A stretch of 64,000 nt of DNA from an uncultured Gemmatimonadales bacterium (GTDB taxonomy: Bacteria > Gemmatimonadota > Gemmatimonadetes > Longimicrobiales > RSA9): contig CAWCUS010000002.1 in the NCBI GenBank assembly GCA_963798845.1, positions 320,001 to 384,000 on the forward strand. The letters run 5' to 3'. A model generated the notes under the pieces. That model was given only the letters and a program-made list of their open reading frames with translations. It did no database searches and was not told the DNA's origin. This document shows positions 1 to 64,000 of the stretch, in pieces. Each line of letters starts with the position of its first letter. Within the stretch, counting starts at the first letter, position 1. A program made the position numbers and the translations under genes.

Positions 1-138
1 CTGGCCATGTCGCGCGGGACCCGGTTCCGGGTGGTCCCGGTTCGCGCGGGCGTGCTCGACATCTCCCGGCGCGAGGACATCCCCGCGCTCGAGCGCGTGC
101 TGGCCGGCGCCACCGGCGCGTGGAAGGAACCCGGCTGA
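1..138 (+). CDS. 3' end of an upstream gene, probably a sugar-phosphate nucleotidyltransferase (partial)
   Basis: Frame 1 is open from base 1 (LAMSRGTRFRVVPVRAGVLDISRREDIPALERVLAG...) to TGA at 136-138 and overlaps the kinase start. The VLDISRREDI tail resembles the C-terminal W-x-D-x-G segment of NTP transferases. Confidence 0.5.
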   Translation: MAMSRGTRFRVVPVRAGVLDISRREDIPALERVLAGATGAWKEPG

Positions 139-1556
139 GCGCGCGACTGTTCGTCCCCGGCCGCATCGAAGTCCTGGGGAAGCACACCGACTACGCCGGC
201 GGCGCGGCGCTGCTGGCGGCCGTGGACCGCGGCTTCACCTTCGAGGCGGACCCCGCGGATGACGGCGAGGTGGTGGTCCGTTCGGAGGACAGCGGGGAAG
301 AAGTCCGACGGGTGTTGAGCCGGCGCGGCGTCTGGACGCCAGCCGCTCATGCCGCTCCCGGCGCGGACCCCGGCCCGGTCGTGACCGCCGGGACCGCCCG
401 CGCCGGCCGCTCGGCGGGCCCGGACCCCGGGTGGTCCAGGTACGTGGACGCCGTCCTGTCCCGCGCCCCGGACGTCCTCAGCGGCTCGCTCCGGGGCGCC
501 CGGCTCCGGTTCCGCTCGACGCTGCCGCCGGCGGCCGGATTGAGCAGCTCGAGCGCGCTGGTCACCGGCGTGTTCCTCGCCCTCTACGCCGTCTGCGACG
601 GCGCCGACGGCGCGCCCGACCCGCCCGACCCGGCCGCGCCGGCCGGGGCGTCGGCGCGGTCCGCCCCATCCGGCCCACGCGCCTTCTCGGACCGCGAAGC
701 GGTGGCGGCGTGGCTCTCGGACGTTGAGAGGGGAAGGGACGTGGGAACGCGCGGGGGGAGCGAGGACCACGTGGCTATCCTCTGCGCACGGGGGGGCGAG
801 GTCGTGCGCTACAGGCTCGCGCCGGTGCGATTCCGGGGCAGCGCGCCCGTGCCGGACGGGTGGATCTTCGCCGTTGGGACGAGCGGCGTGGCCGCGGAGA
901 AGGGCGCGGCGGCCCGCGCCCGCTTCAACCGCCTGAGCGACCTGGCTGCGGACGCCGCTCGCGCCTGGGCCGTCGGGAGTGGCCGCGCGGATCCGGACCC
1001 GGGCCACCCGGGCCGCCCGGTCGGCCCGGCCGGTCCGGCGCCCGACAGCTACCCGATCCTCGGCCAGGCGCTGCACGCGGGCGGGGGCACAGCGCCCGTT
1101 CTGGGCGAGGCGCTCGACGCGGGGGAGGCCGCGGCGACGGTGCTGGAGGGGATCCGGGCGGGAGCGCCGCGGCTCGGGCTCGATCCGGGGCCGCTCCTGC
1201 GCCGCGCCGGCCACTTCATGGAGGAGGTGGCGCTGGTGGACGACGCGCTGCGCGCCCTCCGGGCCGGGGACGTGGCGGCGTTTGCCGACGCCGCGAACCA
1301 CTCCGCCGCCGTGGGCGCGGCCTTGCTGGAGAACCAGGTGCCCGAAACCCTGGCGTTGGCCCGGGCGGCGCGGAGCCTGGGCGCCCCGGCCTCATCTCCA
1401 TTCGGCGCCGGCTTCGGCGGTGCGGTCTGGGCCCTCGTGCAGCGCCCGGACGCCGCGGCCTTCCTCGCCTCCTGGGAGCGCGCCTACAGGAACGCCTTCC
1501 CCGGCCGGGTCGGCGCTACGTTCTTCGTTTCGCCTGCAGCGGCGCCCGCGGGCTGA
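120..1556 (+). CDS. Galactokinase-like GHMP sugar kinase
   Basis: PGRIEVLGKHTDYAGG (galactokinase signature variant), PPAAGLSSSSAL ATP-binding loop, GSEDH catalytic Asp region, C-terminal GAGFGG. Confidence 0.85.
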   Translation: MEGTRLSARLFVPGRIEVLGKHTDYAGGAALLAAVDRGFTFEADPADDGEVVVRSEDSGEEVRRVLSRRGVWTPAAHAAPGADPGPVVTAGTARAGRSAGPDPGWSRYVDAVLSRAPDVLSGSLRGARLRFRSTLPPAAGLSSSSALVTGVFLALYAVCDGADGAPDPPDPAAPAGASARSAPSGPRAFSDREAVAAWLSDVERGRDVGTRGGSEDHVAILCARGGEVVRYRLAPVRFRGSAPVPDGWIFAVGTSGVAAEKGAAARARFNRLSDLAADAARAWAVGSGRADPDPGHPGRPVGPAGPAPDSYPILGQALHAGGGTAPVLGEALDAGEAAATVLEGIRAGAPRLGLDPGPLLRRAGHFMEEVALVDDALRALRAGDVAAFADAANHSAAVGAALLENQVPETLALARAARSLGAPASSPFGAGFGGAVWALVQRPDAAAFLASWERAYRNAFPGRVGATFFVSPAAAPAG

Positions 1557-1575
1557 CCCGGGGCGCCGTCCGTCC

Positions 1576-2577
1576 TCATCGCGGCAGTGCGCGGATCTCG
1601 ATCCGGTCCTCGCTGAACAGGGGGATCAGCAGGCGTCTCCGACTCCCGTCCCAGCCGATGCCGGCCGGGGACTGGACATCGCTGACGAGCGTGTCCGCGG
1701 GGCCACCGCCGGCCGGGATGCGGAAGACCGCCCGGGCTTCCCAGCTGGACACGAGCAGCGTGCCGTCGTCGAGGCGGATGATGCCGTCGAGCTGCCCGGC
1801 CGGGACCTTCGCCACCTGCGCCGGCGGCGAATTGGCGCCGAGCAGCACCCGGCCCACCTCCGGCGCGCTGAACGTCACGAAGAACAGCGTGTCTCCGTGA
1901 GCCGCGAGACCGTTGGGCGCCTTCAGGTCGGCCCCTTCCGCCACCTTGCGCGGGCCCGTCGGCTCGAGCGCCCAGATGGCGTCCGTGCCCGTGGGGGAGA
2001 GGTCGGAGTCGAGGCCGCTGTCGGAGACGTACACCGTCCCGTCCGGCCCGACGGCCACGCCGTTGAGGAACGTGGCGCCGGGAACGGGGCGGGCGCCGAT
2101 CGGGTCGCCCGTAGCCCGGCTGAACGCCCGCACGGTGTCGATGTCTGCAACGAAGAGCGTGTCCCCTTTCAGCGCCATCCCCTTTGGCGCGTCCAGGCGC
2201 ACGTCCTCCCGCGCACCCGCGTCCACCCATCGCAGGCTCTCGACCGTGCCATCGGGGTTCACCCGCGAGATGAAGCCGTTGTCGTCGTGCTCCACGGCCC
2301 CTCCATTGATGTTCGAGACCAGGTAGACGCCGGCCTGCTCGTCGTACAGAACCGACTCGGGCGTCTGGAAGCCAGCGTCGGCGATCGTGATGGACTGCGC
2401 GCCGGCGGCGCCCGGCGCCGCGGCGGCGTTTTCGCTCGCCCCTCCGCTCCTTCCGGCGGTCTGCCCGGCCCCGTCCGTCGTGCCCCCGGCGTTGCCGCCG
2501 TTGTCACCCCCGCACGCCACCACCGGGAGAGCCAGCGCGATCAGCAGGGCCATACGACTCAGGATTGTCCTCGACAT
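1576..2577 (-). CDS. SMP-30/gluconolactonase-like beta-propeller lipoprotein
   Basis: ATG at 2577 after AAAGGAG RBS, lipobox VVAC, GFQTPESVLYD, LDAPKGMAL, FLNGVAV, APNGL and LDGI propeller repeats. Confidence 0.85.
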   Translation of the reverse strand: MSRTILSRMALLIALALPVVACGGDNGGNAGGTTDGAGQTAGRSGGASENAAAAPGAAGAQSITIADAGFQTPESVLYDEQAGVYLVSNINGGAVEHDDNGFISRVNPDGTVESLRWVDAGAREDVRLDAPKGMALKGDTLFVADIDTVRAFSRATGDPIGARPVPGATFLNGVAVGPDGTVYVSDSGLDSDLSPTGTDAIWALEPTGPRKVAEGADLKAPNGLAAHGDTLFFVTFSAPEVGRVLLGANSPPAQVAKVPAGQLDGIIRLDDGTLLVSSWEARAVFRIPAGGGPADTLVSDVQSPAGIGWDGSRRRLLIPLFSEDRIEIRALPR

Positions 2578-2718
2578 CGGCACTCCTTTGCTGGAATCGC
2601 TGCCCAACACGCGAGATGCCTGCCGGCGCCGGAATCGCCGGCCGAATCTTCCCTGCGGCTGCGCTCGTAGTGAGCCGGCGACGGCAGCTCGGCGTCCACC
2701 CCCCAGACGGCGGGAACC

Positions 2719-5157
2719 ATGAACGCGCTTCTCCACGACTTGCGCTTCGCACTCCGCATGCTGCGGAAGAACGCCGCCTTCACGGCGGCGGCCGTGCTCA
2801 CGCTGGCCCTGGGAATCGGCCTGAACACGGCAGTCTTCAGCGCCATCTACGCGCTGGTGCTGCGGCCACTCCCCGGGGTCGAGTCGCCGGACCGGCTGGT
2901 TCAGCTCTACCGCCGCTGGTCCGACGACCTGCCCTACGGTGCCAGCTCCATCCCGCACTTCTTCAGCATCAAGGAAGAGAACAGGACGTTCAGCGACGTC
3001 ACCGCATGGACGTTCATCCCGATGAGCCTGAGCGCGAGCGGAGAGAACGAGCGGGTCATCGGGGCGCTGGTCTCGGCGGACTTCTTCCGCGTCTTCGGCG
3101 TACGCGCGGCACTCGGGCGGGACTTCCTGCCGCAGGAGGACGTCGGGGAAGGGGAGCATCCGGTGGTGATCCTCGGCCACGGGCTGTGGGAGCGTCGCTT
3201 CGCCTCGGATCCGGGCATCGTGGGGCGGGACATCACCGTGAGTGGACGGCCTTACCAGGTCGTCGGCGTGGCGCCCGCGGACTTCCGCGGCGCCATGCCG
3301 GCCATCTCGCCGGACCTCTACGCGCCGCTCATGATGCAGCCGGCCCTCATGCCCGGACCCGACCTGGTCCAGCAGCGCGGCTCCAACTTTCTGACCATGG
3401 TGGCCCGCCTGAAGCCCGGCGTCACGGTGGACCAGGCCAGGTCGGCCATGGAAACCCTCGTCGCCGGACTCCGCGAGCGCTTCCCGGACGACTACGAGAA
3501 CAGCGGGATCCTGGTGGTGCCCCAGTCCGACGTGGTGATCCACCCCGGGCTCGGCGATGCCCAGCGCACCATGCCCCTGCTCATGATGGCCGTGGTCGCC
3601 ATGCTCCTGCTCCTGGCCTGCGTCAATGTGGCCAACCTGTTCCTCGCCCGCGCCCGCGACCGGGAGCGCGAGATGGGGATCCGACTGAGCATCGGGGCAG
3701 CGCGCGCCCGGGTGGTCCGGCAGCTCCTGACCGAGGCCCTGCTCTTCTCCTTCGTGGCGGCGCTGGCCGGCCTCGGCCTGGCCTGGATCAGCGTACGTGT
3801 GCTCAACGGGATCCGGCTGCCCACCGACTTCCCCGTGGAGTTCGGCGTCACGCTGAGCGCGCCCGTGCTCCTGTTCACGCTGGCCGCCGCCGTGCTCACG
3901 GGCGTCCTCTTCGGGCTCGCGCCCGCGCTGGTCGCTTCGCGCCCGTCGCTGGTCACGGCGCTCAAGGGCGATGCCGGCCGACGGGGCGTCTCTCGTTCCC
4001 GGGCCACGCGCACCCTCGTGGGCATCCAGGTGGCGCTCTCAATGGTGCTCCTCGTGAGCGCGGGGCTGTTCCTGCACAACCTCCAGCAGGCAACCTCCCT
4101 GGACAAGGGGTTTCAGGCGGACAACCTGCTCCTGGCGGGGATGGACCCGGGGCTGCAGGGGTATCCGCAGTCCCGGAGCGACGCCTTGTTCCACGATCTC
4201 CTCCAGCGTGTCCGGGCGTGGCCGGAAGTGAAGGCAGCGGGGCTGGCGGAGATCGTGCCGATGGGCCTCGGCTCGCAGCAGCGGGGAATCGGTGTGCCGG
4301 GCTATGAGCCTTCGCCCGGCGAGTTCATGTCGATCGATTACAACATCATCAGCGACGGGTACTTCGACGCGATGGGGATTCCGATCCTGCGGGGCCGGGG
4401 CATCGGAGCGCAGGACGACGAGGCCGCGCCGCGCGTGGCCGTGGTGAACGAGCGCTTCGCCTCGCGCTTCTGGCCCGGTGAGGAGGCGGTCGGGAAGCGG
4501 TTCCGGACGGCCGGCGAGGACCACGAGGTCGTCGGCGTGGTGCCAGACGGCAAGTACAGGCGCCTGGGGGAGGACCCGCTCCCCTACATGTACCTGTCTC
4601 TTGCCCAGCACAGCGAGACGGAGCTGGTGCTGCACGTGCGTACGGAAGGGGCTCCCGAGGCGCTGACCCCCCGCCTCCGTTCGCTGGTCCGCGAGCTCGA
4701 CCCCACCCTGCCGCTCTACGACGTCCACACCATGAATGCCCACCTTTCCTATGCCATGCTCCCGGCGCGTGTGGCGGGCATCGTGCTCGGGATCTTCGGT
4801 ATGCTGGGGCTCTTCCTGGCCGCCATCGGCATCTACGGCGTGATGGCGTACTCCGTGGCCCAGCGAACGCGCGAGATCGGCATCCGTGTGGCGCTCGGCG
4901 CAGCCAGTCGGGAGGTGGTCGGGCTCGTCGTCCGGCAGGGGATGATCATCGTGGCCCTCGGCGCGGCCGCCGGTCTCGCGCTCGCCGCGCTGGCCGCCCG
5001 GCTCATCGGGAGGATGCTGTACAGCGGCTCGGGCGCCGATCCGCTCGCTTTCGGCGCCGTTCTGGTCGTCCTCTTCGGCGCCGCGATCCTCGCCACCTAC
5101 CTGCCCGCGCGTCGGGCAGCGGGGGTGGACCCCGTCCGAGCGCTGAAAGCCGAGTAG
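2719..5157 (+). CDS. Duplicated ABC permease (MacB/FtsX, ADOP-type)
   Basis: DLRFALRMLRK start, LACVNVANL, REMGIRLSIGA, RTREIGIRVALGA and PARRAAGVDPVRALKAE end, i.e. two MacB-PCD/FtsX halves. Confidence 0.92.
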   Translation: MNALLHDLRFALRMLRKNAAFTAAAVLTLALGIGLNTAVFSAIYALVLRPLPGVESPDRLVQLYRRWSDDLPYGASSIPHFFSIKEENRTFSDVTAWTFIPMSLSASGENERVIGALVSADFFRVFGVRAALGRDFLPQEDVGEGEHPVVILGHGLWERRFASDPGIVGRDITVSGRPYQVVGVAPADFRGAMPAISPDLYAPLMMQPALMPGPDLVQQRGSNFLTMVARLKPGVTVDQARSAMETLVAGLRERFPDDYENSGILVVPQSDVVIHPGLGDAQRTMPLLMMAVVAMLLLLACVNVANLFLARARDREREMGIRLSIGAARARVVRQLLTEALLFSFVAALAGLGLAWISVRVLNGIRLPTDFPVEFGVTLSAPVLLFTLAAAVLTGVLFGLAPALVASRPSLVTALKGDAGRRGVSRSRATRTLVGIQVALSMVLLVSAGLFLHNLQQATSLDKGFQADNLLLAGMDPGLQGYPQSRSDALFHDLLQRVRAWPEVKAAGLAEIVPMGLGSQQRGIGVPGYEPSPGEFMSIDYNIISDGYFDAMGIPILRGRGIGAQDDEAAPRVAVVNERFASRFWPGEEAVGKRFRTAGEDHEVVGVVPDGKYRRLGEDPLPYMYLSLAQHSETELVLHVRTEGAPEALTPRLRSLVRELDPTLPLYDVHTMNAHLSYAMLPARVAGIVLGIFGMLGLFLAAIGIYGVMAYSVAQRTREIGIRVALGAASREVVGLVVRQGMIIVALGAAAGLALAALAARLIGRMLYSGSGADPLAFGAVLVVLFGAAILATYLPARRAAGVDPVRALKAE

Positions 5158-5237
5158 GCTGGGGCGATTCCGCTGGACGGCAGGTCGCTCGCGCGCATGG
5201 GGAACGCCGGCGTTTCGCGGGGCGGCGGTGTCGCCCG

Positions 5238-6008
5238 CTAACGCGCCAACCCCGCGTACAGCACGACGGCCACCGCCGTGGCCAGGTTCAGGCTGGACAC
5301 TCCCGGCCGCATCGGGATCGACACGCGCGCGGTCGCGCGCTTCAGGAGCGCAGGGGAGAGGCCTGTGCGCTCCGACCCGAACGCCAGCACGGCGCGCCGC
5401 GGGAGCTGCGCCACGAGCGGCTCCCCCTCCGGATCCAGCGCGAACAGCGGCCGATCCGTCTCCGGGAGCGCATCCACACGCGCAACCGGCAGCGCGAACT
5501 GGAGCCCCGCGCCTCCGCGCAGCGAGGCCGGGTGCCAGGGGTCGTGCGCGCCCGTGACCAGGACGCCGCCGGCCCCTGCCGCGGCGGCGACCCTCACCAC
5601 CGCGCCAATGTTGCCATGGTGGGTCGGCCGCTCCAGCAGGACCACCGGCGCGTCCGCCGCCGAGAGCGCCGCGCGCGCCCCCCGGGCAGGATCGGCGCCC
5701 CAGGCGGCGCGCCGGGCGAGAGCGATCACGCCGGTGGGGTGGGGCGCGGGGGCGAGGCGGCGGAAGAGATCGTGGTCGAGTGGGGCCGCCAGGGCGGCGA
5801 TCTCCCCGGCGACGTCGGGCGCGAGCCGGCTCGCGAGCCGGCCGAGCTCGTCGGGATCCGGCGTCCACGCCTCCAGGATGCGAGCGCCGAAGCGGAGCGC
5901 GTGCTTGAGCGCGTGGAGCCCTTCGAGCACCGCCAGCTGCGGGTCCACGCGGGCGGCGTGGTACCGTTCCGCCAGTGTCGGGGATGCGCCCGAGGCCTCG
6001 GGCCTCAC
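5238..6008 (-). CDS. TrmH/SpoU family RNA methyltransferase
   Basis: LERPTHHGNIGAVVR, FGSERTGLS and IPMRPGVSSLNLATAVAV SPOUT motifs. Confidence 0.92.
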   Translation of the reverse strand: MRPEASGASPTLAERYHAARVDPQLAVLEGLHALKHALRFGARILEAWTPDPDELGRLASRLAPDVAGEIAALAAPLDHDLFRRLAPAPHPTGVIALARRAAWGADPARGARAALSAADAPVVLLERPTHHGNIGAVVRVAAAAGAGGVLVTGAHDPWHPASLRGGAGLQFALPVARVDALPETDRPLFALDPEGEPLVAQLPRRAVLAFGSERTGLSPALLKRATARVSIPMRPGVSSLNLATAVAVVLYAGLAR

Positions 6009-6613
6009 GCGCTGGAGACCAGCCGCCCCTTGCGGTCGGCGGCGTCGCGGGCGGCACGGACGACTTCGAACAGGTCCTCTTCGGACGCGAAGGTCCGGGT
6101 GAAGAGGGGATGGCCGTCCACGGTCTCCGACGCCGGTCGCAGGAGGCTCATGCCGAAGCCGCCGATGAATGCCATCCCCTCACGGCTGGCGCCGAGCGCG
6201 GCGAAGCGGATCGGCGCACGCCACGGGAGATCGCGGTGCCAGCGGACCATCGCTTCGGCGAAGAGGTGAGCGCCCAGCCCGCGGCCCCGCCACTTCGGCG
6301 CGACCACCAGCCCTGCGAAATACCAGATCGTGCGCCCGCTGTTGCACGCCGCCGCCAGGTCGTCGACGTCGAGGTCGTTCTCGGAGCGGGCCCCGATCAG
6401 GAGCGCGCCCGCCCGCTGGCCGTCGAGCGGCCACAGCTGGATGCAGCCGACCAGGCCTTCCCCGTTCCACGCCCCCACGTACCCGCGCGGGAATGCGCGC
6501 CACATCTCCTCGTCCATCATCGTGGCGCGCGGATTGGCGCCGTACGACGCTTCCGCCAGCTGCCGCACCGCCCGGAAGGAATGGCGGCGCGTCACGTACT
6601 CGAAATCCAGCAC
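6005..6613 (-). CDS. GNAT family N-acetyltransferase
   Basis: LVVAPKWRGRGLG acetyl-CoA-binding motif A. Starts 17 bp after the tryptophanase stop and overlaps the TrmH start by 4 bp. Confidence 0.75.
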   Translation of the reverse strand: MLDFEYVTRRHSFRAVRQLAEASYGANPRATMMDEEMWRAFPRGYVGAWNGEGLVGCIQLWPLDGQRAGALLIGARSENDLDVDDLAAACNSGRTIWYFAGLVVAPKWRGRGLGAHLFAEAMVRWHRDLPWRAPIRFAALGASREGMAFIGGFGMSLLRPASETVDGHPLFTRTFASEEDLFEVVRAARDAADRKGRLVSSA

Positions 6614-6630
6614 GTGATTCGTCGTGGCTT

Positions 6631-8019
6631 TCAGCTCCCGAACTCGTAGAGGGGCTCGAAGCGGGCGGTGAAGTGGCGCAGCACGGGCGCCTGGTGCGTG
6701 ATGCGGAATCCGCCGATGGACTCGCGCCGCCGGAACACCTCCAGGATCACCTCGATCACGTAGTCGATATGGCTCTGGGTGTAGACGCGGCGAGGGATCG
6801 TGAGTCGCACCAGCTCCGTGGGACCTGCCTCCTCCTCACCGGTTTCCGGGTCGCGCCGGCCGAACATGACCGTGCCGATCTCGACACCGCGGATCCCGCC
6901 CTCCACGTACAGCTCCGCCACGAGCGCCTGTCCCGGCAGGTGGAGCGGTTCCACGTGCGGGAGAAACGCGGCCGCGTCCAGGTACACGGCGTGGCCGCCC
7001 GGCGGCTGGATGATCGGCACGCCCTCACGCGCAATGTGCTCTCCCAGATAGCGGACGGAGGCGAGCCGATACTCCAGGTAGTCCTCCTGCACCACCTCGT
7101 CCAGCCCGACCGCGATCGCCTCCAGGTCGCGGCCCGCCAGGCCGCCGTAGGTGGGGAAGCCTTCCGTCAGGATCAGCAGGTCCTTTTCCTGCTCCGCCAG
7201 GCGGTCGTCGTTGGTCGCCACGAAGCCGCCTATGTTCGCCAGCCCGTCCTTCTTCGCGGAGAACGTGCAGCCGTCGGCGTAAGAGAACATCTCGTGCGCG
7301 ATCTCCTCGACGCTCCGTTCGTCCTGCCCCTCCTCGTTCCGCTTGATGAGATAGGCGTTCTCCGCGAACCGGCATGCGTCGATGTAGAACGGGATCCCGT
7401 GCTCGCGGCAGGTGGCGCTGATCTCCCGGATGTTCCCCAGGCTCACCGGCTGCCCGCCCCCCGAGTTGTTGGTCACCGTGACCATGCACAGCGGGATCCG
7501 CTCGGCACCCACCTCGCCGATCAGGCGACGCAGCGCGTCCACGTCCATGTCGCCCTTGAACGGCGCGGGCTGCTGCCGGTTCTTCGCCCGCGGGGTCGGA
7601 AGGTCCACGGCTTCGGCGCCGCGGGCCTCGATGTTCGCCCGCGTCGTGTCGAAGTGCGTGTTGTTCGGGACCACGTCCCCGGCCTTGCACATGGTGGTGA
7701 ACAGGATCCGCTCCGCCGCCCGCCCCTGGTGCGTCGGGATCAGGTGCTTGAATCCGAACAGCTCCTTCACCCGCCGCTCCAGCCGGTAGAAAGAGCGGGA
7801 CCCGGCGTAGGCCTCGTCCCCCCGCATGATCGCAGCCCACTGCTCCGCGCTCATCGCCGACGTCCCGCTGTCCGTCAGCAGGTCGATGAGCACGTTATCC
7901 GCCTTCAGCAGAAAGACGTTGTAGCCCGCCTCTTCCAGCCACTCCAGCCTCTCTCGGCGCGTGGTCATCCGGATCGGCTCCACCGCCTTGATCTTGAACG
8001 GCTCGATGATTGTTCTCAC
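6631..8019 (-). CDS. tnaA: Tryptophanase (beta-eliminating lyase)
   Basis: GTG start RTIIEPFKIKAVE, DLLTDSGT, HQGRAAE, FSAKKDG (PLP Lys). C-terminal LRHFTARF carries the His typical of tryptophanase rather than the FF of tyrosine phenol-lyase. Confidence 0.88.
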   Translation of the reverse strand: MRTIIEPFKIKAVEPIRMTTRRERLEWLEEAGYNVFLLKADNVLIDLLTDSGTSAMSAEQWAAIMRGDEAYAGSRSFYRLERRVKELFGFKHLIPTHQGRAAERILFTTMCKAGDVVPNNTHFDTTRANIEARGAEAVDLPTPRAKNRQQPAPFKGDMDVDALRRLIGEVGAERIPLCMVTVTNNSGGGQPVSLGNIREISATCREHGIPFYIDACRFAENAYLIKRNEEGQDERSVEEIAHEMFSYADGCTFSAKKDGLANIGGFVATNDDRLAEQEKDLLILTEGFPTYGGLAGRDLEAIAVGLDEVVQEDYLEYRLASVRYLGEHIAREGVPIIQPPGGHAVYLDAAAFLPHVEPLHLPGQALVAELYVEGGIRGVEIGTVMFGRRDPETGEEEAGPTELVRLTIPRRVYTQSHIDYVIEVILEVFRRRESIGGFRITHQAPVLRHFTARFEPLYEFGS

Positions 8020-8224
8020 GTCTCTGCTCTGCTGCCCGGTGCCAAGATCACCCCGGCCGGATGCTGGCCGCTTCCGCCCCCGCTCGCAACCCCCGGCACC
8101 GCTCGAACCTGGCGCCGGACCCGAACGTCGCTCTTGCGGCTCACGCCGCGCGAGAGCCACCTTCTTCCCCGAGCGGTGGCCGGGCGCGCCTGCTCGCGCC
8201 GCTGCAGCACTTCCGAGAAGAGTC

Positions 8225-9088
8225 ATGGCAGTCTGGTATTTCGGAAAGCCGACGATCCCGCTCACCGGCCTCGTCCTCTCCTTCGCTGCGCTCCTCGTCC
8301 CGATCGTCGCCACGTTCTGGTTTCCGGACGGCGCCACCCAGTACCAGCTCCTCCTGTGGCTCCTCGCCCTGATCCCGGCCTTCCTGCTGGCCCATTACCG
8401 GGGTTGGATGGGCGTGGCCGTGGCCATGCTCATCGGCATGGTGGTACTCTCGATGGCCCAGGTGGCCGCCGTCTCCACCGGCCTGCACACCGACTGGGCG
8501 CTGCTGCTCGGCGTGGTCGCGGTCTACATCGCCGTCGGGATGAGCGTGGGCGTGGTCAGCGAGCTGCTGCACGTGGAGCGGGCCCGGGCGGAAGAGCTGG
8601 CCCTTACCGACGGGCTTACGGACATGCCCAACCGGCGCCTGGCCGACCTCTTCCTGGAAAAGGAGTTCGCCGCGGCACAGCGCGGACGCCCTCTCGCCGT
8701 CGTGCTCTACGACATCGACTACTTCAAGGCGTTCAACGACCGTCACGGCCACTCGGCCGGCGACGGAGCGCTCCGGTTCTTTGCAGACACGCTCAGGTCC
8801 CGCACCCGGCGCATGGACCTCTCCGCACGGTACGGCGGCGAGGAGTTCATCACCATCCTCTCTGCCGGTGCGACGCACGGCGCCGTCTGCCTGGCCGAAG
8901 CGGTGCGCTCGAGGCTCGCGGACCACCCGCACCACCTCCCGTTCACCGTCTCCGCCGGCGTGGCCGAGTACACGGACGGGATGGAGTCGCAAATGGAGCT
9001 GCTGACCGCAGCGGACCGCGCCCTCTACGCGGCCAAGTCGGATGGCCGCGACTGCGTGCGGGCGTACCAGGAGGTCGCTCCGGTCTGA
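8225..9088 (+). CDS. Membrane-anchored diguanylate cyclase (GGDEF)
   Basis: About 4 N-terminal TM helices, TDGLTDMPNRR, DIDYFKAFND, RMDLSARYGGEEF, ADRALYAAK. Confidence 0.92.
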   Translation: MAVWYFGKPTIPLTGLVLSFAALLVPIVATFWFPDGATQYQLLLWLLALIPAFLLAHYRGWMGVAVAMLIGMVVLSMAQVAAVSTGLHTDWALLLGVVAVYIAVGMSVGVVSELLHVERARAEELALTDGLTDMPNRRLADLFLEKEFAAAQRGRPLAVVLYDIDYFKAFNDRHGHSAGDGALRFFADTLRSRTRRMDLSARYGGEEFITILSAGATHGAVCLAEAVRSRLADHPHHLPFTVSAGVAEYTDGMESQMELLTAADRALYAAKSDGRDCVRAYQEVAPV

Positions 9089-9122
9089 AGGCCGCGGCGG
9101 CGCGCCCGCCGACACGTGCTGC

Positions 9123-9151
9123 TTGACATGCCGGAGGGTCCTCCCGAGAGT
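9123..9151 (+). promoter_or_regulatory. Putative sigma-70 promoter of the leader/metal-uptake operon
   Basis: TTGACA (9123-9128), 17-bp spacer, GAGAGT (9146-9151). The implied start site falls near ATG 9159, so the mRNA may be leaderless. Confidence 0.4.
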
Positions 9152-9158
9152 CCACGCC

Positions 9159-9488
9159 ATGCCCCTGCAATCCAGGCCAGCGCGTCGGATCGTCGCTTTC
9201 GTGGTGGCGGTGCTCCTTGGCACTTCCCTGCTGGCCGTGCCGCTGCTGGACCTGGGCCGCGCGCCCCGCCGGCTCGCCATCGACGCGAAGCCGACGCAGC
9301 CCGGCTGGCTCGCCCACGATCACGACCTCTGCCTCTGGTTCGGGGCCACACCCTGGGCGCCGCCGCCCTCGCCGCCGCCCCCCGCCACCCTGCGCGTGCA
9401 CCAGGCGACCGTCATCATCGAGAGCGCCGTACCTGGCGAGCTCCTCCTCCAGCCGACCTACCGCTCCAGAGCACCACCCACCGCCTGA
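9159..9488 (+). CDS. Small exported leader protein, DUF2946-like, with C-terminal RAPP motif
   Basis: 109 aa: basic N-terminus plus hydrophobic helix (RRIVAFVVAVLLGTSLLAVPLL), HDHDLC motif, Pro-rich linker, ends YRSRAPPTA*. Lies directly upstream of metal transport genes. Confidence 0.72.
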   Translation: MPLQSRPARRIVAFVVAVLLGTSLLAVPLLDLGRAPRRLAIDAKPTQPGWLAHDHDLCLWFGATPWAPPPSPPPPATLRVHQATVIIESAVPGELLLQPTYRSRAPPTA

Positions 9489-9554
9489 AGCCTGGCTTCG
9501 GGCCCCACGCCGCCGCCGGCGAGGGGATGATCACGCACATCGGTGGAGGACCCG

Positions 9555-10946
9555 TTGACAAGGATTCCAAGACGACGTTGCGGCGTCGCCCGGCTCGCCA
9601 TTCCGTTCGCGTGCATCGCGCTGCTTCCTCCCACGGCCGCTTCCGCGCAGGAGCCGGCGAGGGAGCCGGCGCGGCAGGCGGTGATCGACTCGCTGCGGCG
9701 GGAAGTCGACCACGTCCGGGCGCAGATGGACAGCCTCACGCGTGTGGTGCGCGCGCTCCAGGCAGCGCCGCCGGCCGGGGCCGCGGAGGGCGGCCAGACA
9801 CCCGAGGACCCCCTGGCCGCGATCCGGTCCGCGGCCGCCGCGGCGGCCGGAGGCGCGCAGGACACCGCGGCCGCGGCTCCGGAGAAGGAGCCGGAGCAGC
9901 CGGAGTTCGTCGGCCGCCAGCGCAATCTCCAGGCGCTGAACCCGGAGCTGACGGTCACGGGTGACCTGTTCGGTTTCATGGACATGGACGATCCCGGGCA
10001 CCGGTCGTTCGTGGCGCGGGAGATCGAGGTAGGCTTCCAGTCAAGCCTCGACCCGTACGCGCTGGCCAAGGTCAACGTCAGCTTCGGCCAACCGGGTGGC
10101 GACCTGGCTCCGTTCGAGAACCCGGACGCGCCCGAAGAGGGGCCGGAAGTCTCGGCCGAGGAGGCGTACATCGAATGGACGGGGCTGCCGGGCGGCGTGA
10201 ACGTCATGCTCGGCCGCTTCCGCCAGCGCTTCGGTCAGCTCAACCGGTGGCACCCCCACGCCCTCCCCGGACAGAGCTTCCCGCTTCCCTACGTCGCCTT
10301 CTTCGGCGAGGAAGGGCTGGCGGAGACCGGCATCTCGGTGCACTGGCTCGTCCCGGTCACCGGCGCGGGCACGTGGGAAGTGTGGACGCAGCTCACGAAC
10401 AGTGGCAACGACGTCCTGTTCGGCGGCGCCAGCCGACCCGCGGCGCTCGCCCACCTGAACGCGTTCTGGGACCTGACTCGGTCCACGTACTTCGAGCTCG
10501 GGTTCACTGGCCTGGCCGGTCCCGACTGGGCCGGAGACCGCGACTTCGCGACCCGCGTGGGCGGCCTGGACTTCACCCTGAGCTGGAGGCCGCCGGAGCG
10601 CGGCCACTATCGCGAGCTGACCATCCGCGGCGGCGCGGTGCTGGGCGAGGTCGCCACCGGCGGCGCGCTGGAGCCCGACCCCGGCAGCGCCCGTGGCGCG
10701 TTCGCCAACGCCGAGTACCGCCTGAACCCGCGCTGGCTGGTCGGCGGGCGCTGGGGCTGGACCGAGGACCCGCTCGACCCATCGCGGTCGACCTGGCTCG
10801 CCGCGCCCACGCTCACGCTCTGGGAAAGCGAGTTCGTCCGCCTTCGCGCCGAGATGGACTTCCTGCACCGGCCCGAGGGCACGCTCCGTCAGCTCACGCT
10901 CCAGACCACGTTCGCCATGGGGCCCCACAAGCACGAGACCTACTGA
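9555..10946 (+). CDS. Outer-membrane beta-barrel receptor/porin associated with metal uptake
   Basis: GGAGGA RBS plus TTG 9555, signal peptide ending ASA|Q, coiled coil, NPELTVTGD, REIEVGFQSSLDPY, GQLNRWHPH, His-containing C-terminus GPHKHETY. Confidence 0.75.
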   Translation: MTRIPRRRCGVARLAIPFACIALLPPTAASAQEPAREPARQAVIDSLRREVDHVRAQMDSLTRVVRALQAAPPAGAAEGGQTPEDPLAAIRSAAAAAAGGAQDTAAAAPEKEPEQPEFVGRQRNLQALNPELTVTGDLFGFMDMDDPGHRSFVAREIEVGFQSSLDPYALAKVNVSFGQPGGDLAPFENPDAPEEGPEVSAEEAYIEWTGLPGGVNVMLGRFRQRFGQLNRWHPHALPGQSFPLPYVAFFGEEGLAETGISVHWLVPVTGAGTWEVWTQLTNSGNDVLFGGASRPAALAHLNAFWDLTRSTYFELGFTGLAGPDWAGDRDFATRVGGLDFTLSWRPPERGHYRELTIRGGAVLGEVATGGALEPDPGSARGAFANAEYRLNPRWLVGGRWGWTEDPLDPSRSTWLAAPTLTLWESEFVRLRAEMDFLHRPEGTLRQLTLQTTFAMGPHKHETY

Positions 10947-10965
10947 AGAACGGAGAAGTCAGACG

Positions 10966-12033
10966 ATGATGATCCTGAACCTGGCCATGGCGCTGGCCGT
11001 CACGCTGTCCCCGCCGCCCCAACAGGGCGCGGCCTCCCAACAGGGCCTGGCACCCCATGCTGGGGCCAGGCCCCTCCGCGTCGTCGCCACCCTCCCCGTC
11101 TACGCCGAGCTTGTGCGCACCATCGCCGGTGACGCGGCGGAGGTCACGGCCATCGCCGATCCCGCGGAGGACGCGCATTTCGTACGACCCAAGCCCAGCT
11201 TCGCGCTGCGGATCCGGCAGGCGGACGCGTTCGTGACCACGGGCCTCGACCTCGAGCTCTGGGTCCCGGCGCTCCTGGACAAGGCGGGGAACGCGAAGGT
11301 GAAGGAGGGTGGAACCGGCTACATCACGACGTATCCCGGGGTCAGGCTCCTGGACGTCCCGACGTCGCACGACCGGTCCCAGGGCGACATCCACATCTAC
11401 GGCAATCCGCACCTGTTCACGGACCCGCTGAACGTGCTCCAGATAGCCCGGAACATCACGGCGGGGCTGAAGAACGTTGACCCGCAGGACGCGGCCACGT
11501 TCGACGCCAACATGGCCGCGTACGCGGAACGGGTCTATCGGCGCCTGTATGGCGATGCGCTCGTTGAGCTGCTGGGCGGCCCGACGCTCGAGAAGCTGAG
11601 CCAGCAGGGCAGGCTCTTCGACTTCCTGTCCGGCCAGGAGTACGGGGGACAGCCGCTCACCGCGCAGCTCGGCGGGTGGCTGAAAGCCGCCGAGCCGTTC
11701 CGCGGCAGGAAGATCGTCTGCTACCACAAGAACTGGGCGTACTTCGAGAACCGGTTCGGCGTCACGTGCGCCGACTATGTCGAGGCCAAGCCAGGGATCC
11801 CGCCCACTCCCGGCCACGTCGGCGACCTCATCGACCTCATGAAGAACCAGGGAATCAACGTGCTTCTCGCCGCGAACTACTTCGACCCCGCGAAAGTGAA
11901 GGCGGTGGCCGCCCGCGCCGGCGGGAGCGCGGTCATCGTGCCGCTCCAGCCGGGCGGCCCGCGCGCCGCCACGTACTTCGACGTGGTGGACACGTGGGTC
12001 AACTCCCTGGCCGCCGCCTTCAGGGGGAGCTGA
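10966..12033 (+). CDS. Metal ABC transporter substrate-binding protein (ZnuA/TroA cluster A-I)
   Basis: VVATLPVY, EDAHF, GLDLELW, DIHIYGNPHLFTDP, YHKNWAYF and EAKPGIPPTPGH motifs. Confidence 0.9.
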   Translation: MMILNLAMALAVTLSPPPQQGAASQQGLAPHAGARPLRVVATLPVYAELVRTIAGDAAEVTAIADPAEDAHFVRPKPSFALRIRQADAFVTTGLDLELWVPALLDKAGNAKVKEGGTGYITTYPGVRLLDVPTSHDRSQGDIHIYGNPHLFTDPLNVLQIARNITAGLKNVDPQDAATFDANMAAYAERVYRRLYGDALVELLGGPTLEKLSQQGRLFDFLSGQEYGGQPLTAQLGGWLKAAEPFRGRKIVCYHKNWAYFENRFGVTCADYVEAKPGIPPTPGHVGDLIDLMKNQGINVLLAANYFDPAKVKAVAARAGGSAVIVPLQPGGPRAATYFDVVDTWVNSLAAAFRGS

Positions 12034-12036
12034 GCC

Positions 12037-12915
12037 ATGTTGTCGCTGATCCTCGCACCCCTCGCCGTCGGGCTGGTGATCGTGGCCATGAACGCGTATT
12101 TCGGGCTCCACATCATCCGCCGCGGCGTCATCTTCGTGGACCTGGCCTTCGCCCAGATCGCCGCGGTCGGAAGCACCATCGCGCTCCTGTTCGGCGCCCA
12201 CATCGGCACGCCGATCTCGTGGGCCCTCACCTTCCTGTTCACCCTGGTGGGGGCCGCGATCTTCAGCTTCACCCGCAGCGAGCAGGAGACGCTCGTGCCG
12301 CAGGAGGCGATCATCGGCATCGTCTACGTCGTGGCCTCCGCGACGGTGATCCTCCTCACCAGCTTCACGGCGGAAGGGGCTGAGCACGTGAAGGAGACAC
12401 TCACCGGCTCGCTCATCTGGGCGACGTGGGGCACGTTCGGCGTCGTCGCCGCGGCGTACGCCGCCATCGGCCTCTTCCACTTCTTCACGCGGGAGAAGAT
12501 GCGCGCGGTCACGTTCCACCCGGAGCGCGTGCGCCGGATTCGCTTGTGGGACTTCATCTTTTATCTCACTTTCGGCATCGCCATCACCTTCTCCGTGACA
12601 CTCGCGGGTGTTCTCCTCATCTTCAGCACGCTCGTGATCCCGTCGGTGATCGCGTTCACGTTCACCGGCCGTTTCAATCGAGCACTGTTGATCGCCTGGG
12701 CCAGCGGGGCCGTCGCCCTCGTGGCGGGGCTCCTCGGGTCCGTGTACTGGGACGTCACCACCGGGCCGCTGCTGGTGGTGGCGTTCGGCGTCGCGCTCGT
12801 CCTGGCCTTCGTGGCGAGGCCGCTGCTCGGCATTCAGAAGCCCGCGCCCCTCAGCCACCTGCGCGAGGAGCCGGGCCCCGTGATTCACCCGCGAGACCCT
12901 GTGAGTCAGACCTGA
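12037..12915 (+). CDS. Metal ABC transporter permease (ZnuB/ABC-3 family)
   Basis: GLHIIRRGVIFVDLAFAQIAAVG, QEAIIGIVY, GVLLIFSTLVIP, about 8 TM helices. Confidence 0.88.
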   Translation: MLSLILAPLAVGLVIVAMNAYFGLHIIRRGVIFVDLAFAQIAAVGSTIALLFGAHIGTPISWALTFLFTLVGAAIFSFTRSEQETLVPQEAIIGIVYVVASATVILLTSFTAEGAEHVKETLTGSLIWATWGTFGVVAAAYAAIGLFHFFTREKMRAVTFHPERVRRIRLWDFIFYLTFGIAITFSVTLAGVLLIFSTLVIPSVIAFTFTGRFNRALLIAWASGAVALVAGLLGSVYWDVTTGPLLVVAFGVALVLAFVARPLLGIQKPAPLSHLREEPGPVIHPRDPVSQT

Positions 12916-14411
12916 TGAACCAGACGCGATTCCTGCGGGCGGTGCTGCCCGCCCTCCTCGTCCTTCCGGCGACACTGGGCGTCGCCGGCACCGCGGCCGC
13001 CCAGAGCGGGGCCGCGACCCCGCCCCCGGCGACCGCCCCGGCCCCCCCAGCCGCCCCGGGGTCGGCGGCCGCGCGTGGGTCGGCCGTGGCCGCGGCTCCG
13101 ACAGCGCGGGCGACCGGCCTCGTCTCCGCGTACCAGGAGCCGGCCGACCGTCTCATCGACGCCGCGTTGAGGGACAGCGCCGCGTACGAGCGGCTGGGGG
13201 ACCTGGTCGACACGTTCGGCCCCCGTCTGAGCGGCTCGCGTGCGCTCGAGGACGCCATCGACTGGGTCATGGCGCGCATGAAGGAGGACGGGCTGGAGAA
13301 CGTGCACGGCGAGAAGGCGATGGTGCCGCACTGGGTTCGCGGAGAGGAATCGCTGCGCATGACGCAGCCCAGGGAGCGGGACCTGCCGATGCTCGGGCTC
13401 GGCGGCAGCATCGCCACGCCGCCCGGCGGGATCACGGCGCCCGTTCTCGTGGTCTCCAGCTTCGACGAGCTGCACCAGCGCGCGGCGGAGGCCAGAGGGA
13501 AGATCGTCCTCTTCGACGCCCCGTTCGTCACGTACGGCGAGACGGTCCGCTACCGGAGCGACGGGGCCGTGGAGGCGGCGAAAGCGGGCGCGGTGGCCAG
13601 CCTGATCCGGTCCGTGGCGTCGTTCTCGATGAACAGCCCTCATACGGGCGCCATGGACTACGAGGACAGCGTCACGAAGATCCCGCACGCTGCCATCACG
13701 GTGGAGGACGCCGAGATGCTGCACCGGATGCAGGAGCGAGGCGTCACCCCGGTGCTGCACCTGGAGATGAGCGCGGAGACGCTCCCCGACTCGCCGTCCC
13801 GCAACGTGATCGCCGAGATCCGGGGGCGGGAGAAGCCGGACGAGGTGGTGGTGGTGAGCGGGCACCTCGACTCGTGGGACGTGGGGCAGGGCGCGATGGA
13901 CGACGGGGGCGGGGTCGTCGCCGCGTGGCAGGCCGTGCGGCTCATGAAGGAGCTGGGCATGCGCCCGCGCCGGACCGTGCGTGTCGTCGCCTGGACCAAC
14001 GAGGAGAACGGGACCCGGGGCGGCCGCGCCTACGCCGCCGACCACGCCGATCAGGCCGGCAGCCACGTCCTCATGATCGAATCCGATGAGGGCGTTTTCC
14101 GCCCCGAGGGCTTCGGCTTCACCGGCTCCGATTCGGCGTTCCAGGTGGTGCAGGCCGTCGGCAGGCTCCTCGCCCGCATCGACGCCGGCGAGATCACCCG
14201 CGGCGGCGGCGGCGCCGACATCGGCCCGATGATGCGCCTCGGCGTTCCCGGCATGGGGCTCACGGTGGACGGCGAGAAGTACTTCTGGTACCACCACAGC
14301 GAAGCGGACACGCTCGACAAGCTGGATCCGGAGGAGATGGCCCGCTGCGTCGCGGCGCTGGCGGTCATGAGCTACGTCGTCGCGGACATGCCGGAGAAGC
14401 TGCCGCGGTGA
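12915..14411 (+). CDS. Secreted M28 zinc peptidase (carboxypeptidase Q-like)
   Basis: ATG overlaps the permease stop (TGATG). Signal peptide, GPRLSGS, SGHLDSWDVGQGAMDDGGG, TNEENG, ESDEG, YFWYHHSEADT. Confidence 0.92.
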   Translation: MNQTRFLRAVLPALLVLPATLGVAGTAAAQSGAATPPPATAPAPPAAPGSAAARGSAVAAAPTARATGLVSAYQEPADRLIDAALRDSAAYERLGDLVDTFGPRLSGSRALEDAIDWVMARMKEDGLENVHGEKAMVPHWVRGEESLRMTQPRERDLPMLGLGGSIATPPGGITAPVLVVSSFDELHQRAAEARGKIVLFDAPFVTYGETVRYRSDGAVEAAKAGAVASLIRSVASFSMNSPHTGAMDYEDSVTKIPHAAITVEDAEMLHRMQERGVTPVLHLEMSAETLPDSPSRNVIAEIRGREKPDEVVVVSGHLDSWDVGQGAMDDGGGVVAAWQAVRLMKELGMRPRRTVRVVAWTNEENGTRGGRAYAADHADQAGSHVLMIESDEGVFRPEGFGFTGSDSAFQVVQAVGRLLARIDAGEITRGGGGADIGPMMRLGVPGMGLTVDGEKYFWYHHSEADTLDKLDPEEMARCVAALAVMSYVVADMPEKLPR

Positions 14412-15343
14412 GGCGCGGCCAGGGGACCACGGCGGCCCTGACCCGCGGCCTGGCCGCCGCTCTTCTCGTCACGAGCGCGTGCGCCCCGCCGCGGGACGCG
14501 CCCGGCTCACCCGCGCCGTCGGCGCCCGCCGCGGCACCCGCGCAGGTGAACGGCGCGCTCGCGGCCGGCGACAGCGCCCCGGCGGCCGTCCTCCACCTCG
14601 AGCCGTACGTGGCCGGGGCCGGGCTCCTCACCCTGCCGGTGACCGTGGCGGACAGCGCCGCCCGCTTCCTTTTCGATACCGGCGGCGGTTTCACCGTGGT
14701 GACCCCGGCGGCGGCCGAGGGGATCGGCTGCGAGCCGTTCGGCGGCCTCACGGGCTTCCGCCACAACGGCGACACCGTGTCGGCGCGCCGCTGCCCCGCC
14801 GCGCGGCTGGAAGTGGACGGCTGGACGGCGCCCGCCGCCGAGGTCGCCGTGTACGATCTCGGAGCCCTCCTCCCGGCAGGGCTCCCACCGCTGGGCGGTC
14901 TCGTGGCGCTGAGCACGTTCGAGGGGCGCGCCATCACGCTGGAGCTCGGCCGTGGCCGGGTGGTGGTGGAGAGCGAGGCGTCGCTCGCGGGGCGCGTGAC
15001 GGACATGGTGGAGGTCCCCGTGCGGGAGGGGCGCCAGGCCGGGGGTGCGGCGCTGGATGTCTTCATCGCCTTCAGCGCCGGCGGCGGCCCCGTCTGGATG
15101 GAGCTGGACTCCGGCAACAACGGTCCGGTCATCATCAGCGCCGTCGCGGCCGCGCAGCTCGGCCTCGACCTCTCGCCCCGGCAGGCGCGCACGGTGACGC
15201 TGCACCTCCCCGGCTTCGGTCCGGTGGAGGTGGAGGCGGTCCAGGCCGACATCATCTACGACGGCCTCCTGAACGCCGACTTCGTCCGACAGCACCGCAT
15301 CACACTCGACCTCGCCCGCTCCCGCGCCTGGATCGCGCGCTGA
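14408..15343 (+). CDS. Lipoprotein with two retropepsin-like aspartyl protease domains
   Basis: Lipobox-like TSAC, FLFDTGGG and MELDSGNNG catalytic motifs, C-terminal DGLLNADF...ITLDL. Confidence 0.8.
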   Translation: MRRGQGTTAALTRGLAAALLVTSACAPPRDAPGSPAPSAPAAAPAQVNGALAAGDSAPAAVLHLEPYVAGAGLLTLPVTVADSAARFLFDTGGGFTVVTPAAAEGIGCEPFGGLTGFRHNGDTVSARRCPAARLEVDGWTAPAAEVAVYDLGALLPAGLPPLGGLVALSTFEGRAITLELGRGRVVVESEASLAGRVTDMVEVPVREGRQAGGAALDVFIAFSAGGGPVWMELDSGNNGPVIISAVAAAQLGLDLSPRQARTVTLHLPGFGPVEVEAVQADIIYDGLLNADFVRQHRITLDLARSRAWIAR

Positions 15344-15456
15344 TGCCGCGCCCGGGCCCGGAGCGGCGGACGTCGGCACGGCCCCTTGCCCGGGCGGCGG
15401 CGCCCCGTGACCTTTTGCGGTCTTCAGGCGAGGCGGAAGTGCGGAGGCGGTAGACC

Positions 15457-16872
15457 TTGGAAGTGACCAAGTCGCAGCGGAACAGGATCCTGGCCGTGCT
15501 GTTCACGGGCGTCCTCATGGGCGCCCTGGACATCGCCATCATCGGACCCGCGCTGCCCGCGGTGCGCGAGGCGTTCGGGATCGACGAGCGCGCGGCGGCG
15601 TGGATCCTGAGCATCTACGTCCTGTTCAACCTGGTCGGCACGCCGCTCATGGCGAAGCTGTCCGACCGCTACGGCCGGCGGGCCGTGTACGTGGCGGACG
15701 TCACCATCTTCGGCGCGGGCTCCCTGCTGGTGGCGCTGGCGCCCACGTTCGGCTGGGTGCTGACCGGTCGCGCGGTGCAGGGGCTCGGCGCGGGTGGCGT
15801 GTTCCCCGTCGCCAGCGCGGTGATCGGCGACGTATTCCCGCCCGAGAAGCGGGGCTCAGCGCTCGGTCTCATCGGCGCGGTCTTCGGCCTCGCCTTCCTC
15901 CTCGGCCCGATCCTCGGGGGCGTGCTCCTGCTCCTGAGCTGGCACTGGCTGTTCCTGGTCAACCTGCCCATCGCCGCCGCCGTGGTGGTGGGCGCCCTGC
16001 GCGTGCTGCCGTCCGCCGGCGCGGCCGAGCCGAGGCCGTTCGACTGGGCGGGGATGGCCGTCCTGGGCATCATGCTCGGCGCGTTCGCCTACGCGCTGAA
16101 CCGCCTCGACGCGGCGAACCTGGTGCAGAGCTTCGGCCGCCCGGATGTCTGGGTGTTCCTGGTCGTGGCCGTGGCGCTGGCGCTGGCCTTCCCGGCCATC
16201 GAGCGACGCGCCCACGATCCGGTCCTGCGGCCCGGGCTCTTTCGCTCCCGCCAGATCGTCATTGCCAGCGGGCTCTCGCTGGGCGCCGGGATGAGCGAGG
16301 CCTCGGTCGTGTTCGTGCCGGCGCTGCTGGTCGCCGCTTTCGGCGTGACGGTGTCGAAGGCGTCGTTCATGCTCCTGCCCATCGTCGTCGCCCTCGGGCT
16401 CGGCGCGCCCGCGTTCGGGCGGATGCTCGACCGGGCCGGGTCCCGGGCCGTGGTGGCCCTGTCCACCGCGCTCATCGGCGTGGGCATGGCGCTGGTGAGC
16501 GCGTTCACGGCCACGCTCTTCCTCTTCTACCTGGCCGGGGCGCTCATCGGCCTCGGCATGGCCGGGCTGCTCGGCTCCTCGCTCCGGTACGTCATGCTCA
16601 ACGAGGCGCCGGCGTCGGAGCGCGGCGCCGCACAGGGAATCCTCACGGTCTTCATCTCGGTCGGACAGCTGGTCGGGAGCGCGGTCCTCGGCGCGATCAT
16701 CGCCTCGCACGGCAGCGACACCGGCAGCTACGGCGCCGCATTCCTGCTCGTGGCCGTGGTCATGGCGGTGCTCACGGTGGCCGCCCTCGGCCTCCGCAGC
16801 CGCGCGGACGAACGGCGCCACATGGAGCGCCAGGGCGCAGACACCGCCGCCCCCGAAGCCGCCGCCCGCTGA
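15457..16872 (+). CDS. MFS drug:H+ antiporter (DHA2-like, 14 TMS)
   Basis: MGALDIAIIGPALP, AKLSDRYGRR motif A, GRAVQGLGAGG, GPILGG, WHWLFLVNLPI. Confidence 0.92.
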   Translation: MEVTKSQRNRILAVLFTGVLMGALDIAIIGPALPAVREAFGIDERAAAWILSIYVLFNLVGTPLMAKLSDRYGRRAVYVADVTIFGAGSLLVALAPTFGWVLTGRAVQGLGAGGVFPVASAVIGDVFPPEKRGSALGLIGAVFGLAFLLGPILGGVLLLLSWHWLFLVNLPIAAAVVVGALRVLPSAGAAEPRPFDWAGMAVLGIMLGAFAYALNRLDAANLVQSFGRPDVWVFLVVAVALALAFPAIERRAHDPVLRPGLFRSRQIVIASGLSLGAGMSEASVVFVPALLVAAFGVTVSKASFMLLPIVVALGLGAPAFGRMLDRAGSRAVVALSTALIGVGMALVSAFTATLFLFYLAGALIGLGMAGLLGSSLRYVMLNEAPASERGAAQGILTVFISVGQLVGSAVLGAIIASHGSDTGSYGAAFLLVAVVMAVLTVAALGLRSRADERRHMERQGADTAAPEAAAR

Positions 16873-16919
16873 TCGCGCGGGGAGCCACGCACGGGCCGGA
16901 AGCCCAATGCGCCCCGCGG

Positions 16920-16991
16920 GCGAGCCCCCGTCCCGCGGCGAGCCCGCGTCCCGCGGCGAGCCCGCGTCCCGCGGCGAAGCTGCGTCCCGCG
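16920..16991. repeat. 18-bp tandem repeat, 4 copies (GCGAGCCCGCGTCCCGCG)
   Basis: Copies at 16920, 16938, 16956 and 16974 (two exact, two with mismatches), between the convergent MFS and ettA genes. Confidence 0.85.
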
Positions 16992-17033
16992 GCGGCAGGC
17001 GCGAGCCCGCGCGAGGGCCGCAGGCCCGAGCCG

Positions 17034-18718
<1,685 letters not shown>

Positions 18719-18813
18719 GGCAATCCGGGTTCGGTCGGCTTCTACGAGTGCGGGAATCTAACCGGGGGGTGCGCCGTAGCGAAGGCGGGAGCCCGGGACT
18801 CATCCCCGTCCGG

Positions 18814-18829
18814 AGGCACGTTTGGTGCA
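18814..18829 (+). promoter_or_regulatory. Putative sigma-54 (-24/-12) promoter of the response regulator
   Basis: AGGCACGTTTGGTGCA: GG-N10-GC spacing with GGCACG core, about 40 bp before ATG 18868. Confidence 0.6.
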
Positions 18830-18867
18830 AACAGAAAGACCACTCAGGGAGCAGAAACGGAAGCACC

Positions 18868-19320
18868 ATGCATCACTTCAGCACTCCGCCCCGCGTCTTC
18901 GTCCCGCCTCCCGCCCGAAAAGAAGCCGGGCGACGCTCCCGTCAGCTGATCCTGGCCGTGGAAGACCAGCCAGATGACTGGCGGATCTACGGCAAGATGT
19001 TGTGGTACAACGGCTTCGATGTCCTGCACGCGACCACGGGCGAGCAGGGCGTACGGCTGGCGCTGGCGGCTCGCCCGGACCTGATCCTGGCCGACCTGAT
19101 GTTGCCGAACATGGATGGCATCGAGATGTGCCGGGCGCTCAAGCGGGATGCCCGGACCGCCCACATCCCGGTCGTCGTGCTCACTGCCCATTCCGACGAC
19201 GAGTACGGAGCCCCGGCGCGGGAAGCGGGCTGTGACCTGTTCCTGGAGAAGCTGGTCGGGCCCGTGCAGGTCCTCCACGTCGTGGAGGAGATGATCGGCC
19301 GCGCGCCTCCACAGGCGTAG
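18868..19320 (+). CDS. Single-domain response regulator (receiver only)
   Basis: [39 protein letters not shown]. Confidence 0.88.
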
Positions 19321-19395
19321 AGGTCTTGCGGGGGAGGCGCCCGCCGCCCGGCGTCGGAAGTGAGGTCCGCTCTCCCCGCCGCAAGCGGGGCCGGC

Positions 19396-20916
19396 CTATC
19401 CTTCCAGCGCCGCGAGCAGCCGCCCGTGCACGCCGCCGAAGCTGCCGTTCGACATGAACAGCACCACATCCGCGGGGTGGAGCTCGGCCGCCAGCTGCTC
19501 GACGATGTCGTTCGTGTCGGGGATGTAGACGGCCGGGGTTCCGTCGGCCCTGATCTGGGCGACCAGCGCGTTCGGGTCCATGCCCGTGTCCGCATCGTAG
19601 CGTTCAGGGTGGAACAGCCCCGCCAGGATCACCTCGTCCGCGCTCCCCAGCGCCTTTCGGTACGCTTCCTGGAATTCACGGCGCTGCGCCGTGTAGCTGC
19701 GCGGCTCGAACACCGCCACCACCCGCCGGGCGCCGAAGCGCTGGCGCACCGCCGTGATGGTCTCCCGCACCGCGGTGGGATGGTGGGCGAAATCGTCGAT
19801 CACGGTGACGCCGCGCGCTTCTCCCCGGATCTCCATGCGACGGCGGACGCTGCGGAACGTCCGCAGCCCCTCCAGAATCCCGTCCCACTCCGCCCCCACG
19901 CTCACCGCCGCGGCGATGGCGGCCAGGCAGTTGCGGACATTGAACGCGCCGGTCAGCGGCGTGACCACGTCACCCAGGCACTCGCCGTCGTGGTAGACGT
20001 TGAAGATGGCGCCATCCGCGCCGTACTCGACCCCCTCTGCGCGCCAGCGGGGATGCTGCAGCGACGCGTCGAACCCCGCCGGTTCCGCTGATCCCGCCGC
20101 CCGCACCTCCCCCGTGGCCGCCGGCCGCGCCTCCCCTCGGCCCTTCTCCTGGGACGCCGACGCCGATGCCGCCCCCGATCCGAGCGCAAAGCTCTCCACG
20201 GGGGCGAACGACCTCCAGGCCAGCTCCCGGGCCGTAGGGCTCTCCCAGCCGGCCACCAGCGTCCCGTTCCGGGGGACCAGGTTCACGAAGCGGGAGAATG
20301 CGAAGCGGTAGGCTCGCTCGTCTCGGTAGATGTCCGCATGGTCGAACTCCAGGTTGGTCACCACCGCGGTGTGCGGCAGGTAGTGCCACATCTTCGGGCC
20401 CTTGTCGAAATAGGCGGTGTCGTACTCGTCCGCCTCGATCACGAACAGGTCCGACTCGGCCGCATCCACCAGCCGGAACGAGGTCCCGAAGTTTTCGGCC
20501 ACGCCGCCGATGAGGAAGGACGGCCGGAGCCCGGCCGATTCCAGCAGCCAGGCCGCAAGCGACGTGGTGGTCGTCTTCCCGTGCGTCCCGGCCACCGCCA
20601 GCACGCGTCGGTCGCGGAGGAACTCCTCCTTCACCGTGCTCGCCGCCGACGTGTACCGGAGCCTTCGTTCCAGGACGGCCTCCAGCTCCGGATTGCCCCG
20701 GGAGATCGCGTTTCCCACCACCACCATGTCCGGCGCCGGATGCAGGTTGGCCGGGTCGAACGACCGCGCGTACGCGATCCCCAGCTCGTCCAGCATGGTG
20801 GACATGGGCGGGTACACCCCCTCGTCCGACCCCGTCACCGCGTGTCCCGCGGCCCGCAGCAGCCCCGCCAGCGAGCCCATGGCCGTTCCGGCGATCCCGA
20901 TCAGGTGGTAGTGCAT
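19396..20916 (-). CDS. mpl: Murein peptide ligase Mpl (MurC-like)
   Basis: HLIGIAGTAMGSLAG, VVGNAISRGNPELE, AGTHGKTTTTS, EADEYDTAYFDKGPK, DDFAHHPTA, MSNGSFGG. Confidence 0.9.
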   Translation of the reverse strand: MHYHLIGIAGTAMGSLAGLLRAAGHAVTGSDEGVYPPMSTMLDELGIAYARSFDPANLHPAPDMVVVGNAISRGNPELEAVLERRLRYTSAASTVKEEFLRDRRVLAVAGTHGKTTTTSLAAWLLESAGLRPSFLIGGVAENFGTSFRLVDAAESDLFVIEADEYDTAYFDKGPKMWHYLPHTAVVTNLEFDHADIYRDERAYRFAFSRFVNLVPRNGTLVAGWESPTARELAWRSFAPVESFALGSGAASASASQEKGRGEARPAATGEVRAAGSAEPAGFDASLQHPRWRAEGVEYGADGAIFNVYHDGECLGDVVTPLTGAFNVRNCLAAIAAAVSVGAEWDGILEGLRTFRSVRRRMEIRGEARGVTVIDDFAHHPTAVRETITAVRQRFGARRVVAVFEPRSYTAQRREFQEAYRKALGSADEVILAGLFHPERYDADTGMDPNALVAQIRADGTPAVYIPDTNDIVEQLAAELHPADVVLFMSNGSFGGVHGRLLAALEG

Positions 20917-20993
20917 GGGAGGCAACATAGGGCAAGCCCTGCGCCGGGTCAGGTGCCGCAGCCGGTCCGCTCCTTGCGCGCGCCGTCCCCGTC

Positions 20994-22301
20994 ATGAGCA
21001 TCACGACGATCTTCCTGCTCGCCCTCGTCATCGTCATGGGCACGCTCCTGGGCTTCTTCGCGCTGGCCGGCTTCTTCTACGTCATGCGGGGCAACCCGGT
21101 GGAGGGGGTGCGCGTGGTCGGCGGCGAGGACAGCGTCCCCAACGTCTCGTCGTCGCTCTTCTGCGAGCAGGTGGAGCGGCACGTCAACGCGTCGCTCACC
21201 GGGGGCAACCGGCTCGATGTGCTGTTCAACGGCGAGGAAGTGTACCCGAGCCTGTGGTCCGACCTCGAGAGCGCCCGCTCGGTCATCACCTGGCACGTGT
21301 TCTGGTTCAAGCCCGGTGAGCTGGCGGCCCGGCTCAGCGACATCCTGATCGGCCGCCTGCGCGAGGGCGTCCGCGTGCTGCTCCTTCACGACGTATACGG
21401 CTCGTGGGGCGTGGACGAGGCGTACTGGGAGCGGCTTCGAAAGGCCGGCGCCGAAGTGCGTCCGTTCCGCCCGTTCCGCTGGGGCACCCTCTACAAGTGG
21501 CAGAAGCGCACGCACATGCGCACCGTCGTGATCGACGGGCGGGTGGGCTACACGGGCGGCTTCGCCATCCAGGATGACTGGCAGGGCGACGGGCTCCACC
21601 CCCACCAGTGGCGGGACACGAGCGTGCGCATCGAAGGGCCCGCCGTGCACGAGCTCCAGGCCGCGTTCGCAGCCGACTGGGCCGAGGCGGCGGGCGAGCT
21701 GCTGGTCGGCGATGACCTCTTCCCGCGCGAGCCGCTGGAGCTGGACGGGCCCCACGTCGCCGGCCTCATCTACGGCTCGCCGTCGGTGGGCAGCACGGAC
21801 ATGGAGCGCTTCTACGCCCTGACCATTGCCGGGGCGCGGGAGAGGCTCTGGATCACCAGCGCGTACTTCGTCCCCGACGATGACTTCCGTCGACTCCTCC
21901 TGGAGGCGGCCGCCGCGGGAGTGGACGTGCGCGTGCTCACGCCTGGCGGCAACACCGACAAGAAGTCCACCTGGTACGCCGCCCGCCGGCACTACGAGGC
22001 GCTGCTGGCGGGCGGGATCCGGCTCTACGAGTACGACCCGACCATGATCCACGCCAAGACGCTCAGCGTCGACGGCGTCTGGGGGGCGGTGGGCTCCGCG
22101 AACTTCGACAACCGCTCCATGTCCCTGAACGACGAGGTCGTGCTCATGATCAGCGCGCCCGACGTCGTCGGGCGTCTCGAAGACCGCTTCCGAACGGACC
22201 TCGAGCGGTCCACGGAGCTGGAGCTGGACCGGTTTCGCAGCCGTGGGCTGCCGGAGCGGGCGAAGGAGCGCTTCTGGGTCCTGCTCTCGCGGCTTCTCTA
22301 G
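20994..22301 (+). CDS. Cardiolipin synthase / phospholipase D family (ClsB-like)
   Basis: N-terminal TM, RTHMRTVVIDG..GYTGG, WRDT, ITSAYFVPD, IHAKTLSVDG..GSANFDNRS. Confidence 0.88.
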   Translation: MSITTIFLLALVIVMGTLLGFFALAGFFYVMRGNPVEGVRVVGGEDSVPNVSSSLFCEQVERHVNASLTGGNRLDVLFNGEEVYPSLWSDLESARSVITWHVFWFKPGELAARLSDILIGRLREGVRVLLLHDVYGSWGVDEAYWERLRKAGAEVRPFRPFRWGTLYKWQKRTHMRTVVIDGRVGYTGGFAIQDDWQGDGLHPHQWRDTSVRIEGPAVHELQAAFAADWAEAAGELLVGDDLFPREPLELDGPHVAGLIYGSPSVGSTDMERFYALTIAGARERLWITSAYFVPDDDFRRLLLEAAAAGVDVRVLTPGGNTDKKSTWYAARRHYEALLAGGIRLYEYDPTMIHAKTLSVDGVWGAVGSANFDNRSMSLNDEVVLMISAPDVVGRLEDRFRTDLERSTELELDRFRSRGLPERAKERFWVLLSRLL

Positions 22302-22353
22302 CGGTCCGCTTCGCGGGGCGCACGGTCCGGCTGGCGTCCGCCGTGACCCGGCG

Positions 22354-24472
22354 TCACTCGCAGCTCACGCGGATGCGGGCGTCCAGCGCCACCCCGCCCT
22401 GTTCGCGCACGAGGAACGGGTTGATGTCCAGCTCCTTGATGGCGGGGTTCTCGCCCATCAGCTGCGACACCCGCTGGATCACGTCCGCGATCGCTTCCTG
22501 GTCCGACGGCGGCTCGCCCCGGATCCCTTCGAGCACCTTCACCGCCCGGATCGAGCGGACCATCTCCCGGGCGTCGATGTCCGTGAGCGGATGGACGCGG
22601 AACACCACGTCCTTGAGCGCCTCCACGTACACGCCGCCCAGCCCGAACATGAGGAGCGGGCCGAAGGTGGGATCCGTGGTCCCGCCCACGATGGTCTCGC
22701 GGCCGCCCGAGGCGAACGGCTGGACCAGCACGCCGTCCAGGCGCGCGTCCGGGAGCGCGTCCGCGACCCGGGCCATCATGGCGAAGTACTCCTCGCGCAC
22801 CTCGTCCGCCGATCGCAGGTCCACGGCCACGCCGCCCACGTCGCTCTTATGCACCACGTCGGCAGACTCGATCTTCATCACCACAGGGAAGCCCAGCTCC
22901 GCCGCCACCGCCACCGCCGCATTCTGCGCTGCCCACGATGCGCGAGTCCAGAACCGGGATCCCGTAAGCGCGGAACACCGCCAGCGCGTCGGGGCCGGCC
23001 AGGTGCCCCGTCCCGCTCTCGCACGCCCGGGCGATGATCTGCCGCACCCTGTCCCGGTCCGCGTCCACCTCCAGCACCCGCCCTTCCGGCCGTTCCAGCC
23101 ACTTCCGGTACCGGTACATGGCCGCCAGCGCCTTGGACGCCGACTCGGGGAAGATGTAGCCGGGGACACCCGCCTCGTGGAGCTCTGCTCGGCCCTGCGG
23201 CAGCCCGTCACGGCCCATGAGCACCGCGAGCACCGGCTTCTGGTGACCCTTCTTCGCGGCCACGATCGCCGCCGCCACCTCCTCCTGGCGGATCCCCAGT
23301 GGTGGTACGAATGCCGCGATGGCCGCGTCCACGTTCTCGTCCCGGAGCACCCGGTCCAGAACCAGGCGGTACGACTCCGGCGTGGCCGACGCGATCATGT
23401 CCACCGGGTTCCGTACGCTCGCCTCCTCCGCGAGCACCTGCCGCAGCGCCGCCTGCGTCGCGTCCGACAGCTGCACCACTTCGAGACCCCTCGACTCGCA
23501 CGCGTCCGCGATTATGATCCCGGGGCCGCCCGCGTTCGTCACGATGGCGACACGGTTCCCCGCCGGGACAGGCAGCTCGTCGAACGCCATGGCCAGGTCG
23601 AACAGCTCCTCCACCGTGTCCACCCGTATCACACCGCACTGCGAGAGCAGCGCGTCCACTGCCACGTCCGCCCCTGCCAGCGCACCCGTGTGCGAGCTCG
23701 CCGCGCGCGCCCCTACGCCCGTCCGCCCCGCCTTCACCACGATGATCGGCTTCCTCTTCGTGATCTGCCGGGCCAGACGCGTGAACTTCTGCGGATTCCC
23801 GAAGTTCTCCAGGTACATGAGGATCACGCTCGTGCGCGGATCGTCGGCCCAGTACTGGATCAGGTCGTTCCCGCTCACGTCCGGCTTGTTGCCCACGCTC
23901 ACGAAGTCGTTGATCCCGATCCCGTACTCCGACGCGTAGTCCAGGATCGTCACCCCCATCGCACCCGACTGGCTCATCAGGCTCACCGGACCCGGCGGCG
24001 GCATGGTGGGCGCGAACGTCGCGTTCATGCTCAACTCCGGCGCCGTGCTCAGAACCCCCATGCAGTTCGGTCCCACCAGCCGCATGCCATAGCGACGCAC
24101 CCGCGCCATCAGCTCCGCTTCCAGCTGCGCCCCGGTGCCGCCCACCTCACGGAACCCGGCGGTGATCACCACCAGCCCGGCGATCCCCTTCGCCCCGCAC
24201 TCGTCCACCACCTCGAGAACGTACTGCTTCGGCACGACCACCATGGCCATGTCCACTTCCCCCGGGATCGCCGACACCGACGGGTAGCTCGGCACCGAGT
24301 GGATGGAGCGCGCGTTCGGATTCACCGGGTAGACCACCCCTTCGTAGCCGTGCCGCAGCAGGTTGTCCACGATCTGGTATCCGATCGTGCCCGGCCGACG
24401 GCTCGCCCCGATCACCGCGATGCTGCGCGGCCGGAGTATGGGGTCGAGTGAGCGGTTGTCGTCTTCGTACAT
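22354..24472 (-). CDS. ADP-forming acetate/acyl-CoA ligase (CoA-binding plus ATP-grasp), frameshifted near 22920
   Basis: PRSIAVIGAS, GPNCMG, SQSGA, AASSHTGALAG and NPVDM in one frame. ELGFPVVMKIES..HKSDVGGV, DPTFGP and ELDINP continue in another frame. Confidence 0.88.
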
Positions 24473-24614
24473 GGGCCTGCTATCCCTTTCACGGCGTGGC
24501 GCCGTCTGCGACCGTTTTTCGTGGCCGAAGTGTGGCGGATTCACCCGCGTTTGGCTATCCCCGCAGGAGGCAGGAAGCAGGAGGTGGGGCCGGGCGCGAC
24601 CGCCCCCGATGCGG

Positions 24615-24645
24615 AACGGCCGGGTGGTTTCCCCACCCGGCCGTT
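24615..24645 (-). terminator. 13-bp GC-rich hairpin downstream of the Omp85-family gene
   Basis: AACGGCCGGGTGG-TTTCC-CCACCCGGCCGTT perfect inverted repeat with only a short U tail. Confidence 0.55.
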
Positions 24646-24752
24646 GCGGCAGGCCGCCCTCGCGCGCGAAGCGCCCTCCCCGCAGCCCCGAGGCCACGGG
24701 TCCCAGCCCTCAGGCAACGCGTCCCGCAGCCGTCACGCCGCAGTTCGCCGTC

Positions 24753-27700
24753 TCACCACCCGGGCGCCAGCTGGAAGCCGAAGTGCCACCCCTTGTTCGG
24801 CCTCTGGAACGGATACGCGTAGTAGATCTCCAGCACCGCGAAGCCGAGGACGTTGAAACGGCTCGTGATCCCGGCGCTCACCACGGGCGTGCGCTCGCCC
24901 GGTGCGTTCCACTTCCACACGGGCGTGCAGCTCAGTCCCTGGGAGTCCGTGCTGCTGCCGTCATTGCCGCAGGAGCGGCTGTTCCACGCCACGCCCGCAT
25001 CCACGAACCCCGCCAGCTCGGTCGGGACGAACGGGAAGTTGATCAGCCCGAACCCGGGAACGCCGAACAGCGGGAGTCGGAGCTCCGCGCTCGCCACGGC
25101 GAGCTTCGAGCCCAGCAGTCGGTTGAAGACGGGGCACCCGCCGTTGACGCCCGTGGCGCCGCACTCGCTGCTGCTGAACGAGTTGTAGTCGTAGCCGCGC
25201 ACCAGCGTCTCGTAGCCGAGGAAGAGCTGCTGCGTGAAAAGCGGGTTCCCGTTTTCGGCGTCGGGGCCGTAGCGGCCGTAGTGCATCCCGCGCACGGCGA
25301 GCGTGAAGGGGTAGTGCCAGAAGTACCGCCGGTAGTCGGCGAGGGCGTTCACCATGTTGAGGCCGCCGAACATCGGCGAAACCTCGAACCGGAACCGGCC
25401 GCCCCGGACCGGCGACGTGAAGCCGAAATTGGACCAGTCGCCGACGTACGCGAAGGTCGCGGTCCCCATGCTCAGCGGGTGGGCCAGCTCGGAAGGCAGC
25501 GTGTCCGACGTGGTCTCGCTCCCGAGCTGCTGACCCGTGGCGGCGTCGTAGTAGACGCGCAGCGTCTCGAGCCCGAAGCCGTAGCGCATGTACCCGGCGT
25601 TCACCTCGAAGCGCCGCGTCTGCGACCGTGGGAACTCGAACAGCGCCACCGCCTGATCCTGGTAGATGCGGAACAGCTGGAGGTCCTGCTCCACCGCGGG
25701 ACGGCCGTTGAAGCTGGACTGCGGATCGTAGAAGTAGTAGCCCAGCCGATATGGAATATGACCCGCGAGCAGGCCCCAGTTCAGGTGCCCCTTCCGGTTC
25801 ACGTACTGCACCTGGCCGCCCACGTCCTTGAACGTGCCGTTGGCCTGAACGGCGGCCATGAGCTGGCGGTTGCCCAGCATGTCGCTCCAGTACGTGGCCA
25901 CCGCCCCCTGCACCATCGTGCCGAACGGGCCGCCGAACGATGCACCCAGCGTGGGCACGCCCACGTAGTCCAGCGCCAGCCGCGCACCGTAGTCCCCGCT
26001 CGGGAAAACGGTGTCGCGCGGCAGCCCCCGCAGCGGCTCCGCCATGTACGAGGCCACGATCCCGCGCTCCGCCGCTTCCATCGGCGGCAGGATCGCCGCC
26101 GGCTGTACGCCCGCGAAACGGTTCTGCACCGGCTGCGCTCGCGCTTCCACCTGCGCCGCGTCCATCCGGTAGACTGTGTAGTTCCCCTCGTTGAACACGG
26201 AGAACATGATGTCGCCGGTCTGCTGCGCGATGGTCAGCGCCGGCGACAGGTCCGTGATCCCGCTCACGCCCGTGGCGATCCGCGTGATCCGCTGGATCTC
26301 CCCCGACGCGAGCCGCACGCGGTACACGTCCTGGAAGCCGTCGGCGTCGCTGATGAAGTAGAGCCACTCACCGTTCGGGCCGTAATGCGGGTCAATGTGC
26401 TTCCCTCCCGCGAACAGGTCCAGCATCCGGACCTGGCGCGTGCCCATGTCCATCAGGCCGATCCGCATGTTGCCGTATTCGAGGGTCTTCAGGTCCGTCC
26501 CCGCCCGGTCCGTCACGAAGGCCAGCGTCCGGCCGTCCGGCGACCACGACGGCTGCAGCTCCGCGTACGGGTCGTTCGTCAGCTGCTCCGCTCGCCCGGT
26601 CTCCGCGTCCACCAGGTACAGGTTGCTCATTCCCCCGCTGTTCCCGGCCACCGCGATCATTCGCCCGTCCGGCGACCACGCCGGTGAGTTCAGCGCGCCC
26701 ACCCCCTCGATCCGGATGTGCCGCACGATCTCCCGGTCCGCCAGCCGGATCACCGCCAGCTCCTCATCCCCGTCCGCGAACGCCGTGAACGCCATCTCCT
26801 TCCCGTCCGGCGACCACGCACCCGCCGATTCCAGGAAGCTCAGCGCGTCGAAGTGCAGGCTCGTCTCGCTGTCCGCCACCTTCTTCACCACCTCGCCCGT
26901 GTGCGCATCCGCCAGGAACAGCGTGATCTCGAACAGCGCACGCTCGCTGTAGAACGCCACGTACCGGCCGTCCGGGCTCAGCGCCGGGCCCACGTTCATG
27001 TCCCCGGCGTCAATGTCCTTGGCCAGGATCTTCTGCGCCACCTCGCCCGGTCGGTCCTTCCCCTCCATCAGCGGCAGGTAGTGCGCACGCAGCGCTGTCA
27101 GCCAGTCCTGGTTCAGCTGGTCCGACGACGTCCGCAGCACCCGCTTCACGGCCGCGCTCCAGCCGTCCTGCAGCGACGCCTTGAACAGGTCCGTCACCGC
27201 CCGGTCACCCCAGCGACCCCCGATGTACGCCCACAGCGCCTGACCGTACCGGTACGGGAAGAAGCGCCGGTCCGACGTCAGCTGCTGGAACGACGGAAGG
27301 TCCCCCCGCAGCGCCGCGTCCCGCATCCACATCGCCGTCAACGGATCGTCACGCCCCTTCGACAGGTACTCCGCCATCCCTTCGATCAGCCAGAGCGGCA
27401 GCGCCCCGATCCCCTGCTGGCCCATCGCGCCCATCTTCTGCGCGATGTCGTACTGGAACGCGTGCACCAGCTCGTGTCCCAGCACGTGGTCGTTGTCCGC
27501 GTATACCCCCGTCAGCGGCAGCACCACCCGGTTCTTCACCGACTCCGTGAACCCGCCCGTCCCCTCGCCGACCTGTCCTTCCGTCGTGTTCGTCTGCTGG
27601 AAATCCGGGTGGTTCGCGTACAGGATCACCGGCTTCGCGCTGCTGAACTGATGGTTGAATACACGCGAAAGCCGCGCGTACCACCGCTCCCCCATCCGCC

Positions 27701-27914
27701 CCGCATCCTCGACCGCCGCCTTCTCCTCCGGATAGAAGTAGAAGTCGAAATGATCCGTGTGCAGCTCCTGCCAGTCGAAGTCCTCGTACTGCACCTTGTT
27801 CCGGCCGAAGTACTGTGCGCTCGCCGCAGCCGGGGCCACGCCGAGCCCCAGGGACGCCGCCACCAGCATCCACACGCTCCGCGTTCCCCGCCTGCTCCTC
27901 CTCGCTTCAGCCAT
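24753..27914 (-). CDS. Outer-membrane protein: gluzincin metallopeptidase, PD40/TolB-like propeller and Omp85/BamA-type barrel
   Basis: Signal peptide ASA|QYFGRNKVQY, GHELVH plus WLIEGMAEY zinc motifs, repeated (P/A)xWSPDG units, VRGY barrel motif, ELRLP, FVDAG, C-terminal FGFQLAPGW. Confidence 0.85.
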   Translation of the reverse strand: MAEARRSRRGTRSVWMLVAASLGLGVAPAAASAQYFGRNKVQYEDFDWQELHTDHFDFYFYPEEKAAVEDAGRMGERWYARLSRVFNHQFSSAKPVILYANHPDFQQTNTTEGQVGEGTGGFTESVKNRVVLPLTGVYADNDHVLGHELVHAFQYDIAQKMGAMGQQGIGALPLWLIEGMAEYLSKGRDDPLTAMWMRDAALRGDLPSFQQLTSDRRFFPYRYGQALWAYIGGRWGDRAVTDLFKASLQDGWSAAVKRVLRTSSDQLNQDWLTALRAHYLPLMEGKDRPGEVAQKILAKDIDAGDMNVGPALSPDGRYVAFYSERALFEITLFLADAHTGEVVKKVADSETSLHFDALSFLESAGAWSPDGKEMAFTAFADGDEELAVIRLADREIVRHIRIEGVGALNSPAWSPDGRMIAVAGNSGGMSNLYLVDAETGRAEQLTNDPYAELQPSWSPDGRTLAFVTDRAGTDLKTLEYGNMRIGLMDMGTRQVRMLDLFAGGKHIDPHYGPNGEWLYFISDADGFQDVYRVRLASGEIQRITRIATGVSGITDLSPALTIAQQTGDIMFSVFNEGNYTVYRMDAAQVEARAQPVQNRFAGVQPAAILPPMEAAERGIVASYMAEPLRGLPRDTVFPSGDYGARLALDYVGVPTLGASFGGPFGTMVQGAVATYWSDMLGNRQLMAAVQANGTFKDVGGQVQYVNRKGHLNWGLLAGHIPYRLGYYFYDPQSSFNGRPAVEQDLQLFRIYQDQAVALFEFPRSQTRRFEVNAGYMRYGFGLETLRVYYDAATGQQLGSETTSDTLPSELAHPLSMGTATFAYVGDWSNFGFTSPVRGGRFRFEVSPMFGGLNMVNALADYRRYFWHYPFTLAVRGMHYGRYGPDAENGNPLFTQQLFLGYETLVRGYDYNSFSSSECGATGVNGGCPVFNRLLGSKLAVASAELRLPLFGVPGFGLINFPFVPTELAGFVDAGVAWNSRSCGNDGSSTDSQGLSCTPVWKWNAPGERTPVVSAGITSRFNVLGFAVLEIYYAYPFQRPNKGWHFGFQLAPGW

Positions 27915-28005
27915 CCCGTCTCCTCTCGCTGCGGCCTCCGTCCAGGCCCGCTTCCAACGTGCTCTCACGCCCCCGGCCCCCGGCCGTGCGCCCGCTCCCC
28001 CTCGT

Positions 28006-28060
28006 ACGCCCGCTTCGCGCACGCCCGCCTCCCGACGCCCGCCTCCCGACGCCCGCCTTC
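28006..28060. repeat. About 4 copies of a 14-15 bp unit ACGCCCGC(C/T)TC(CCG)
   Basis: Exact ACGCCCGCCTCCCG at 28021 and 28035, partial copies at 28006 and 28049. Confidence 0.75.
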
Positions 28061-28080
28061 TTCCATAGAACGCGCCTGCG

Positions 28081-28096
28081 CGCAAAGCGTGTACCA
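28081..28096 (-). promoter_or_regulatory. Putative sigma-54 promoter of the Omp85-family gene
   Basis: Minus strand TGGTACACGCTTTGCG matches TGGYAC-N-TTGC with exact GG-N10-GC spacing. Confidence 0.6.
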
Positions 28097-28234
28097 TGGG
28101 CCCGCTCTCGCGACTCGCCCCGCCGTCAACCAAAGCAATACCTCCACCACGGCCATCCCGTTCCCTGGGCCCTGCCCGGATTTTGCAATGCGCCACCCTT
28201 GCAATCTGCAAGTGGGCGCGCTAGCCTTGTCGCC

Positions 28235-29890
28235 ATGTCCTCGACCGCCTTCCTGCGCTGGATCTACCTGGCGCGCCTGACGCTGGCGGGCGGCATGTTC
28301 GCTGCCGCGTTGCTGGTGTGGACGCGTCCGATGGTGGCGCCGGAGACCACGCTGGTGGCCACGCTGCTGCTGGTGTCGGCGGTGGGCTTCACGGCAGCGA
28401 GCTACTGGCAGACACACGTGGCGCGCGGGACTCCATCGACGAACTTCCTGTACGCGCAGGCGTTGTTCGACGTGGTGGTGGCGACGGTGGTGGTGCACCT
28501 GACGGGGCGGGGTCAGAGCGAATTCGCGCCGCTGTTCGTGCTGGTGATCGCCGAGGGGGCGGTGCTGCTGCCGCTGCGCGGGGGATTCCTGGTGACGGCG
28601 CTGGCGATGCTGATGTACTTCGCGGACACGGTGTGGGGCGGGGCGTTCTCGGTGGTGTCGGGCGGGGTGACGCTGGAGGAGTCGGACCCGGGGGTGCTGA
28701 CGCGGCTGGTGCTGTTCGGTCTGATCGCGCTGGTGACGGCGTGGCTCGGGGACCGTCTGCGGCGCGCGGGGACGCAGCTGGGGGCGGTGGAGTCCGAGCT
28801 GCGGCAGCTGCAGCTGGACACGGACGACATCCTGGGGGCGCTGGACACGGGCGTGGCGACAGTGGATTCGGGCGGCGCGCTGGTCTACATCAACCCTGCG
28901 GCGGAGATGCTGCTCGGGATGAAGGGGCGGGAGTGGGTGGGGCGAGAGGCGCTGGAGGAGATGGACCGGGCTGCGCCGGGGGTGGCGAGGGTGGTGCGGG
29001 ACACGCTCGCGGCGCGGGCGCCGGTGCAATGGTACGAGACGCACACGCGGGCGACGCCGGAGCTCCGGATGGTGGGGGTGCGCACGGCGGCGCTGGAGCG
29101 GAACGAGCATCCGTGGGTGACGCTGGCGGTGCAGGACATCACGGACACGAAGCGGGTGGAGGCGGCGAGCCGTCGGGCGGAGCGGCTGGAAGCGGTGGCG
29201 GAGCTGGCGGCGTCGCTGGCGCACGAGATCAAGAACCCGCTCGCGTCGATCCGGAGCGCGGTCGAACAGCTCACCCGGAAAGGTGGCAAGCTGGCCTCGG
29301 ATGACCGGCGGGTGCTGGGTGAGCTGGTGGCGATGGAGTCGGACCGTCTGAGTCGGCTGCTTTCAGGCTTCATCGAGTTCAGTCGCGTGGAGATCCGGGA
29401 GCGCTCGGAAGTGGACCTGGCGGCGGTGGCCCGCTCGGCGGTGGAGGTGGCGCGCCAGCACCCGGACGCCCACAACGGGTGCCGTGTGAAGGTGGAGGGG
29501 GACGACGCGGTGCGGGTGGAAGGCGATTCGGACCTGCTGCACCGGGTGGTCTTCAACCTGGTGCTCAACGCCATCCAGCATTCTCCGGCGCAGAGCGAGG
29601 TCCGGGTGTCCGTGGCGCGCGCGGTCGAGCGCGACCTGCCGCCTGGCGCGGCGTTTCGTGAAGGGGCGCGCCTCTCAGTCCGCGACGACGGTCCGGGCAT
29701 AGCGGCCGCCGATGTGTCCCGCGTGTTCGACCCGTTCTTCACCACGCGCGAGGGCGGCAGCGGCCTGGGGCTGGCGCTGGTGCACCGGGCGGTGGAGGCG
29801 CACGAGGGCACGATCCTGATCGACAGCGCGGCGGGGCGGGGGACCGCGTTCACCGTGTACCTTCCGACGCGCGTGAGGCAGCGAGCGTGA
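28235..29890 (+). CDS. pilS: PilS-like sensor histidine kinase
   Basis: About 6 N-terminal TM helices, PAS-like region, LAHEIKNPLASI H-box, NLVLNA, DDGPGI, FDPFFTTREGGSGLGL. Located at the head of the pilus locus. Confidence 0.8.
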   Translation: MSSTAFLRWIYLARLTLAGGMFAAALLVWTRPMVAPETTLVATLLLVSAVGFTAASYWQTHVARGTPSTNFLYAQALFDVVVATVVVHLTGRGQSEFAPLFVLVIAEGAVLLPLRGGFLVTALAMLMYFADTVWGGAFSVVSGGVTLEESDPGVLTRLVLFGLIALVTAWLGDRLRRAGTQLGAVESELRQLQLDTDDILGALDTGVATVDSGGALVYINPAAEMLLGMKGREWVGREALEEMDRAAPGVARVVRDTLAARAPVQWYETHTRATPELRMVGVRTAALERNEHPWVTLAVQDITDTKRVEAASRRAERLEAVAELAASLAHEIKNPLASIRSAVEQLTRKGGKLASDDRRVLGELVAMESDRLSRLLSGFIEFSRVEIRERSEVDLAAVARSAVEVARQHPDAHNGCRVKVEGDDAVRVEGDSDLLHRVVFNLVLNAIQHSPAQSEVRVSVARAVERDLPPGAAFREGARLSVRDDGPGIAAADVSRVFDPFFTTREGGSGLGLALVHRAVEAHEGTILIDSAAGRGTAFTVYLPTRVRQRA

Positions 29891-31251
29891 TGAAGCCGAA
29901 GATCCTGGTGGTGGACGACGAGCGCTCGATCCTGAACACGCTGGAGATCCTCCTGCGAGGCGAAGGGTTCGACGTGGCCGTGAGCACGAGCGCGGCGGAC
30001 GCTCTGGCGCGCTGCCAGACGTTCGCGCCCGACCTGGTGTTGACGGACATCCGGATGCCCGGCACCAGCGGCCTGGAGCTCCTCTCCGAGCTCCGCGAGC
30101 GGGACCCGGAGCTGCCGGTCATCCTCATGACCGCCCAGGCTTCGCTGCAGTCCGCGATCGACGCGGTGAACCAGGGAGCGTTCTACTACCTCCAGAAGCC
30201 GTTCCCCAACGCGGACCTGGTGGCGCTCTGCCGCAGGGCCACGGAGACGCGCGCGCTCAAACGCGAGAACGTGGCGCTTCGGCGGGAGATCAACCGGCGC
30301 GACAGCTCGCGCGACCGGCGACCGGTGGGAAGGGACCGCGCTTTCCTCCAGATCCTCGAGCTGGCCGAGACCGTGGCGCCCACCGACTCGACGGTGCTCA
30401 TCACGGGCGAGAGCGGGACCGGCAAGGAGGTGCTGGCCCGCTACCTCCACGCACTCTCCCAGCGCGCCGACGGCCCGTTCGTTTCGGTCAACTGCGGCGC
30501 CCTCCCGGAGAACCTCCTGGAGTCGGAGCTCTTCGGTCACGTGAGGGGATCGTTCACGGGCGCGGTGCGCGACAGGGAAGGGCTGCTGGTCTCCGCCCGC
30601 GGCGGCACCTTCTTCCTCGACGAGGTCGGCGAGATGTCCGCGGCGCTGCAGGTCAAGCTGCTGCGGGCGCTCCAGGAGCGGGAAGTGGTGCCCGTGGGCT
30701 CCACCCGGCCGGTGGACATCGACGTGCGCGTCGTCGCCGCGACCAACCGCGACCTCGAGCACGAGATCCGGAAGGGCACGTTCCGGACGGACCTCTACTA
30801 CCGGCTCAACGTGATCTCGCTGCACATGCCGCCGCTGCGAGATCGGCCGGATGATGTGGTGCTGCTCGCGGAGCACTTCCTCGAGCGGGCGGCCGCCAAC
30901 GGAGACGCCGCGGCGCTCTCCATGTCCCAGGACGCGCGCGACTGCCTGCGGGGCTATGACTGGCCCGGCAACGTCCGTGAGCTGGAGAACGCGCTGGAGC
31001 GGGCGGCCGTGCTCGCCCGGGGCGGCGAGATCGACCGCGACCACCTCCCGAAGCGCGTGGTGGAGCCCCCGCCGGAGAGCCTGGTCTCGGAGCGCGAGCC
31101 GACGAATCCATCGCTCGAGGCCGTGGAGCGGGCGTACGTTCTCTGGGTCCTGCAGGCGGAAGGCGGGAACAAGGCGCGCGCCGCCGAGGTGCTCGGCATC
31201 GACCCGTCCACCCTGTACCGGAAGCTCAACCGCTACGGAGTCACAGAATGA
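29890..31251 (+). CDS. pilR: PilR-like sigma-54-dependent response regulator
   Basis: Receiver (VVDDE, TDIRMP), [40 protein letters not shown], Fis-type HTH. Confidence 0.8.
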   Translation: MKPKILVVDDERSILNTLEILLRGEGFDVAVSTSAADALARCQTFAPDLVLTDIRMPGTSGLELLSELRERDPELPVILMTAQASLQSAIDAVNQGAFYYLQKPFPNADLVALCRRATETRALKRENVALRREINRRDSSRDRRPVGRDRAFLQILELAETVAPTDSTVLITGESGTGKEVLARYLHALSQRADGPFVSVNCGALPENLLESELFGHVRGSFTGAVRDREGLLVSARGGTFFLDEVGEMSAALQVKLLRALQEREVVPVGSTRPVDIDVRVVAATNRDLEHEIRKGTFRTDLYYRLNVISLHMPPLRDRPDDVVLLAEHFLERAAANGDAAALSMSQDARDCLRGYDWPGNVRELENALERAAVLARGGEIDRDHLPKRVVEPPPESLVSEREPTNPSLEAVERAYVLWVLQAEGGNKARAAEVLGIDPSTLYRKLNRYGVTE

Positions 31252-32015
31252 GGCGAGCAGCGAAGCCGCTGCGGCTGTCCGTCATCATCCCGGTCTACAA
31301 CGAGGCCGCCACGGTCGAGGAGCTGGTGCGCAAGGTCCGCGGCGTGCCGCTCGATCTCGAGGTCATCACCATCGACGACGGCTCCTCCGACGGCACCGGT
31401 GCCCTGCTGGAGTCGCTGGAGCGCGCCGGGCTCGTGGACGTGCTGATCCGCCACGACCGCAACCGGGGCAAGGGGGCGGCGGTGCGGACGGGGATCCGGG
31501 CCGCGTCCGGAGACGCGCTCGTGGTCCAGGACGCCGACCTCGAATACGACCCGGCCGACCTCCCGTCGCTCCTGGATCCCATCGCGGACGGCCTGGCGGA
31601 CGCCGTCCTCGGCAGCCGGTTCCTCGGCGGCCCCCACCGCGTGCTCTACTTCTGGCACAGCATCGGGAACGGCCTGCTCACGCTCCTGTCCAACATGCTC
31701 ACGGACCTGAACCTCACGGACATGGAGACCTGCTACAAGATGATCAGGACCGAGCTGGCCCAGGGGCTGCCGCTACGGGCGAACCGCTTCGGCATCGAGC
31801 CGGAGCTCGTCGCGCGCCTCGCCCAGGCCGGGGCCCGCATCTACGAAGTCCCGATCAGCTACCACGGGCGCACCTACGCCGAGGGCAAGAAGATCGGCTG
31901 GAAGGATGGCGTGGCCGCGCTCTGGCACATCGTCCGCTGCAACGTCCTGTCCCGGCGTTCCCGCCCCGCCCCGTCCAGGTCCGGGTCGGCCCGCGGCGAG
32001 GCCCGTGAAGCCTGA
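31248..32015 (+). CDS. Glycosyltransferase family 2 (polyprenol-phosphate sugar synthase, Dpm1-like)
   Basis: SVIIPVYNE, DDGSSDGT, NRGKGAA, QDADLEYDP, GSRF, LTDMETCYK, FGIEPE, EGKKIGWKDG. Confidence 0.9.
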   Translation: MRRAAKPLRLSVIIPVYNEAATVEELVRKVRGVPLDLEVITIDDGSSDGTGALLESLERAGLVDVLIRHDRNRGKGAAVRTGIRAASGDALVVQDADLEYDPADLPSLLDPIADGLADAVLGSRFLGGPHRVLYFWHSIGNGLLTLLSNMLTDLNLTDMETCYKMIRTELAQGLPLRANRFGIEPELVARLAQAGARIYEVPISYHGRTYAEGKKIGWKDGVAALWHIVRCNVLSRRSRPAPSRSGSARGEAREA

Positions 32016-33864
32016 TCGGCGTCGGCTCTTCCTGGCCCTCGGGTCGGTCGCGGTCGTGGCCGTCCTCTCCTACGCCAACACCCTCTCGAACGGCTTTGCC
32101 CTCGACGACGAGGGCATCATCCAGAAGAACACCCGGGTACACGGCCTCGCCCGCCTCGGCGACGCCGTGACCGGTCCCTACTGGCCGGGTGAGCCGGCCG
32201 AGCGCGGGCTGTACCGGCCCTTCACCATGGCGACCTACGCCGTCAACTGGGCCGCGGGCGGCGGGAGTGCGACGTGGTTTCACCTGGTCAATCTGCTCCT
32301 CCACGCCGCGGTCACCGGGCTCGTGCTCCTCTTCCTGCTCCCTCTGGCCGGCGACCTCGCAGCCGCCTGGGCCGGGGCGCTCATCTTCGCTGTCCACCCA
32401 GTCCACGTGGAGGCCGTGGCCAACATAGTGGGGCGGGCCGAGATCCTGGCCACGCTGTTCTTCCTGGCGGGGTGCCTCGTCGTGCTCAGGGCACGGGGGC
32501 GGGGCTGGGGCGTGGCCGCGGCCGTCGCGGCCGCCTTCTTCATGGGCCTGGCGTCGAAAGAGAACGCGATCATGCTCCCGGTCGTGCTCGCGCTCCTGGA
32601 GACGTGGCAGGCGCGCGGCGTCCGGCCGGGCGTGCAGCGCATCGTCGCCGGCTGGCGGCTCTGGCTGTCCATGGCCGTCGCCCTCGTCGTCTACTTCGCG
32701 CTCCGCCGGGCGAACATCGGGGTGTTCCTGGGGATCGAGAAGCCGCCCTGGTTCTGGGGCATGCCCTCTTCCGTGCGCGTGCTCACGGCCATCCGCGTCT
32801 GGCCCGAGTACCTGCGCCTCATGGTCCTCCCGATCGCCCTCGTCCCGGATTACGGCCCGGGGGTGATCGTGCCCCGGACGAGCCTTCTCCAGCCGCTCGT
32901 CCTCCTCGGCCTCCTCACCGCCGCGGTTGCCGCTTTCGTGGCCTGGCGCGCGCGTCGTGGCGCACCGCTGCTCTCCGCCGGGATCGTCTGGTTCGCCATC
33001 ACGGTGCTTCCGGTGACGGGGCTCCTCTTCCCGGTCGGCTTCATCCTGGCCGAACGGACGCTCTACCTCCCGTCCGTGGGTGTCGCCCTGGCCGTGGCTG
33101 CGGGCGTGGTGTGGGCGAGGTCGGCCGCGCCGGCACGGGCGTGGCGGGCGGCCGTCGCGGGGCTCCTGCTGATCGTGGGGGCCGCCGCCCTGCGCGTCTG
33201 GACGGCCAACCCGGTCTGGGAGGATACCAACACGGTGCTGAACCACCTCCTGCGCGAGCATCCCGCCAACTACCGCGCGCAGTGGGGCATGGCCTCGACC
33301 CTGGCCGCAGAGGGGGACACGGCGTCCGCCCTCGCGCACTATGAGATCGCCACCCGCATGGTCCCCGGGTACTACAACCTGCGCTTCGAGTACGGGACGA
33401 TCCTCGCCGCGAACCGGGACTACGGCGCCGCCGCCGCCCAGTTCGACACGGCGCTCCAGGTCCTTCCCACGGCCACCCGGGCGCGGCTGAACGAGGTGGC
33501 CACTCTGGTGCTCGATGGCAGGCCCGCGCAGGCCGCCACGGTCGCCGCCGCGGGCCTCGCCCCGGACGGCCCCGCGCAGCCGCAGCTGTACGACTACTAC
33601 AGTCGTGCGCTCGCCCGCTCCGGTCGGTATGGCGAGGCGATCCGCGCGCGACGGCGGGCGATCCATCTCGCGGGCGAAGCCGTCCCGTGGTCCCAGTGGG
33701 GCCACCTCGCCGGCCTCGCGCTCCTGGCCGGCGACACCGCCACCGCCCGGACCGCCCTCGAGCGCGCCCGAGCCAGCGCGTCCGCGGGCGTGCACGTGCC
33801 CTCGCCCGATGAGCTGGCGCGCCGGATCCAGGCCGAGGGCGGCGCGGCCATCCCGTCATGGTGA
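32005..33864 (+). CDS. TMTC-like GT-C membrane glycosyltransferase with C-terminal TPRs
   Basis: FALDDEGIIQKN, YRPFT, FHLVNLLLH, FAVHPVHVEAVANIVGRAE, SKENA, AERTLYLPS, about 11 TM helices followed by TPR-like helices. Confidence 0.82.
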   Translation: MKPDRRRLFLALGSVAVVAVLSYANTLSNGFALDDEGIIQKNTRVHGLARLGDAVTGPYWPGEPAERGLYRPFTMATYAVNWAAGGGSATWFHLVNLLLHAAVTGLVLLFLLPLAGDLAAAWAGALIFAVHPVHVEAVANIVGRAEILATLFFLAGCLVVLRARGRGWGVAAAVAAAFFMGLASKENAIMLPVVLALLETWQARGVRPGVQRIVAGWRLWLSMAVALVVYFALRRANIGVFLGIEKPPWFWGMPSSVRVLTAIRVWPEYLRLMVLPIALVPDYGPGVIVPRTSLLQPLVLLGLLTAAVAAFVAWRARRGAPLLSAGIVWFAITVLPVTGLLFPVGFILAERTLYLPSVGVALAVAAGVVWARSAAPARAWRAAVAGLLLIVGAAALRVWTANPVWEDTNTVLNHLLREHPANYRAQWGMASTLAAEGDTASALAHYEIATRMVPGYYNLRFEYGTILAANRDYGAAAAQFDTALQVLPTATRARLNEVATLVLDGRPAQAATVAAAGLAPDGPAQPQLYDYYSRALARSGRYGEAIRARRRAIHLAGEAVPWSQWGHLAGLALLAGDTATARTALERARASASAGVHVPSPDELARRIQAEGGAAIPSW

Positions 33865-33937
33865 TCTGCAAGCGATTCGCAGGTTGCAACGCCCGTCGGC
33901 GTTCGGGAAGGCACACCCGGGCGTTCGCGGATCGGCA

Positions 33938-33950
33938 TAAGTTGTTGCCC
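33938..33950 (+). promoter_or_regulatory. Possible IHF site upstream of the pilin promoter
   Basis: TAAGTTGTTG matches the YAANNNNTTG core of the IHF consensus, about 50 bp upstream of the sigma-54 element. Confidence 0.4.
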
Positions 33951-33991
33951 GTTTACGATTTCCGATGGATCCAGCTCGCCAGCGCCGGGAG

Positions 33992-34007
33992 GGGCATGGC
34001 GGTTGCA
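33992..34007 (+). promoter_or_regulatory. Sigma-54 promoter of the major pilin
   Basis: GGGCATGGCGGTTGCA: GG-N10-GC with TTGCA, upstream of AAGGAG RBS and ATG 34076. Confidence 0.7.
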
Positions 34008-34075
34008 CTCCATCGCCGCGGCACTTCGCACCCGAGTGGCCACCATCCCGGCCTGTCACACAACAAGGAGCAACA

Positions 34076-34516
34076 ATGCTTCGGAACCGTAAGGGCTTCA
34101 CCCTGATCGAGCTGCTGATCGTCGTGGTGATCATCGGCATCCTGGCGGCGATCGCGCTGCCGAAGTTCGGCAAGACGCGCGAGGCGGCGTACTACACCAC
34201 CATCAAGTCCGACCTGAACAGCCTCCGCAGCGCGGAGGAGATGTACTACCAGACGAGCAAGTCCGTACGCGTACACCAGCGACCTGACGGACCCTCGAGT
34301 TCAACCCGAGCGCGGGCGTGAACCTCGGCACGATCACGGTGACGGACGACAACCAGGCGTGGTCCGTGAACGCGACGCCACGACGCCCTCGGCGCCCACG
34401 GGTGCGCGATCGGCTTCGGCGAGTTCACGGCGGATCCCACGGTGACGACGCCGGGCGGCAACGACCTGGAGTATCCCGGTGACATGGGCGCCCCCGTCTG
34501 CGACGACGCCTTCTAA
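34076..34516 (+). CDS. pilA: Major type IVa pilin, with three apparent +1 frameshifts in the variable region
   Basis: MLRNRKG|FTLIELLIVVVIIGILAAIALPKF, strong RBS, own promoter and terminator. Removing single extra bases near 34259, 34293 and 34378 gives ...PYAYTSDLTDLEFNPSAGV...HGCAIG...PVCDDAF* with a C-terminal Cys pair. Confidence 0.8.
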
Positions 34517-34541
34517 CCGACGTCGCCGGACAACCGATAGG

Positions 34542-34572
34542 CGGGACCCGGTCGCTGGCCGGGTCCCGTTTT
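34542..34572 (+). terminator. Rho-independent terminator after pilA
   Basis: CGGGACCCGG-TCGCTGG-CCGGGTCCCG followed by TTTT. Confidence 0.8.
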
Positions 34573-34685
34573 CCTTGCGCGGGAGACGGTCCCCCCTGCC
34601 TTCGCTTGCGCCTTCCAGTGCAGGGCCTACGTTTCTTCGGATGTCCCGTTGGCCCTGCATGCGAACAGACCGCGGAAATGCGACG

Positions 34686-35069
34686 ATGCGCCGCATGGGC
34701 TTTACGCTGATCGAGCTGCTGGTCGTGATCGTCATCGTCGGGATCCTGGCCTCCATGTCGATCGTTCGGACGCGGAAGGTCACGCGCGAGGCGCAGCTCG
34801 CCACGCTGCGCACGGACCTGCGGGCGCTGACGATCGAGGAGGAGTTCTACAACCAGAGGACGCTCCACTATGGCGCGCTCGAGGACCTGGACGACTTCCA
34901 CAGCAGCAGGGCGGTGAGCGTGGAGATCACGCACCTGGAGAATCTGGCGTTCGCGGCCACGGCCGTGCACGCCGGTCTGCCGGGCGTGACGTGCGGCGTG
35001 TTCCGCGGCGTGGTTCCGGAAGGGGTGGCGGGTCCGGCCGTGGTGGAAGGCCGGATCACCTGCGAGTGA
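34686..35069 (+). CDS. Second PilA-like type IV pilin
   Basis: MRRMG|FTLIELLVVIVIVGILAS, TLRTDLRAL..EEEFY, C-terminal Cys pair (TCG...ITCE). Confidence 0.85.
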   Translation: MRRMGFTLIELLVVIVIVGILASMSIVRTRKVTREAQLATLRTDLRALTIEEEFYNQRTLHYGALEDLDDFHSSRAVSVEITHLENLAFAATAVHAGLPGVTCGVFRGVVPEGVAGPAVVEGRITCE

Positions 35070-36325
35070 GGATCCGCCCGTCGGGGAACAGCCTGCGCCG
35101 GGAGCTTCTCGCGGCGTTCGCCATCGTATTCGCCGGCGCTCTCGCGGTGGCGGTCATCGGCGCGGCGCTCCTCGTCCCCACTTTCGAGTCCCCGCTCGAA
35201 TCGCTGCTCTACCTGGCGCTCCTGGTCGGGGCGGACCTCCTTGTCTTCTTCCTGTTCGGCCGCTGGCTCGTGGGCACCCGCGTCCTCTACCCGCTGGACC
35301 GGATGGTGGAGGAGGCGGAGGCGATCGCGGAAGGCGACTATGCGCGGCGCCTCCCGGGCAGCGAGTCCGAGGAGATCGACCGGCTGTCGGACGCGCTCAA
35401 CCGGATGGCGGAGCGCCTGATCAACCACCAGCTGGAGCTGGCGCGGAACGTCGAATCGCTGCAGCAGACGAACCGTGACCTGACGGCGGCGAGGGACGAC
35501 CTGATCCGGGCCGAGAAGATGGCTTCGCTCGGGCAGATGGCGGCCGGCGTCGCCCACGAGGTGGGCAATCCCCTTGCCGCCATCATGGGGAACATGGACC
35601 TGCTGAAGCGGCGGGTCCACGGGCTGGAGCTCGAGCTGGTGCAGGCGTCGCTCGAGCAGGTGGTCCGGATCGACCGGATCGTCCGGGGCCTCGTGGACTA
35701 TTCGCGGGCCCGGGAGCCCAACGCCCGCCCCATCGATGTCAACGCCGTGGTGCTCAAGACCGTGGAGCTGATCCGCTCGCAGCCACGCATGGTGGGCGTC
35801 GAGGTCACGACGGCGCTTGCGGCGGACCTTCCCGCCGTCGCCGCGGACCCGTACCAGCTCGAGCAGGTTCTGGTGAACCTGCTCCTCAACGCCGCCGACG
35901 CCACGGAGCAGGGGGAGGTCCGGGTGGTCCGGATCACGTCCGGGTCGCGACGCTACGTCGAGCCGGACTACGTCCCTGCCCGGCGGCGCGACGATCCGCC
36001 CGGAATCGACTACTCGCACCGCCGTCGATACAATCGGCCCGAGGCCGTGCCGAGGGTTCACCCGTTCGAGCCCGAGCAGGCCATCGTCGAGCTTGCGGTG
36101 GCCGACACCGGCGGCGGCATTCCGGCCGCCGTCATGCCGCGGCTGTTCGAGCCGTTCATGACCACGAAGGAGCCCGGCAAGGGGACGGGGCTCGGGCTGG
36201 CCGTGAGCGCGCGGCTGATCGACGGGATGGACGGGACCATCCGCGCACGCAATACTCAGGAGGGAGCGGAGTTCACCATCCAGCTCCCCGCATCGGACCA
36301 GCCAGCGGAGGCCGTGTCGCCATGA
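35066..36325 (+). CDS. HAMP-domain sensor histidine kinase
   Basis: 2 TM helices, HAMP, AEKMASLGQMAAGVAHEVGNPL, QVLVNLLLNA, DTGGGI, FEPFMTTKEPGKGTGLGL. Confidence 0.9.
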   Translation: MRIRPSGNSLRRELLAAFAIVFAGALAVAVIGAALLVPTFESPLESLLYLALLVGADLLVFFLFGRWLVGTRVLYPLDRMVEEAEAIAEGDYARRLPGSESEEIDRLSDALNRMAERLINHQLELARNVESLQQTNRDLTAARDDLIRAEKMASLGQMAAGVAHEVGNPLAAIMGNMDLLKRRVHGLELELVQASLEQVVRIDRIVRGLVDYSRAREPNARPIDVNAVVLKTVELIRSQPRMVGVEVTTALAADLPAVAADPYQLEQVLVNLLLNAADATEQGEVRVVRITSGSRRYVEPDYVPARRRDDPPGIDYSHRRRYNRPEAVPRVHPFEPEQAIVELAVADTGGGIPAAVMPRLFEPFMTTKEPGKGTGLGLAVSARLIDGMDGTIRARNTQEGAEFTIQLPASDQPAEAVSP

Positions 36326-37680
36326 AGGTGCTGATCATCGACGACGAGCCGAGCCTGCGCCAGACCGTTTCCATGATCCTGTCCGAGGAGGGCTACGAAG
36401 TCACCACGGCCTCCGACGGGAAGGATGGCCTGGAGAAGGCGCTCTCGTTCGAGCCGGACACGGTCCTCACCGATGTGCGCATGCCCGGGATGCCTGGTCT
36501 CGACTTCCTGGAGCGCTACCGCGAGGAGGGCGGGGAGGCGCTGGTCATCGTCATGACCGCGTACGGCAGCACCGAGCTGGCCGTGGAGGCCATGAAGAAG
36601 GGGGCGTACGACTACATCCCCAAGCCTTTCAGCGCGGACGAGCTCGTGCTCACGCTGCGGAAGGCGGAGGAGCGGGAGGCGCTGCGGCGGGAGGTGCTTC
36701 GCCTGCGGGACGAGGTGACCGTCGACCGCCGGTTCAGCGGCATCATCGCCCGGTCCCCGGCCATGAAGAAGGCGGTGGAGACCGCGACCAAGGTCGCCCG
36801 GTACCCTTCGACGGTCCTGATCACGGGCGAGAGCGGGACGGGGAAGGAGCTGATCGCGCGCCTGCTCCACGACCAGAGCGACCGGGCGCAGGCTTCGTTC
36901 GTCGCCATCAACTGCGGGGCGATCCCCGAAAACCTCCTCGAGTCGGAGCTCTTCGGCTACGTGCGCGGCGCATTCACCGGGGCGGAGCGCGACAAGGTCG
37001 GCCTCTTCGAAGCCGCATCGGGAGGCACGCTCTTTCTCGACGAGATCGGAGACATGCCGGGCACGCTCCAGGTCAAGCTGCTGCGGACGCTGCAGGAGGG
37101 CGAGGTCCGTCGTGTGGGGGAGAACCGGAGCCGGAAGGTGGACGCGCGCATCGTGTCCGCCACCAACCGCGACCTGGAGCAGGAGATCCGGCAGGGAAAC
37201 TTCCGCAAGGACCTGTATTTCAGGATCGCGGTCGTCCCGATCCATCTCCCGCCCCTGCGCCAGCGGACGGAAGAGATCCCGCTCATGGCGAAGCACTTCG
37301 TGGACAAGTACAACCGCGCCCTGGGGCTCGACCTTGAAGGCGTCGCGCCCGAGGCCATGAAGCTTCTCCTCGACTATCCGTTCACCGGCAACGTGCGGGA
37401 GCTGGAGAACGTCATCGAGCGCGCCATGGTGCTGGCCGAAGGACCCCGGATCGAGGTCAAGGACCTTCCCCACCACGTCCAGGCGCCCGTTCGCCCTCTG
37501 GAGGACGTGGAGCTCGGGGACGATGAGCTCTCCGTGAAGAAGCAGGGGTCAGTGCTCGAGCGCCGCCTGATCCAGAAGGCGCTGGAGCGCACGGGCGGGA
37601 ACCGGACGCGGGCGGCCGAGCTGCTGGAGCTGAGCTCCCGCGCACTCCTGTACAAGATCCGCGACTACGGCCTCGAGTAG
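36322..37680 (+). CDS. Sigma-54-dependent response regulator (NtrC/AtoC family)
   Basis: [42 protein letters not shown]. Confidence 0.92.
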
Positions 37681-37768
37681 ACCCCCGGCTCTCCGCTCCG
37701 GTCCCCCCGGCGCGATCTCGTCCCCGCGCGCCATGGAGTTGCCCCGGCGCCGGTGACACAGTGGCCGC

Positions 37769-38203
37769 ATGCGAACGCAGCGCGGCTACACCCTGATCGA
37801 GCTCGTCCTGGTCCTCGCCTTCACGGGCGTCCTGGTCACGTTCGCGGCGCCGCCCCTTCTTCACTGGCGCGATGCGGCCGCAGTTCACGCGGCGCGCGAC
37901 GACCTGACCGGCGCCCTCGCTTCCGTCCGCGTCGAGGCCGTGGCGCACGGCGGTGGAGCCCTCGTCCTGGATCCGGTCGCCGGCGTCGGCTGGGCCGCGT
38001 ACGACGACGGGACCACAGAGGCCCCCATCGACCTCCGCGCCCGGCACGGCGTAGTCCTGGACGTGGGCGCCGCAGCCCCGGTGCGGATCCGCTACGACGG
38101 CCTGGGCATCGGCCGCATGGCTTCGCGCAGGATCGAGGTGCGGCGTGGCCGGGCCGTGGCAGGCGTCACGGTCAGCGCCTACGGTCGGGTGCGGCGATGG
38201 TGA
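37769..38203 (+). CDS. FimT/GspH-like minor pilin (set 1)
   Basis: QRG|YTLIELVLV prepilin motif, C-terminal VTVSAYGRVR typical of FimT/GspH. Confidence 0.8.
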   Translation: MRTQRGYTLIELVLVLAFTGVLVTFAAPPLLHWRDAAAVHAARDDLTGALASVRVEAVAHGGGALVLDPVAGVGWAAYDDGTTEAPIDLRARHGVVLDVGAAAPVRIRYDGLGIGRMASRRIEVRRGRAVAGVTVSAYGRVRRW

Positions 38204-38556
38204 CCCGGCGCGCCGGCCACTCGCTCGTGGAGCTCATCGTGGCCGTGACGTTCCTCGGCACGTCCTTCGGAGGGCTCGCGGCCACCGCCCTGCTCGGAGC
38301 GCGCTGGACCCTCCGCGCGAGCGCGCAGGAGCACGCGCTCGCCGCCGCCGCGGCCACGCTCGATTCGCTGCTCGGCATGACGGCTCCTCCGGGGCCGGGG
38401 TCCATTGATCGGGACGGGCTGCGCCTGGAGTGGACCACGGGCCCGGCATCCTCCGGAACCCTGGTGACCGTGCGCGCCTCCCGCGCCGCTCTCCACGTTT
38501 CCGAGAAGCTGGAAGGGACGTGGATGCCGCTGCCTCCCGCGCTGGTGCTGCCGTGA
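38197..38556 (+). CDS. PilV-like minor pilin (set 1)
   Basis: RRAG|HSLVELIVAV prepilin motif, second position in the cluster. Confidence 0.7.
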   Translation: MVTRRAGHSLVELIVAVTFLGTSFGGLAATALLGARWTLRASAQEHALAAAAATLDSLLGMTAPPGPGSIDRDGLRLEWTTGPASSGTLVTVRASRAALHVSEKLEGTWMPLPPALVLP

Positions 38557-39263
38557 GGGCGCGGCGCGGTGCGGCGTCCATTGCGGAGCTGATCCTGGTG
38601 CTCTGGCTGTTCGCCTTCGTTCTCGCCGGGATCGCCCGCTTCGCCTCCGCGCAGTCCCGCATGGCCGCCGCACAGCTCGATCGCACCCGCGCCGACGAGC
38701 TGGTGCGCACCGCGTGGCTGGTGCTGAATGCCGAGCTCCGGAGCACCGCGGCCGCGGACCGGGTTTCGTTCGGCGCGGACTCGTTCCGCATCCGCGCGTT
38801 TCGCGGCGGAGGTCGGGTCTGTCGCGCGGGTGGCGACACCCTGGTAGTCGCGTTCGCGGGTGACCGGCTGCCGGACCCGGCCAAGGACTCCGTTCTGCTG
38901 ATCGGCGGCAACGGTATCGAGGAGGCCATGGACCTGGCCGGCACGGGCCTGTCGTCGCTGGAGTGCGATGGCGCCGGGCGGTGGCTGCGCCTCGGGCGCA
39001 CGCCCGGCAGCGAGCCCGCCATGGCCCTGCTGTTCGAGTCGGGCGTGTACGACGTGGCGGGAACCGCGCTCCGATATCGCCGCGGCGCCGGCGGCCGACA
39101 GCCGCTGACGGAGCCGGTCCTGGCGAACGCCACCCTCGGCATGGCGGGACCGGGGCCATGGCGGCTCACCGGCGCGTTCATCCGGGACTCGGTCCCGAGG
39201 CTGGGCGCAACGGGCTTCGACCTGACCCTCTCCCTGCTCAATCCCGCCCCGGTGACGCCATGA
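38553..39263 (+). CDS. PilW-like minor pilin (set 1), degenerate prepilin motif
   Basis: RRGA|ASIAELILVLW, LNAELR, DSFRIRAFRG..VC and DSVLL, parallel to the set-2 PilW. Confidence 0.65.
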   Translation: MRARRGAASIAELILVLWLFAFVLAGIARFASAQSRMAAAQLDRTRADELVRTAWLVLNAELRSTAAADRVSFGADSFRIRAFRGGGRVCRAGGDTLVVAFAGDRLPDPAKDSVLLIGGNGIEEAMDLAGTGLSSLECDGAGRWLRLGRTPGSEPAMALLFESGVYDVAGTALRYRRGAGGRQPLTEPVLANATLGMAGPGPWRLTGAFIRDSVPRLGATGFDLTLSLLNPAPVTP

Positions 39264-40285
39264 GGCGGGGCGGCTTCGCCCTCGTGGTGACCATACTGCT
39301 GTTCGTCGCCCTGGCCGGGCTTGCGGCCTCCGTGCTGGCCCTCGGCGCCCGCGAAGCCATCATTGCGAGCAGCGCTGAGCGCCTGGTCCTCGCCCAGCGA
39401 CGCGCCGAGGAGGCCGTGCGCCAGGCAGTGGCTGGGTGGTCCACCCGGGACTTCGCGGGCATGGCGCCCGGCGAGCGCATCCCGCTCGGGACCGCTGACA
39501 CCGCTTCGGAGCTCACCGTTCAGCGCCTGGACGGCGGGCTCTACCTGGTCCGCGCGGCCGCCCGGATCGGGCCGACGGGGCACGTCGCCCGGGGACGGGC
39601 AGCGGTGCTCGTGCGCGCGCTCGATCCCGCAGAGCTGGCCGCTGCATTTCCAGCCGCTGTCACCGTCACCGAGGCCGCCACCCTGGAGCGCGGGGGCATC
39701 GACGTCCTCACGGGGTGCGGCGCCGCCCCCGCCGCGGGCATCATCGGTCCTATCGTGGCCTGGGACCCCGGCGTCACCGTGGGCGGCGACCCGCCGGTGG
39801 CCGGCGGCCCTCCGGGAATCCCGGTGGCGAGCCCCCTGGCGCCTCCGCTCCTCGGCGCCCTCCCTCACCTCGACGCGGGCCCCGGGGAGGTGGCGCCCGC
39901 GCCGGTCGCCACAGGCGATGCCTGCGTCCTCACGCCCGACAACTGGGGCGCCTTCTCCCCGGGCAGTCCGTGCCACGGGCTGCTCCCTCTCGTCGCCGGG
40001 CGTGGGCCGCTGGTCATTCGCAGCGGCGAGGGGAGGGGGGTGCTCCTGGTCGACGGCGATCTGCTCCTCGGGGGATCGTTCCGCTTCGCAGGCCTGCTGG
40101 CGGTGGACGGCACCCTCGAACTGGAAGAGGGCGTGGAGATCCGGGGCGCGGTGCGCGCGCGCAGGTTCACCCTGGCCGGCGGCCATGTCGCCTTCGATCC
40201 GTGCGAGCGCGGGGCGGCCGCGGCCGCGCCCGCGTTCGATGGGCCGTTCCGGCTGCCGGGCCGGCTGTGGATACCGGTTTGGTAA
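39260..40285 (+). CDS. PilX-like minor pilin (set 1)
   Basis: RRGG|FALVVTIL (no Glu5, as in PilX/GspK), C-terminal NWG...GRGVLLVDGDLLL..FAGLLAVDG beta-solenoid-like repeats. Confidence 0.7.
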   Translation: MRRGGFALVVTILLFVALAGLAASVLALGAREAIIASSAERLVLAQRRAEEAVRQAVAGWSTRDFAGMAPGERIPLGTADTASELTVQRLDGGLYLVRAAARIGPTGHVARGRAAVLVRALDPAELAAAFPAAVTVTEAATLERGGIDVLTGCGAAPAAGIIGPIVAWDPGVTVGGDPPVAGGPPGIPVASPLAPPLLGALPHLDAGPGEVAPAPVATGDACVLTPDNWGAFSPGSPCHGLLPLVAGRGPLVIRSGEGRGVLLVDGDLLLGGSFRFAGLLAVDGTLELEEGVEIRGAVRARRFTLAGGHVAFDPCERGAAAAAPAFDGPFRLPGRLWIPVW

Positions 40286-40376
40286 GGATGAAAAAAGTGC
40301 GCGGCGTCGACATAAAGGTCCCCTCGCAGCGCGCCGCCAATCGTCGAACTCGTTGTGCCTGCAAGGAATGGAGGGT

Positions 40377-40392
40377 CGGCATGAACTTCGTA
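40377..40392 (+). promoter_or_regulatory. Possible variant sigma-54 promoter of minor pilin set 2
   Basis: CGGCATGAACTTCGTA (GG-N10-GT) in an AT-richer 200-bp gap, with IHF-like GAACTCGTTG upstream. Confidence 0.35.
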
Positions 40393-40489
40393 TGTCTCCA
40401 CCGGCAACGTTGGGTCTGGTCTCGAGGGGCTCCGCCGGATCGGCGCTCCTCTCCCGATCCGGCCCATGACCACCGGGAGGCAGCAAGGA

Positions 40490-40996
40490 ATGTGGCGATG
40501 CATTCTGCCGAGTCGGCTTCGCGCCGGACCACGGTATCGGGCAGGGTTCTCCGTCGTGGAGCTCCTGTTCGTGCTGCTCATCGCCAGTGTCCTGGCCGGG
40601 ATGGCCTTCCCGCGCTTCCATCACTACATGAGCGTCCGGACGGCGGTGAACGCCCGCGATGCGTTCTCCATGGCGGCGGCGCGAGCACGCGCGGCGGCAG
40701 TGGAGCATGGCGATGTCGTCGTCCTGATGATCCGTCCCTATCACGACTCCGTCTTCGTGATGACCGGGGACGCGCAGGATACCCTGGAGATCATCGACTA
40801 CAAAGGCGGCCAGACTCGAGCCGACCTGCTGATGCAGGACGGGCTGCCGGCGCCTTTCCGGATCTGTTACGTGCCTCGTGGCTTCGCGCACCCGGGCTGC
40901 GGCGACGGAAGTCGTCTTCCGGTCCGGCTGGGCTTCAGCACCACTTCCGACACCCTCTGGTCGGACATCAACGCTGCAGGCCAGGTGGAACGATGA
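40490..40996 (+). CDS. FimT-like minor pilin (set 2)
   Basis: RAG|FSVVELLFVLLIASVLAGMAFP, ARARAAAV, INAAGQV end. Start codon uncertain. Confidence 0.8.
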   Translation: MWRCILPSRLRAGPRYRAGFSVVELLFVLLIASVLAGMAFPRFHHYMSVRTAVNARDAFSMAAARARAAAVEHGDVVVLMIRPYHDSVFVMTGDAQDTLEIIDYKGGQTRADLLMQDGLPAPFRICYVPRGFAHPGCGDGSRLPVRLGFSTTSDTLWSDINAAGQVER

Positions 40997-41376
40997 GCGC
41001 GACCGAGCCCCGGTCCGGCTTCTCGCTCGTGGAGCTCCTCGTGGCCCTCCTGATCCTCACGGTCGGGATTCTCGCCATGGGCGGGTCCACCGGGTACATC
41101 ATGAGCCAGATCAGGCTCTCCCAGATCCGGACCGAGCGCATGAACGCGGTGCGCGAGGCTTCCGAGATCATCCGCGGGACCCCGTGGAGCAGCATCTCCG
41201 GCCTCTGCGCCGACAGCACGTTCCACCTGAACCACTACGACGTGAGCTGCTCGGCCAGCGTGACGGCCGACAACCTCCTCCAGGTCCAGCTCGTGAGCTC
41301 CGGACCCGGGTATCGCTCCGGCCGCTTCCTCCAGGACGTGGAGGAGCGCATGGCCATCGGGATCGCACAGCCATGA
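40993..41376 (+). CDS. PilV-like minor pilin (set 2)
   Basis: RSG|FSLVELLVALLILTVGILAM, the classic PilV N-terminus. Confidence 0.82.
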   Translation: MSATEPRSGFSLVELLVALLILTVGILAMGGSTGYIMSQIRLSQIRTERMNAVREASEIIRGTPWSSISGLCADSTFHLNHYDVSCSASVTADNLLQVQLVSSGPGYRSGRFLQDVEERMAIGIAQP

Positions 41377-42200
41377 ACGCGCGCCGCGACGGGTTCACCC
41401 TGATCGAGGTGATGATCGTGGCGGTGCTCCTCGCGGCCACCCTGGGAGCCGTGTACCAGGCCCTGAACGTACAGGAGCTCAGCTACAAGACCGGGAGCAC
41501 CATGATCCGGGGGCAGGAGAGCATGCGCACGGGCCTCGGGATCCTCGAATCCGAGCTCCGCGAGCTGAGCACCACCGGCGCCGACATCGGGGGCGTGGAC
41601 ATCCGCGTGGCTGCGGCCGATTCCGTCATATTCCGGGCGCAGCGGAAGCTCGGCTTCGTCTGCGCCATTGCGCTCTCGGACAACAAGGTCACGCTGGCCG
41701 TCATGGGCGACGGATTCGTCCGCTACGACAGCGTGCTGGTCTTCGTCGATGGTGACAGCCTGCGCTCGAGCGACGACGCCTGGGTGACCAGCCAGGTGCA
41801 GGATGCCGCCACGGACGTGAATACCGCGTGCGCCACCCGCTTCCCGGGCCTCCCCATCCAGACGCTGCACGTGGGCGCCGGGATCCTCGATGGCGTGAAG
41901 CTGCACTCGCCCGTCCGGGCGTTCCAGTGGGTTCTCTACGGGATCCGCGAGTTCCCGAAGCCTCAGGGCTGGTCGCTGGCCCGCCGCCTCGGCGATGCCG
42001 ACGCGACGGACTATCTCGTCGGGGGACTCGCTCCCCCGCCGAACGGAGTCCACTTCGAATATTTCGACGCGGACGGGAACACCACGGCGAACCCGTCCGA
42101 GATCACGCGAATGCGGATCGGCATGCAGGTGCTGGACAACGGCGGCGGAGCTGGCGAGCCGCAGGCGCTGACCACGAACCTCTTCTTCCGGAACAACTGA
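41373..42200 (+). CDS. PilW-like minor pilin (set 2)
   Basis: RDG|FTLIEVMIV, LESELRE, FEYFDADG, FFRNN end. Confidence 0.82.
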   Translation: MNARRDGFTLIEVMIVAVLLAATLGAVYQALNVQELSYKTGSTMIRGQESMRTGLGILESELRELSTTGADIGGVDIRVAAADSVIFRAQRKLGFVCAIALSDNKVTLAVMGDGFVRYDSVLVFVDGDSLRSSDDAWVTSQVQDAATDVNTACATRFPGLPIQTLHVGAGILDGVKLHSPVRAFQWVLYGIREFPKPQGWSLARRLGDADATDYLVGGLAPPPNGVHFEYFDADGNTTANPSEITRMRIGMQVLDNGGGAGEPQALTTNLFFRNN

Positions 42201-42206
42201 CCGGCC

Positions 42207-43394
42207 ATGCGAATCACTGCCCACGCTTCCGCCCTTCGTGACGGCTTCGCGCTCCCGATCGCGCTCCTGGCCATGATCGTCATCGGGGCGATCGTCACCG
42301 GCGGTTTCTACGCGTCCTCCCAGGAGACGCGTGTGAGCATGAGCTCGGAGCTGGGCGGACAGGCGTTCTACGTGGCCGAGTACGGGCTTGACGAGGTCCT
42401 CGCGTCGAGCCGGACCGGCGACTTCACGAGCGTGGTCGCCCCCGAGGACTGGGGCGGAGAGGACGTCACCACCGGCGGTGGCGACCTCCTCGGCCACTAT
42501 GACATCGAGGTCAGGAGCGTGGGCGAGCGCATGTTCCTGGTGTCTTCCACCGGGACCGTGACCGCGGGCGGACACCACGCAAGTCGTGAGGTGGGCACCA
42601 TCATCCGGACGCTCACGGCCGACATGCCGCGCGAGAGCGCGCTGTCGATCTACGGCGGTCTAACCATGAAGGGGAACGCCACCGAGATCAACGGCTTCGA
42701 GGAGCAGGAGCCCGGCTGCGCGCCCATCGGCACCGGCGTTCCCGGGATCACTACCAACCGGCCCGACCTGGTCGACGCCACCGCCAACCTGACTGGCGTC
42801 CCGCCGATCCAGGACGACCCTTCCCTCGACGTCGCCGCCCTCAGCACGTTCGGCAGCCTCAGCCTCGACGACCTCAAGGGGATGGCCGACCTCGTCTTCG
42901 AGCACGGCATCCCCGTCAGCCAGAGCCCCGAGCCGACCACCAACGGCTCCGGAGCATGCGACACGTCCAACCCACTCAACTGGGGCGATCCCGTGGATGG
43001 AGGCGTCTGCAAAGGCCGATTCCCGATCATCTATTCCAAGGACGATGCCAAGATCACGGGCGGCATGGGGCAGGGGATCCTGATCGTGGACGGAGACCTC
43101 GAGCTCGCGGGGAACATGAAGTTCTTCGGTGTGGTCATCGTGCTCGGGAAACTGTGGATGGGGGGAACGGGCCAGACGGGTGGGCAGATCGTCGGCAGCG
43201 CAATCGTCCACAACGGCGCCGAGCTGGTCGACGAGAGCACCACGGTCGGCAACTCCATGATCCAGTACTCCAGGTGCCGGGTCGAGCGAGCGTTCAACGC
43301 AATCCTCCGTGTCCGCCCGTTGGCGGCGCGAGGGTGGATGGATCTTTCGGTGGCCGCTCCGGCGGCGCTGACAACGGGATTCCCCGGCTCATGA
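42207..43394 (+). CDS. PilX-like minor pilin (set 2)
   Basis: RDG|FALPIALLAMIVI, AFYVAEYGL PilX motif, C-terminal NWGDP...GQGILIVDGDLEL. Confidence 0.8.
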   Translation: MRITAHASALRDGFALPIALLAMIVIGAIVTGGFYASSQETRVSMSSELGGQAFYVAEYGLDEVLASSRTGDFTSVVAPEDWGGEDVTTGGGDLLGHYDIEVRSVGERMFLVSSTGTVTAGGHHASREVGTIIRTLTADMPRESALSIYGGLTMKGNATEINGFEEQEPGCAPIGTGVPGITTNRPDLVDATANLTGVPPIQDDPSLDVAALSTFGSLSLDDLKGMADLVFEHGIPVSQSPEPTTNGSGACDTSNPLNWGDPVDGGVCKGRFPIIYSKDDAKITGGMGQGILIVDGDLELAGNMKFFGVVIVLGKLWMGGTGQTGGQIVGSAIVHNGAELVDESTTVGNSMIQYSRCRVERAFNAILRVRPLAARGWMDLSVAAPAALTTGFPGS

Positions 43395-43501
43395 TAGGCC
43401 GGGGCGAAGGTGTGTGTATTTCATTGACAGGCCAGAGTGGCAGACGTAGCGCAAAGCGTTCCACCACAACGGCCTTCCCCGACAACGCGGATTCCTGACG
43501 A

Positions 43502-44539
43502 ATGGGACTATTCGGCCGTAGCAAGGTCACCGCGGGCCTCGACATCGGGAGTGGCTTCGTCAAGCTGGTCGTGGTGGACCACTCCAAGGGCGACCCCGAG
43601 ATCACCAAGATCGCCACCAGCCCGCTGGTCGCGGATGCCATCGTCGAGGGCGAGGTCATGGACCCCGTGCTCGTGGCCGAGACCATCCGCTCGGTCATTG
43701 AGGCCGCCGGACTCGCGCGGCAGAACGTCGTCGCCGCCGTGGGAGGGCACGACGTCATCATCAAGAAGATCCAGATGGACCGGATGAGCGAGCCGGAGGC
43801 ACGCGAGCTGATCCGGTGGGAAGCGCATCAGCACGTCCCGTTCGACATGGAGAGCGTGCAGCTCGACTTCCAGATCCTCGATCCGGATTCCGACGACGCC
43901 CAGATGTCGGTGCTGCTGGTCGCAGCCAAGCGCGAGCTGATCGAGAACCGCCTCGCCCTCCTCGCCGATGCGGGCCTGTCGCCGGCCATGATCGATGTGG
44001 ACGCCTTCGCGCTCCACAACGCGTTCGAGCAGGGCTATCCCGGCAGCATGACCGGGATGGTGGCGCTGGTGAACGTCGGGCACGAGACCACGAACGTGAA
44101 CATCCTCGACGACGGCGTGCCCGTCGTCGTCCGGGACATTCCGTTCGGCTCCCGCCGCATCAGGGAGTCGCTGCAGCGCGAGCGCGGGCTCACCGCCGAG
44201 CAGGCGGAGGACGTGATCCAGGGCCGGGAGGACGCCGTGGATCTGGAGTCGTTCGTGACGGAGCGGGTGGACGAGCTGGCCGTGGGGATCGAGCGCGCGA
44301 TCGCCTTCATCACCGCCCAGTCCGGCGGCGAGGGCGTGGGCCAGGTCTTCCTGTGCGGCGGCGGCGCGCGTGTTCCCGGCGTCGCTGCCGCCCTGGGTGA
44401 GCGCCTCGGCGTTCCCACCCACCTGGCCAATCCGCTGGAGCGGATCGCCGTCCACCCGGACGTGAACCTGGAAGTCGCGGTCGATGAGGTGGCACCAATG
44501 CTGATGCTGCCCGTCGGCCTCGCCATGCGGAGGGCCTGA
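43502..44539 (+). CDS. pilM: Type IV pilus assembly protein PilM
   Basis: GLDIGSGFVK, HVPFD, VLLVAAK, IDVDAFAL, LCGGGA, LPVGLAMR. Confidence 0.95.
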   Translation: MGLFGRSKVTAGLDIGSGFVKLVVVDHSKGDPEITKIATSPLVADAIVEGEVMDPVLVAETIRSVIEAAGLARQNVVAAVGGHDVIIKKIQMDRMSEPEARELIRWEAHQHVPFDMESVQLDFQILDPDSDDAQMSVLLVAAKRELIENRLALLADAGLSPAMIDVDAFALHNAFEQGYPGSMTGMVALVNVGHETTNVNILDDGVPVVVRDIPFGSRRIRESLQRERGLTAEQAEDVIQGREDAVDLESFVTERVDELAVGIERAIAFITAQSGGEGVGQVFLCGGGARVPGVAAALGERLGVPTHLANPLERIAVHPDVNLEVAVDEVAPMLMLPVGLAMRRA

Positions 44540-44550
44540 GCCACGCCATC

Positions 44551-45261
44551 ATGATCGAGATCAATCTCCTGCCCAGCGCACAGAAGACGCGGAAGAAGGC
44601 GGCCGTCTCCGGGTTCCCGTTGAGGCTCCCGAGATCACTGTCTTCCTTCGACCGAACGCTCGCTTTCACCCTGGGGGCGTGGATCATCGGACCGCTCGCC
44701 GTCGCGTGGCTGTTCTTCAGCGTGCACGGCAAGCTCGGCGACGCGCAGGTCGCGCTCGAGCAGGCGGTAGCCGACTCGACCCGCTACGCCAGGACCATCG
44801 AGACGCAGGAGCGCCTGCGGGCCAGGCAGGACACGGTGGCCCAGAAGCTGGCGATCATCCAGGAGATCAATGCCGGACGCTACGTCTGGCCCCACATCCT
44901 GGACGAGGTCAGCCTGGCGCTTCCGGCCTTCACGTGGGTCACCGGGATCTACCAGATCGAGGGCGGAACGGTGCCGGCCTTCCAGATCCAGGGGCTGACC
45001 GGCAGCCTGCCCGCGCTCACGCACTTCATGGACGCCCTCGAGGCCAGCCCCTTCCTGCGCAACATCGAGCTGGTGTCCAGCGAGCAGGTCACCGTGGGCG
45101 GAGCGAAATCGGGGAAGATCGCCAACAACTTCATGCTGACGGGGCACTACGAGCAGCCGCCGTCGGATCTGATCGAGACGGTGTCGCTCTTCCCGGACCT
45201 CACCGGGGACGACACGCTAACGGCAGGAACGGAGGCGAGCCATGGCTCTGGGACTCCCTGA
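44551..45261 (+). CDS. pilN: PilN
   Basis: MIEINLLP PilM-binding motif, TM, coiled coil, LEASPF. Confidence 0.92.
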   Translation: MIEINLLPSAQKTRKKAAVSGFPLRLPRSLSSFDRTLAFTLGAWIIGPLAVAWLFFSVHGKLGDAQVALEQAVADSTRYARTIETQERLRARQDTVAQKLAIIQEINAGRYVWPHILDEVSLALPAFTWVTGIYQIEGGTVPAFQIQGLTGSLPALTHFMDALEASPFLRNIELVSSEQVTVGGAKSGKIANNFMLTGHYEQPPSDLIETVSLFPDLTGDDTLTAGTEASHGSGTP

Positions 45262-45853
45262 CGACCCGGCAAAGCAGAAGCGGCTCCTGATCGGAGCGCT
45301 CCCGCTCCTGCTGCTCGCCGCCTACGTGTACTTCCTCAATGGCAAGTACACGCAGCAGCTGGACGATCTCCAGACACACGTGGAGCAGCTGGAGGCACAG
45401 AACTCGGTGGCTCGGATACGGTCGCTCCAGGGCCATGAGCTCGAAGAGCGCCTGGCGATCTTCGAGAAGCACATCAGCCGCCTCGAGCAGCTCGTTCCGC
45501 GCCGGGAGGAAGTGTCTCAGCTCCTCAACCAGATCAACCAGACGGCGCAGCGGGTAGGGGTCGAGGTGGCGGTCTTCCGCCCCGGCGAGATCGGCAGCGG
45601 TCCGCAGTACGACCGCCGCACGTTCGACCTGACGGTATACGGGACGTACCAGAACATCGGTCGGCTCCTGGCCGACATCGGCTCGCTCCCCCGGATCATC
45701 ACGCCAATCGACCTGCAGCTGGTCTCGCGCAGCGAGAAGGACCGGGCCGGGGGGGAGCGGCTGCAGGCGACGTTCGTCGTGGAGACGTACGTGGTTCCCG
45801 ATCACCCGGCCCATCCGGCGGCCGCCATCACGGGAGGCTCTACCGGTGCGTAA
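45242..45853 (+). CDS. pilO: PilO
   Basis: TM plus coiled coil, LVPRREEVSQLL, GTYQNIGRLLADIGSLPRII. Confidence 0.9.
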   Translation: MALGLPDDPAKQKRLLIGALPLLLLAAYVYFLNGKYTQQLDDLQTHVEQLEAQNSVARIRSLQGHELEERLAIFEKHISRLEQLVPRREEVSQLLNQINQTAQRVGVEVAVFRPGEIGSGPQYDRRTFDLTVYGTYQNIGRLLADIGSLPRIITPIDLQLVSRSEKDRAGGERLQATFVVETYVVPDHPAHPAAAITGGSTGA

Positions 45854-46304
45854 ATCCATACGCCTCATGACCATGGTCGGGCTGGCACTGCTGGCGCTCG
45901 CGCCCGCCGCGGCCAGCGCACAGGCCCCCGCGCGGACTGCCGTGCCGGCGAAGGCCACCACGGACGCGGCGAAGCTCACGCTGATCTACGAGCGGGAGGT
46001 CTACACGTACGGCGGCATCGGTCGCCGGGACCCGTTCCGCCCCCTCACCGATGACGAGGAGAGCGGCCCCCGCTTCGAGGAGCTGACGCTCCAGGGGATC
46101 ATCTATTCCGATGCGCCGGGAAAGAGCCTGGCCCTGCTGAACGACGTCTCCGACCGCGTGCACAGAGCGCGCGTGGGCGACGTGCTGGGCGACTCCCGCG
46201 TGCTGGAAATCACGCCGGACCGGGTGGTGTTCGCGGTGAACAACTTCGGCAACGTGCGGCAGGAGATGCTGGAGCTCAAGAAGAGTGGAGGAAACGAGCG
46301 ATGA
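45846..46304 (+). CDS. pilP: PilP-like protein
   Basis: YTYGGIGRRDPFRPL, LTLQGII, RVGDVLG, positioned between pilO and pilQ. Confidence 0.78.
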   Translation: MRKSIRLMTMVGLALLALAPAAASAQAPARTAVPAKATTDAAKLTLIYEREVYTYGGIGRRDPFRPLTDDEESGPRFEELTLQGIIYSDAPGKSLALLNDVSDRVHRARVGDVLGDSRVLEITPDRVVFAVNNFGNVRQEMLELKKSGGNER

Positions 46305-48115
46305 TGCCGATCCTGGCGCTACGCGCCTTTCTGTTGACGGTCCTGGCGGGGGTCCAGGGGCTGAGTGTGATTCCGGCTGGGGACCGGACGGACGTCCTCA
46401 TCCAGACGGACGGACCCGTCACGATCCAGCACCAGATGCTGGCCTCACCGCCGCGCATCGTGGTGGACCTCGCCGGCTCGGAGTTCGCCCTGCCGGGCCA
46501 GCGGTTCATGGACATCAACCGCGGCGGCGTCGTGGCGCTCCGCTCCAGCCAGTACCAGGCGGGAGTGGTGCGCGTCGTCGTGGACCTGTCCGAGGCCGTG
46601 GACTACGAGATCCACGAAGAGGACGGGCACGTGAGGATCTCCTTCCTGAACCGGGCCGGCCCGTTCGAAGCGTGGAGCACGGGTGCAGGAGCGGCCGCGG
46701 CGGCGACACCGGCCCCGGCGCCGCCTGCCGATGCGCCGACCGCCGCCCTGCCCACCTCCCGGAGCGCCGCGCCGGGTTCGGACGCGCGCGTCGCGAAGCC
46801 GGTGGCCGTGACCCGGCCGGCGGTGATCGAGGCGCCGGATCCTCAGCAGCCCCGGATCACCGTCGAGTTCCGCAACACGCCGATCGTGGACGTGCTCGGC
46901 ACGTTCGCGGACTTCTCGAGCCGCAGCATCGTCCCCGGCAAGGGCGTGGGCAACCAGACGATCACCGCGACGATCCAGGACCAGCCGTGGGACGAAGCCA
47001 TGCGGGCGATCCTGGCGGGGCAGGGGCTCGCGGCGGACGAGATGTCCAGCGGGATCATCATGGTGACGTCGCTTCAGCAGCGGCGGGAGGTCGAGCAGCA
47101 GGAGGCCACCGTTACCGAAGCCTTCCAGCTCGAGTACGTCGCGGCCGACTCCATCGCGGTGCAGGTGCAGCAGCTCCTCGGAAACGGGGAGAAGATGGCC
47201 GGCACGGTCGCGGTCAACCGTGCCACGAACTCCCTGATCGTGTCCGCGGGCGAGTCCACTGTGGCGCGCGTGCGCAACCTGATCCCGTCGCTGGACAAGC
47301 GGACCCCGCAGGTTACGGTGCAGGTCCGGATCCTCTCCCTGCGCCGGAGCGATTTCGATGGCCTCGGGATCCACTACGAGATCAAGGACACCGAAGGCAA
47401 CCAGGTCAACCGCCTCACCCCGGGGTGGAACGACGAGAACGGGAACGGCCTCGTCAATGACGGCGAGCAGGTCGATCCGCAAACGGACATCGTGTCCCTG
47501 ACCGGCAGCAGCATCGCCGCGGTGGGGAACGCGGCGGAGCGGATCCAGAAACCCACGTTCGAAGTGCTTTCGTCGCTCCTTCTCGGGCGCTATGCGGTGA
47601 TCACCTGGCTGGAGGCGGTGGAGCGGCTCGAGCTGGCGGAGCTCCAGGCCGACCCGGTGGTGACGGTGCTGGACAACCGCACTGCCAAGATCCACGTGGG
47701 CGAGCGCACGCCGATCCGTGTGGTGGACGAGGGTGCCGCGTCGGCGAACGGGCCCCGCGCGCAGGTGCGGACGGAGCAGACGGGCGTGATCATCGAGGTC
47801 ACGCCGCACGTGGTCGCGGACCAGGTCCTGCTCCAGCTGCACGCCGAGCGGTCGAACATCGAGAGCTTCTCGGCGGACGCCGGCTACGTCTTCGGGACGT
47901 CGCAGACGGACACGCAGATCCTGCTGAACGACGGCGAGACGGCGGTCATCAGCGGTCTCACGACCACGGACATGAAGACCACGCTCCAGGGCATCCCGAT
48001 CCTCATGGACATCCCGGTGCTGGGCGCCCTGTTCCGGAACACGTACAAGACCGCGGCCAAGCAGGATCTCCTGATCATGGTGACCCCGTACATAGATCGC
48101 TCCGGGGGAACCTGA
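46301..48115 (+). CDS. pilQ: Type IV pilus secretin PilQ (AMIN plus secretin)
   Basis: PPRIVVDL and VVRVVVDL AMIN domain, DQPWDEA, TNSLIV, TVLDNRTAKIHVG, GIPILMDIPVLGALF, LLIMVTP. Confidence 0.92.
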   Translation: MMPILALRAFLLTVLAGVQGLSVIPAGDRTDVLIQTDGPVTIQHQMLASPPRIVVDLAGSEFALPGQRFMDINRGGVVALRSSQYQAGVVRVVVDLSEAVDYEIHEEDGHVRISFLNRAGPFEAWSTGAGAAAAATPAPAPPADAPTAALPTSRSAAPGSDARVAKPVAVTRPAVIEAPDPQQPRITVEFRNTPIVDVLGTFADFSSRSIVPGKGVGNQTITATIQDQPWDEAMRAILAGQGLAADEMSSGIIMVTSLQQRREVEQQEATVTEAFQLEYVAADSIAVQVQQLLGNGEKMAGTVAVNRATNSLIVSAGESTVARVRNLIPSLDKRTPQVTVQVRILSLRRSDFDGLGIHYEIKDTEGNQVNRLTPGWNDENGNGLVNDGEQVDPQTDIVSLTGSSIAAVGNAAERIQKPTFEVLSSLLLGRYAVITWLEAVERLELAELQADPVVTVLDNRTAKIHVGERTPIRVVDEGAASANGPRAQVRTEQTGVIIEVTPHVVADQVLLQLHAERSNIESFSADAGYVFGTSQTDTQILLNDGETAVISGLTTTDMKTTLQGIPILMDIPVLGALFRNTYKTAAKQDLLIMVTPYIDRSGGT

Positions 48116-48158
48116 GCCGCTCGGGCAGTTGACGGCGGCCCGGCCAGGCCGCATGCTC

Positions 48159-48193
48159 CGAAGCCCCCGCCCGCGGCGGGGGCTTCGTCGTTT
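48159..48193 (+). terminator. Hairpin terminator after pilQ
   Basis: CGAAGCCCCCGCC-CGC-GGCGGGGGCTTCG followed by TCGTTT. Confidence 0.7.
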
Positions 48194-48292
48194 CCGCGGC
48201 CGCGCGGGCCGCCCGTGCGCCGGCGCGCCGTTGGCGCGGCGACGTCGTGGTCTGGCCCTGGCCGCGGAGGTCGCCACTCCATCCACAGGCGC

Positions 48293-49546
48293 ATGCACTT
48301 CACTTACACGACCGCCGGCGAATCTCACGGGCGCGGCATCCTCGCCCTCGTCGAGGGCATCCCCGCGGGCCTCTCACTCCAGGCCGACCGTGACATCGAC
48401 CCCCAGCTGCGTCGCCGGCAGGGCGGCTACGGGCGGGGCGGCCGCATGGCCATCGAGCAGGACCGTGCCGAGCTGTGGAGCGGCGTCCGTCTCGGCGAGA
48501 CCATCGGCGCGCCCATTGCCCTCCTGATCCGGAACCGTGACTGGGAGAACTGGACGACGGCCATGAGCCCGGAGCCGCCTTCCGACGACGCCTCGGACCA
48601 CGACCTGCGACGCGTCTACCTCCCGCGCCCGGGGCACGCCGACCTGGTCGGCGTCCTGAAGTACGGCCGCGAGGATGCCCGCGATGTCCTGGAGCGCGCG
48701 TCCGCCCGGGAGACGGCCGCCCGGGTGGCCGCGGGGGCCGTCGCCCGCCGGCTCCTGGCCGGGCTGGGCGTCCGGATCGGCAGCCACGTGGTCCGGCTCG
48801 GCGAAGTGCAGGCCGCGCCACCGGAGCGGTGGCCGGAGGACCTCGACGCCGCGGCCGATGCGTCGCCTCTGCGCACCCTGGACCCCGACGCCGAGCGCCG
48901 CATGATCGACGCGGTGGACGCCGCGCGCCTGGCCGGTGACACCCTCGGCGGCGTGTTCGAGGTGGTGGCCGAAGGTGTGCCGGCGGGGCTCGGCAGCTAT
49001 GTCGCCTGGCACCGCCGCCTCGACGGCCGGCTCGCCGGCGCCCTCATGTCCATCCCGGCCATGAAGGGGGTGGAGATCGGACTTGGGTTCACCGCGGCCG
49101 GGCTCCGGGGCTCAGCGGTCCACGACGAGATCCATTACGATCCGGCGGGGAGCATCCGGACCACGGGTGGGTATGAGCGGCGCACGAACCGGGCGGGCGG
49201 GCTGGAGGGCGGCATGACCACGGGCGCCCCGCTCGTTCTCCGCGTCGCCATGAAGCCGCTCTCGACCCTCATGCGGCCGCTCGCCAGCGTCGACCTGCGC
49301 ACCAAGCGGGCGACCAATGCCATCCGCGAGCGGAGCGATGTGGCGGCGCTCGCGGCTGCCGGCGTGGTGGGTGAGGCCATGGTCGCCATGGTCCTCGCCG
49401 ACGCCGTCCTGGAAAAGTTCGGCGGCGACTCGATGGCCGAGCTGCTCCGCAACGCCGCGGCCTACGGCGATGAGCTGGAACGGCGGGGACGGGCGGTGGC
49501 GCCCGGCGCCCCTGACGAAGCGCCGTACGAGTCGGGGGCCCATTGA
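48293..49546 (+). CDS. aroC: Chorismate synthase
   Basis: [55 protein letters not shown]. Confidence 0.97.
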
Positions 49547-50103
49547 GCCATGGCGGTGCCCGGCTCCCGGAGCGAATAGTGCTCGTCGGTTTCATGGCCT
49601 CCGGCAAGAGCACCGTCGCGCCGCTCCTTGCCCGGCGGCTCGGCTGGGCCGTCGTCGACATGGACACCCTGATCCTGGAGCGCACGGGGCGGACTCCTGG
49701 TGCGCTGATCCGAGACCGGGGCGAGCAGGCGTTCCGCGCCATCGAACGAACGCTCACCGAAGAGCTGGCGGATCGCCGGAACGCAGTGCTGGCTCCGGGC
49801 GGCGGTTGGGGGGCACGGCCGGAGCTCGCGGCGCTGCTCGGCCCGGGCACGCTGCGCGTGTGGCTGAGAGTATCCGCGGAAGAGGCGGTCCGCCGGGCCG
49901 CCGCCGACGAATCGGATCGTCCCCTCCTGGGCCCGGCTCGCGAACGGCTGGAGCGGGCGAGCGCCCTGCTCGCGGAGCGGGAGGCAGGCTACGCGGCAGC
50001 GGAGATGTCGGTAGATGCGGGGGGGCGGGACCCGGCGGCGGTCGCCGACGAGATCGTCCGGCGGCTGCAGCGAGGGGATGGGGAGGATGATGAGCGAGCG
50101 TAG
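49543..50103 (+). CDS. aroK: Shikimate kinase
   Basis: [28 protein letters not shown]. Confidence 0.93.
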
Positions 50104-52372
50104 AACCCTGGTGATCGTGGAGTCGCCCGCGAAGGCGAGGACCATCGCGAAGTACCTGGGGTCCGGGTATTCCGTGAAGGCGTCCGTGGGCCACGTCCGC
50201 GATCTCCCGGTGCATGAGCTGGGCGTGGACGTGGAAGCCGGATTCGAGCCGCACTACGTCACCATCCGCGGCAAGGGGAAGGTCCTGCGAGAGCTGGCTG
50301 CGGCAGCCCGCGGCGCCGATCGCGTGCTCCTGGCAACGGATCCCGACCGCGAGGGGGAGGCCATCGCGTTCCACGTGGCGGAGGCGCTCGGGCTGGCCTC
50401 GAGCGCCTCCGACGGGCGTCTGCGGCGCATCCGGTTCCACGAGATCACCCGCGATGCAGTGCAGCGGGCCCTGGCCGCGCCGGAGCGGCTGGACATGCGG
50501 AAGGTCGAGGCGCAGCAGGCGAGGCGGATCCTCGATCGGCTCGTCGGCTATCAGGTGAGCCCCATGCTGTGGAAGCCGATACGCCGCGGGCTGAGCGCGG
50601 GCCGCGTCCAGACGGTCGCGCTCCGCCTCGTCACCGAGCGCGAGGACGAGATCCGCGGGTTCACTCCCCGCGAATACTGGTCGGTGACCGCCCTGCTCTC
50701 GGCGCGGGGCCAGGAGTTCAAGGCCAAGCTCCACAGGATCGACGGCCGCGACTTCACCATCGCCAGCGCGGAAGCCGCCCGGGAGGTGATCGACGACGTG
50801 CGCGGCGTCCCCTTCATCGTCGACGCTGTCGAGCGCCGGGAGCGCACCCGGAACCCGCCCGCGCCGTTCACCACCTCCACCCTCCAGCAGGAGGCGGCGA
50901 AGCGGCTCGGCTTCGATGCCCGCCGGACCATGCGCGTGGCGCAGGCGCTGTACGAGGGCGTGGAGCTGGGCGATGGAGCGGCCGGGCTCATCACGTACAT
51001 GCGCACGGACTCCACTCGCGTCGCGCCGTCCGCGGCCGGCGCGGCGAGGGCGTTCCTCCAGAAGCGGTTCGGGGATCGCTACGTCCCCGCCGCACCCCGG
51101 CTGTGGGCGGGGAAGCAGCAGAAAGGCGCGCAGGAGGCGCACGAGGCGATACGCCCCACCGATCCCGCGCGAACGCCTGAAGCGGTGAGGCGGTATCTCG
51201 ACCGCGACCAGCAAAGGCTCTACGAGCTGGTCTGGCTCCGCTTCATGGCCGGTCAGATGCGCCCCGCCGTATTCGACACCACCGCCGTGGATTTCGACAT
51301 CGGCGGATCCCTGCACCGCTATCATTTCAGGGCCACCGGGTCGGTGATGAAGTTCGATGGCTTCACCCGGCTCTACCAGGACGCGAAGGACGAGGACGAT
51401 GGTGGCGCCCAGCATGACCTCGAGCCGCTCCCGCCGCTGAGCAGGGGCGACGAGGCGGATCTCCGCGAATTCAGCCCCGAGCAGCATTTCACGCAGCCTC
51501 CGCCTCGCTTCACCGAAGCCACGCTGGTCCGCGAGATGGAGCGGCTCGGAATCGGACGCCCTTCCACCTACGCCCAGACCCTCTCCACGCTGCGCGACCG
51601 GAAGTACGTGGAAATGGAGCGGAAGCGGTTCGTCCCCACTGCGCTCGGCGAGACCGTGGCCAAGCTGCTCGTCCGCATCTTCCCGGACCTCTTCGACGTG
51701 GGGTTCACCAGCGAGATGGAGCAGGAGCTGGACCGGATCGAGGATGGGGATCTGGATTGGCGCACGGTCCTCGGTGCGTTCTACGGGCCGTTCCGGCGCC
51801 AGCTGGAGCACGGGCGCGCGAGCGGCGCCGAGGTCGTGCGGTCCGTCCTCCAGCTTCCGGACCAGGAGTGTCCCGAGTGCGGGAAACCGCTCACCGTGCG
51901 CTGGAATCGGGCGGGCCGCTTCGTGGCGTGCACGGGCTTCCCGGCCTGCACGTACACGCGCCCGCTCGAGGGCGAGGCGCGTGCGGCGCCCGAGCGCACG
52001 GGAGAGGTGTGCCCCGAATGCGGTGGTGACCTCCTCCGGCGAACCGGTCGCTTCGGCCCCTTCATCGGATGCGCCAACCACCCGAAATGCCGGTACACGC
52101 GCGGCGCAACGATCCCGGACATGGCGTGCCCGAAGTGCGGAATGGGAGGGGTCGGGGAGAAGAGGACGCGGCGGGGCCGGAGCTTCTGGGGGTGCACGCG
52201 CTACCCCGAGTGCGACTGGACCTCGTGGGACCGCCCGGTCCCCGTTGAGTGCCCCGCGTGCGGCGCTCCCTTCCTCCTGGCGAAGACCAGCCGGGCCAGG
52301 GGCGAGTTCTACCGCTGTGTCTCCTGCCGTTCGGAGATGGCGCCGGCGAATGTCGAAGCGGGAGTGAGCTGA
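50090..52372 (+). CDS. topA: DNA topoisomerase I with C-terminal C4 zinc ribbons
   Basis: LVIVESPAKA, ATDPDREGE, SAGRVQ, ITYMRTDS, AHEAIRP, GIGRPSTY, CPECG repeats. Confidence 0.97.
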   Translation: MSERRTLVIVESPAKARTIAKYLGSGYSVKASVGHVRDLPVHELGVDVEAGFEPHYVTIRGKGKVLRELAAAARGADRVLLATDPDREGEAIAFHVAEALGLASSASDGRLRRIRFHEITRDAVQRALAAPERLDMRKVEAQQARRILDRLVGYQVSPMLWKPIRRGLSAGRVQTVALRLVTEREDEIRGFTPREYWSVTALLSARGQEFKAKLHRIDGRDFTIASAEAAREVIDDVRGVPFIVDAVERRERTRNPPAPFTTSTLQQEAAKRLGFDARRTMRVAQALYEGVELGDGAAGLITYMRTDSTRVAPSAAGAARAFLQKRFGDRYVPAAPRLWAGKQQKGAQEAHEAIRPTDPARTPEAVRRYLDRDQQRLYELVWLRFMAGQMRPAVFDTTAVDFDIGGSLHRYHFRATGSVMKFDGFTRLYQDAKDEDDGGAQHDLEPLPPLSRGDEADLREFSPEQHFTQPPPRFTEATLVREMERLGIGRPSTYAQTLSTLRDRKYVEMERKRFVPTALGETVAKLLVRIFPDLFDVGFTSEMEQELDRIEDGDLDWRTVLGAFYGPFRRQLEHGRASGAEVVRSVLQLPDQECPECGKPLTVRWNRAGRFVACTGFPACTYTRPLEGEARAAPERTGEVCPECGGDLLRRTGRFGPFIGCANHPKCRYTRGATIPDMACPKCGMGGVGEKRTRRGRSFWGCTRYPECDWTSWDRPVPVECPACGAPFLLAKTSRARGEFYRCVSCRSEMAPANVEAGVS

Positions 52373-52373
52373 G

Positions 52374-53717
52374 ATGTCGAGCGTCACCGTGATCGGAGGA
52401 GGGCTCGCCGGCTGCGAGGCCGCCTGGCAGCTGGCGGAGCGCGGCCACGACGTCGCCCTCGTCGAGATGCGTCCCGTGCAGGGCACCGAGGCGCACCAGA
52501 CCGACCGACTGGCCGAGCTCGTGTGCACCAACTCCTTCAAGAGCGAGGAGCTCGGCAACGCCCACGGGCTGCTCAAGGCCGAGATGCGCGACCTCGGCTC
52601 TCTCCTCCTCGCCTGCGCGGATCAGACCCGTGTCCCCGCCGGCGCCGCGCTCGCCGTGGATCGCATCCGCTTTTCCGAGCGGATGACGGCGGCGATGGGG
52701 ACTCACCCGCGCATCAGCGTGGAGCGGCGCGAGGTCACGACAATCCCCGAGAGCCCGGCGGTGGTGGCCACCGGACCCCTGACGTCGGACGCGCTCACGG
52801 GCCAGATCCGGGACCTTCTCGGCGACGAAGGCCTCGCCTTCTACGACTCCATCGCGCCCATCGTGTCCTTCGACTCCATCGACATGGACCGGGCATGGCT
52901 CGCCTCGAGGTGGGGCAAGGGGGAAGGCGACGACTACCTGAACTGCCCCATGGATCGAAGGCAGTACGAGGCATTCGTCCACGCGCTGCGCGAAGCCGAC
53001 ACATACCCGGGCCACGACTGGGAGAACGTTCCGTTCTTCGAGGGCTGCCTGCCCGTGGAAGTCATGGCGGAGCGTGGCGTGGACACCCTTCGCTACGGGC
53101 CCATGAAGCCGATCGGGCTGCCCGATCCTCGCACCGGCCGGGATCCCTGGGCGGTGGTCCAGCTGCGGCGCGAGGACCGCACGGGGCAGATGTGGAACAT
53201 GGTCGGGTTTCAGACGCGACTCCGCACCGGCGAGCAGCGGCGGGTCTTCCGCATGATCCCGGGACTCGAGGAGGCGGAGTTCTTCCGCACGGGCTCCATT
53301 CACCGCAACACGTACCTGAACTTCCCGGCCCGGCTCACCGGCTGCGGCGCGCCGGCAGCCCGCCCGGACCTGATCTTCGCCGGCCAGCTCACGGGGGTGG
53401 AGGGGTACACCGAGTCGGCAGCATCCGGGATCGTGGCCGGCATCAACATGGACCGCATGCTCTCGGGCGCAGAGCCCGCGCTCCCTCCCCCGACCACCAT
53501 GATCGGTGGCCTCTTCCGTTATCTGCGCGAAGCCGACCCGGGAGCGTTCCAGCCCATGAATTCCAATTTCGGGCTCCTCGACCCGCTCCAGGAACGGGTC
53601 CGCCGGAAGCGGGAGAAGCGCGAGAAGATGGTGGAGCGCGCGCGCCTGGATTTCGCCGCGTGGCTCGCGGAGGCGGGCGTCGAGCCCGTCAGCGCGTCGG
53701 CCTGGACGGGCGCGTGA
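52374..53717 (+). CDS. trmFO: tRNA (uracil-54) methyltransferase TrmFO/Gid
   Basis: GGGLAGCEAAWQ, AELVCTNSF, FFEGCLPVE, VGFQT, AGQLTGVEGY, FQPMN. Confidence 0.96.
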   Translation: MSSVTVIGGGLAGCEAAWQLAERGHDVALVEMRPVQGTEAHQTDRLAELVCTNSFKSEELGNAHGLLKAEMRDLGSLLLACADQTRVPAGAALAVDRIRFSERMTAAMGTHPRISVERREVTTIPESPAVVATGPLTSDALTGQIRDLLGDEGLAFYDSIAPIVSFDSIDMDRAWLASRWGKGEGDDYLNCPMDRRQYEAFVHALREADTYPGHDWENVPFFEGCLPVEVMAERGVDTLRYGPMKPIGLPDPRTGRDPWAVVQLRREDRTGQMWNMVGFQTRLRTGEQRRVFRMIPGLEEAEFFRTGSIHRNTYLNFPARLTGCGAPAARPDLIFAGQLTGVEGYTESAASGIVAGINMDRMLSGAEPALPPPTTMIGGLFRYLREADPGAFQPMNSNFGLLDPLQERVRRKREKREKMVERARLDFAAWLAEAGVEPVSASAWTGA

Positions 53718-54652
53718 CGGCGCCGGATCGAGGTACCGGTCCGGCCGGCGGCGCGATGCACGACTACCTCCGCTACATCGAGGAAGGGCGGCAGCTCAGC
53801 CTTCACACGGTCGCGGCGTACCGTCGCGACCTGGCGCAGTTCCGGGACTGGATGGACACGCAGCGGGAGGGTTGGGGCTGGGGCGACATCGACCGCCTCG
53901 ATCTCCGATCCTACCTCGGCTACCTCGCCCGTGCCAGCCTCGCCCGCCGCACCATCGCGCGCAAGCTCTCCGCCGTCCGCTCCTTCTTCCGCTGGCTCCA
54001 CCGCGAGGGGGTGTTGGACGGGAACCCCGCGCGCACGGTGCGCTCGCCCAAGCTCGACCGGAAGCTCCCCGGCTGGCTCACCCGCAGCGACATGGACCGG
54101 CTCTTCGTCCTGGCGGAGAACCGGGCCGCAGAAGGGACCTTCCGCGGGCTCCGCGACCTGGCCATCCTGGAGACGTTCTACGCCACCGGGATGCGCCTCT
54201 CCGAGCTCCAGGGCCTCGACCTTCGCGACGTCGACCGGATCAGCGATCAGGTCAAGGTCAGAGGCAAGGGGCGGAAGGAGCGGATCGTGCCGCTCGGGAA
54301 GTCCGCCGGCATCGCCATCCGCCGCTACGAGCCCCGCCGCCTCGCGGCCATCCGCGCCGGCTCTCGCCCCGACCGCGACGCCCTCTTCGTCGGCGACACG
54401 GGCCGACGCCTTTCCACTCGCCGCATCCAGGACATCGTCGGCGAGTTCCTCGACGCCGTGGCCGACGCTGGCGAGCTGTCCACCCACTCGCTCCGCCACT
54501 CCTTCGCCACGCACCTGCTCGACGCGGGCGCCGACCTGATGGCCGTGAAGGAGCTGCTGGGCCATGCGTCGCTTTCGACTACCCGCATCTACACGCATAC
54601 TTCCAAGGAGCGCCTCAGGCAGGTCTACCGCGACGCACACCCGCGCGCGTGA
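53714..54652 (+). CDS. xerC: Tyrosine recombinase XerC
   Basis: TVAAYRRDL, RKLSAVRSFF, TGMRLSEL, GKGRKER, HSLRHSFATHLL, LLGHASLSTTRIY, within trmFO-xerC-hslVU synteny. Alternative start ATG 53756. Confidence 0.92.
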   Translation: MTAPDRGTGPAGGAMHDYLRYIEEGRQLSLHTVAAYRRDLAQFRDWMDTQREGWGWGDIDRLDLRSYLGYLARASLARRTIARKLSAVRSFFRWLHREGVLDGNPARTVRSPKLDRKLPGWLTRSDMDRLFVLAENRAAEGTFRGLRDLAILETFYATGMRLSELQGLDLRDVDRISDQVKVRGKGRKERIVPLGKSAGIAIRRYEPRRLAAIRAGSRPDRDALFVGDTGRRLSTRRIQDIVGEFLDAVADAGELSTHSLRHSFATHLLDAGADLMAVKELLGHASLSTTRIYTHTSKERLRQVYRDAHPRA

Positions 54653-54697
54653 AACCTCAGGGCGGAACAGCGGACCGGTGAGGGGTACAGGGAAGAG

Positions 54698-55252
54698 ATG
54701 AGCGAGTTCGAGTTCCACGCCACCACGATCGTGGCGGCGCGCCATGGTGGCCGGGTCGCCCTGGGCGGCGACGGTCAGGTCACGCTCGGCGACACGGTCA
54801 TGAAGGCCGGCGCCCGCAAGGTCCGAAAGCTCCGCGACGGCAAGATCCTCGCCGGCTTCGCCGGCTCCGTCGCCGACGCGTTCACCCTCTTCGAGAAGTT
54901 CGAGGAGAAGCTGGAGCGCTATCCCGGCAATCTCCCCCGCGCCGTAGTCGAGCTCGCCAAGGACTGGCGCACCGATCGCTTCCTGCGGCGCCTCGAAGCG
55001 CTGCTGGCAGTCGCGGACGAGGAGCGGCTCTTCGTCGTCAGCGGGGATGGCAACGTCATCGAGCCGGACGACGAGATCGCCGCCATCGGCAGCGGCGGCC
55101 CCTACGCCCTCGCCGCCGCGCGGGCGTTCCGCGAGCGCGACGATCTGTCCGCCGCCGACATCGTGCGACGCTCCCTCGAGATCGCCGCCGACATCTGCAT
55201 CTACACGAATCGGAACATCACCGTCCTCGAGCTGGACGGATCCAAGGAATGA
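54698..55252 (+). CDS. hslV: ATP-dependent protease subunit HslV
   Basis: [41 protein letters not shown]. Confidence 0.97.
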
Positions 55253-56778
55253 GCCAGGATACCATCACCACCGACGACGACCGGACCGAGAGCGACGCCA
55301 CTCCCCCGGCTGGCCCGCCGGGGAACGTGACAGACAACCCCGCGCCCGGCGCGGGCCAGTGGCTCGACGAGCTCACGCCGCGCCAGATCGTGGCGGAGCT
55401 CGACACGTACATCGTCGGGCAGGACGCGGCGAAGAAGGCCGTGGCCATCGCGCTCCGCAACCGCTGGAGACGGCAGCAGGCGCCCGAGGATCTCCGCGAG
55501 GAGATCATGCCCAACAACATCATCATGATCGGGCCCACCGGAGTGGGGAAGACGGAGATCGCCCGCCGGCTCGCCCGCCTCGCCGGTGCCCCGTTCGTGA
55601 AGGTGGAGGCGTCCAAGTTCACCGAGGTCGGCTACGTCGGACGGGACGTCGAGTCCATCGTCCGCGACCTCGTGGACGTGGCCGTGAACATGGTGCGCGA
55701 CGAGCGGGAAGCCGACGTCGAGGCCCAGGCGCAGGAGGCGGTGGAGGAGCGCCTGCTCGACCTGCTGCTTCCCCCGGTGGCTGAAGGAGCCCCGCGCGAG
55801 GAGGGGGAGGGGGCCAGCGTGCGGGCGTTCGTCGTCGGCTCGTCGGGCCCGGCCGAAGAGACCCAGTCGGAGTCGCCGACCGTGTCCGACCGGCGGCAGC
55901 GGACGCGCGAGAAGCTGCGGACCCTGCTCCGCGACGGGAAGCTCGAGGAGCGCAACGTGGACGTGGAAGTCACGCAGTCCGCCTCCATCGACGGGATGAT
56001 GCTCCCGATGGGCGGAGGCATGGACGGGATGGATTTCAACTTCACCGAGATGCTCCAGGACATGCTCCCCAAGCGGAAAAAGCGCCGCACGGTGAGCATC
56101 TCGGAAGCCCGCCGGATCCTGATCCAGGACGAGCTCGACCGGCTGGTCGACATGGACGAGGTCGTCAACGAAGCGCTCGACCGCACCGAGGACATGGGCA
56201 TCGTCTTCCTGGACGAGATCGACAAGGTGATCGGCCAGCGGGGCGGCGCCGGGCCCGATGTGTCCCGCGAAGGAGTCCAGCGCGACCTCCTCCCCATTGT
56301 CGAGGGGAGCACCGTCCAGACCAAGTACGGCATCGTCCGCACCGACCACGTCCTGTTCGTCGCGGCCGGCGCGTTCCACGTGGCCAAGCCGAGCGAGATG
56401 ATCCCGGAGCTCCAGGGACGGTTCCCGATCCGCGTCGAGCTCTCGCCGCTCACGGAGAAAGACTTCGTCCGTATCCTTCAGGAGCCGAAGAACGCCCTGG
56501 TCCGGCAGTACCAGGCCCTGGTCGCATCCGAGAACGTCCAGCTGGACTTCGCCGAGGACGCCATCCACGAGATCGCCCGCATCGCCGCGGACGTGAACGA
56601 GCGCATGGAGAACATCGGCGCCCGGCGGCTGCACACCGTAATGACGACCCTGCTCGAGGAGCTGCTGTTCGAGCTCCCCGACGGACGGGAAAGCTCCGTC
56701 CATGTGGACGCAGCGATGGTCCGCGAGCGCCTGCGCGAGATCGTGGAGGACGACGACCTGCGGCGCTACATCCTGTAG
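55249..56778 (+). CDS. hslU: ATP-dependent protease ATPase subunit HslU
   Basis: [52 protein letters not shown] end. Confidence 0.97.
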
Positions 56779-56984
56779 ACGCCGGTCCGGCTGCGGGTGC
56801 GGCGCGCGTCCCTCCGCCGTGACATCCCTTCCCGGTGCGGCGCGGGACACAGCCTCGCGCCTGCGGAACGACGCCCCCCCGCGGCGGCACGCGGCGTCCT
56901 GCGCCCCGCCGGTTGCCGTCCTCCACGCCGCCCGGCTAGTTTCACCCACCTGCAATTCTGGCGCGAATACCTGCATGGGGGCGC

Positions 56985-57893
56985 ATGGCCAATACACGAC
57001 ATTTTCTCGCCATCCCGGACTTCGAAACGGACGAGCTGTACGCTCTCCTCGACCTGGCCCGACGCCTCAAGTCGGGGGAGGAGACGGGGAAGCCGCTGGC
57101 GGGCAAGACACTGGGCATGATCTTTCAGAAGAGCTCCACGCGCACCCGCGTCTCCTTCGAAGCGGGTATGTACCAGCTGGGCGGGTACGCGCTCTTCCTT
57201 TCCGCCCGCGACCTCCAGCTCGGCCGCGGCGAGCCCATCAAGGACACGGCGCGCGTGCTCTCGCGCTACCTCAATGGCATCATGATCCGCACCTTCGACC
57301 AGAACGACCTGGTCGAGCTGGCGCACTACGGCACCATCCCGATCATCAACGGGCTGACCGATCTCCTGCACCCGTGCCAGGTCGTTGCCGATGTCATGAC
57401 GGTCCAGGAAGCGTTCGGCCGGGATCTGGCGGGGCGGAAGGTCGCCTGGATCGGGGACGGCAACAACATGGCCAACTCGTGGCTGAATGCCGCCTACCGC
57501 TTCGGCCTCGAGGTTCGCATCGCCACGCCCGCGGGGTACGAGCCGAACCAGGACATCTATGACCGCGCCCGCACGGCGGCGACGGTCATGCTCACGCACG
57601 ACCCGATGGAAGCGGCCGACGGTGCCGACGTGGTCACCACCGACGTATGGGCGTCCATGGGCCAGGAAGCGGAGCAGGAGAAGCGAATGGCCGCGTTCCG
57701 GGGCTTCCAGGTGAACGCGGACGTGATGGCGGCCGCTAGTGAGGCCGCCATCTTCCTGCACTGCCTCCCCGCCCACCGCGGCGAGGAGGTGACCGAAGAC
57801 GTCTTCGAGGGTGGTCGGTCCCGCGTGTTCGATGAGGCGGAGAACCGGCTGCACGCCCAGAAGGCGATCATGATCGAGCTCATGGGAGTTTGA
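56985..57893 (+). CDS. argF: Ornithine carbamoyltransferase
   Basis: SSTRTRVSF, HPCQ, GDGNN, DVWASMGQE, HCLP, EAENRLH. Confidence 0.96.
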   Translation: MANTRHFLAIPDFETDELYALLDLARRLKSGEETGKPLAGKTLGMIFQKSSTRTRVSFEAGMYQLGGYALFLSARDLQLGRGEPIKDTARVLSRYLNGIMIRTFDQNDLVELAHYGTIPIINGLTDLLHPCQVVADVMTVQEAFGRDLAGRKVAWIGDGNNMANSWLNAAYRFGLEVRIATPAGYEPNQDIYDRARTAATVMLTHDPMEAADGADVVTTDVWASMGQEAEQEKRMAAFRGFQVNADVMAAASEAAIFLHCLPAHRGEEVTEDVFEGGRSRVFDEAENRLHAQKAIMIELMGV

Positions 57894-57894
57894 A

Positions 57895-59007
57895 ATGGCT
57901 GATGAAGCGCTGAAGCATACACCGCTCCACGAGGAGCACGTCGCCCTGAACGGCAAATTGGTCCCGTTCGCGGGCTACGCCATGCCGGTCCAGTACCCGA
58001 CGGGGATCGTCAGGGAGCACAACGCGGTCCGCGAAGCCGCCGGGCTGTTCGACGTGTCGCACATGGGCGAGTTCGACGTCCGCGGCCCGGAGGCTGACGC
58101 GTTCGTGCGCCACATGATCACGAACGACACGCTCCGGATGGTGCCCGGGCAGGCCCAGTACAACGTCATCTGCAACCCCGACGGTTACGCCCTGGACGAC
58201 TGCATCGTCTACCGGTTCGCGGACCACTGGATGGTCGTGGTGAACGCGGCCAACCTGGACAAGGACCGCGCCTGGTTCGAGACGGCCGCCAAGGGCTACG
58301 ACGTCGCGTTCACCGACCTCTCCGACGACGTTGGGCTAGTCGCGCTCCAGGGGCCGAAATCACAGAAGATCCTGGCGAAGCTCACGGACGCCGACCTCGA
58401 CGCCATCCGCTTCTATCACTTCGGTCCCGGCTCCGTCGCCGGGAAGAACGCCATCATCAGCCGCACCGGCTACACCGGGGAGGACGGCTTCGAGCTGTAT
58501 CTCGATGCGGCCGACACCGCGCACGTCTGGCGCGAGCTGCTCGCCGCCGGCGAAGCCGACGGTCTGATCCCCGCGGGGCTCGGCGCCCGCGACTCGCTTC
58601 GCCTCGAGGTCGGCTACATCCTCTACGGGAATGACCTGGACGAGCGCCGCACCCCGCTCGAAGCCGGGCTCGGCTGGGCGGTCAAGCTGGATGGCGAGGA
58701 CTTCATCGGTCGCGACGCCCTCAAGCGCCAGAAGGAACAGGGGCTGACCGAGAAGCTGGTGGGCTTCGTCCTCCAGGAGAAGGGGTTCCCGCGCCAGCAC
58801 TACGAGGTCCGCTACGAGGGCGAGCCGGCCGGCGAGGTCACCAGCGGCGTGCTCAGCCACTCCACCGGCAAGGGCGTGGGGATGGCCTATGTCCCCGCCG
58901 AGGCGGCGAAGCCGGGCACCCGGATCGACGTGGTGATCCGCGACCGCGCAATCCCCGCGGAGGTGGTGCGCCCGCCGTTCTACACCGAAGGGTCGGTGCG
59001 ACGCTGA
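57895..59007 (+). CDS. gcvT: Glycine cleavage system aminomethyltransferase T
   Basis: TPLHEEH, FAGYAMPVQY, LFDVSHMGE, SRTGYTGEDGFE, GLGARDSLRLE. Confidence 0.96.
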   Translation: MADEALKHTPLHEEHVALNGKLVPFAGYAMPVQYPTGIVREHNAVREAAGLFDVSHMGEFDVRGPEADAFVRHMITNDTLRMVPGQAQYNVICNPDGYALDDCIVYRFADHWMVVVNAANLDKDRAWFETAAKGYDVAFTDLSDDVGLVALQGPKSQKILAKLTDADLDAIRFYHFGPGSVAGKNAIISRTGYTGEDGFELYLDAADTAHVWRELLAAGEADGLIPAGLGARDSLRLEVGYILYGNDLDERRTPLEAGLGWAVKLDGEDFIGRDALKRQKEQGLTEKLVGFVLQEKGFPRQHYEVRYEGEPAGEVTSGVLSHSTGKGVGMAYVPAEAAKPGTRIDVVIRDRAIPAEVVRPPFYTEGSVRR

Positions 59008-59018
59008 CCCCGGACGCG

Positions 59019-59522
59019 ATGGCCCCGCTCCGCCTCGCCATCATCACGGTTTCCGACGCCGCGAGCCGCGGCGAGCGGGAGGACGCGAGCGGAGCCGCCA
59101 TTGCGGCATGGGCTGAAGAGCGGGGATACACCCTGGTCCGGACGGACGTGCTGCCCGACGAGCCGGCGCTGGTGCGCGAGCGCCTCGCCGGCCTCGCCGA
59201 CGAGGCGGGCGTCGATCTCGTCCTCACCACCGGCGGCACCGGCTTCACCGAGCGCGACACCACGCCCGAGGCCACCCTCGCCGTCATCGAGCGGGAGGCG
59301 CCCGGGGTCGCGGAAGCCATCCGGCTGGAAGGCGCCGCGAAGACCGCAGCGGCGTGGCTCTCGCGCGGCGTGGCCGGGATCCGGGGGCGGACCATCATCG
59401 TGAACCTGCCCGGCAGCCCGTCCGGCGTCCGCGACGGATTGGCCGTTCTGGACCGCCTGGTCGACCACGCCGTCCAGCTCCTCCGCGGCCGGGACACTCA
59501 CCTGCACCCGCACCATGGCTGA
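59019..59522 (+). CDS. Molybdopterin adenylyltransferase MogA/MoaB family
   Basis: ITVSD, DASG, TTGGTG..RDTTPEAT, LSRGVAG, NLPGSP. Confidence 0.92.
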   Translation: MAPLRLAIITVSDAASRGEREDASGAAIAAWAEERGYTLVRTDVLPDEPALVRERLAGLADEAGVDLVLTTGGTGFTERDTTPEATLAVIEREAPGVAEAIRLEGAAKTAAAWLSRGVAGIRGRTIIVNLPGSPSGVRDGLAVLDRLVDHAVQLLRGRDTHLHPHHG

Positions 59523-61095
59523 GCGCGTCCTCGTCACCACCAACGACCTGGAACCGGCCGTCCGGCTGCGGGACGCGTTCGCCGGGCACAAGCTCGCGGT
59601 CGAGCTCCTCACCCCGTCCGAGGAGATCGCCGACATCGAGGAGCCGGCTTTGCTCATCCTCACGGGTGGGCTCGGCACGCGCCGCGCCCGGCGGCTCGCC
59701 GCCGAGGCCGCTGCCCTCGACCGCCTTCCCGTGATAGCGCTGGCGGCGTCGGAGGAAGAGGCGCCGCCTTCGCTGCGCGCGCGCCTCGGCGTGCTCGAGA
59801 CGTTCCTCAAGCCCATCGACCCGGACGAGGTGGCCCTCGCCGGCAAGAGGCTCGTCGAGCGGCGCCGCCTGCGCGCCCTCACGGGCATCATCGGCCAGTC
59901 CGATGCCATCGAGGAGGTGCTGGAGCGCATCACGCAGATGGCGCCCGTAAACTCCAACCTCCTCATCACGGGGGAGAGCGGCAGCGGCAAGGAGCTCGTG
60001 GCTCGGGGCATCCACGTCCTGTCCGCGCGCCGGCATCGGCCGTTCATCGCGGCCAATGTCGCCGCGCTCACCGACACGTTGCTGGAGTCCGAGCTCTTCG
60101 GTCATGAGAAGGGCGCGTTCACCGGCGCCGTGGCGCAGCGGAAGGGCCTCTTCGAGCTTGCCGACCGGGGCACGCTCTTCCTCGACGAGATCGGCGAGAT
60201 GCCGCTGATCACGCAGACCAAGCTCCTGCGCGTGCTGGAGCAGCGCGAGTTCATGCGGGTCGGAGGCGAGCAGCCGATCCGGGTGGACGTGCGGGTGGTC
60301 GCCGCGACGAACCAGCCCCTCCGTCACCTCGTCGAGACCGGCGACTTTCGCCGCGACCTTTACTACCGCCTGAACGTCCTCCACATCGACCTGCCCCCTC
60401 TGCGGGAGCGTCGCGAGGACATCCCCCTGCTGGTCGACGAGTTCATACGCGTCACCGCCTCCGAGCACGACCTGGCGCCCGTGGAGATCAGCCCGGAAGC
60501 GATGGCGCTTCTGATCGAGCACGATTGGCCGGGCAACATCCGCGAGCTGCGCAACCTCATCGAGTCGGTCGTGGTCATGATGCCCGGCCGCACCATCACC
60601 GGCGCCGACATCCCGCCCTCCATCAAGGGCGGCGGTACGCGGCTGCTTCCCGGTCCGCCTCTCCCCCGCGCCAGGGAAGGTGAGGGCGACGAGGGCACCC
60701 GCCCCGCCCTCGAATTCATCTTCCGCATGCTCCTCCAGCTCCGCATGGACGTCGAGGACCTGAAGCGCGGCTTCGAGGAGTACCGCGAGCACCACACGCT
60801 GGAGCCCGCCCGGCTCGCCCTGCCGTACCCGTTTCCGCACCCCGCCGCGTCGCCCGGGCGGGACGTCTCGCCGTTGCCGGACGATGAACTCGACCTGGAC
60901 GCCGAGGAGGACGACCTCGAGGACGAGCGCACGATCGTGTACCGCTCCGGCATGACCATGCGCGAGGTGGAGCGGGAGGCCATCACCGCCGCGCTCAAGG
61001 AGACCGCCGGTAACCGCCGGGAAGCGGCCGAGAAGCTCGGCATCGGCGAGCGCACGCTTTACCGCAAGATCAAGGAATACGGGATACCGCTCTGA
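59515..61095 (+). CDS. Sigma-54-dependent activator with degenerate N-terminal receiver
   Basis: [43 protein letters not shown]. The N-domain keeps FLKP but lacks the acidic pocket. Confidence 0.9.
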
Positions 61096-61142
61096 ACCGC
61101 TCTCCCGGTCCCCCGGCCATCACCCGCGCCGTTGCCTCACTC

Positions 61143-61793
61143 ATGGTCGCCATGGCCGCGTGCGGCCCGGGAAGTGGCAACCCGCCGGGTGGAGCGGCCG
61201 CCGGTGCCGGCGGCGAGGCGGCCGACACAGGTCTGCCCGCGTCGCCAGGGTCCACTGCGGAGCCCGCCCCCGACATCGCTGCCGGCAGCGCCGGAGACAG
61301 CGCCATGGCAGGGACGTGGGCCGACACCGCTGCCGGCAGCGCCGGAGACAGCGCCATGGCAGGGACGTGGGCCGACACCGCTGTGCGCCGCGCCGCCCCG
61401 GCCGGGCAGGCCGTGGTGACGGATGCGAGCGTGGGCGGCCACGACGAGTACGACCGCTTCGTCCTCGAGTTCTCGGATCGTCAGCTCCCCGGCTACACGG
61501 TGGCGTTCGAGCCGGGGACGCCTCGCCAGTGCGGCTCGGGCGCCCCGGTCGCGCTTAGCGGCACGGCCGTCCTCACCGTGAGCCTGCGCTCCGCTGCGGC
61601 GCACGACGGGGCGGGGAAGCCGACGGTGCGCGAGCGCTCGCTGCACCCTGGACTGCCGGTAATGCGGGCCGTTCGGCTCACGTGCGATTTTGAGGGCGAG
61701 GTGTCCTGGGCGCTCGGCCTCGCGTCGAGGAGGCCGTTCCGCGTCTTCTCCCTGGAGGGACCCCCGAGGCTGGTGGTGGACGTACGCCGCTGA
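61143..61793 (+). CDS. Lipoprotein with AMIN-like domain
   Basis: MAAC lipobox-like site (start uncertain), HDEYDRFVLEF, CDFEGEVSWALG, PFRV..LEGPPRLVVDV. Confidence 0.7.
   Translation: MVAMAACGPGSGNPPGGAAAGAGGEAADTGLPASPGSTAEPAPDIAAGSAGDSAMAGTWADTAAGSAGDSAMAGTWADTAVRRAAPAGQAVVTDASVGGHDEYDRFVLEFSDRQLPGYTVAFEPGTPRQCGSGAPVALSGTAVLTVSLRSAAAHDGAGKPTVRERSLHPGLPVMRAVRLTCDFEGEVSWALGLASRRPFRVFSLEGPPRLVVDVRR
61277..61383 (+). repeat. 51-bp exact in-frame tandem duplication
   Basis: 61277-61327 is identical to 61328-61378 and encodes AAGSAGDSAMAGTWADT twice. Confidence 0.92.
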
Positions 61794-61799
61794 TCCGCC

Positions 61800-62465
61800 T
61801 CAGGGCGACCGGCGCCACCCTCCCGCCCGCGATTCCACCCGCGTTCGCTCTTCCTCCAGACGCGGGATCACCTGCTGGTACCAGTCCTCGCTCGTCCGCA
61901 GTCCGTAGCGGAGGGTGATCGGAAGCCCGTAGTCGAAGGCGGCGTCGATGACGTAGATCGCGCTCTGCGTGGCCTGCGGCTGAAGCAGCTGCCGACCCCA
62001 CCCGCTGGTCAGCGCCAGAATCCCCGCGGGGCGGAGCGTTCGCCCACGATGCGCCAGCTGAAGCTCTTCCGGCCGGTACTCCGTGTTCGGCTCCCGGCTG
62101 AAGAACGACACCAGGAAAAGCTCCGCCGGCCGACCGTCCGCCAGACGCTCCGCCTCCGCCTCCCGGCTCGACGCCAGCGCGTGCAGCCGCTCATAGGTGT
62201 CCGGCGCCGCCATGCGGATCACCGACTCGGACAGCGGCGTCACTTTGACGTTCAGCGCCCCGTCCGTCAGCGACATCGAGATCTCGTCCTGGCGCAGGCT
62301 GCCGTACCCGGCGGGCGGGAGCGCGACGTCCGAATCCGCCTGGACCGCAACCGTGTCCGCCGCGGGAGCCGGCATGGCTCCCGATGGGCTCACCGGCACC
62401 GGGGCGCACCCTACGGCCCCTCCCGCGAGCGCGGCCACGGCGAGACGGCAGGGTAGGGCGCTCAT
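61800..62465 (-). CDS. Hypothetical lipoprotein
   Basis: AVGC lipobox, 4-bp overlap with engB, coding-like composition (PAGYGSLRQDEI, VTPLSESVIR). Confidence 0.7.
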   Translation of the reverse strand: MSALPCRLAVAALAGGAVGCAPVPVSPSGAMPAPAADTVAVQADSDVALPPAGYGSLRQDEISMSLTDGALNVKVTPLSESVIRMAAPDTYERLHALASSREAEAERLADGRPAELFLVSFFSREPNTEYRPEELQLAHRGRTLRPAGILALTSGWGRQLLQPQATQSAIYVIDAAFDYGLPITLRYGLRTSEDWYQQVIPRLEEERTRVESRAGGWRRSP

Positions 62466-63088
62466 CCGCCGTCCTGGAGGAGTGCTTCCACGGCTTCAAT
62501 GAGCGCGTCCCGCCCCTCCCCCGAGACCGCCGAGAAGGGCACGATCTGCTCCATGTCGAGGGCCAGCTCGCCCGCGATCGACCGGAACTTCTCCTTCCTC
62601 TGACCCGCTTTCAGCTTGTCCACTTTCGTCAGCACCACCAGGATCGGGGTGCCCAGGCCGGTCAGGTATTCCAGCATTTGCCGATCATCCCGCGTAGGCC
62701 CGTGCCGCGCGTCCACCAGCTGCACCACTCCACGCAATCCTCGCGATCCGGCGAGGAATCCCTCGACCAGTGGCTTCCACGCTCCCAGCTGGTCCCTGGG
62801 CACACGCGCATACCCGTAACCGGGAAGGTCCACGAGGTGGAAGAGCAGAGCGTCGCTACCGTCGGAAGGCAGCGCGTCGACACGGTAGAAATTCACTTCC
62901 CGTGTCTTGCCCGGGGTTCCTGAGACACGCGCCACCGGCGTGCGGGTCCGGCCGAGCAGCCGGTTGATCAGGCTGGACTTCCCCACGTTGGACCGCCCCG
63001 AAAAGGCGATCTCCGGGAGCTCCGTCTCCGGGGCAGGGCCGTTGGGCTGGGCGATGGCCCCGACGAACTCGACCGACCGGATCTTCAC
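62462..63088 (-). CDS. engB: Ribosome biogenesis GTPase YihA/YsxC
   Basis: [31 protein letters not shown], downstream of clpX. Confidence 0.95.
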
Positions 63089-63098
63089 GCCGGCGGCC

Positions 63099-64000
63099 TC
63101 ACGCCTCCTTCTTCTTGGACTCCGGCCGCAGCACCAGGAGCGGCGGGATCCCCTCCGTGACGCACTCCGGCGTGATCACGACCTCGCGCACGTCGTCGCG
63201 CGACGGGATCTCGAACATGATATCGCGCATGTTCTCCTCCAGTACCGCGCGCAGGCCACGCGCGCCGGTGCCGCGCTCGAGCGCTCGACGCCCCACGGCG
63301 CGGATCGCGTCGGGATCGAACGTCAGCCCGATTCCCTCCAGCTCGAACATCTTCTGGTACTGCTTCACGAGCGCGTTCTTCGGCTCCTGCAGGATGCGCA
63401 CGAGCGCCTCCTCGTCGAGCGCAGCCAGCGTGACGCTCACCGGCAGACGCCCCACCAGCTCCGGGATCAGGCCGAAGCGCAAAAGGTCATCCGGCTCCAC
63501 GTCCTTGAAGGGCGCCGCCGACGTGTCCTTCGACGCCTCGCCCGCCGACGCGAACCCGATCTGCCGCTTGCCGGTGCGCGCCTCGATGATCTTCTCCAGA
63601 CCGTCGAACGCGCCGCCGCAGATGAACAGGATGTTGCGCGTGTCGACCTGGATGTACTCCTGCTGCGGGTGTTTGCGACCGCCCTGCGGCGGCACCGACG
63701 CCACCGTCCCTTCCAGGATCTTCAGCAGCGCCTGCTGGACACCCTCGCCGCTCACGTCCCGCGTGATGCTCGGGTTCTCCGATTTCCGCGCGATCTTGTC
63801 GATCTCGTCCACGTAGACGATCCCGCGCTCGCACTCCGCGATGTTGAAGTCCGCCGCCTGGAGCAGTCGGACCAGGATGTTCTCCACGTCCTCGCCCACG
63901 TACCCGGCCTCCGTGAGCGTCGTGGCATCGGCTATGGTGAACGGCACCTGGAGGATGCGGGCCAGCGTCTGGGCCAGCAGCGTCTTGCCCACGCCCGTCG
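63099..64000 (-). CDS. clpX: ATP-dependent Clp protease ATPase ClpX (5' truncated by the window edge)
   Basis: [39 protein letters not shown] loop, TGARGLR. Confidence 0.97.

Follow-up and report, generated by a model that had tools for sequence, protein, structure and literature searches.

A RAPP-terminated leader peptide with an HDHxxC motif, probably a non-copper relative of CruR and CutF, ahead of an apparently zinc-type import operon in Gemmatimonadota

The exported leader peptide SecM of Escherichia coli arrests its ribosome, which exposes the downstream ribosome binding site (RBS), until a pulling force on the nascent chain relieves the arrest. Its arrest sequence is of RAGP type, and it is a monitor of secretion, not of metal, without a His/Cys sensor. 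To our knowledge, copper is so far the only metal for which sensing by the nascent peptide of a stalled ribosome has been documented, in CruR and CutF.

CruR (Bp2923 of Bordetella pertussis, the PF11162 prototype) is encoded by the small first gene of a metal-transport operon, with a long intergenic gap before the next gene, and carries an export signal at its N-terminus. In this protein of 145 residues a CXXC motif stands exactly 45 residues before a C-terminal RAPP, and the stop codon follows after a three-residue tail. In the published account this separation is conserved to within 1-2 residues, the addition of five residues impairs copper control, and copper relieves the stall such that Rho termination becomes possible; its authors locate the sensing of copper in the cytoplasm and describe the signal peptide as dispensable (PMC9426467). 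The range given there takes in beta-, gamma- and alpha-Proteobacteria and a few Planctomycetes, Firmicutes and Deinococcus, with Gemmatimonadota not included (PMC9426467). CutF of Rhodobacter capsulatus (PMC9973294) is likewise described as a nascent exported sensor of DUF2946 type, with a stall close to its C-terminus that opens a stem-loop over the next RBS and with periplasmic sensing proposed to occur during co-translational secretion (bioRxiv 10.1101/2025.02.05.636593). Its motifs are reported to be CXXXC and an EF-P-sensitive PPP, and copper is said to induce the stall, melting the stem-loop over the cutO RBS and so switching on a detoxifying oxidase (bioRxiv 10.1101/2025.02.05.636593). 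Both regulatory polarities are therefore documented in the known family.

RAPP and RGPP are reported to cause robust arrest refractory to EF-P and to show enrichment toward the C-terminal end of small proteins, secreted or membrane-bound, whose genes lie upstream of metal genes (PMC12992588). ApcA, ApdA, ApdP and seven Streptomyces lividans peptides are described as small secreted or membrane proteins with a C-terminal RAPP upstream of a regulated gene (PMC12992588; PMC10951233), and SLIV_16130 also has conserved Cys/His residues and a metal-related downstream gene (PMC12992588).

The ApdA/ApdP-class layout, a small protein with a predicted N-terminal helix and RAPP near its C-terminus encoded upstream of other genes, is present in the window (the whole 64,000-nucleotide stretch that was analysed) as follows:

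9125 to 9153, plus strand: promoter-like element read from the sequence, TTGACA (9125-9130), 17 nt, GAGAGT (9148-9153), then 7 nt to the ATG
9159 to 9488, plus strand: leader peptide gene, ATG 9159 to TGA 9486-9488, 109 codons plus TGA
9174 to 9251, plus strand: codons 6-31, AF2-predicted hydrophobic helix with the conserved VPLLD at its end, candidate signal peptide or N-in/C-out anchor
9315 to 9332, plus strand: HDHDLC, putative metal-binding sensor by motif conservation, residues 53-58 (H53, D54, H55, C58)
9333 to 9467, plus strand: 45-residue spacer, kept in length and not in sequence
9468 to 9479, plus strand: RAPP arrest motif by motif conservation, residues 104-107, AGA GCA CCA CCC
9480 to 9488, plus strand: two-codon tail ACC GCC plus the TGA stop
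9489 to 9554, plus strand: intergenic region with predicted hairpins (RNA folding) and the Shine-Dalgarno (SD) sequence GGUGGAGGA (9542-9550)

Like CruR, the leader is encoded by what appears to be the first gene of a metal-homeostasis operon: a promoter-like element lies directly upstream of it and an intergenic gap of 66 nt behind it. The likeness extends to the 45 residues between metal motif and RAPP. The leader differs in having HDHxxC with a single Cys in place of CXXC, in its length (109 aa) and two-residue tail, in its cargo (a porin, a ZnuA-like protein and an ABC-3 permease, where CruR has a TonB copper transporter and PepSY_TM) and, probably, in a metal other than copper. It differs from CutF in carrying RAPP, and its importer cargo would be expected to require the opposite polarity. 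The N-terminal parts of ApcA, ApdA, ApdP and the S. lividans peptides, and the hosts in which they are described, are different again.

A leader family of fixed geometry

The leader opens with a basic N-terminus, MPLQSRPARR, that runs into the hydrophobic stretch modelled as a helix over residues 6-31 (pLDDT 91-97). An earlier note on this DNA had read here a 109-aa ORF with a hydrophobic helix, HDHDLC, a Pro-rich spacer and RAPP two codons before the stop, and the sequence agrees; the Pro-rich part, APPPSPPPPA, stands directly after HDHDLC. GC content at the three codon positions of this frame (0.70/0.63/0.87) resembles that of adjacent genes. A longer version starting at ATG 9042 (148 aa) was rejected: in the closest relative a stop codon stands shortly before the common MPL start, and the first 11 loci found all have an ATG that yields 109-114 aa.

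Pfam and NCBIfam gave no usable match to the leader. Of 61 genomes searched with the single protein, 10 besides its own contain full-length homologues in which the motifs described above keep their register, which argues that the ORF is more than a chance reading frame. A profile search of the phylum, in which no more than 12 candidates per genome were scored, found matches in at least 39 of 401 genomes. At E<=0.001 the family comprises 353 cluster representatives, of which 133 also pass E<=1e-10. As judged from these searches, the leader is a member of a real, tightly built gene family of the phylum Gemmatimonadota.

The conservation check that the earlier note had suggested came out in its favor: the ORF, H.H..C and RAPP are kept upstream of orthologous operons, and the idea that HxHxxC has taken the place of CxxC is borne out by the family as a whole: H.H..C together with R[AGS]PP is present in 161 of the 165 proteins examined. 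The sensor in these 161 is HDH (138), HNH (13) or HHH (8), and the arrest motif is RAPP (147), RSPP (8) or RGPP (6). Across 75 sequences H53, C58, R104, P106 and P107 do not vary, and conservation of H55 reaches at least 90%; in the family alignment P28 is also invariant and L30/D31 are conserved. The spacer from sensor to RAPP measures 45 residues in 139 of the 161 proteins, 44 in 10 and 46 in 12 (and 45 in 11/11 of the loci found first), but its mean pairwise identity is 16.5%, which indicates that it is the length rather than the sequence that is kept. From the helix end to the sensor there are 22 residues in 112 of 154 proteins, the tail after RAPP is two residues long in 138/161, and the leader stop codon is TGA in 37 of 45 loci.

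The description of the sensor as His-rich did not survive, since that of the present leader consists of two His, one Asp and one Cys only. A richer sensor, ESEHDPxxC...HDHxxC, occurs in other families of the phylum and in most other members, and its upstream half, ESEHDPxxC, is absent from the leader at 9159-9488. The leader of genome G027 has an intermediate motif, HDHMACQFC.

The proposal that this is a variant of the DUF2946/CruR type stood in part. What failed was recognition by the Pfam model: hmmscan with PF11162 (DUF2946) gave no match to the leader at E<=1, and in a six-frame search of its own genome the leader ORF was the best match at 12.1 bits (E 0.89), below the gathering cut-off of 23.7 bits. 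Within the family, the model picks up only 2 of the 75 members at a threshold of E<=0.01, and the conserved CXXC is absent from the leader, which has HDHDLC instead. What stood was the relationship to CxxC-type leaders of the same phylum. The 75 members aligned with 10 of these, 3 of which pass the PF11162 cut-off, over 108 columns at 97.4% probability (hhalign, E 1.5e-11), and PF11162 is found on 13% of the 206 members of a neighbouring Atlas cluster. Kinship of the His-type leader with CruR-type leaders is thus supported by the identical 45-residue spacing and by the profile alignment, and the leader is probably a relative of the copper sensors CruR and CutF that itself would respond to another metal.

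The downstream operon and its relatives

Behind the leader the operon continues with four genes:

9555 to 10946, plus strand: porin-like outer-membrane beta-barrel, 463 aa, with an N-terminal coiled coil (AF2 and Foldseek)
10966 to 12033, plus strand: ZnuA-like substrate-binding protein of cluster A-I, into which about 50 residues are inserted (PF01297 matched in two stretches, 2.6e-49)
12037 to 12915, plus strand: divergent ABC-3 (ZnuB-like) permease (PF00950, 8.9e-21, 75 bits)
12915 to 14411, plus strand: PA-domain-containing M28 peptidase, start codon ATG overlapping the ZnuB-like stop (TGATG)

The first of these had been taken for an outer-membrane receptor, and this had to be revised. The protein matches no Pfam or NCBIfam family and has no Plug or TonB-receptor domain; its AF2 model (pLDDT 81) finds porins as its best Foldseek matches (5mdo at 2.8e-11, Omp32, OprB, OmpM1, DcaP, OprP) and resembles 16-18-strand porins, not the 22-strand TonB-dependent barrel. 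On the strength of the model, the gene at 9555-10946 encodes a porin and not a TonB receptor. It has two conserved His motifs, NRWHxHALP and a C-terminal GPHKHETY. The gap of 66 nt between leader and porin gene given in the earlier note holds if the start is TTG 9555, which has GGAGG five nt upstream; an alternative start at GTG 9543 would leave 54 nt. Elsewhere the leader is followed by a gap of 45-214 nt.

The ZnuA and ZnuB genes were correctly called. The best NCBIfam match of the ZnuA-like protein is AztC, below the AztC cut-off, and its best PDB match is the zinc-binding AdcA. All eight matches to its C-lobe (8/8) are zinc ZnuA proteins, with a His aligned to their FH/YH motif; a His at the third ligand position of the substrate-binding protein, as in ZnuA, is the ligand rule that we assume here. 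By these matches the operon's cargo appears to be zinc-type. The permease is distant from the canonical ABC-3 copy on contig 6 of the same genome, which scores 224 bits against PF00950 where the operon's permease scores 75. No ABC_tran ATPase was found among 99 downstream ORFs scanned in 34 loci, and the sole ABC-3-linked ATPase found belongs to the canonical znuA-znuC-znuB set on contig 6. The operon therefore shares with Zur-controlled znuABC a ZnuA-family binding protein and an ABC-3 permease, but differs from it in the missing ATPase gene, the porin in front, the divergent permease and the inserted loop in the binding protein. The M28 peptidase is probably co-translated with the permease, as its start overlaps the ZnuB-like stop; M28 homologues stand behind the operon in L016 and L022 only.

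Placement of the leader at a cluster A-I import system is only part of the picture. The porin-like/ZnuA/ABC-3 set follows the leader in 36 of 45 loci, but the same family also heads a TonB receptor in five and an RND efflux set, OEP-HlyD(-AcrB), in two (L023 and L083); the remaining 2/45 loci end before a downstream family can be assigned. Efflux calls for regulation of the opposite polarity, so no single simple logic can hold for the whole family.

A proposed arrest switch and its alternatives

On balance we favor the view that ORF 9159-9488, as the operon's first gene, codes for a CruR/CutF-like regulatory leader peptide rather than for a stable protein, and that this peptide serves as a metal-sensing arrest switch. 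The switch would probably be cis-acting, with the metal, probably zinc, sensed on the nascent exported chain. The gene, its motifs and their constant spacing, the synteny and the homology with CxxC-type leaders are observed; arrest, metal binding, the identity of the metal, the polarity and the RNA step are what we infer in the following scenario. The mRNA would probably start at or near the leader ATG, the N-terminal helix would bring the nascent chain to the Sec translocon, and the ribosome would arrest at RAPP with the stop codon two codons ahead. About 76 residues would then lie between the helix end and the peptidyl-transferase centre, and HDHxxC, 45 residues from RAPP, should just have cleared tunnel and translocon. 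Metal on H53/D54/H55/C58, most likely Zn(II) in view of a His/Asp/Cys set of ligands and a cargo of zinc type, would alter the force on the nascent chain or its fold and hence the life-time of the arrest. A long-lived stalled ribosome would cover the C-rich RAPP/stop region, which would free the G-rich SD of the porin gene and/or bar Rho from the transcript, such that the porin, ZnuA-like, ZnuB-like and M28 genes are expressed; when metal is plentiful the arrest would be released, the ribosome would terminate and the operon would be off.

The start of this scenario draws on the promoter-like element, from which a leaderless or nearly leaderless leader mRNA is predicted. The geometry TTGnnn-16..18-[TG]AnnnT-5..9-ATG, a looser pattern of our own, recurs in 27 of 45 loci. 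A sigma-70/terminator consensus scan of 8900-9700 returned 0 promoters and 0 terminators, the promoter-like element being missed because its second hexamer matches the consensus at 3/6 positions only. Among sequencing runs, two DNA data sets from one study were listed for this DNA, with shares of 0.31 and 0.25, and no RNA data set.

With regard to the RNA step, folding predicts a pairing between CCACC (9478-9482) and GGUGG (9542-9546). Over 39 loci the predicted pairing of the SD with the 34-nt RAPP/stop region averaged 0.58, against 0.21 for control windows in the same leader ORF, and was above control in 31; when the footprint was forced to be unpaired, SD pairing fell from 0.81 to 0.59. This counts against the alternative that the output of the same arrest leader is Rho-dependent termination as in CruR, with the stalled ribosome shielding a C-rich rut site and SD masking playing no role, as does the 66-nt gap, which is short for a rut site. 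We regard that alternative as possible, if somewhat doubtful; it has the reported precedent of CruR (PMC9426467), the C-rich stretch CCCCACGCCGCCGCC behind the leader stop, and intergenic gaps of 45-214 nt, too long for translational coupling. It also draws on the want of covariation support for the SD pairing: the middle base of the SD was not seen to vary in step with the wobble base of the first Pro codon (GGTGG in 1/12 CCA loci; GGAGG in 6/16 CCT loci vs 5/12 CCA loci). Given this result, the pairing may reflect no more than the general tendency of C-rich Pro codons to be complementary to a G-rich SD. Single-locus RNA folds were no better than shuffles (z -1.12, +0.51, -0.63), and SD release was not predicted for either of the two efflux loci. 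Rho termination and SD masking are not mutually exclusive outputs.

We consider it unlikely that copper, or another metal such as Ni, Co or Mn, takes the place of zinc as the signal, for three reasons: (i) with the second Cys lost and His/Asp gained, the ligand set has moved away from Cu(I); (ii) the substrate-binding protein is closest to zinc proteins, including at the third ligand position; and (iii) ZIP transporters have been added in two of the 36 porin/ZnuA/ABC-3 loci. A His-variant copper sensor would nevertheless be in keeping with all characterised relatives, and Cu is also bound by His and Cys. In addition, the L052 operon includes a Redoxin/AhpC-TSA gene, as cruR operons do, and a CxxC-type leader heads the same porin-ZnuA set in L077.

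A stable small membrane or periplasmic protein, such as an accessory subunit or metallochaperone of the transporter, with an RAPP that causes no regulatory stall, strikes us as quite improbable. A spacer of fixed length and such low identity fits a ruler rather than a fold, AF2 with a 75-sequence alignment gave helices 6-31 and 55-63 only (mean pLDDT 71.5) and no metal-site fold, and the family's cargoes (porin/ABC, TonB receptors, RND) are unrelated. These points outweigh, in our view, the conservation of sensor motif and helix expected of a functional protein and the conceivable need for unusual parts in an operon without an ATPase. DUF2946 proteins have, according to the literature, long been annotated as periplasmic (PMC4176598), whereas RAPP is reported to be strongly avoided in ordinary proteins (PMC12992588). 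Highly improbable, finally, is a constitutive arrest or a Sec/YidC monitor like SecM or ApdA/ApdP with a non-regulatory His/Cys motif: a candidate export signal is present and the first RAPP arrest peptides to be found are described as such monitors (PMC7897499, PMC10987492), but the downstream genes are for metal transport, not sec or yidC, and H53 and C58 never vary and keep a fixed distance from RAPP.

A more specific form of the metal-sensing arrest switch, which we put forward tentatively, is that this is the first nascent-chain sensor for a non-copper metal: periplasmic Zn(II) would bind HDHxxC as it emerges from the translocon, the fold or pull that results would release the RAPP arrest 45 residues behind it and turn porin/ZnuA/ZnuB import off, and the module would have been rewired to TonB receptors and inverted for RND efflux. 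Periplasmic sensing is not a given, considering that the CruR signal peptide is dispensable and sensing was placed in the cytoplasm in that case. If true, a His/Asp/Cys branch before zinc-type importers would make nascent-chain sensing a principle general for transition metals and add a post-transcriptional layer of zinc homeostasis beside Zur. In laboratory experiments the zinc-dependent folding of a small domain reportedly pulls a chain out of arrest, and the leader would be a natural counterpart. The 22-6-45-4-2 residue ruler offers a direct handle on the distance of the sensor from the peptidyl-transferase centre, and the His-motif porin and the ATPase-less ZnuA/ZnuB pair would be components, so far undescribed, of an uptake route in a phylum that has received little study. 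The text of the RAPP/RGPP study has 0 occurrences each of zinc, ZnuA and Gemmatimon and does not discuss H.H..C or a link to a ZnuA operon (PMC12992588). One member of the His-type family is a row in the source data of that study, where it stands upstream of a TonB receptor.

The leader and its conserved build

The element described here is a His-type branch of the CruR/CutF leaders in Gemmatimonadota that is invisible to the Pfam model and is mainly tied to a porin/ZnuA/ABC-3 uptake route. In the window, a reading of the sequence gives the following features:

9125-9161, + strand: promoter-like element, TTGACA-17-GAGAGT-7-ATG
9159-9488, + strand: leader ORF of 109 codons, ATG 9159 to TGA 9486-9488, with a basic N-terminus (MPLQSRPARR) and a hydrophobic stretch that ends with AVPLLD
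9315-9332, + strand: sensor motif HDHDLC, residues 53-58
between HDHDLC and RAPP: Pro-rich segment APPPSPPPPA
9468-9479, + strand: RAPP, the putative arrest motif, residues 104-107 (AGA GCA CCA CCC)

Two codons follow RAPP before the stop. The ORF, the HDHDLC motif, the Pro-rich spacer and the position of RAPP claimed in the earlier note are all borne out. A longer frame from ATG 9042 was rejected and the start placed at 9159, because in the closest relative a stop lies directly 5' of the shared MPL start and because an ATG giving 109-114 residues is present in all 11 loci of our first set. The 5' neighbour on the same strand, 70 nt from the leader ATG, is a gene for a membrane GGDEF diguanylate cyclase (7961-9088), a position that is not kept at the other leaders looked at. 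Promoter-like elements of the form TTGnnn-16..18-[TG]AnnnT stand 5-9 nt 5' of the leader ATG in 27 of the 45 loci examined (the first set of 11 and a second set of 34), a geometry that suggests translation of the leader from a leaderless mRNA. The promoter spacer of the window also holds an inverted repeat, GGAGGgtCCTCC (9136-9147), which is not kept in the other loci.

With the leader protein alone as query, 61 related genomes were searched in six frames, and near full-length homologues were recovered in 10 other genomes (the searched set included G016, G017 and G038, flagged as unpublished, on which no claim is based). The best match, in G001, is 69% identical to the window leader; further homologues are in G008, G013, G019, G036, G033, G026, G025 and G022, genomes that like G001 belong to the same family, and in G051, a genome of a second family of the order. 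All 11 copies share one build: an ATG start, H.H..C at 53-58, a two-residue tail and a TGA stop, and in every copy the Cys is separated from the RAPP Arg by exactly 45 residues. A profile of these 11 rows returned 20 proteins of 94-120 residues in a word-indexed search; none carries a Pfam domain in its precomputed annotation, and the few names given are those of hypothetical proteins from Gemmatimonadetes, Gemmatimonadota or Longimicrobiales bacteria. When 1.84 billion cluster representatives were searched exhaustively with a profile, 353 proteins matched at E<=0.001, 133 of them at E<=1e-10.

We examined 165 proteins (150 listed from the profile search, the proteins from the word-indexed search and the window's own), and H.H..C and R[AGS]PP occur together in 161. 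Of the four exceptions, one has a motif one residue longer, one is truncated, one has HDENVC and one has RAPR. Among the 161, the sensor begins with HDH in 138, HNH in 13, HHH in 8, and HSH and HYH in 1 each; the arrest motif is RAPP in 147, RSPP in 8 and RGPP in 6; the tail is 2 residues in 138; and the spacer is 45 residues in 139, 44 in 10 and 46 in 12. Since mean pairwise identity within the 45-residue spacer is 16.5%, it is the length of this segment that is kept and not its sequence. The gap from the helix end (PxLD/E) to the sensor is also regular, at 22 residues in 112 of 154. Many members beyond the window's own family carry a second upstream motif, ESEHDPxxC, which the window copy lacks. 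Across the phylum, a profile search in which only 12 candidates were scored per genome placed the H.H..C family in 39 of 401 genomes. When the in-silico test proposed in the earlier note was run, the ORF, H.H..C and RAPP proved to be kept upstream of orthologous operons.

Kinship with CruR-type leaders

The earlier note had related the leader to DUF2946, a claim that fails for the Pfam model and holds at the level of profile-profile comparison. PF11162 does not match the leader protein at E<=1, and its best six-frame match in the window's genome is this very ORF, at 12.1 bits and thus below the cut-off of 23.7; only 2 of 75 H.H..C members match at E<=0.01. In the ESM Atlas the leader is placed with Gemmatimonadota clusters whose proteins are 110-116 residues long; in one of these clusters, of 206 members, 13% carry PF11162. 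Classic CxxC-type leaders also occur in the phylum (5 of 201 genomes with a PF11162 match over the cut-off), and of the ten that we extracted, 7 have a 45-residue spacer and 3 have one of 43-44 residues. With hhalign, the 75 H.H..C members align to these ten over 108 columns at 97.4% probability (E 1.5e-11). In this register C58 faces the first Cys and H53 faces a conserved His five residues before it; if the register is instead set by distance from RAPP, H55-x-x-C58 coincides with C-x-x-C.

There is precedent for such fixed geometry. In CruR of Bordetella pertussis, CXXC and RAPP are separated by 45 residues, a spacing that varies by no more than 1-2 residues across more than 2000 proteins; copper control is weakened when five residues are added, and RAPP mutants lose downstream expression (PMC9426467). 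The window leader shares the 45-residue distance with CruR, whereas the replacement of one Cys by His is its own feature. The published range of the CruR family covers beta, gamma and alpha Proteobacteria with a few Planctomycetes, Firmicutes and Deinococcus (PMC9426467). We conclude that the H.H..C family is a divergent branch of CruR-kind leaders, beyond both that range and the Pfam model, in which His replaces one Cys. One leader (L039, G027:C51) has the sensor HDHMACQFC, a combination of the His and CxxC types, and it is possible that it represents an evolutionary intermediate between the two branches.

Literature on DUF2946, RAPP arrest peptides, zinc in relation to ribosome stalling, and CruR yielded only the copper work on CruR and CutF and a general RAPP survey. 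We found no paper that describes the H.H..C family or a zinc-responsive arrest peptide, and supplements may hold further rows. The text of the survey has zero occurrences of zinc, ZnuA, Gemmatimon or DUF2946; its source data include RAPP uORFs (CxxC-type for the most part) in front of genes that are annotated as zinc-regulated TonB-dependent receptors, an enrichment in front of 'carbohydrate porin' genes (at least 54 RAPP vs at least 5 AAPP), and at least one row that is an H.H..C family member (HDHTIC...SRAPP) before a TonB receptor (PMC12992588).

Genes behind the leader

The following genes stand downstream of the leader in the window:

9555-10946, + strand: porin-like gene, 463-467-aa product (AF2 fold, Foldseek)
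10966-12033: ZnuA-family gene, second after the leader (PF01297, 2.6e-49)
12037-12915: ABC-3 permease gene, next after the ZnuA-family gene (PF00950, 8.9e-21)
from 12915, + strand: M28/PA-domain peptidase gene, its ATG overlapping the permease stop (TGATG, 12913-12917)

The most likely start of the first gene is TTG 9555, with GGAGG five nt upstream, and with this start the 66-nt gap reported earlier is confirmed. Its description as an outer-membrane receptor did not hold. The protein has no Pfam family; its model (34 homologues aligned, mean pLDDT 81) is a beta-barrel after a long helix (36-70), and the top Foldseek ranks against the PDB are all porins (chitoporin 5mdo at 2.8e-11, then Omp32, OprB, OmpM1, DcaP and OprP). 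These matches, together with a neighbouring Atlas cluster in which 22% of members carry Porin_O_P, therefore identify a porin and not a TonB receptor. The protein also has an N-terminal coiled coil, homologues in Acidobacteriota and Nitrospirota Atlas clusters, and two conserved His motifs in its consensus (NRWHxHALP and a C-terminal GPHKHETY); the barrel may be a metal-selective outer-membrane channel.

The best PDB match of the binding protein is the zinc protein AdcA (5.8e-17), and each of the 8 PDB entries matched by its C-terminal lobe is a zinc ZnuA protein, with FHDAYGYF and FHPSWAYF of these proteins aligned to its YHKNWAYF; His at that position marks zinc-type and not manganese-type proteins. 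The M28 gene, from a family of zinc-dependent peptidases, is apparently co-translated with the uptake genes, judging by the overlap, and follows the operon in only 2 other loci. No ABC ATPase domain was found in the window pair or in 99 downstream ORFs of the second-set loci (those starting <=4.3 kb from the leader). A canonical znuA-ABC_tran-ABC-3 operon lies elsewhere in the same genome (L084, contig 6, 907142-910906), where the permease scores 224 bits vs 75 bits for the window copy. The window pair (10966-12915) may borrow the contig 6 ATPase or work without one. The genome also has two Fur-family genes elsewhere.

A homologue of the porin-like protein (46-82% identity) lies directly 3' of the leader in 9 of the 10 other first-set loci, followed by ZnuA and ABC-3 homologues where the contig continues. 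At the tenth (L023, G051:C53) the leader instead heads an RND efflux set (OEP, HlyD_D23, AcrB). In the second set, 27 of 34 loci have ZnuA and/or ABC-3 matches behind a 438-485-residue protein without a Pfam family, with a ZIP-family transporter gene appended behind the ABC-3 gene in L069 and L070. TonB-dependent receptors occur at five loci (L052, L064, L072, L081 and L082), in L052 (G051:C55) with a Redoxin/AhpC-TSA gene next; one locus (L083, G154:C71) has OEP-HlyD and one (L075) reaches the contig edge. Six of the 34 leaders have variant sensors: H.H...C in L074, L078 and L079, CxxC in L077 and L082, and CxxxxC in L083. Within G051 alone, the leader family heads both an OEP-HlyD-AcrB efflux operon and a TonB receptor operon. 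The efflux-linked members have a parallel in Caulobacter, where, according to a Zur-regulon table, the czrCBA RND genes are headed by CC2720, a DUF2946 protein (PMC4176598).

A candidate arrest switch and its output

RAPP and RGPP are reported to cause a robust arrest on which EF-P has no relieving effect; both are avoided in proteomes, enriched near the C-terminus of small secreted or membrane proteins, and the genes downstream of such proteins include TonB receptors, YcnI, PCuAC, PepSY and others (PMC12992588). The two studied relatives have opposite polarity: in CruR the stall is relieved by copper and Rho then terminates transcription (PMC9426467), whereas in CutF of Rhodobacter capsulatus the stall is induced by copper while the chain is being secreted co-translationally, and the stalled ribosome melts a stem-loop that covers the ribosome-binding site of cutO (bioRxiv 10.1101/2025.02.05.636593). 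For the H.H..C leader we infer ribosome arrest itself, as well as the metal sensed and the polarity. CruR polarity would be the sensible choice for an importer: the stall would persist and the operon would be on when metal is absent, and metal would release the stall and turn the operon off. Efflux operons would need the opposite polarity.

At the putative stall, about 76 residues separate the helix end from the peptidyl-transferase centre. The ribosome tunnel holds about 35 residues and the translocon 10-15, which would leave exposed the linker of about 22 residues together with the six-residue sensor, a geometry in line with sensing outside the membrane.

With regard to output, CCACC at 9478-9482 (Pro107/Thr108 codons) pairs with GGUGG at 9542-9546 in the Shine-Dalgarno (SD) of the porin-like gene in the minimum-energy fold of the window, a fold no better than those of shuffled sequences (z -1.12). 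Pairing was assessed at 39 of 45 loci; L063, L067, L071, L073, L075 and L077 were left out because the SD call was weak, the predicted downstream frame was short or a start was lacking. The mean probability that the SD is paired is 0.81, and that it pairs with the 34-nt RAPP/stop region is 0.58, as opposed to 0.21 when that region is swapped for other windows of the same leader ORF; the real value exceeds this control at 31 of the 39 loci. With the footprint forced unpaired, mean SD pairing is 0.59, and no SD release is predicted at the two efflux loci (L023, L083). Between the third base of the first Pro codon and the middle base of the SD there is no covariation, which counts against a designed pairing, and we therefore rate SD unmasking by a stalled ribosome as suggestive. 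The output may instead be of the Rho type described for CruR.

The codons of RAPP show a further regularity. At 29 of 45 loci the first Pro codon is CCT or CCA, whereas these two make up 17% of the 1187 Pro codons of the downstream genes, a descriptive comparison since the loci are related. Ala stands at its position in 38 loci, and in 24 of these it is encoded by GCA or GCT. Choice of tRNA, RNA structure or anti-SD pairing could explain these A/T-ending codons (9471-9476 in the window), which stand in high-GC3 genomes.
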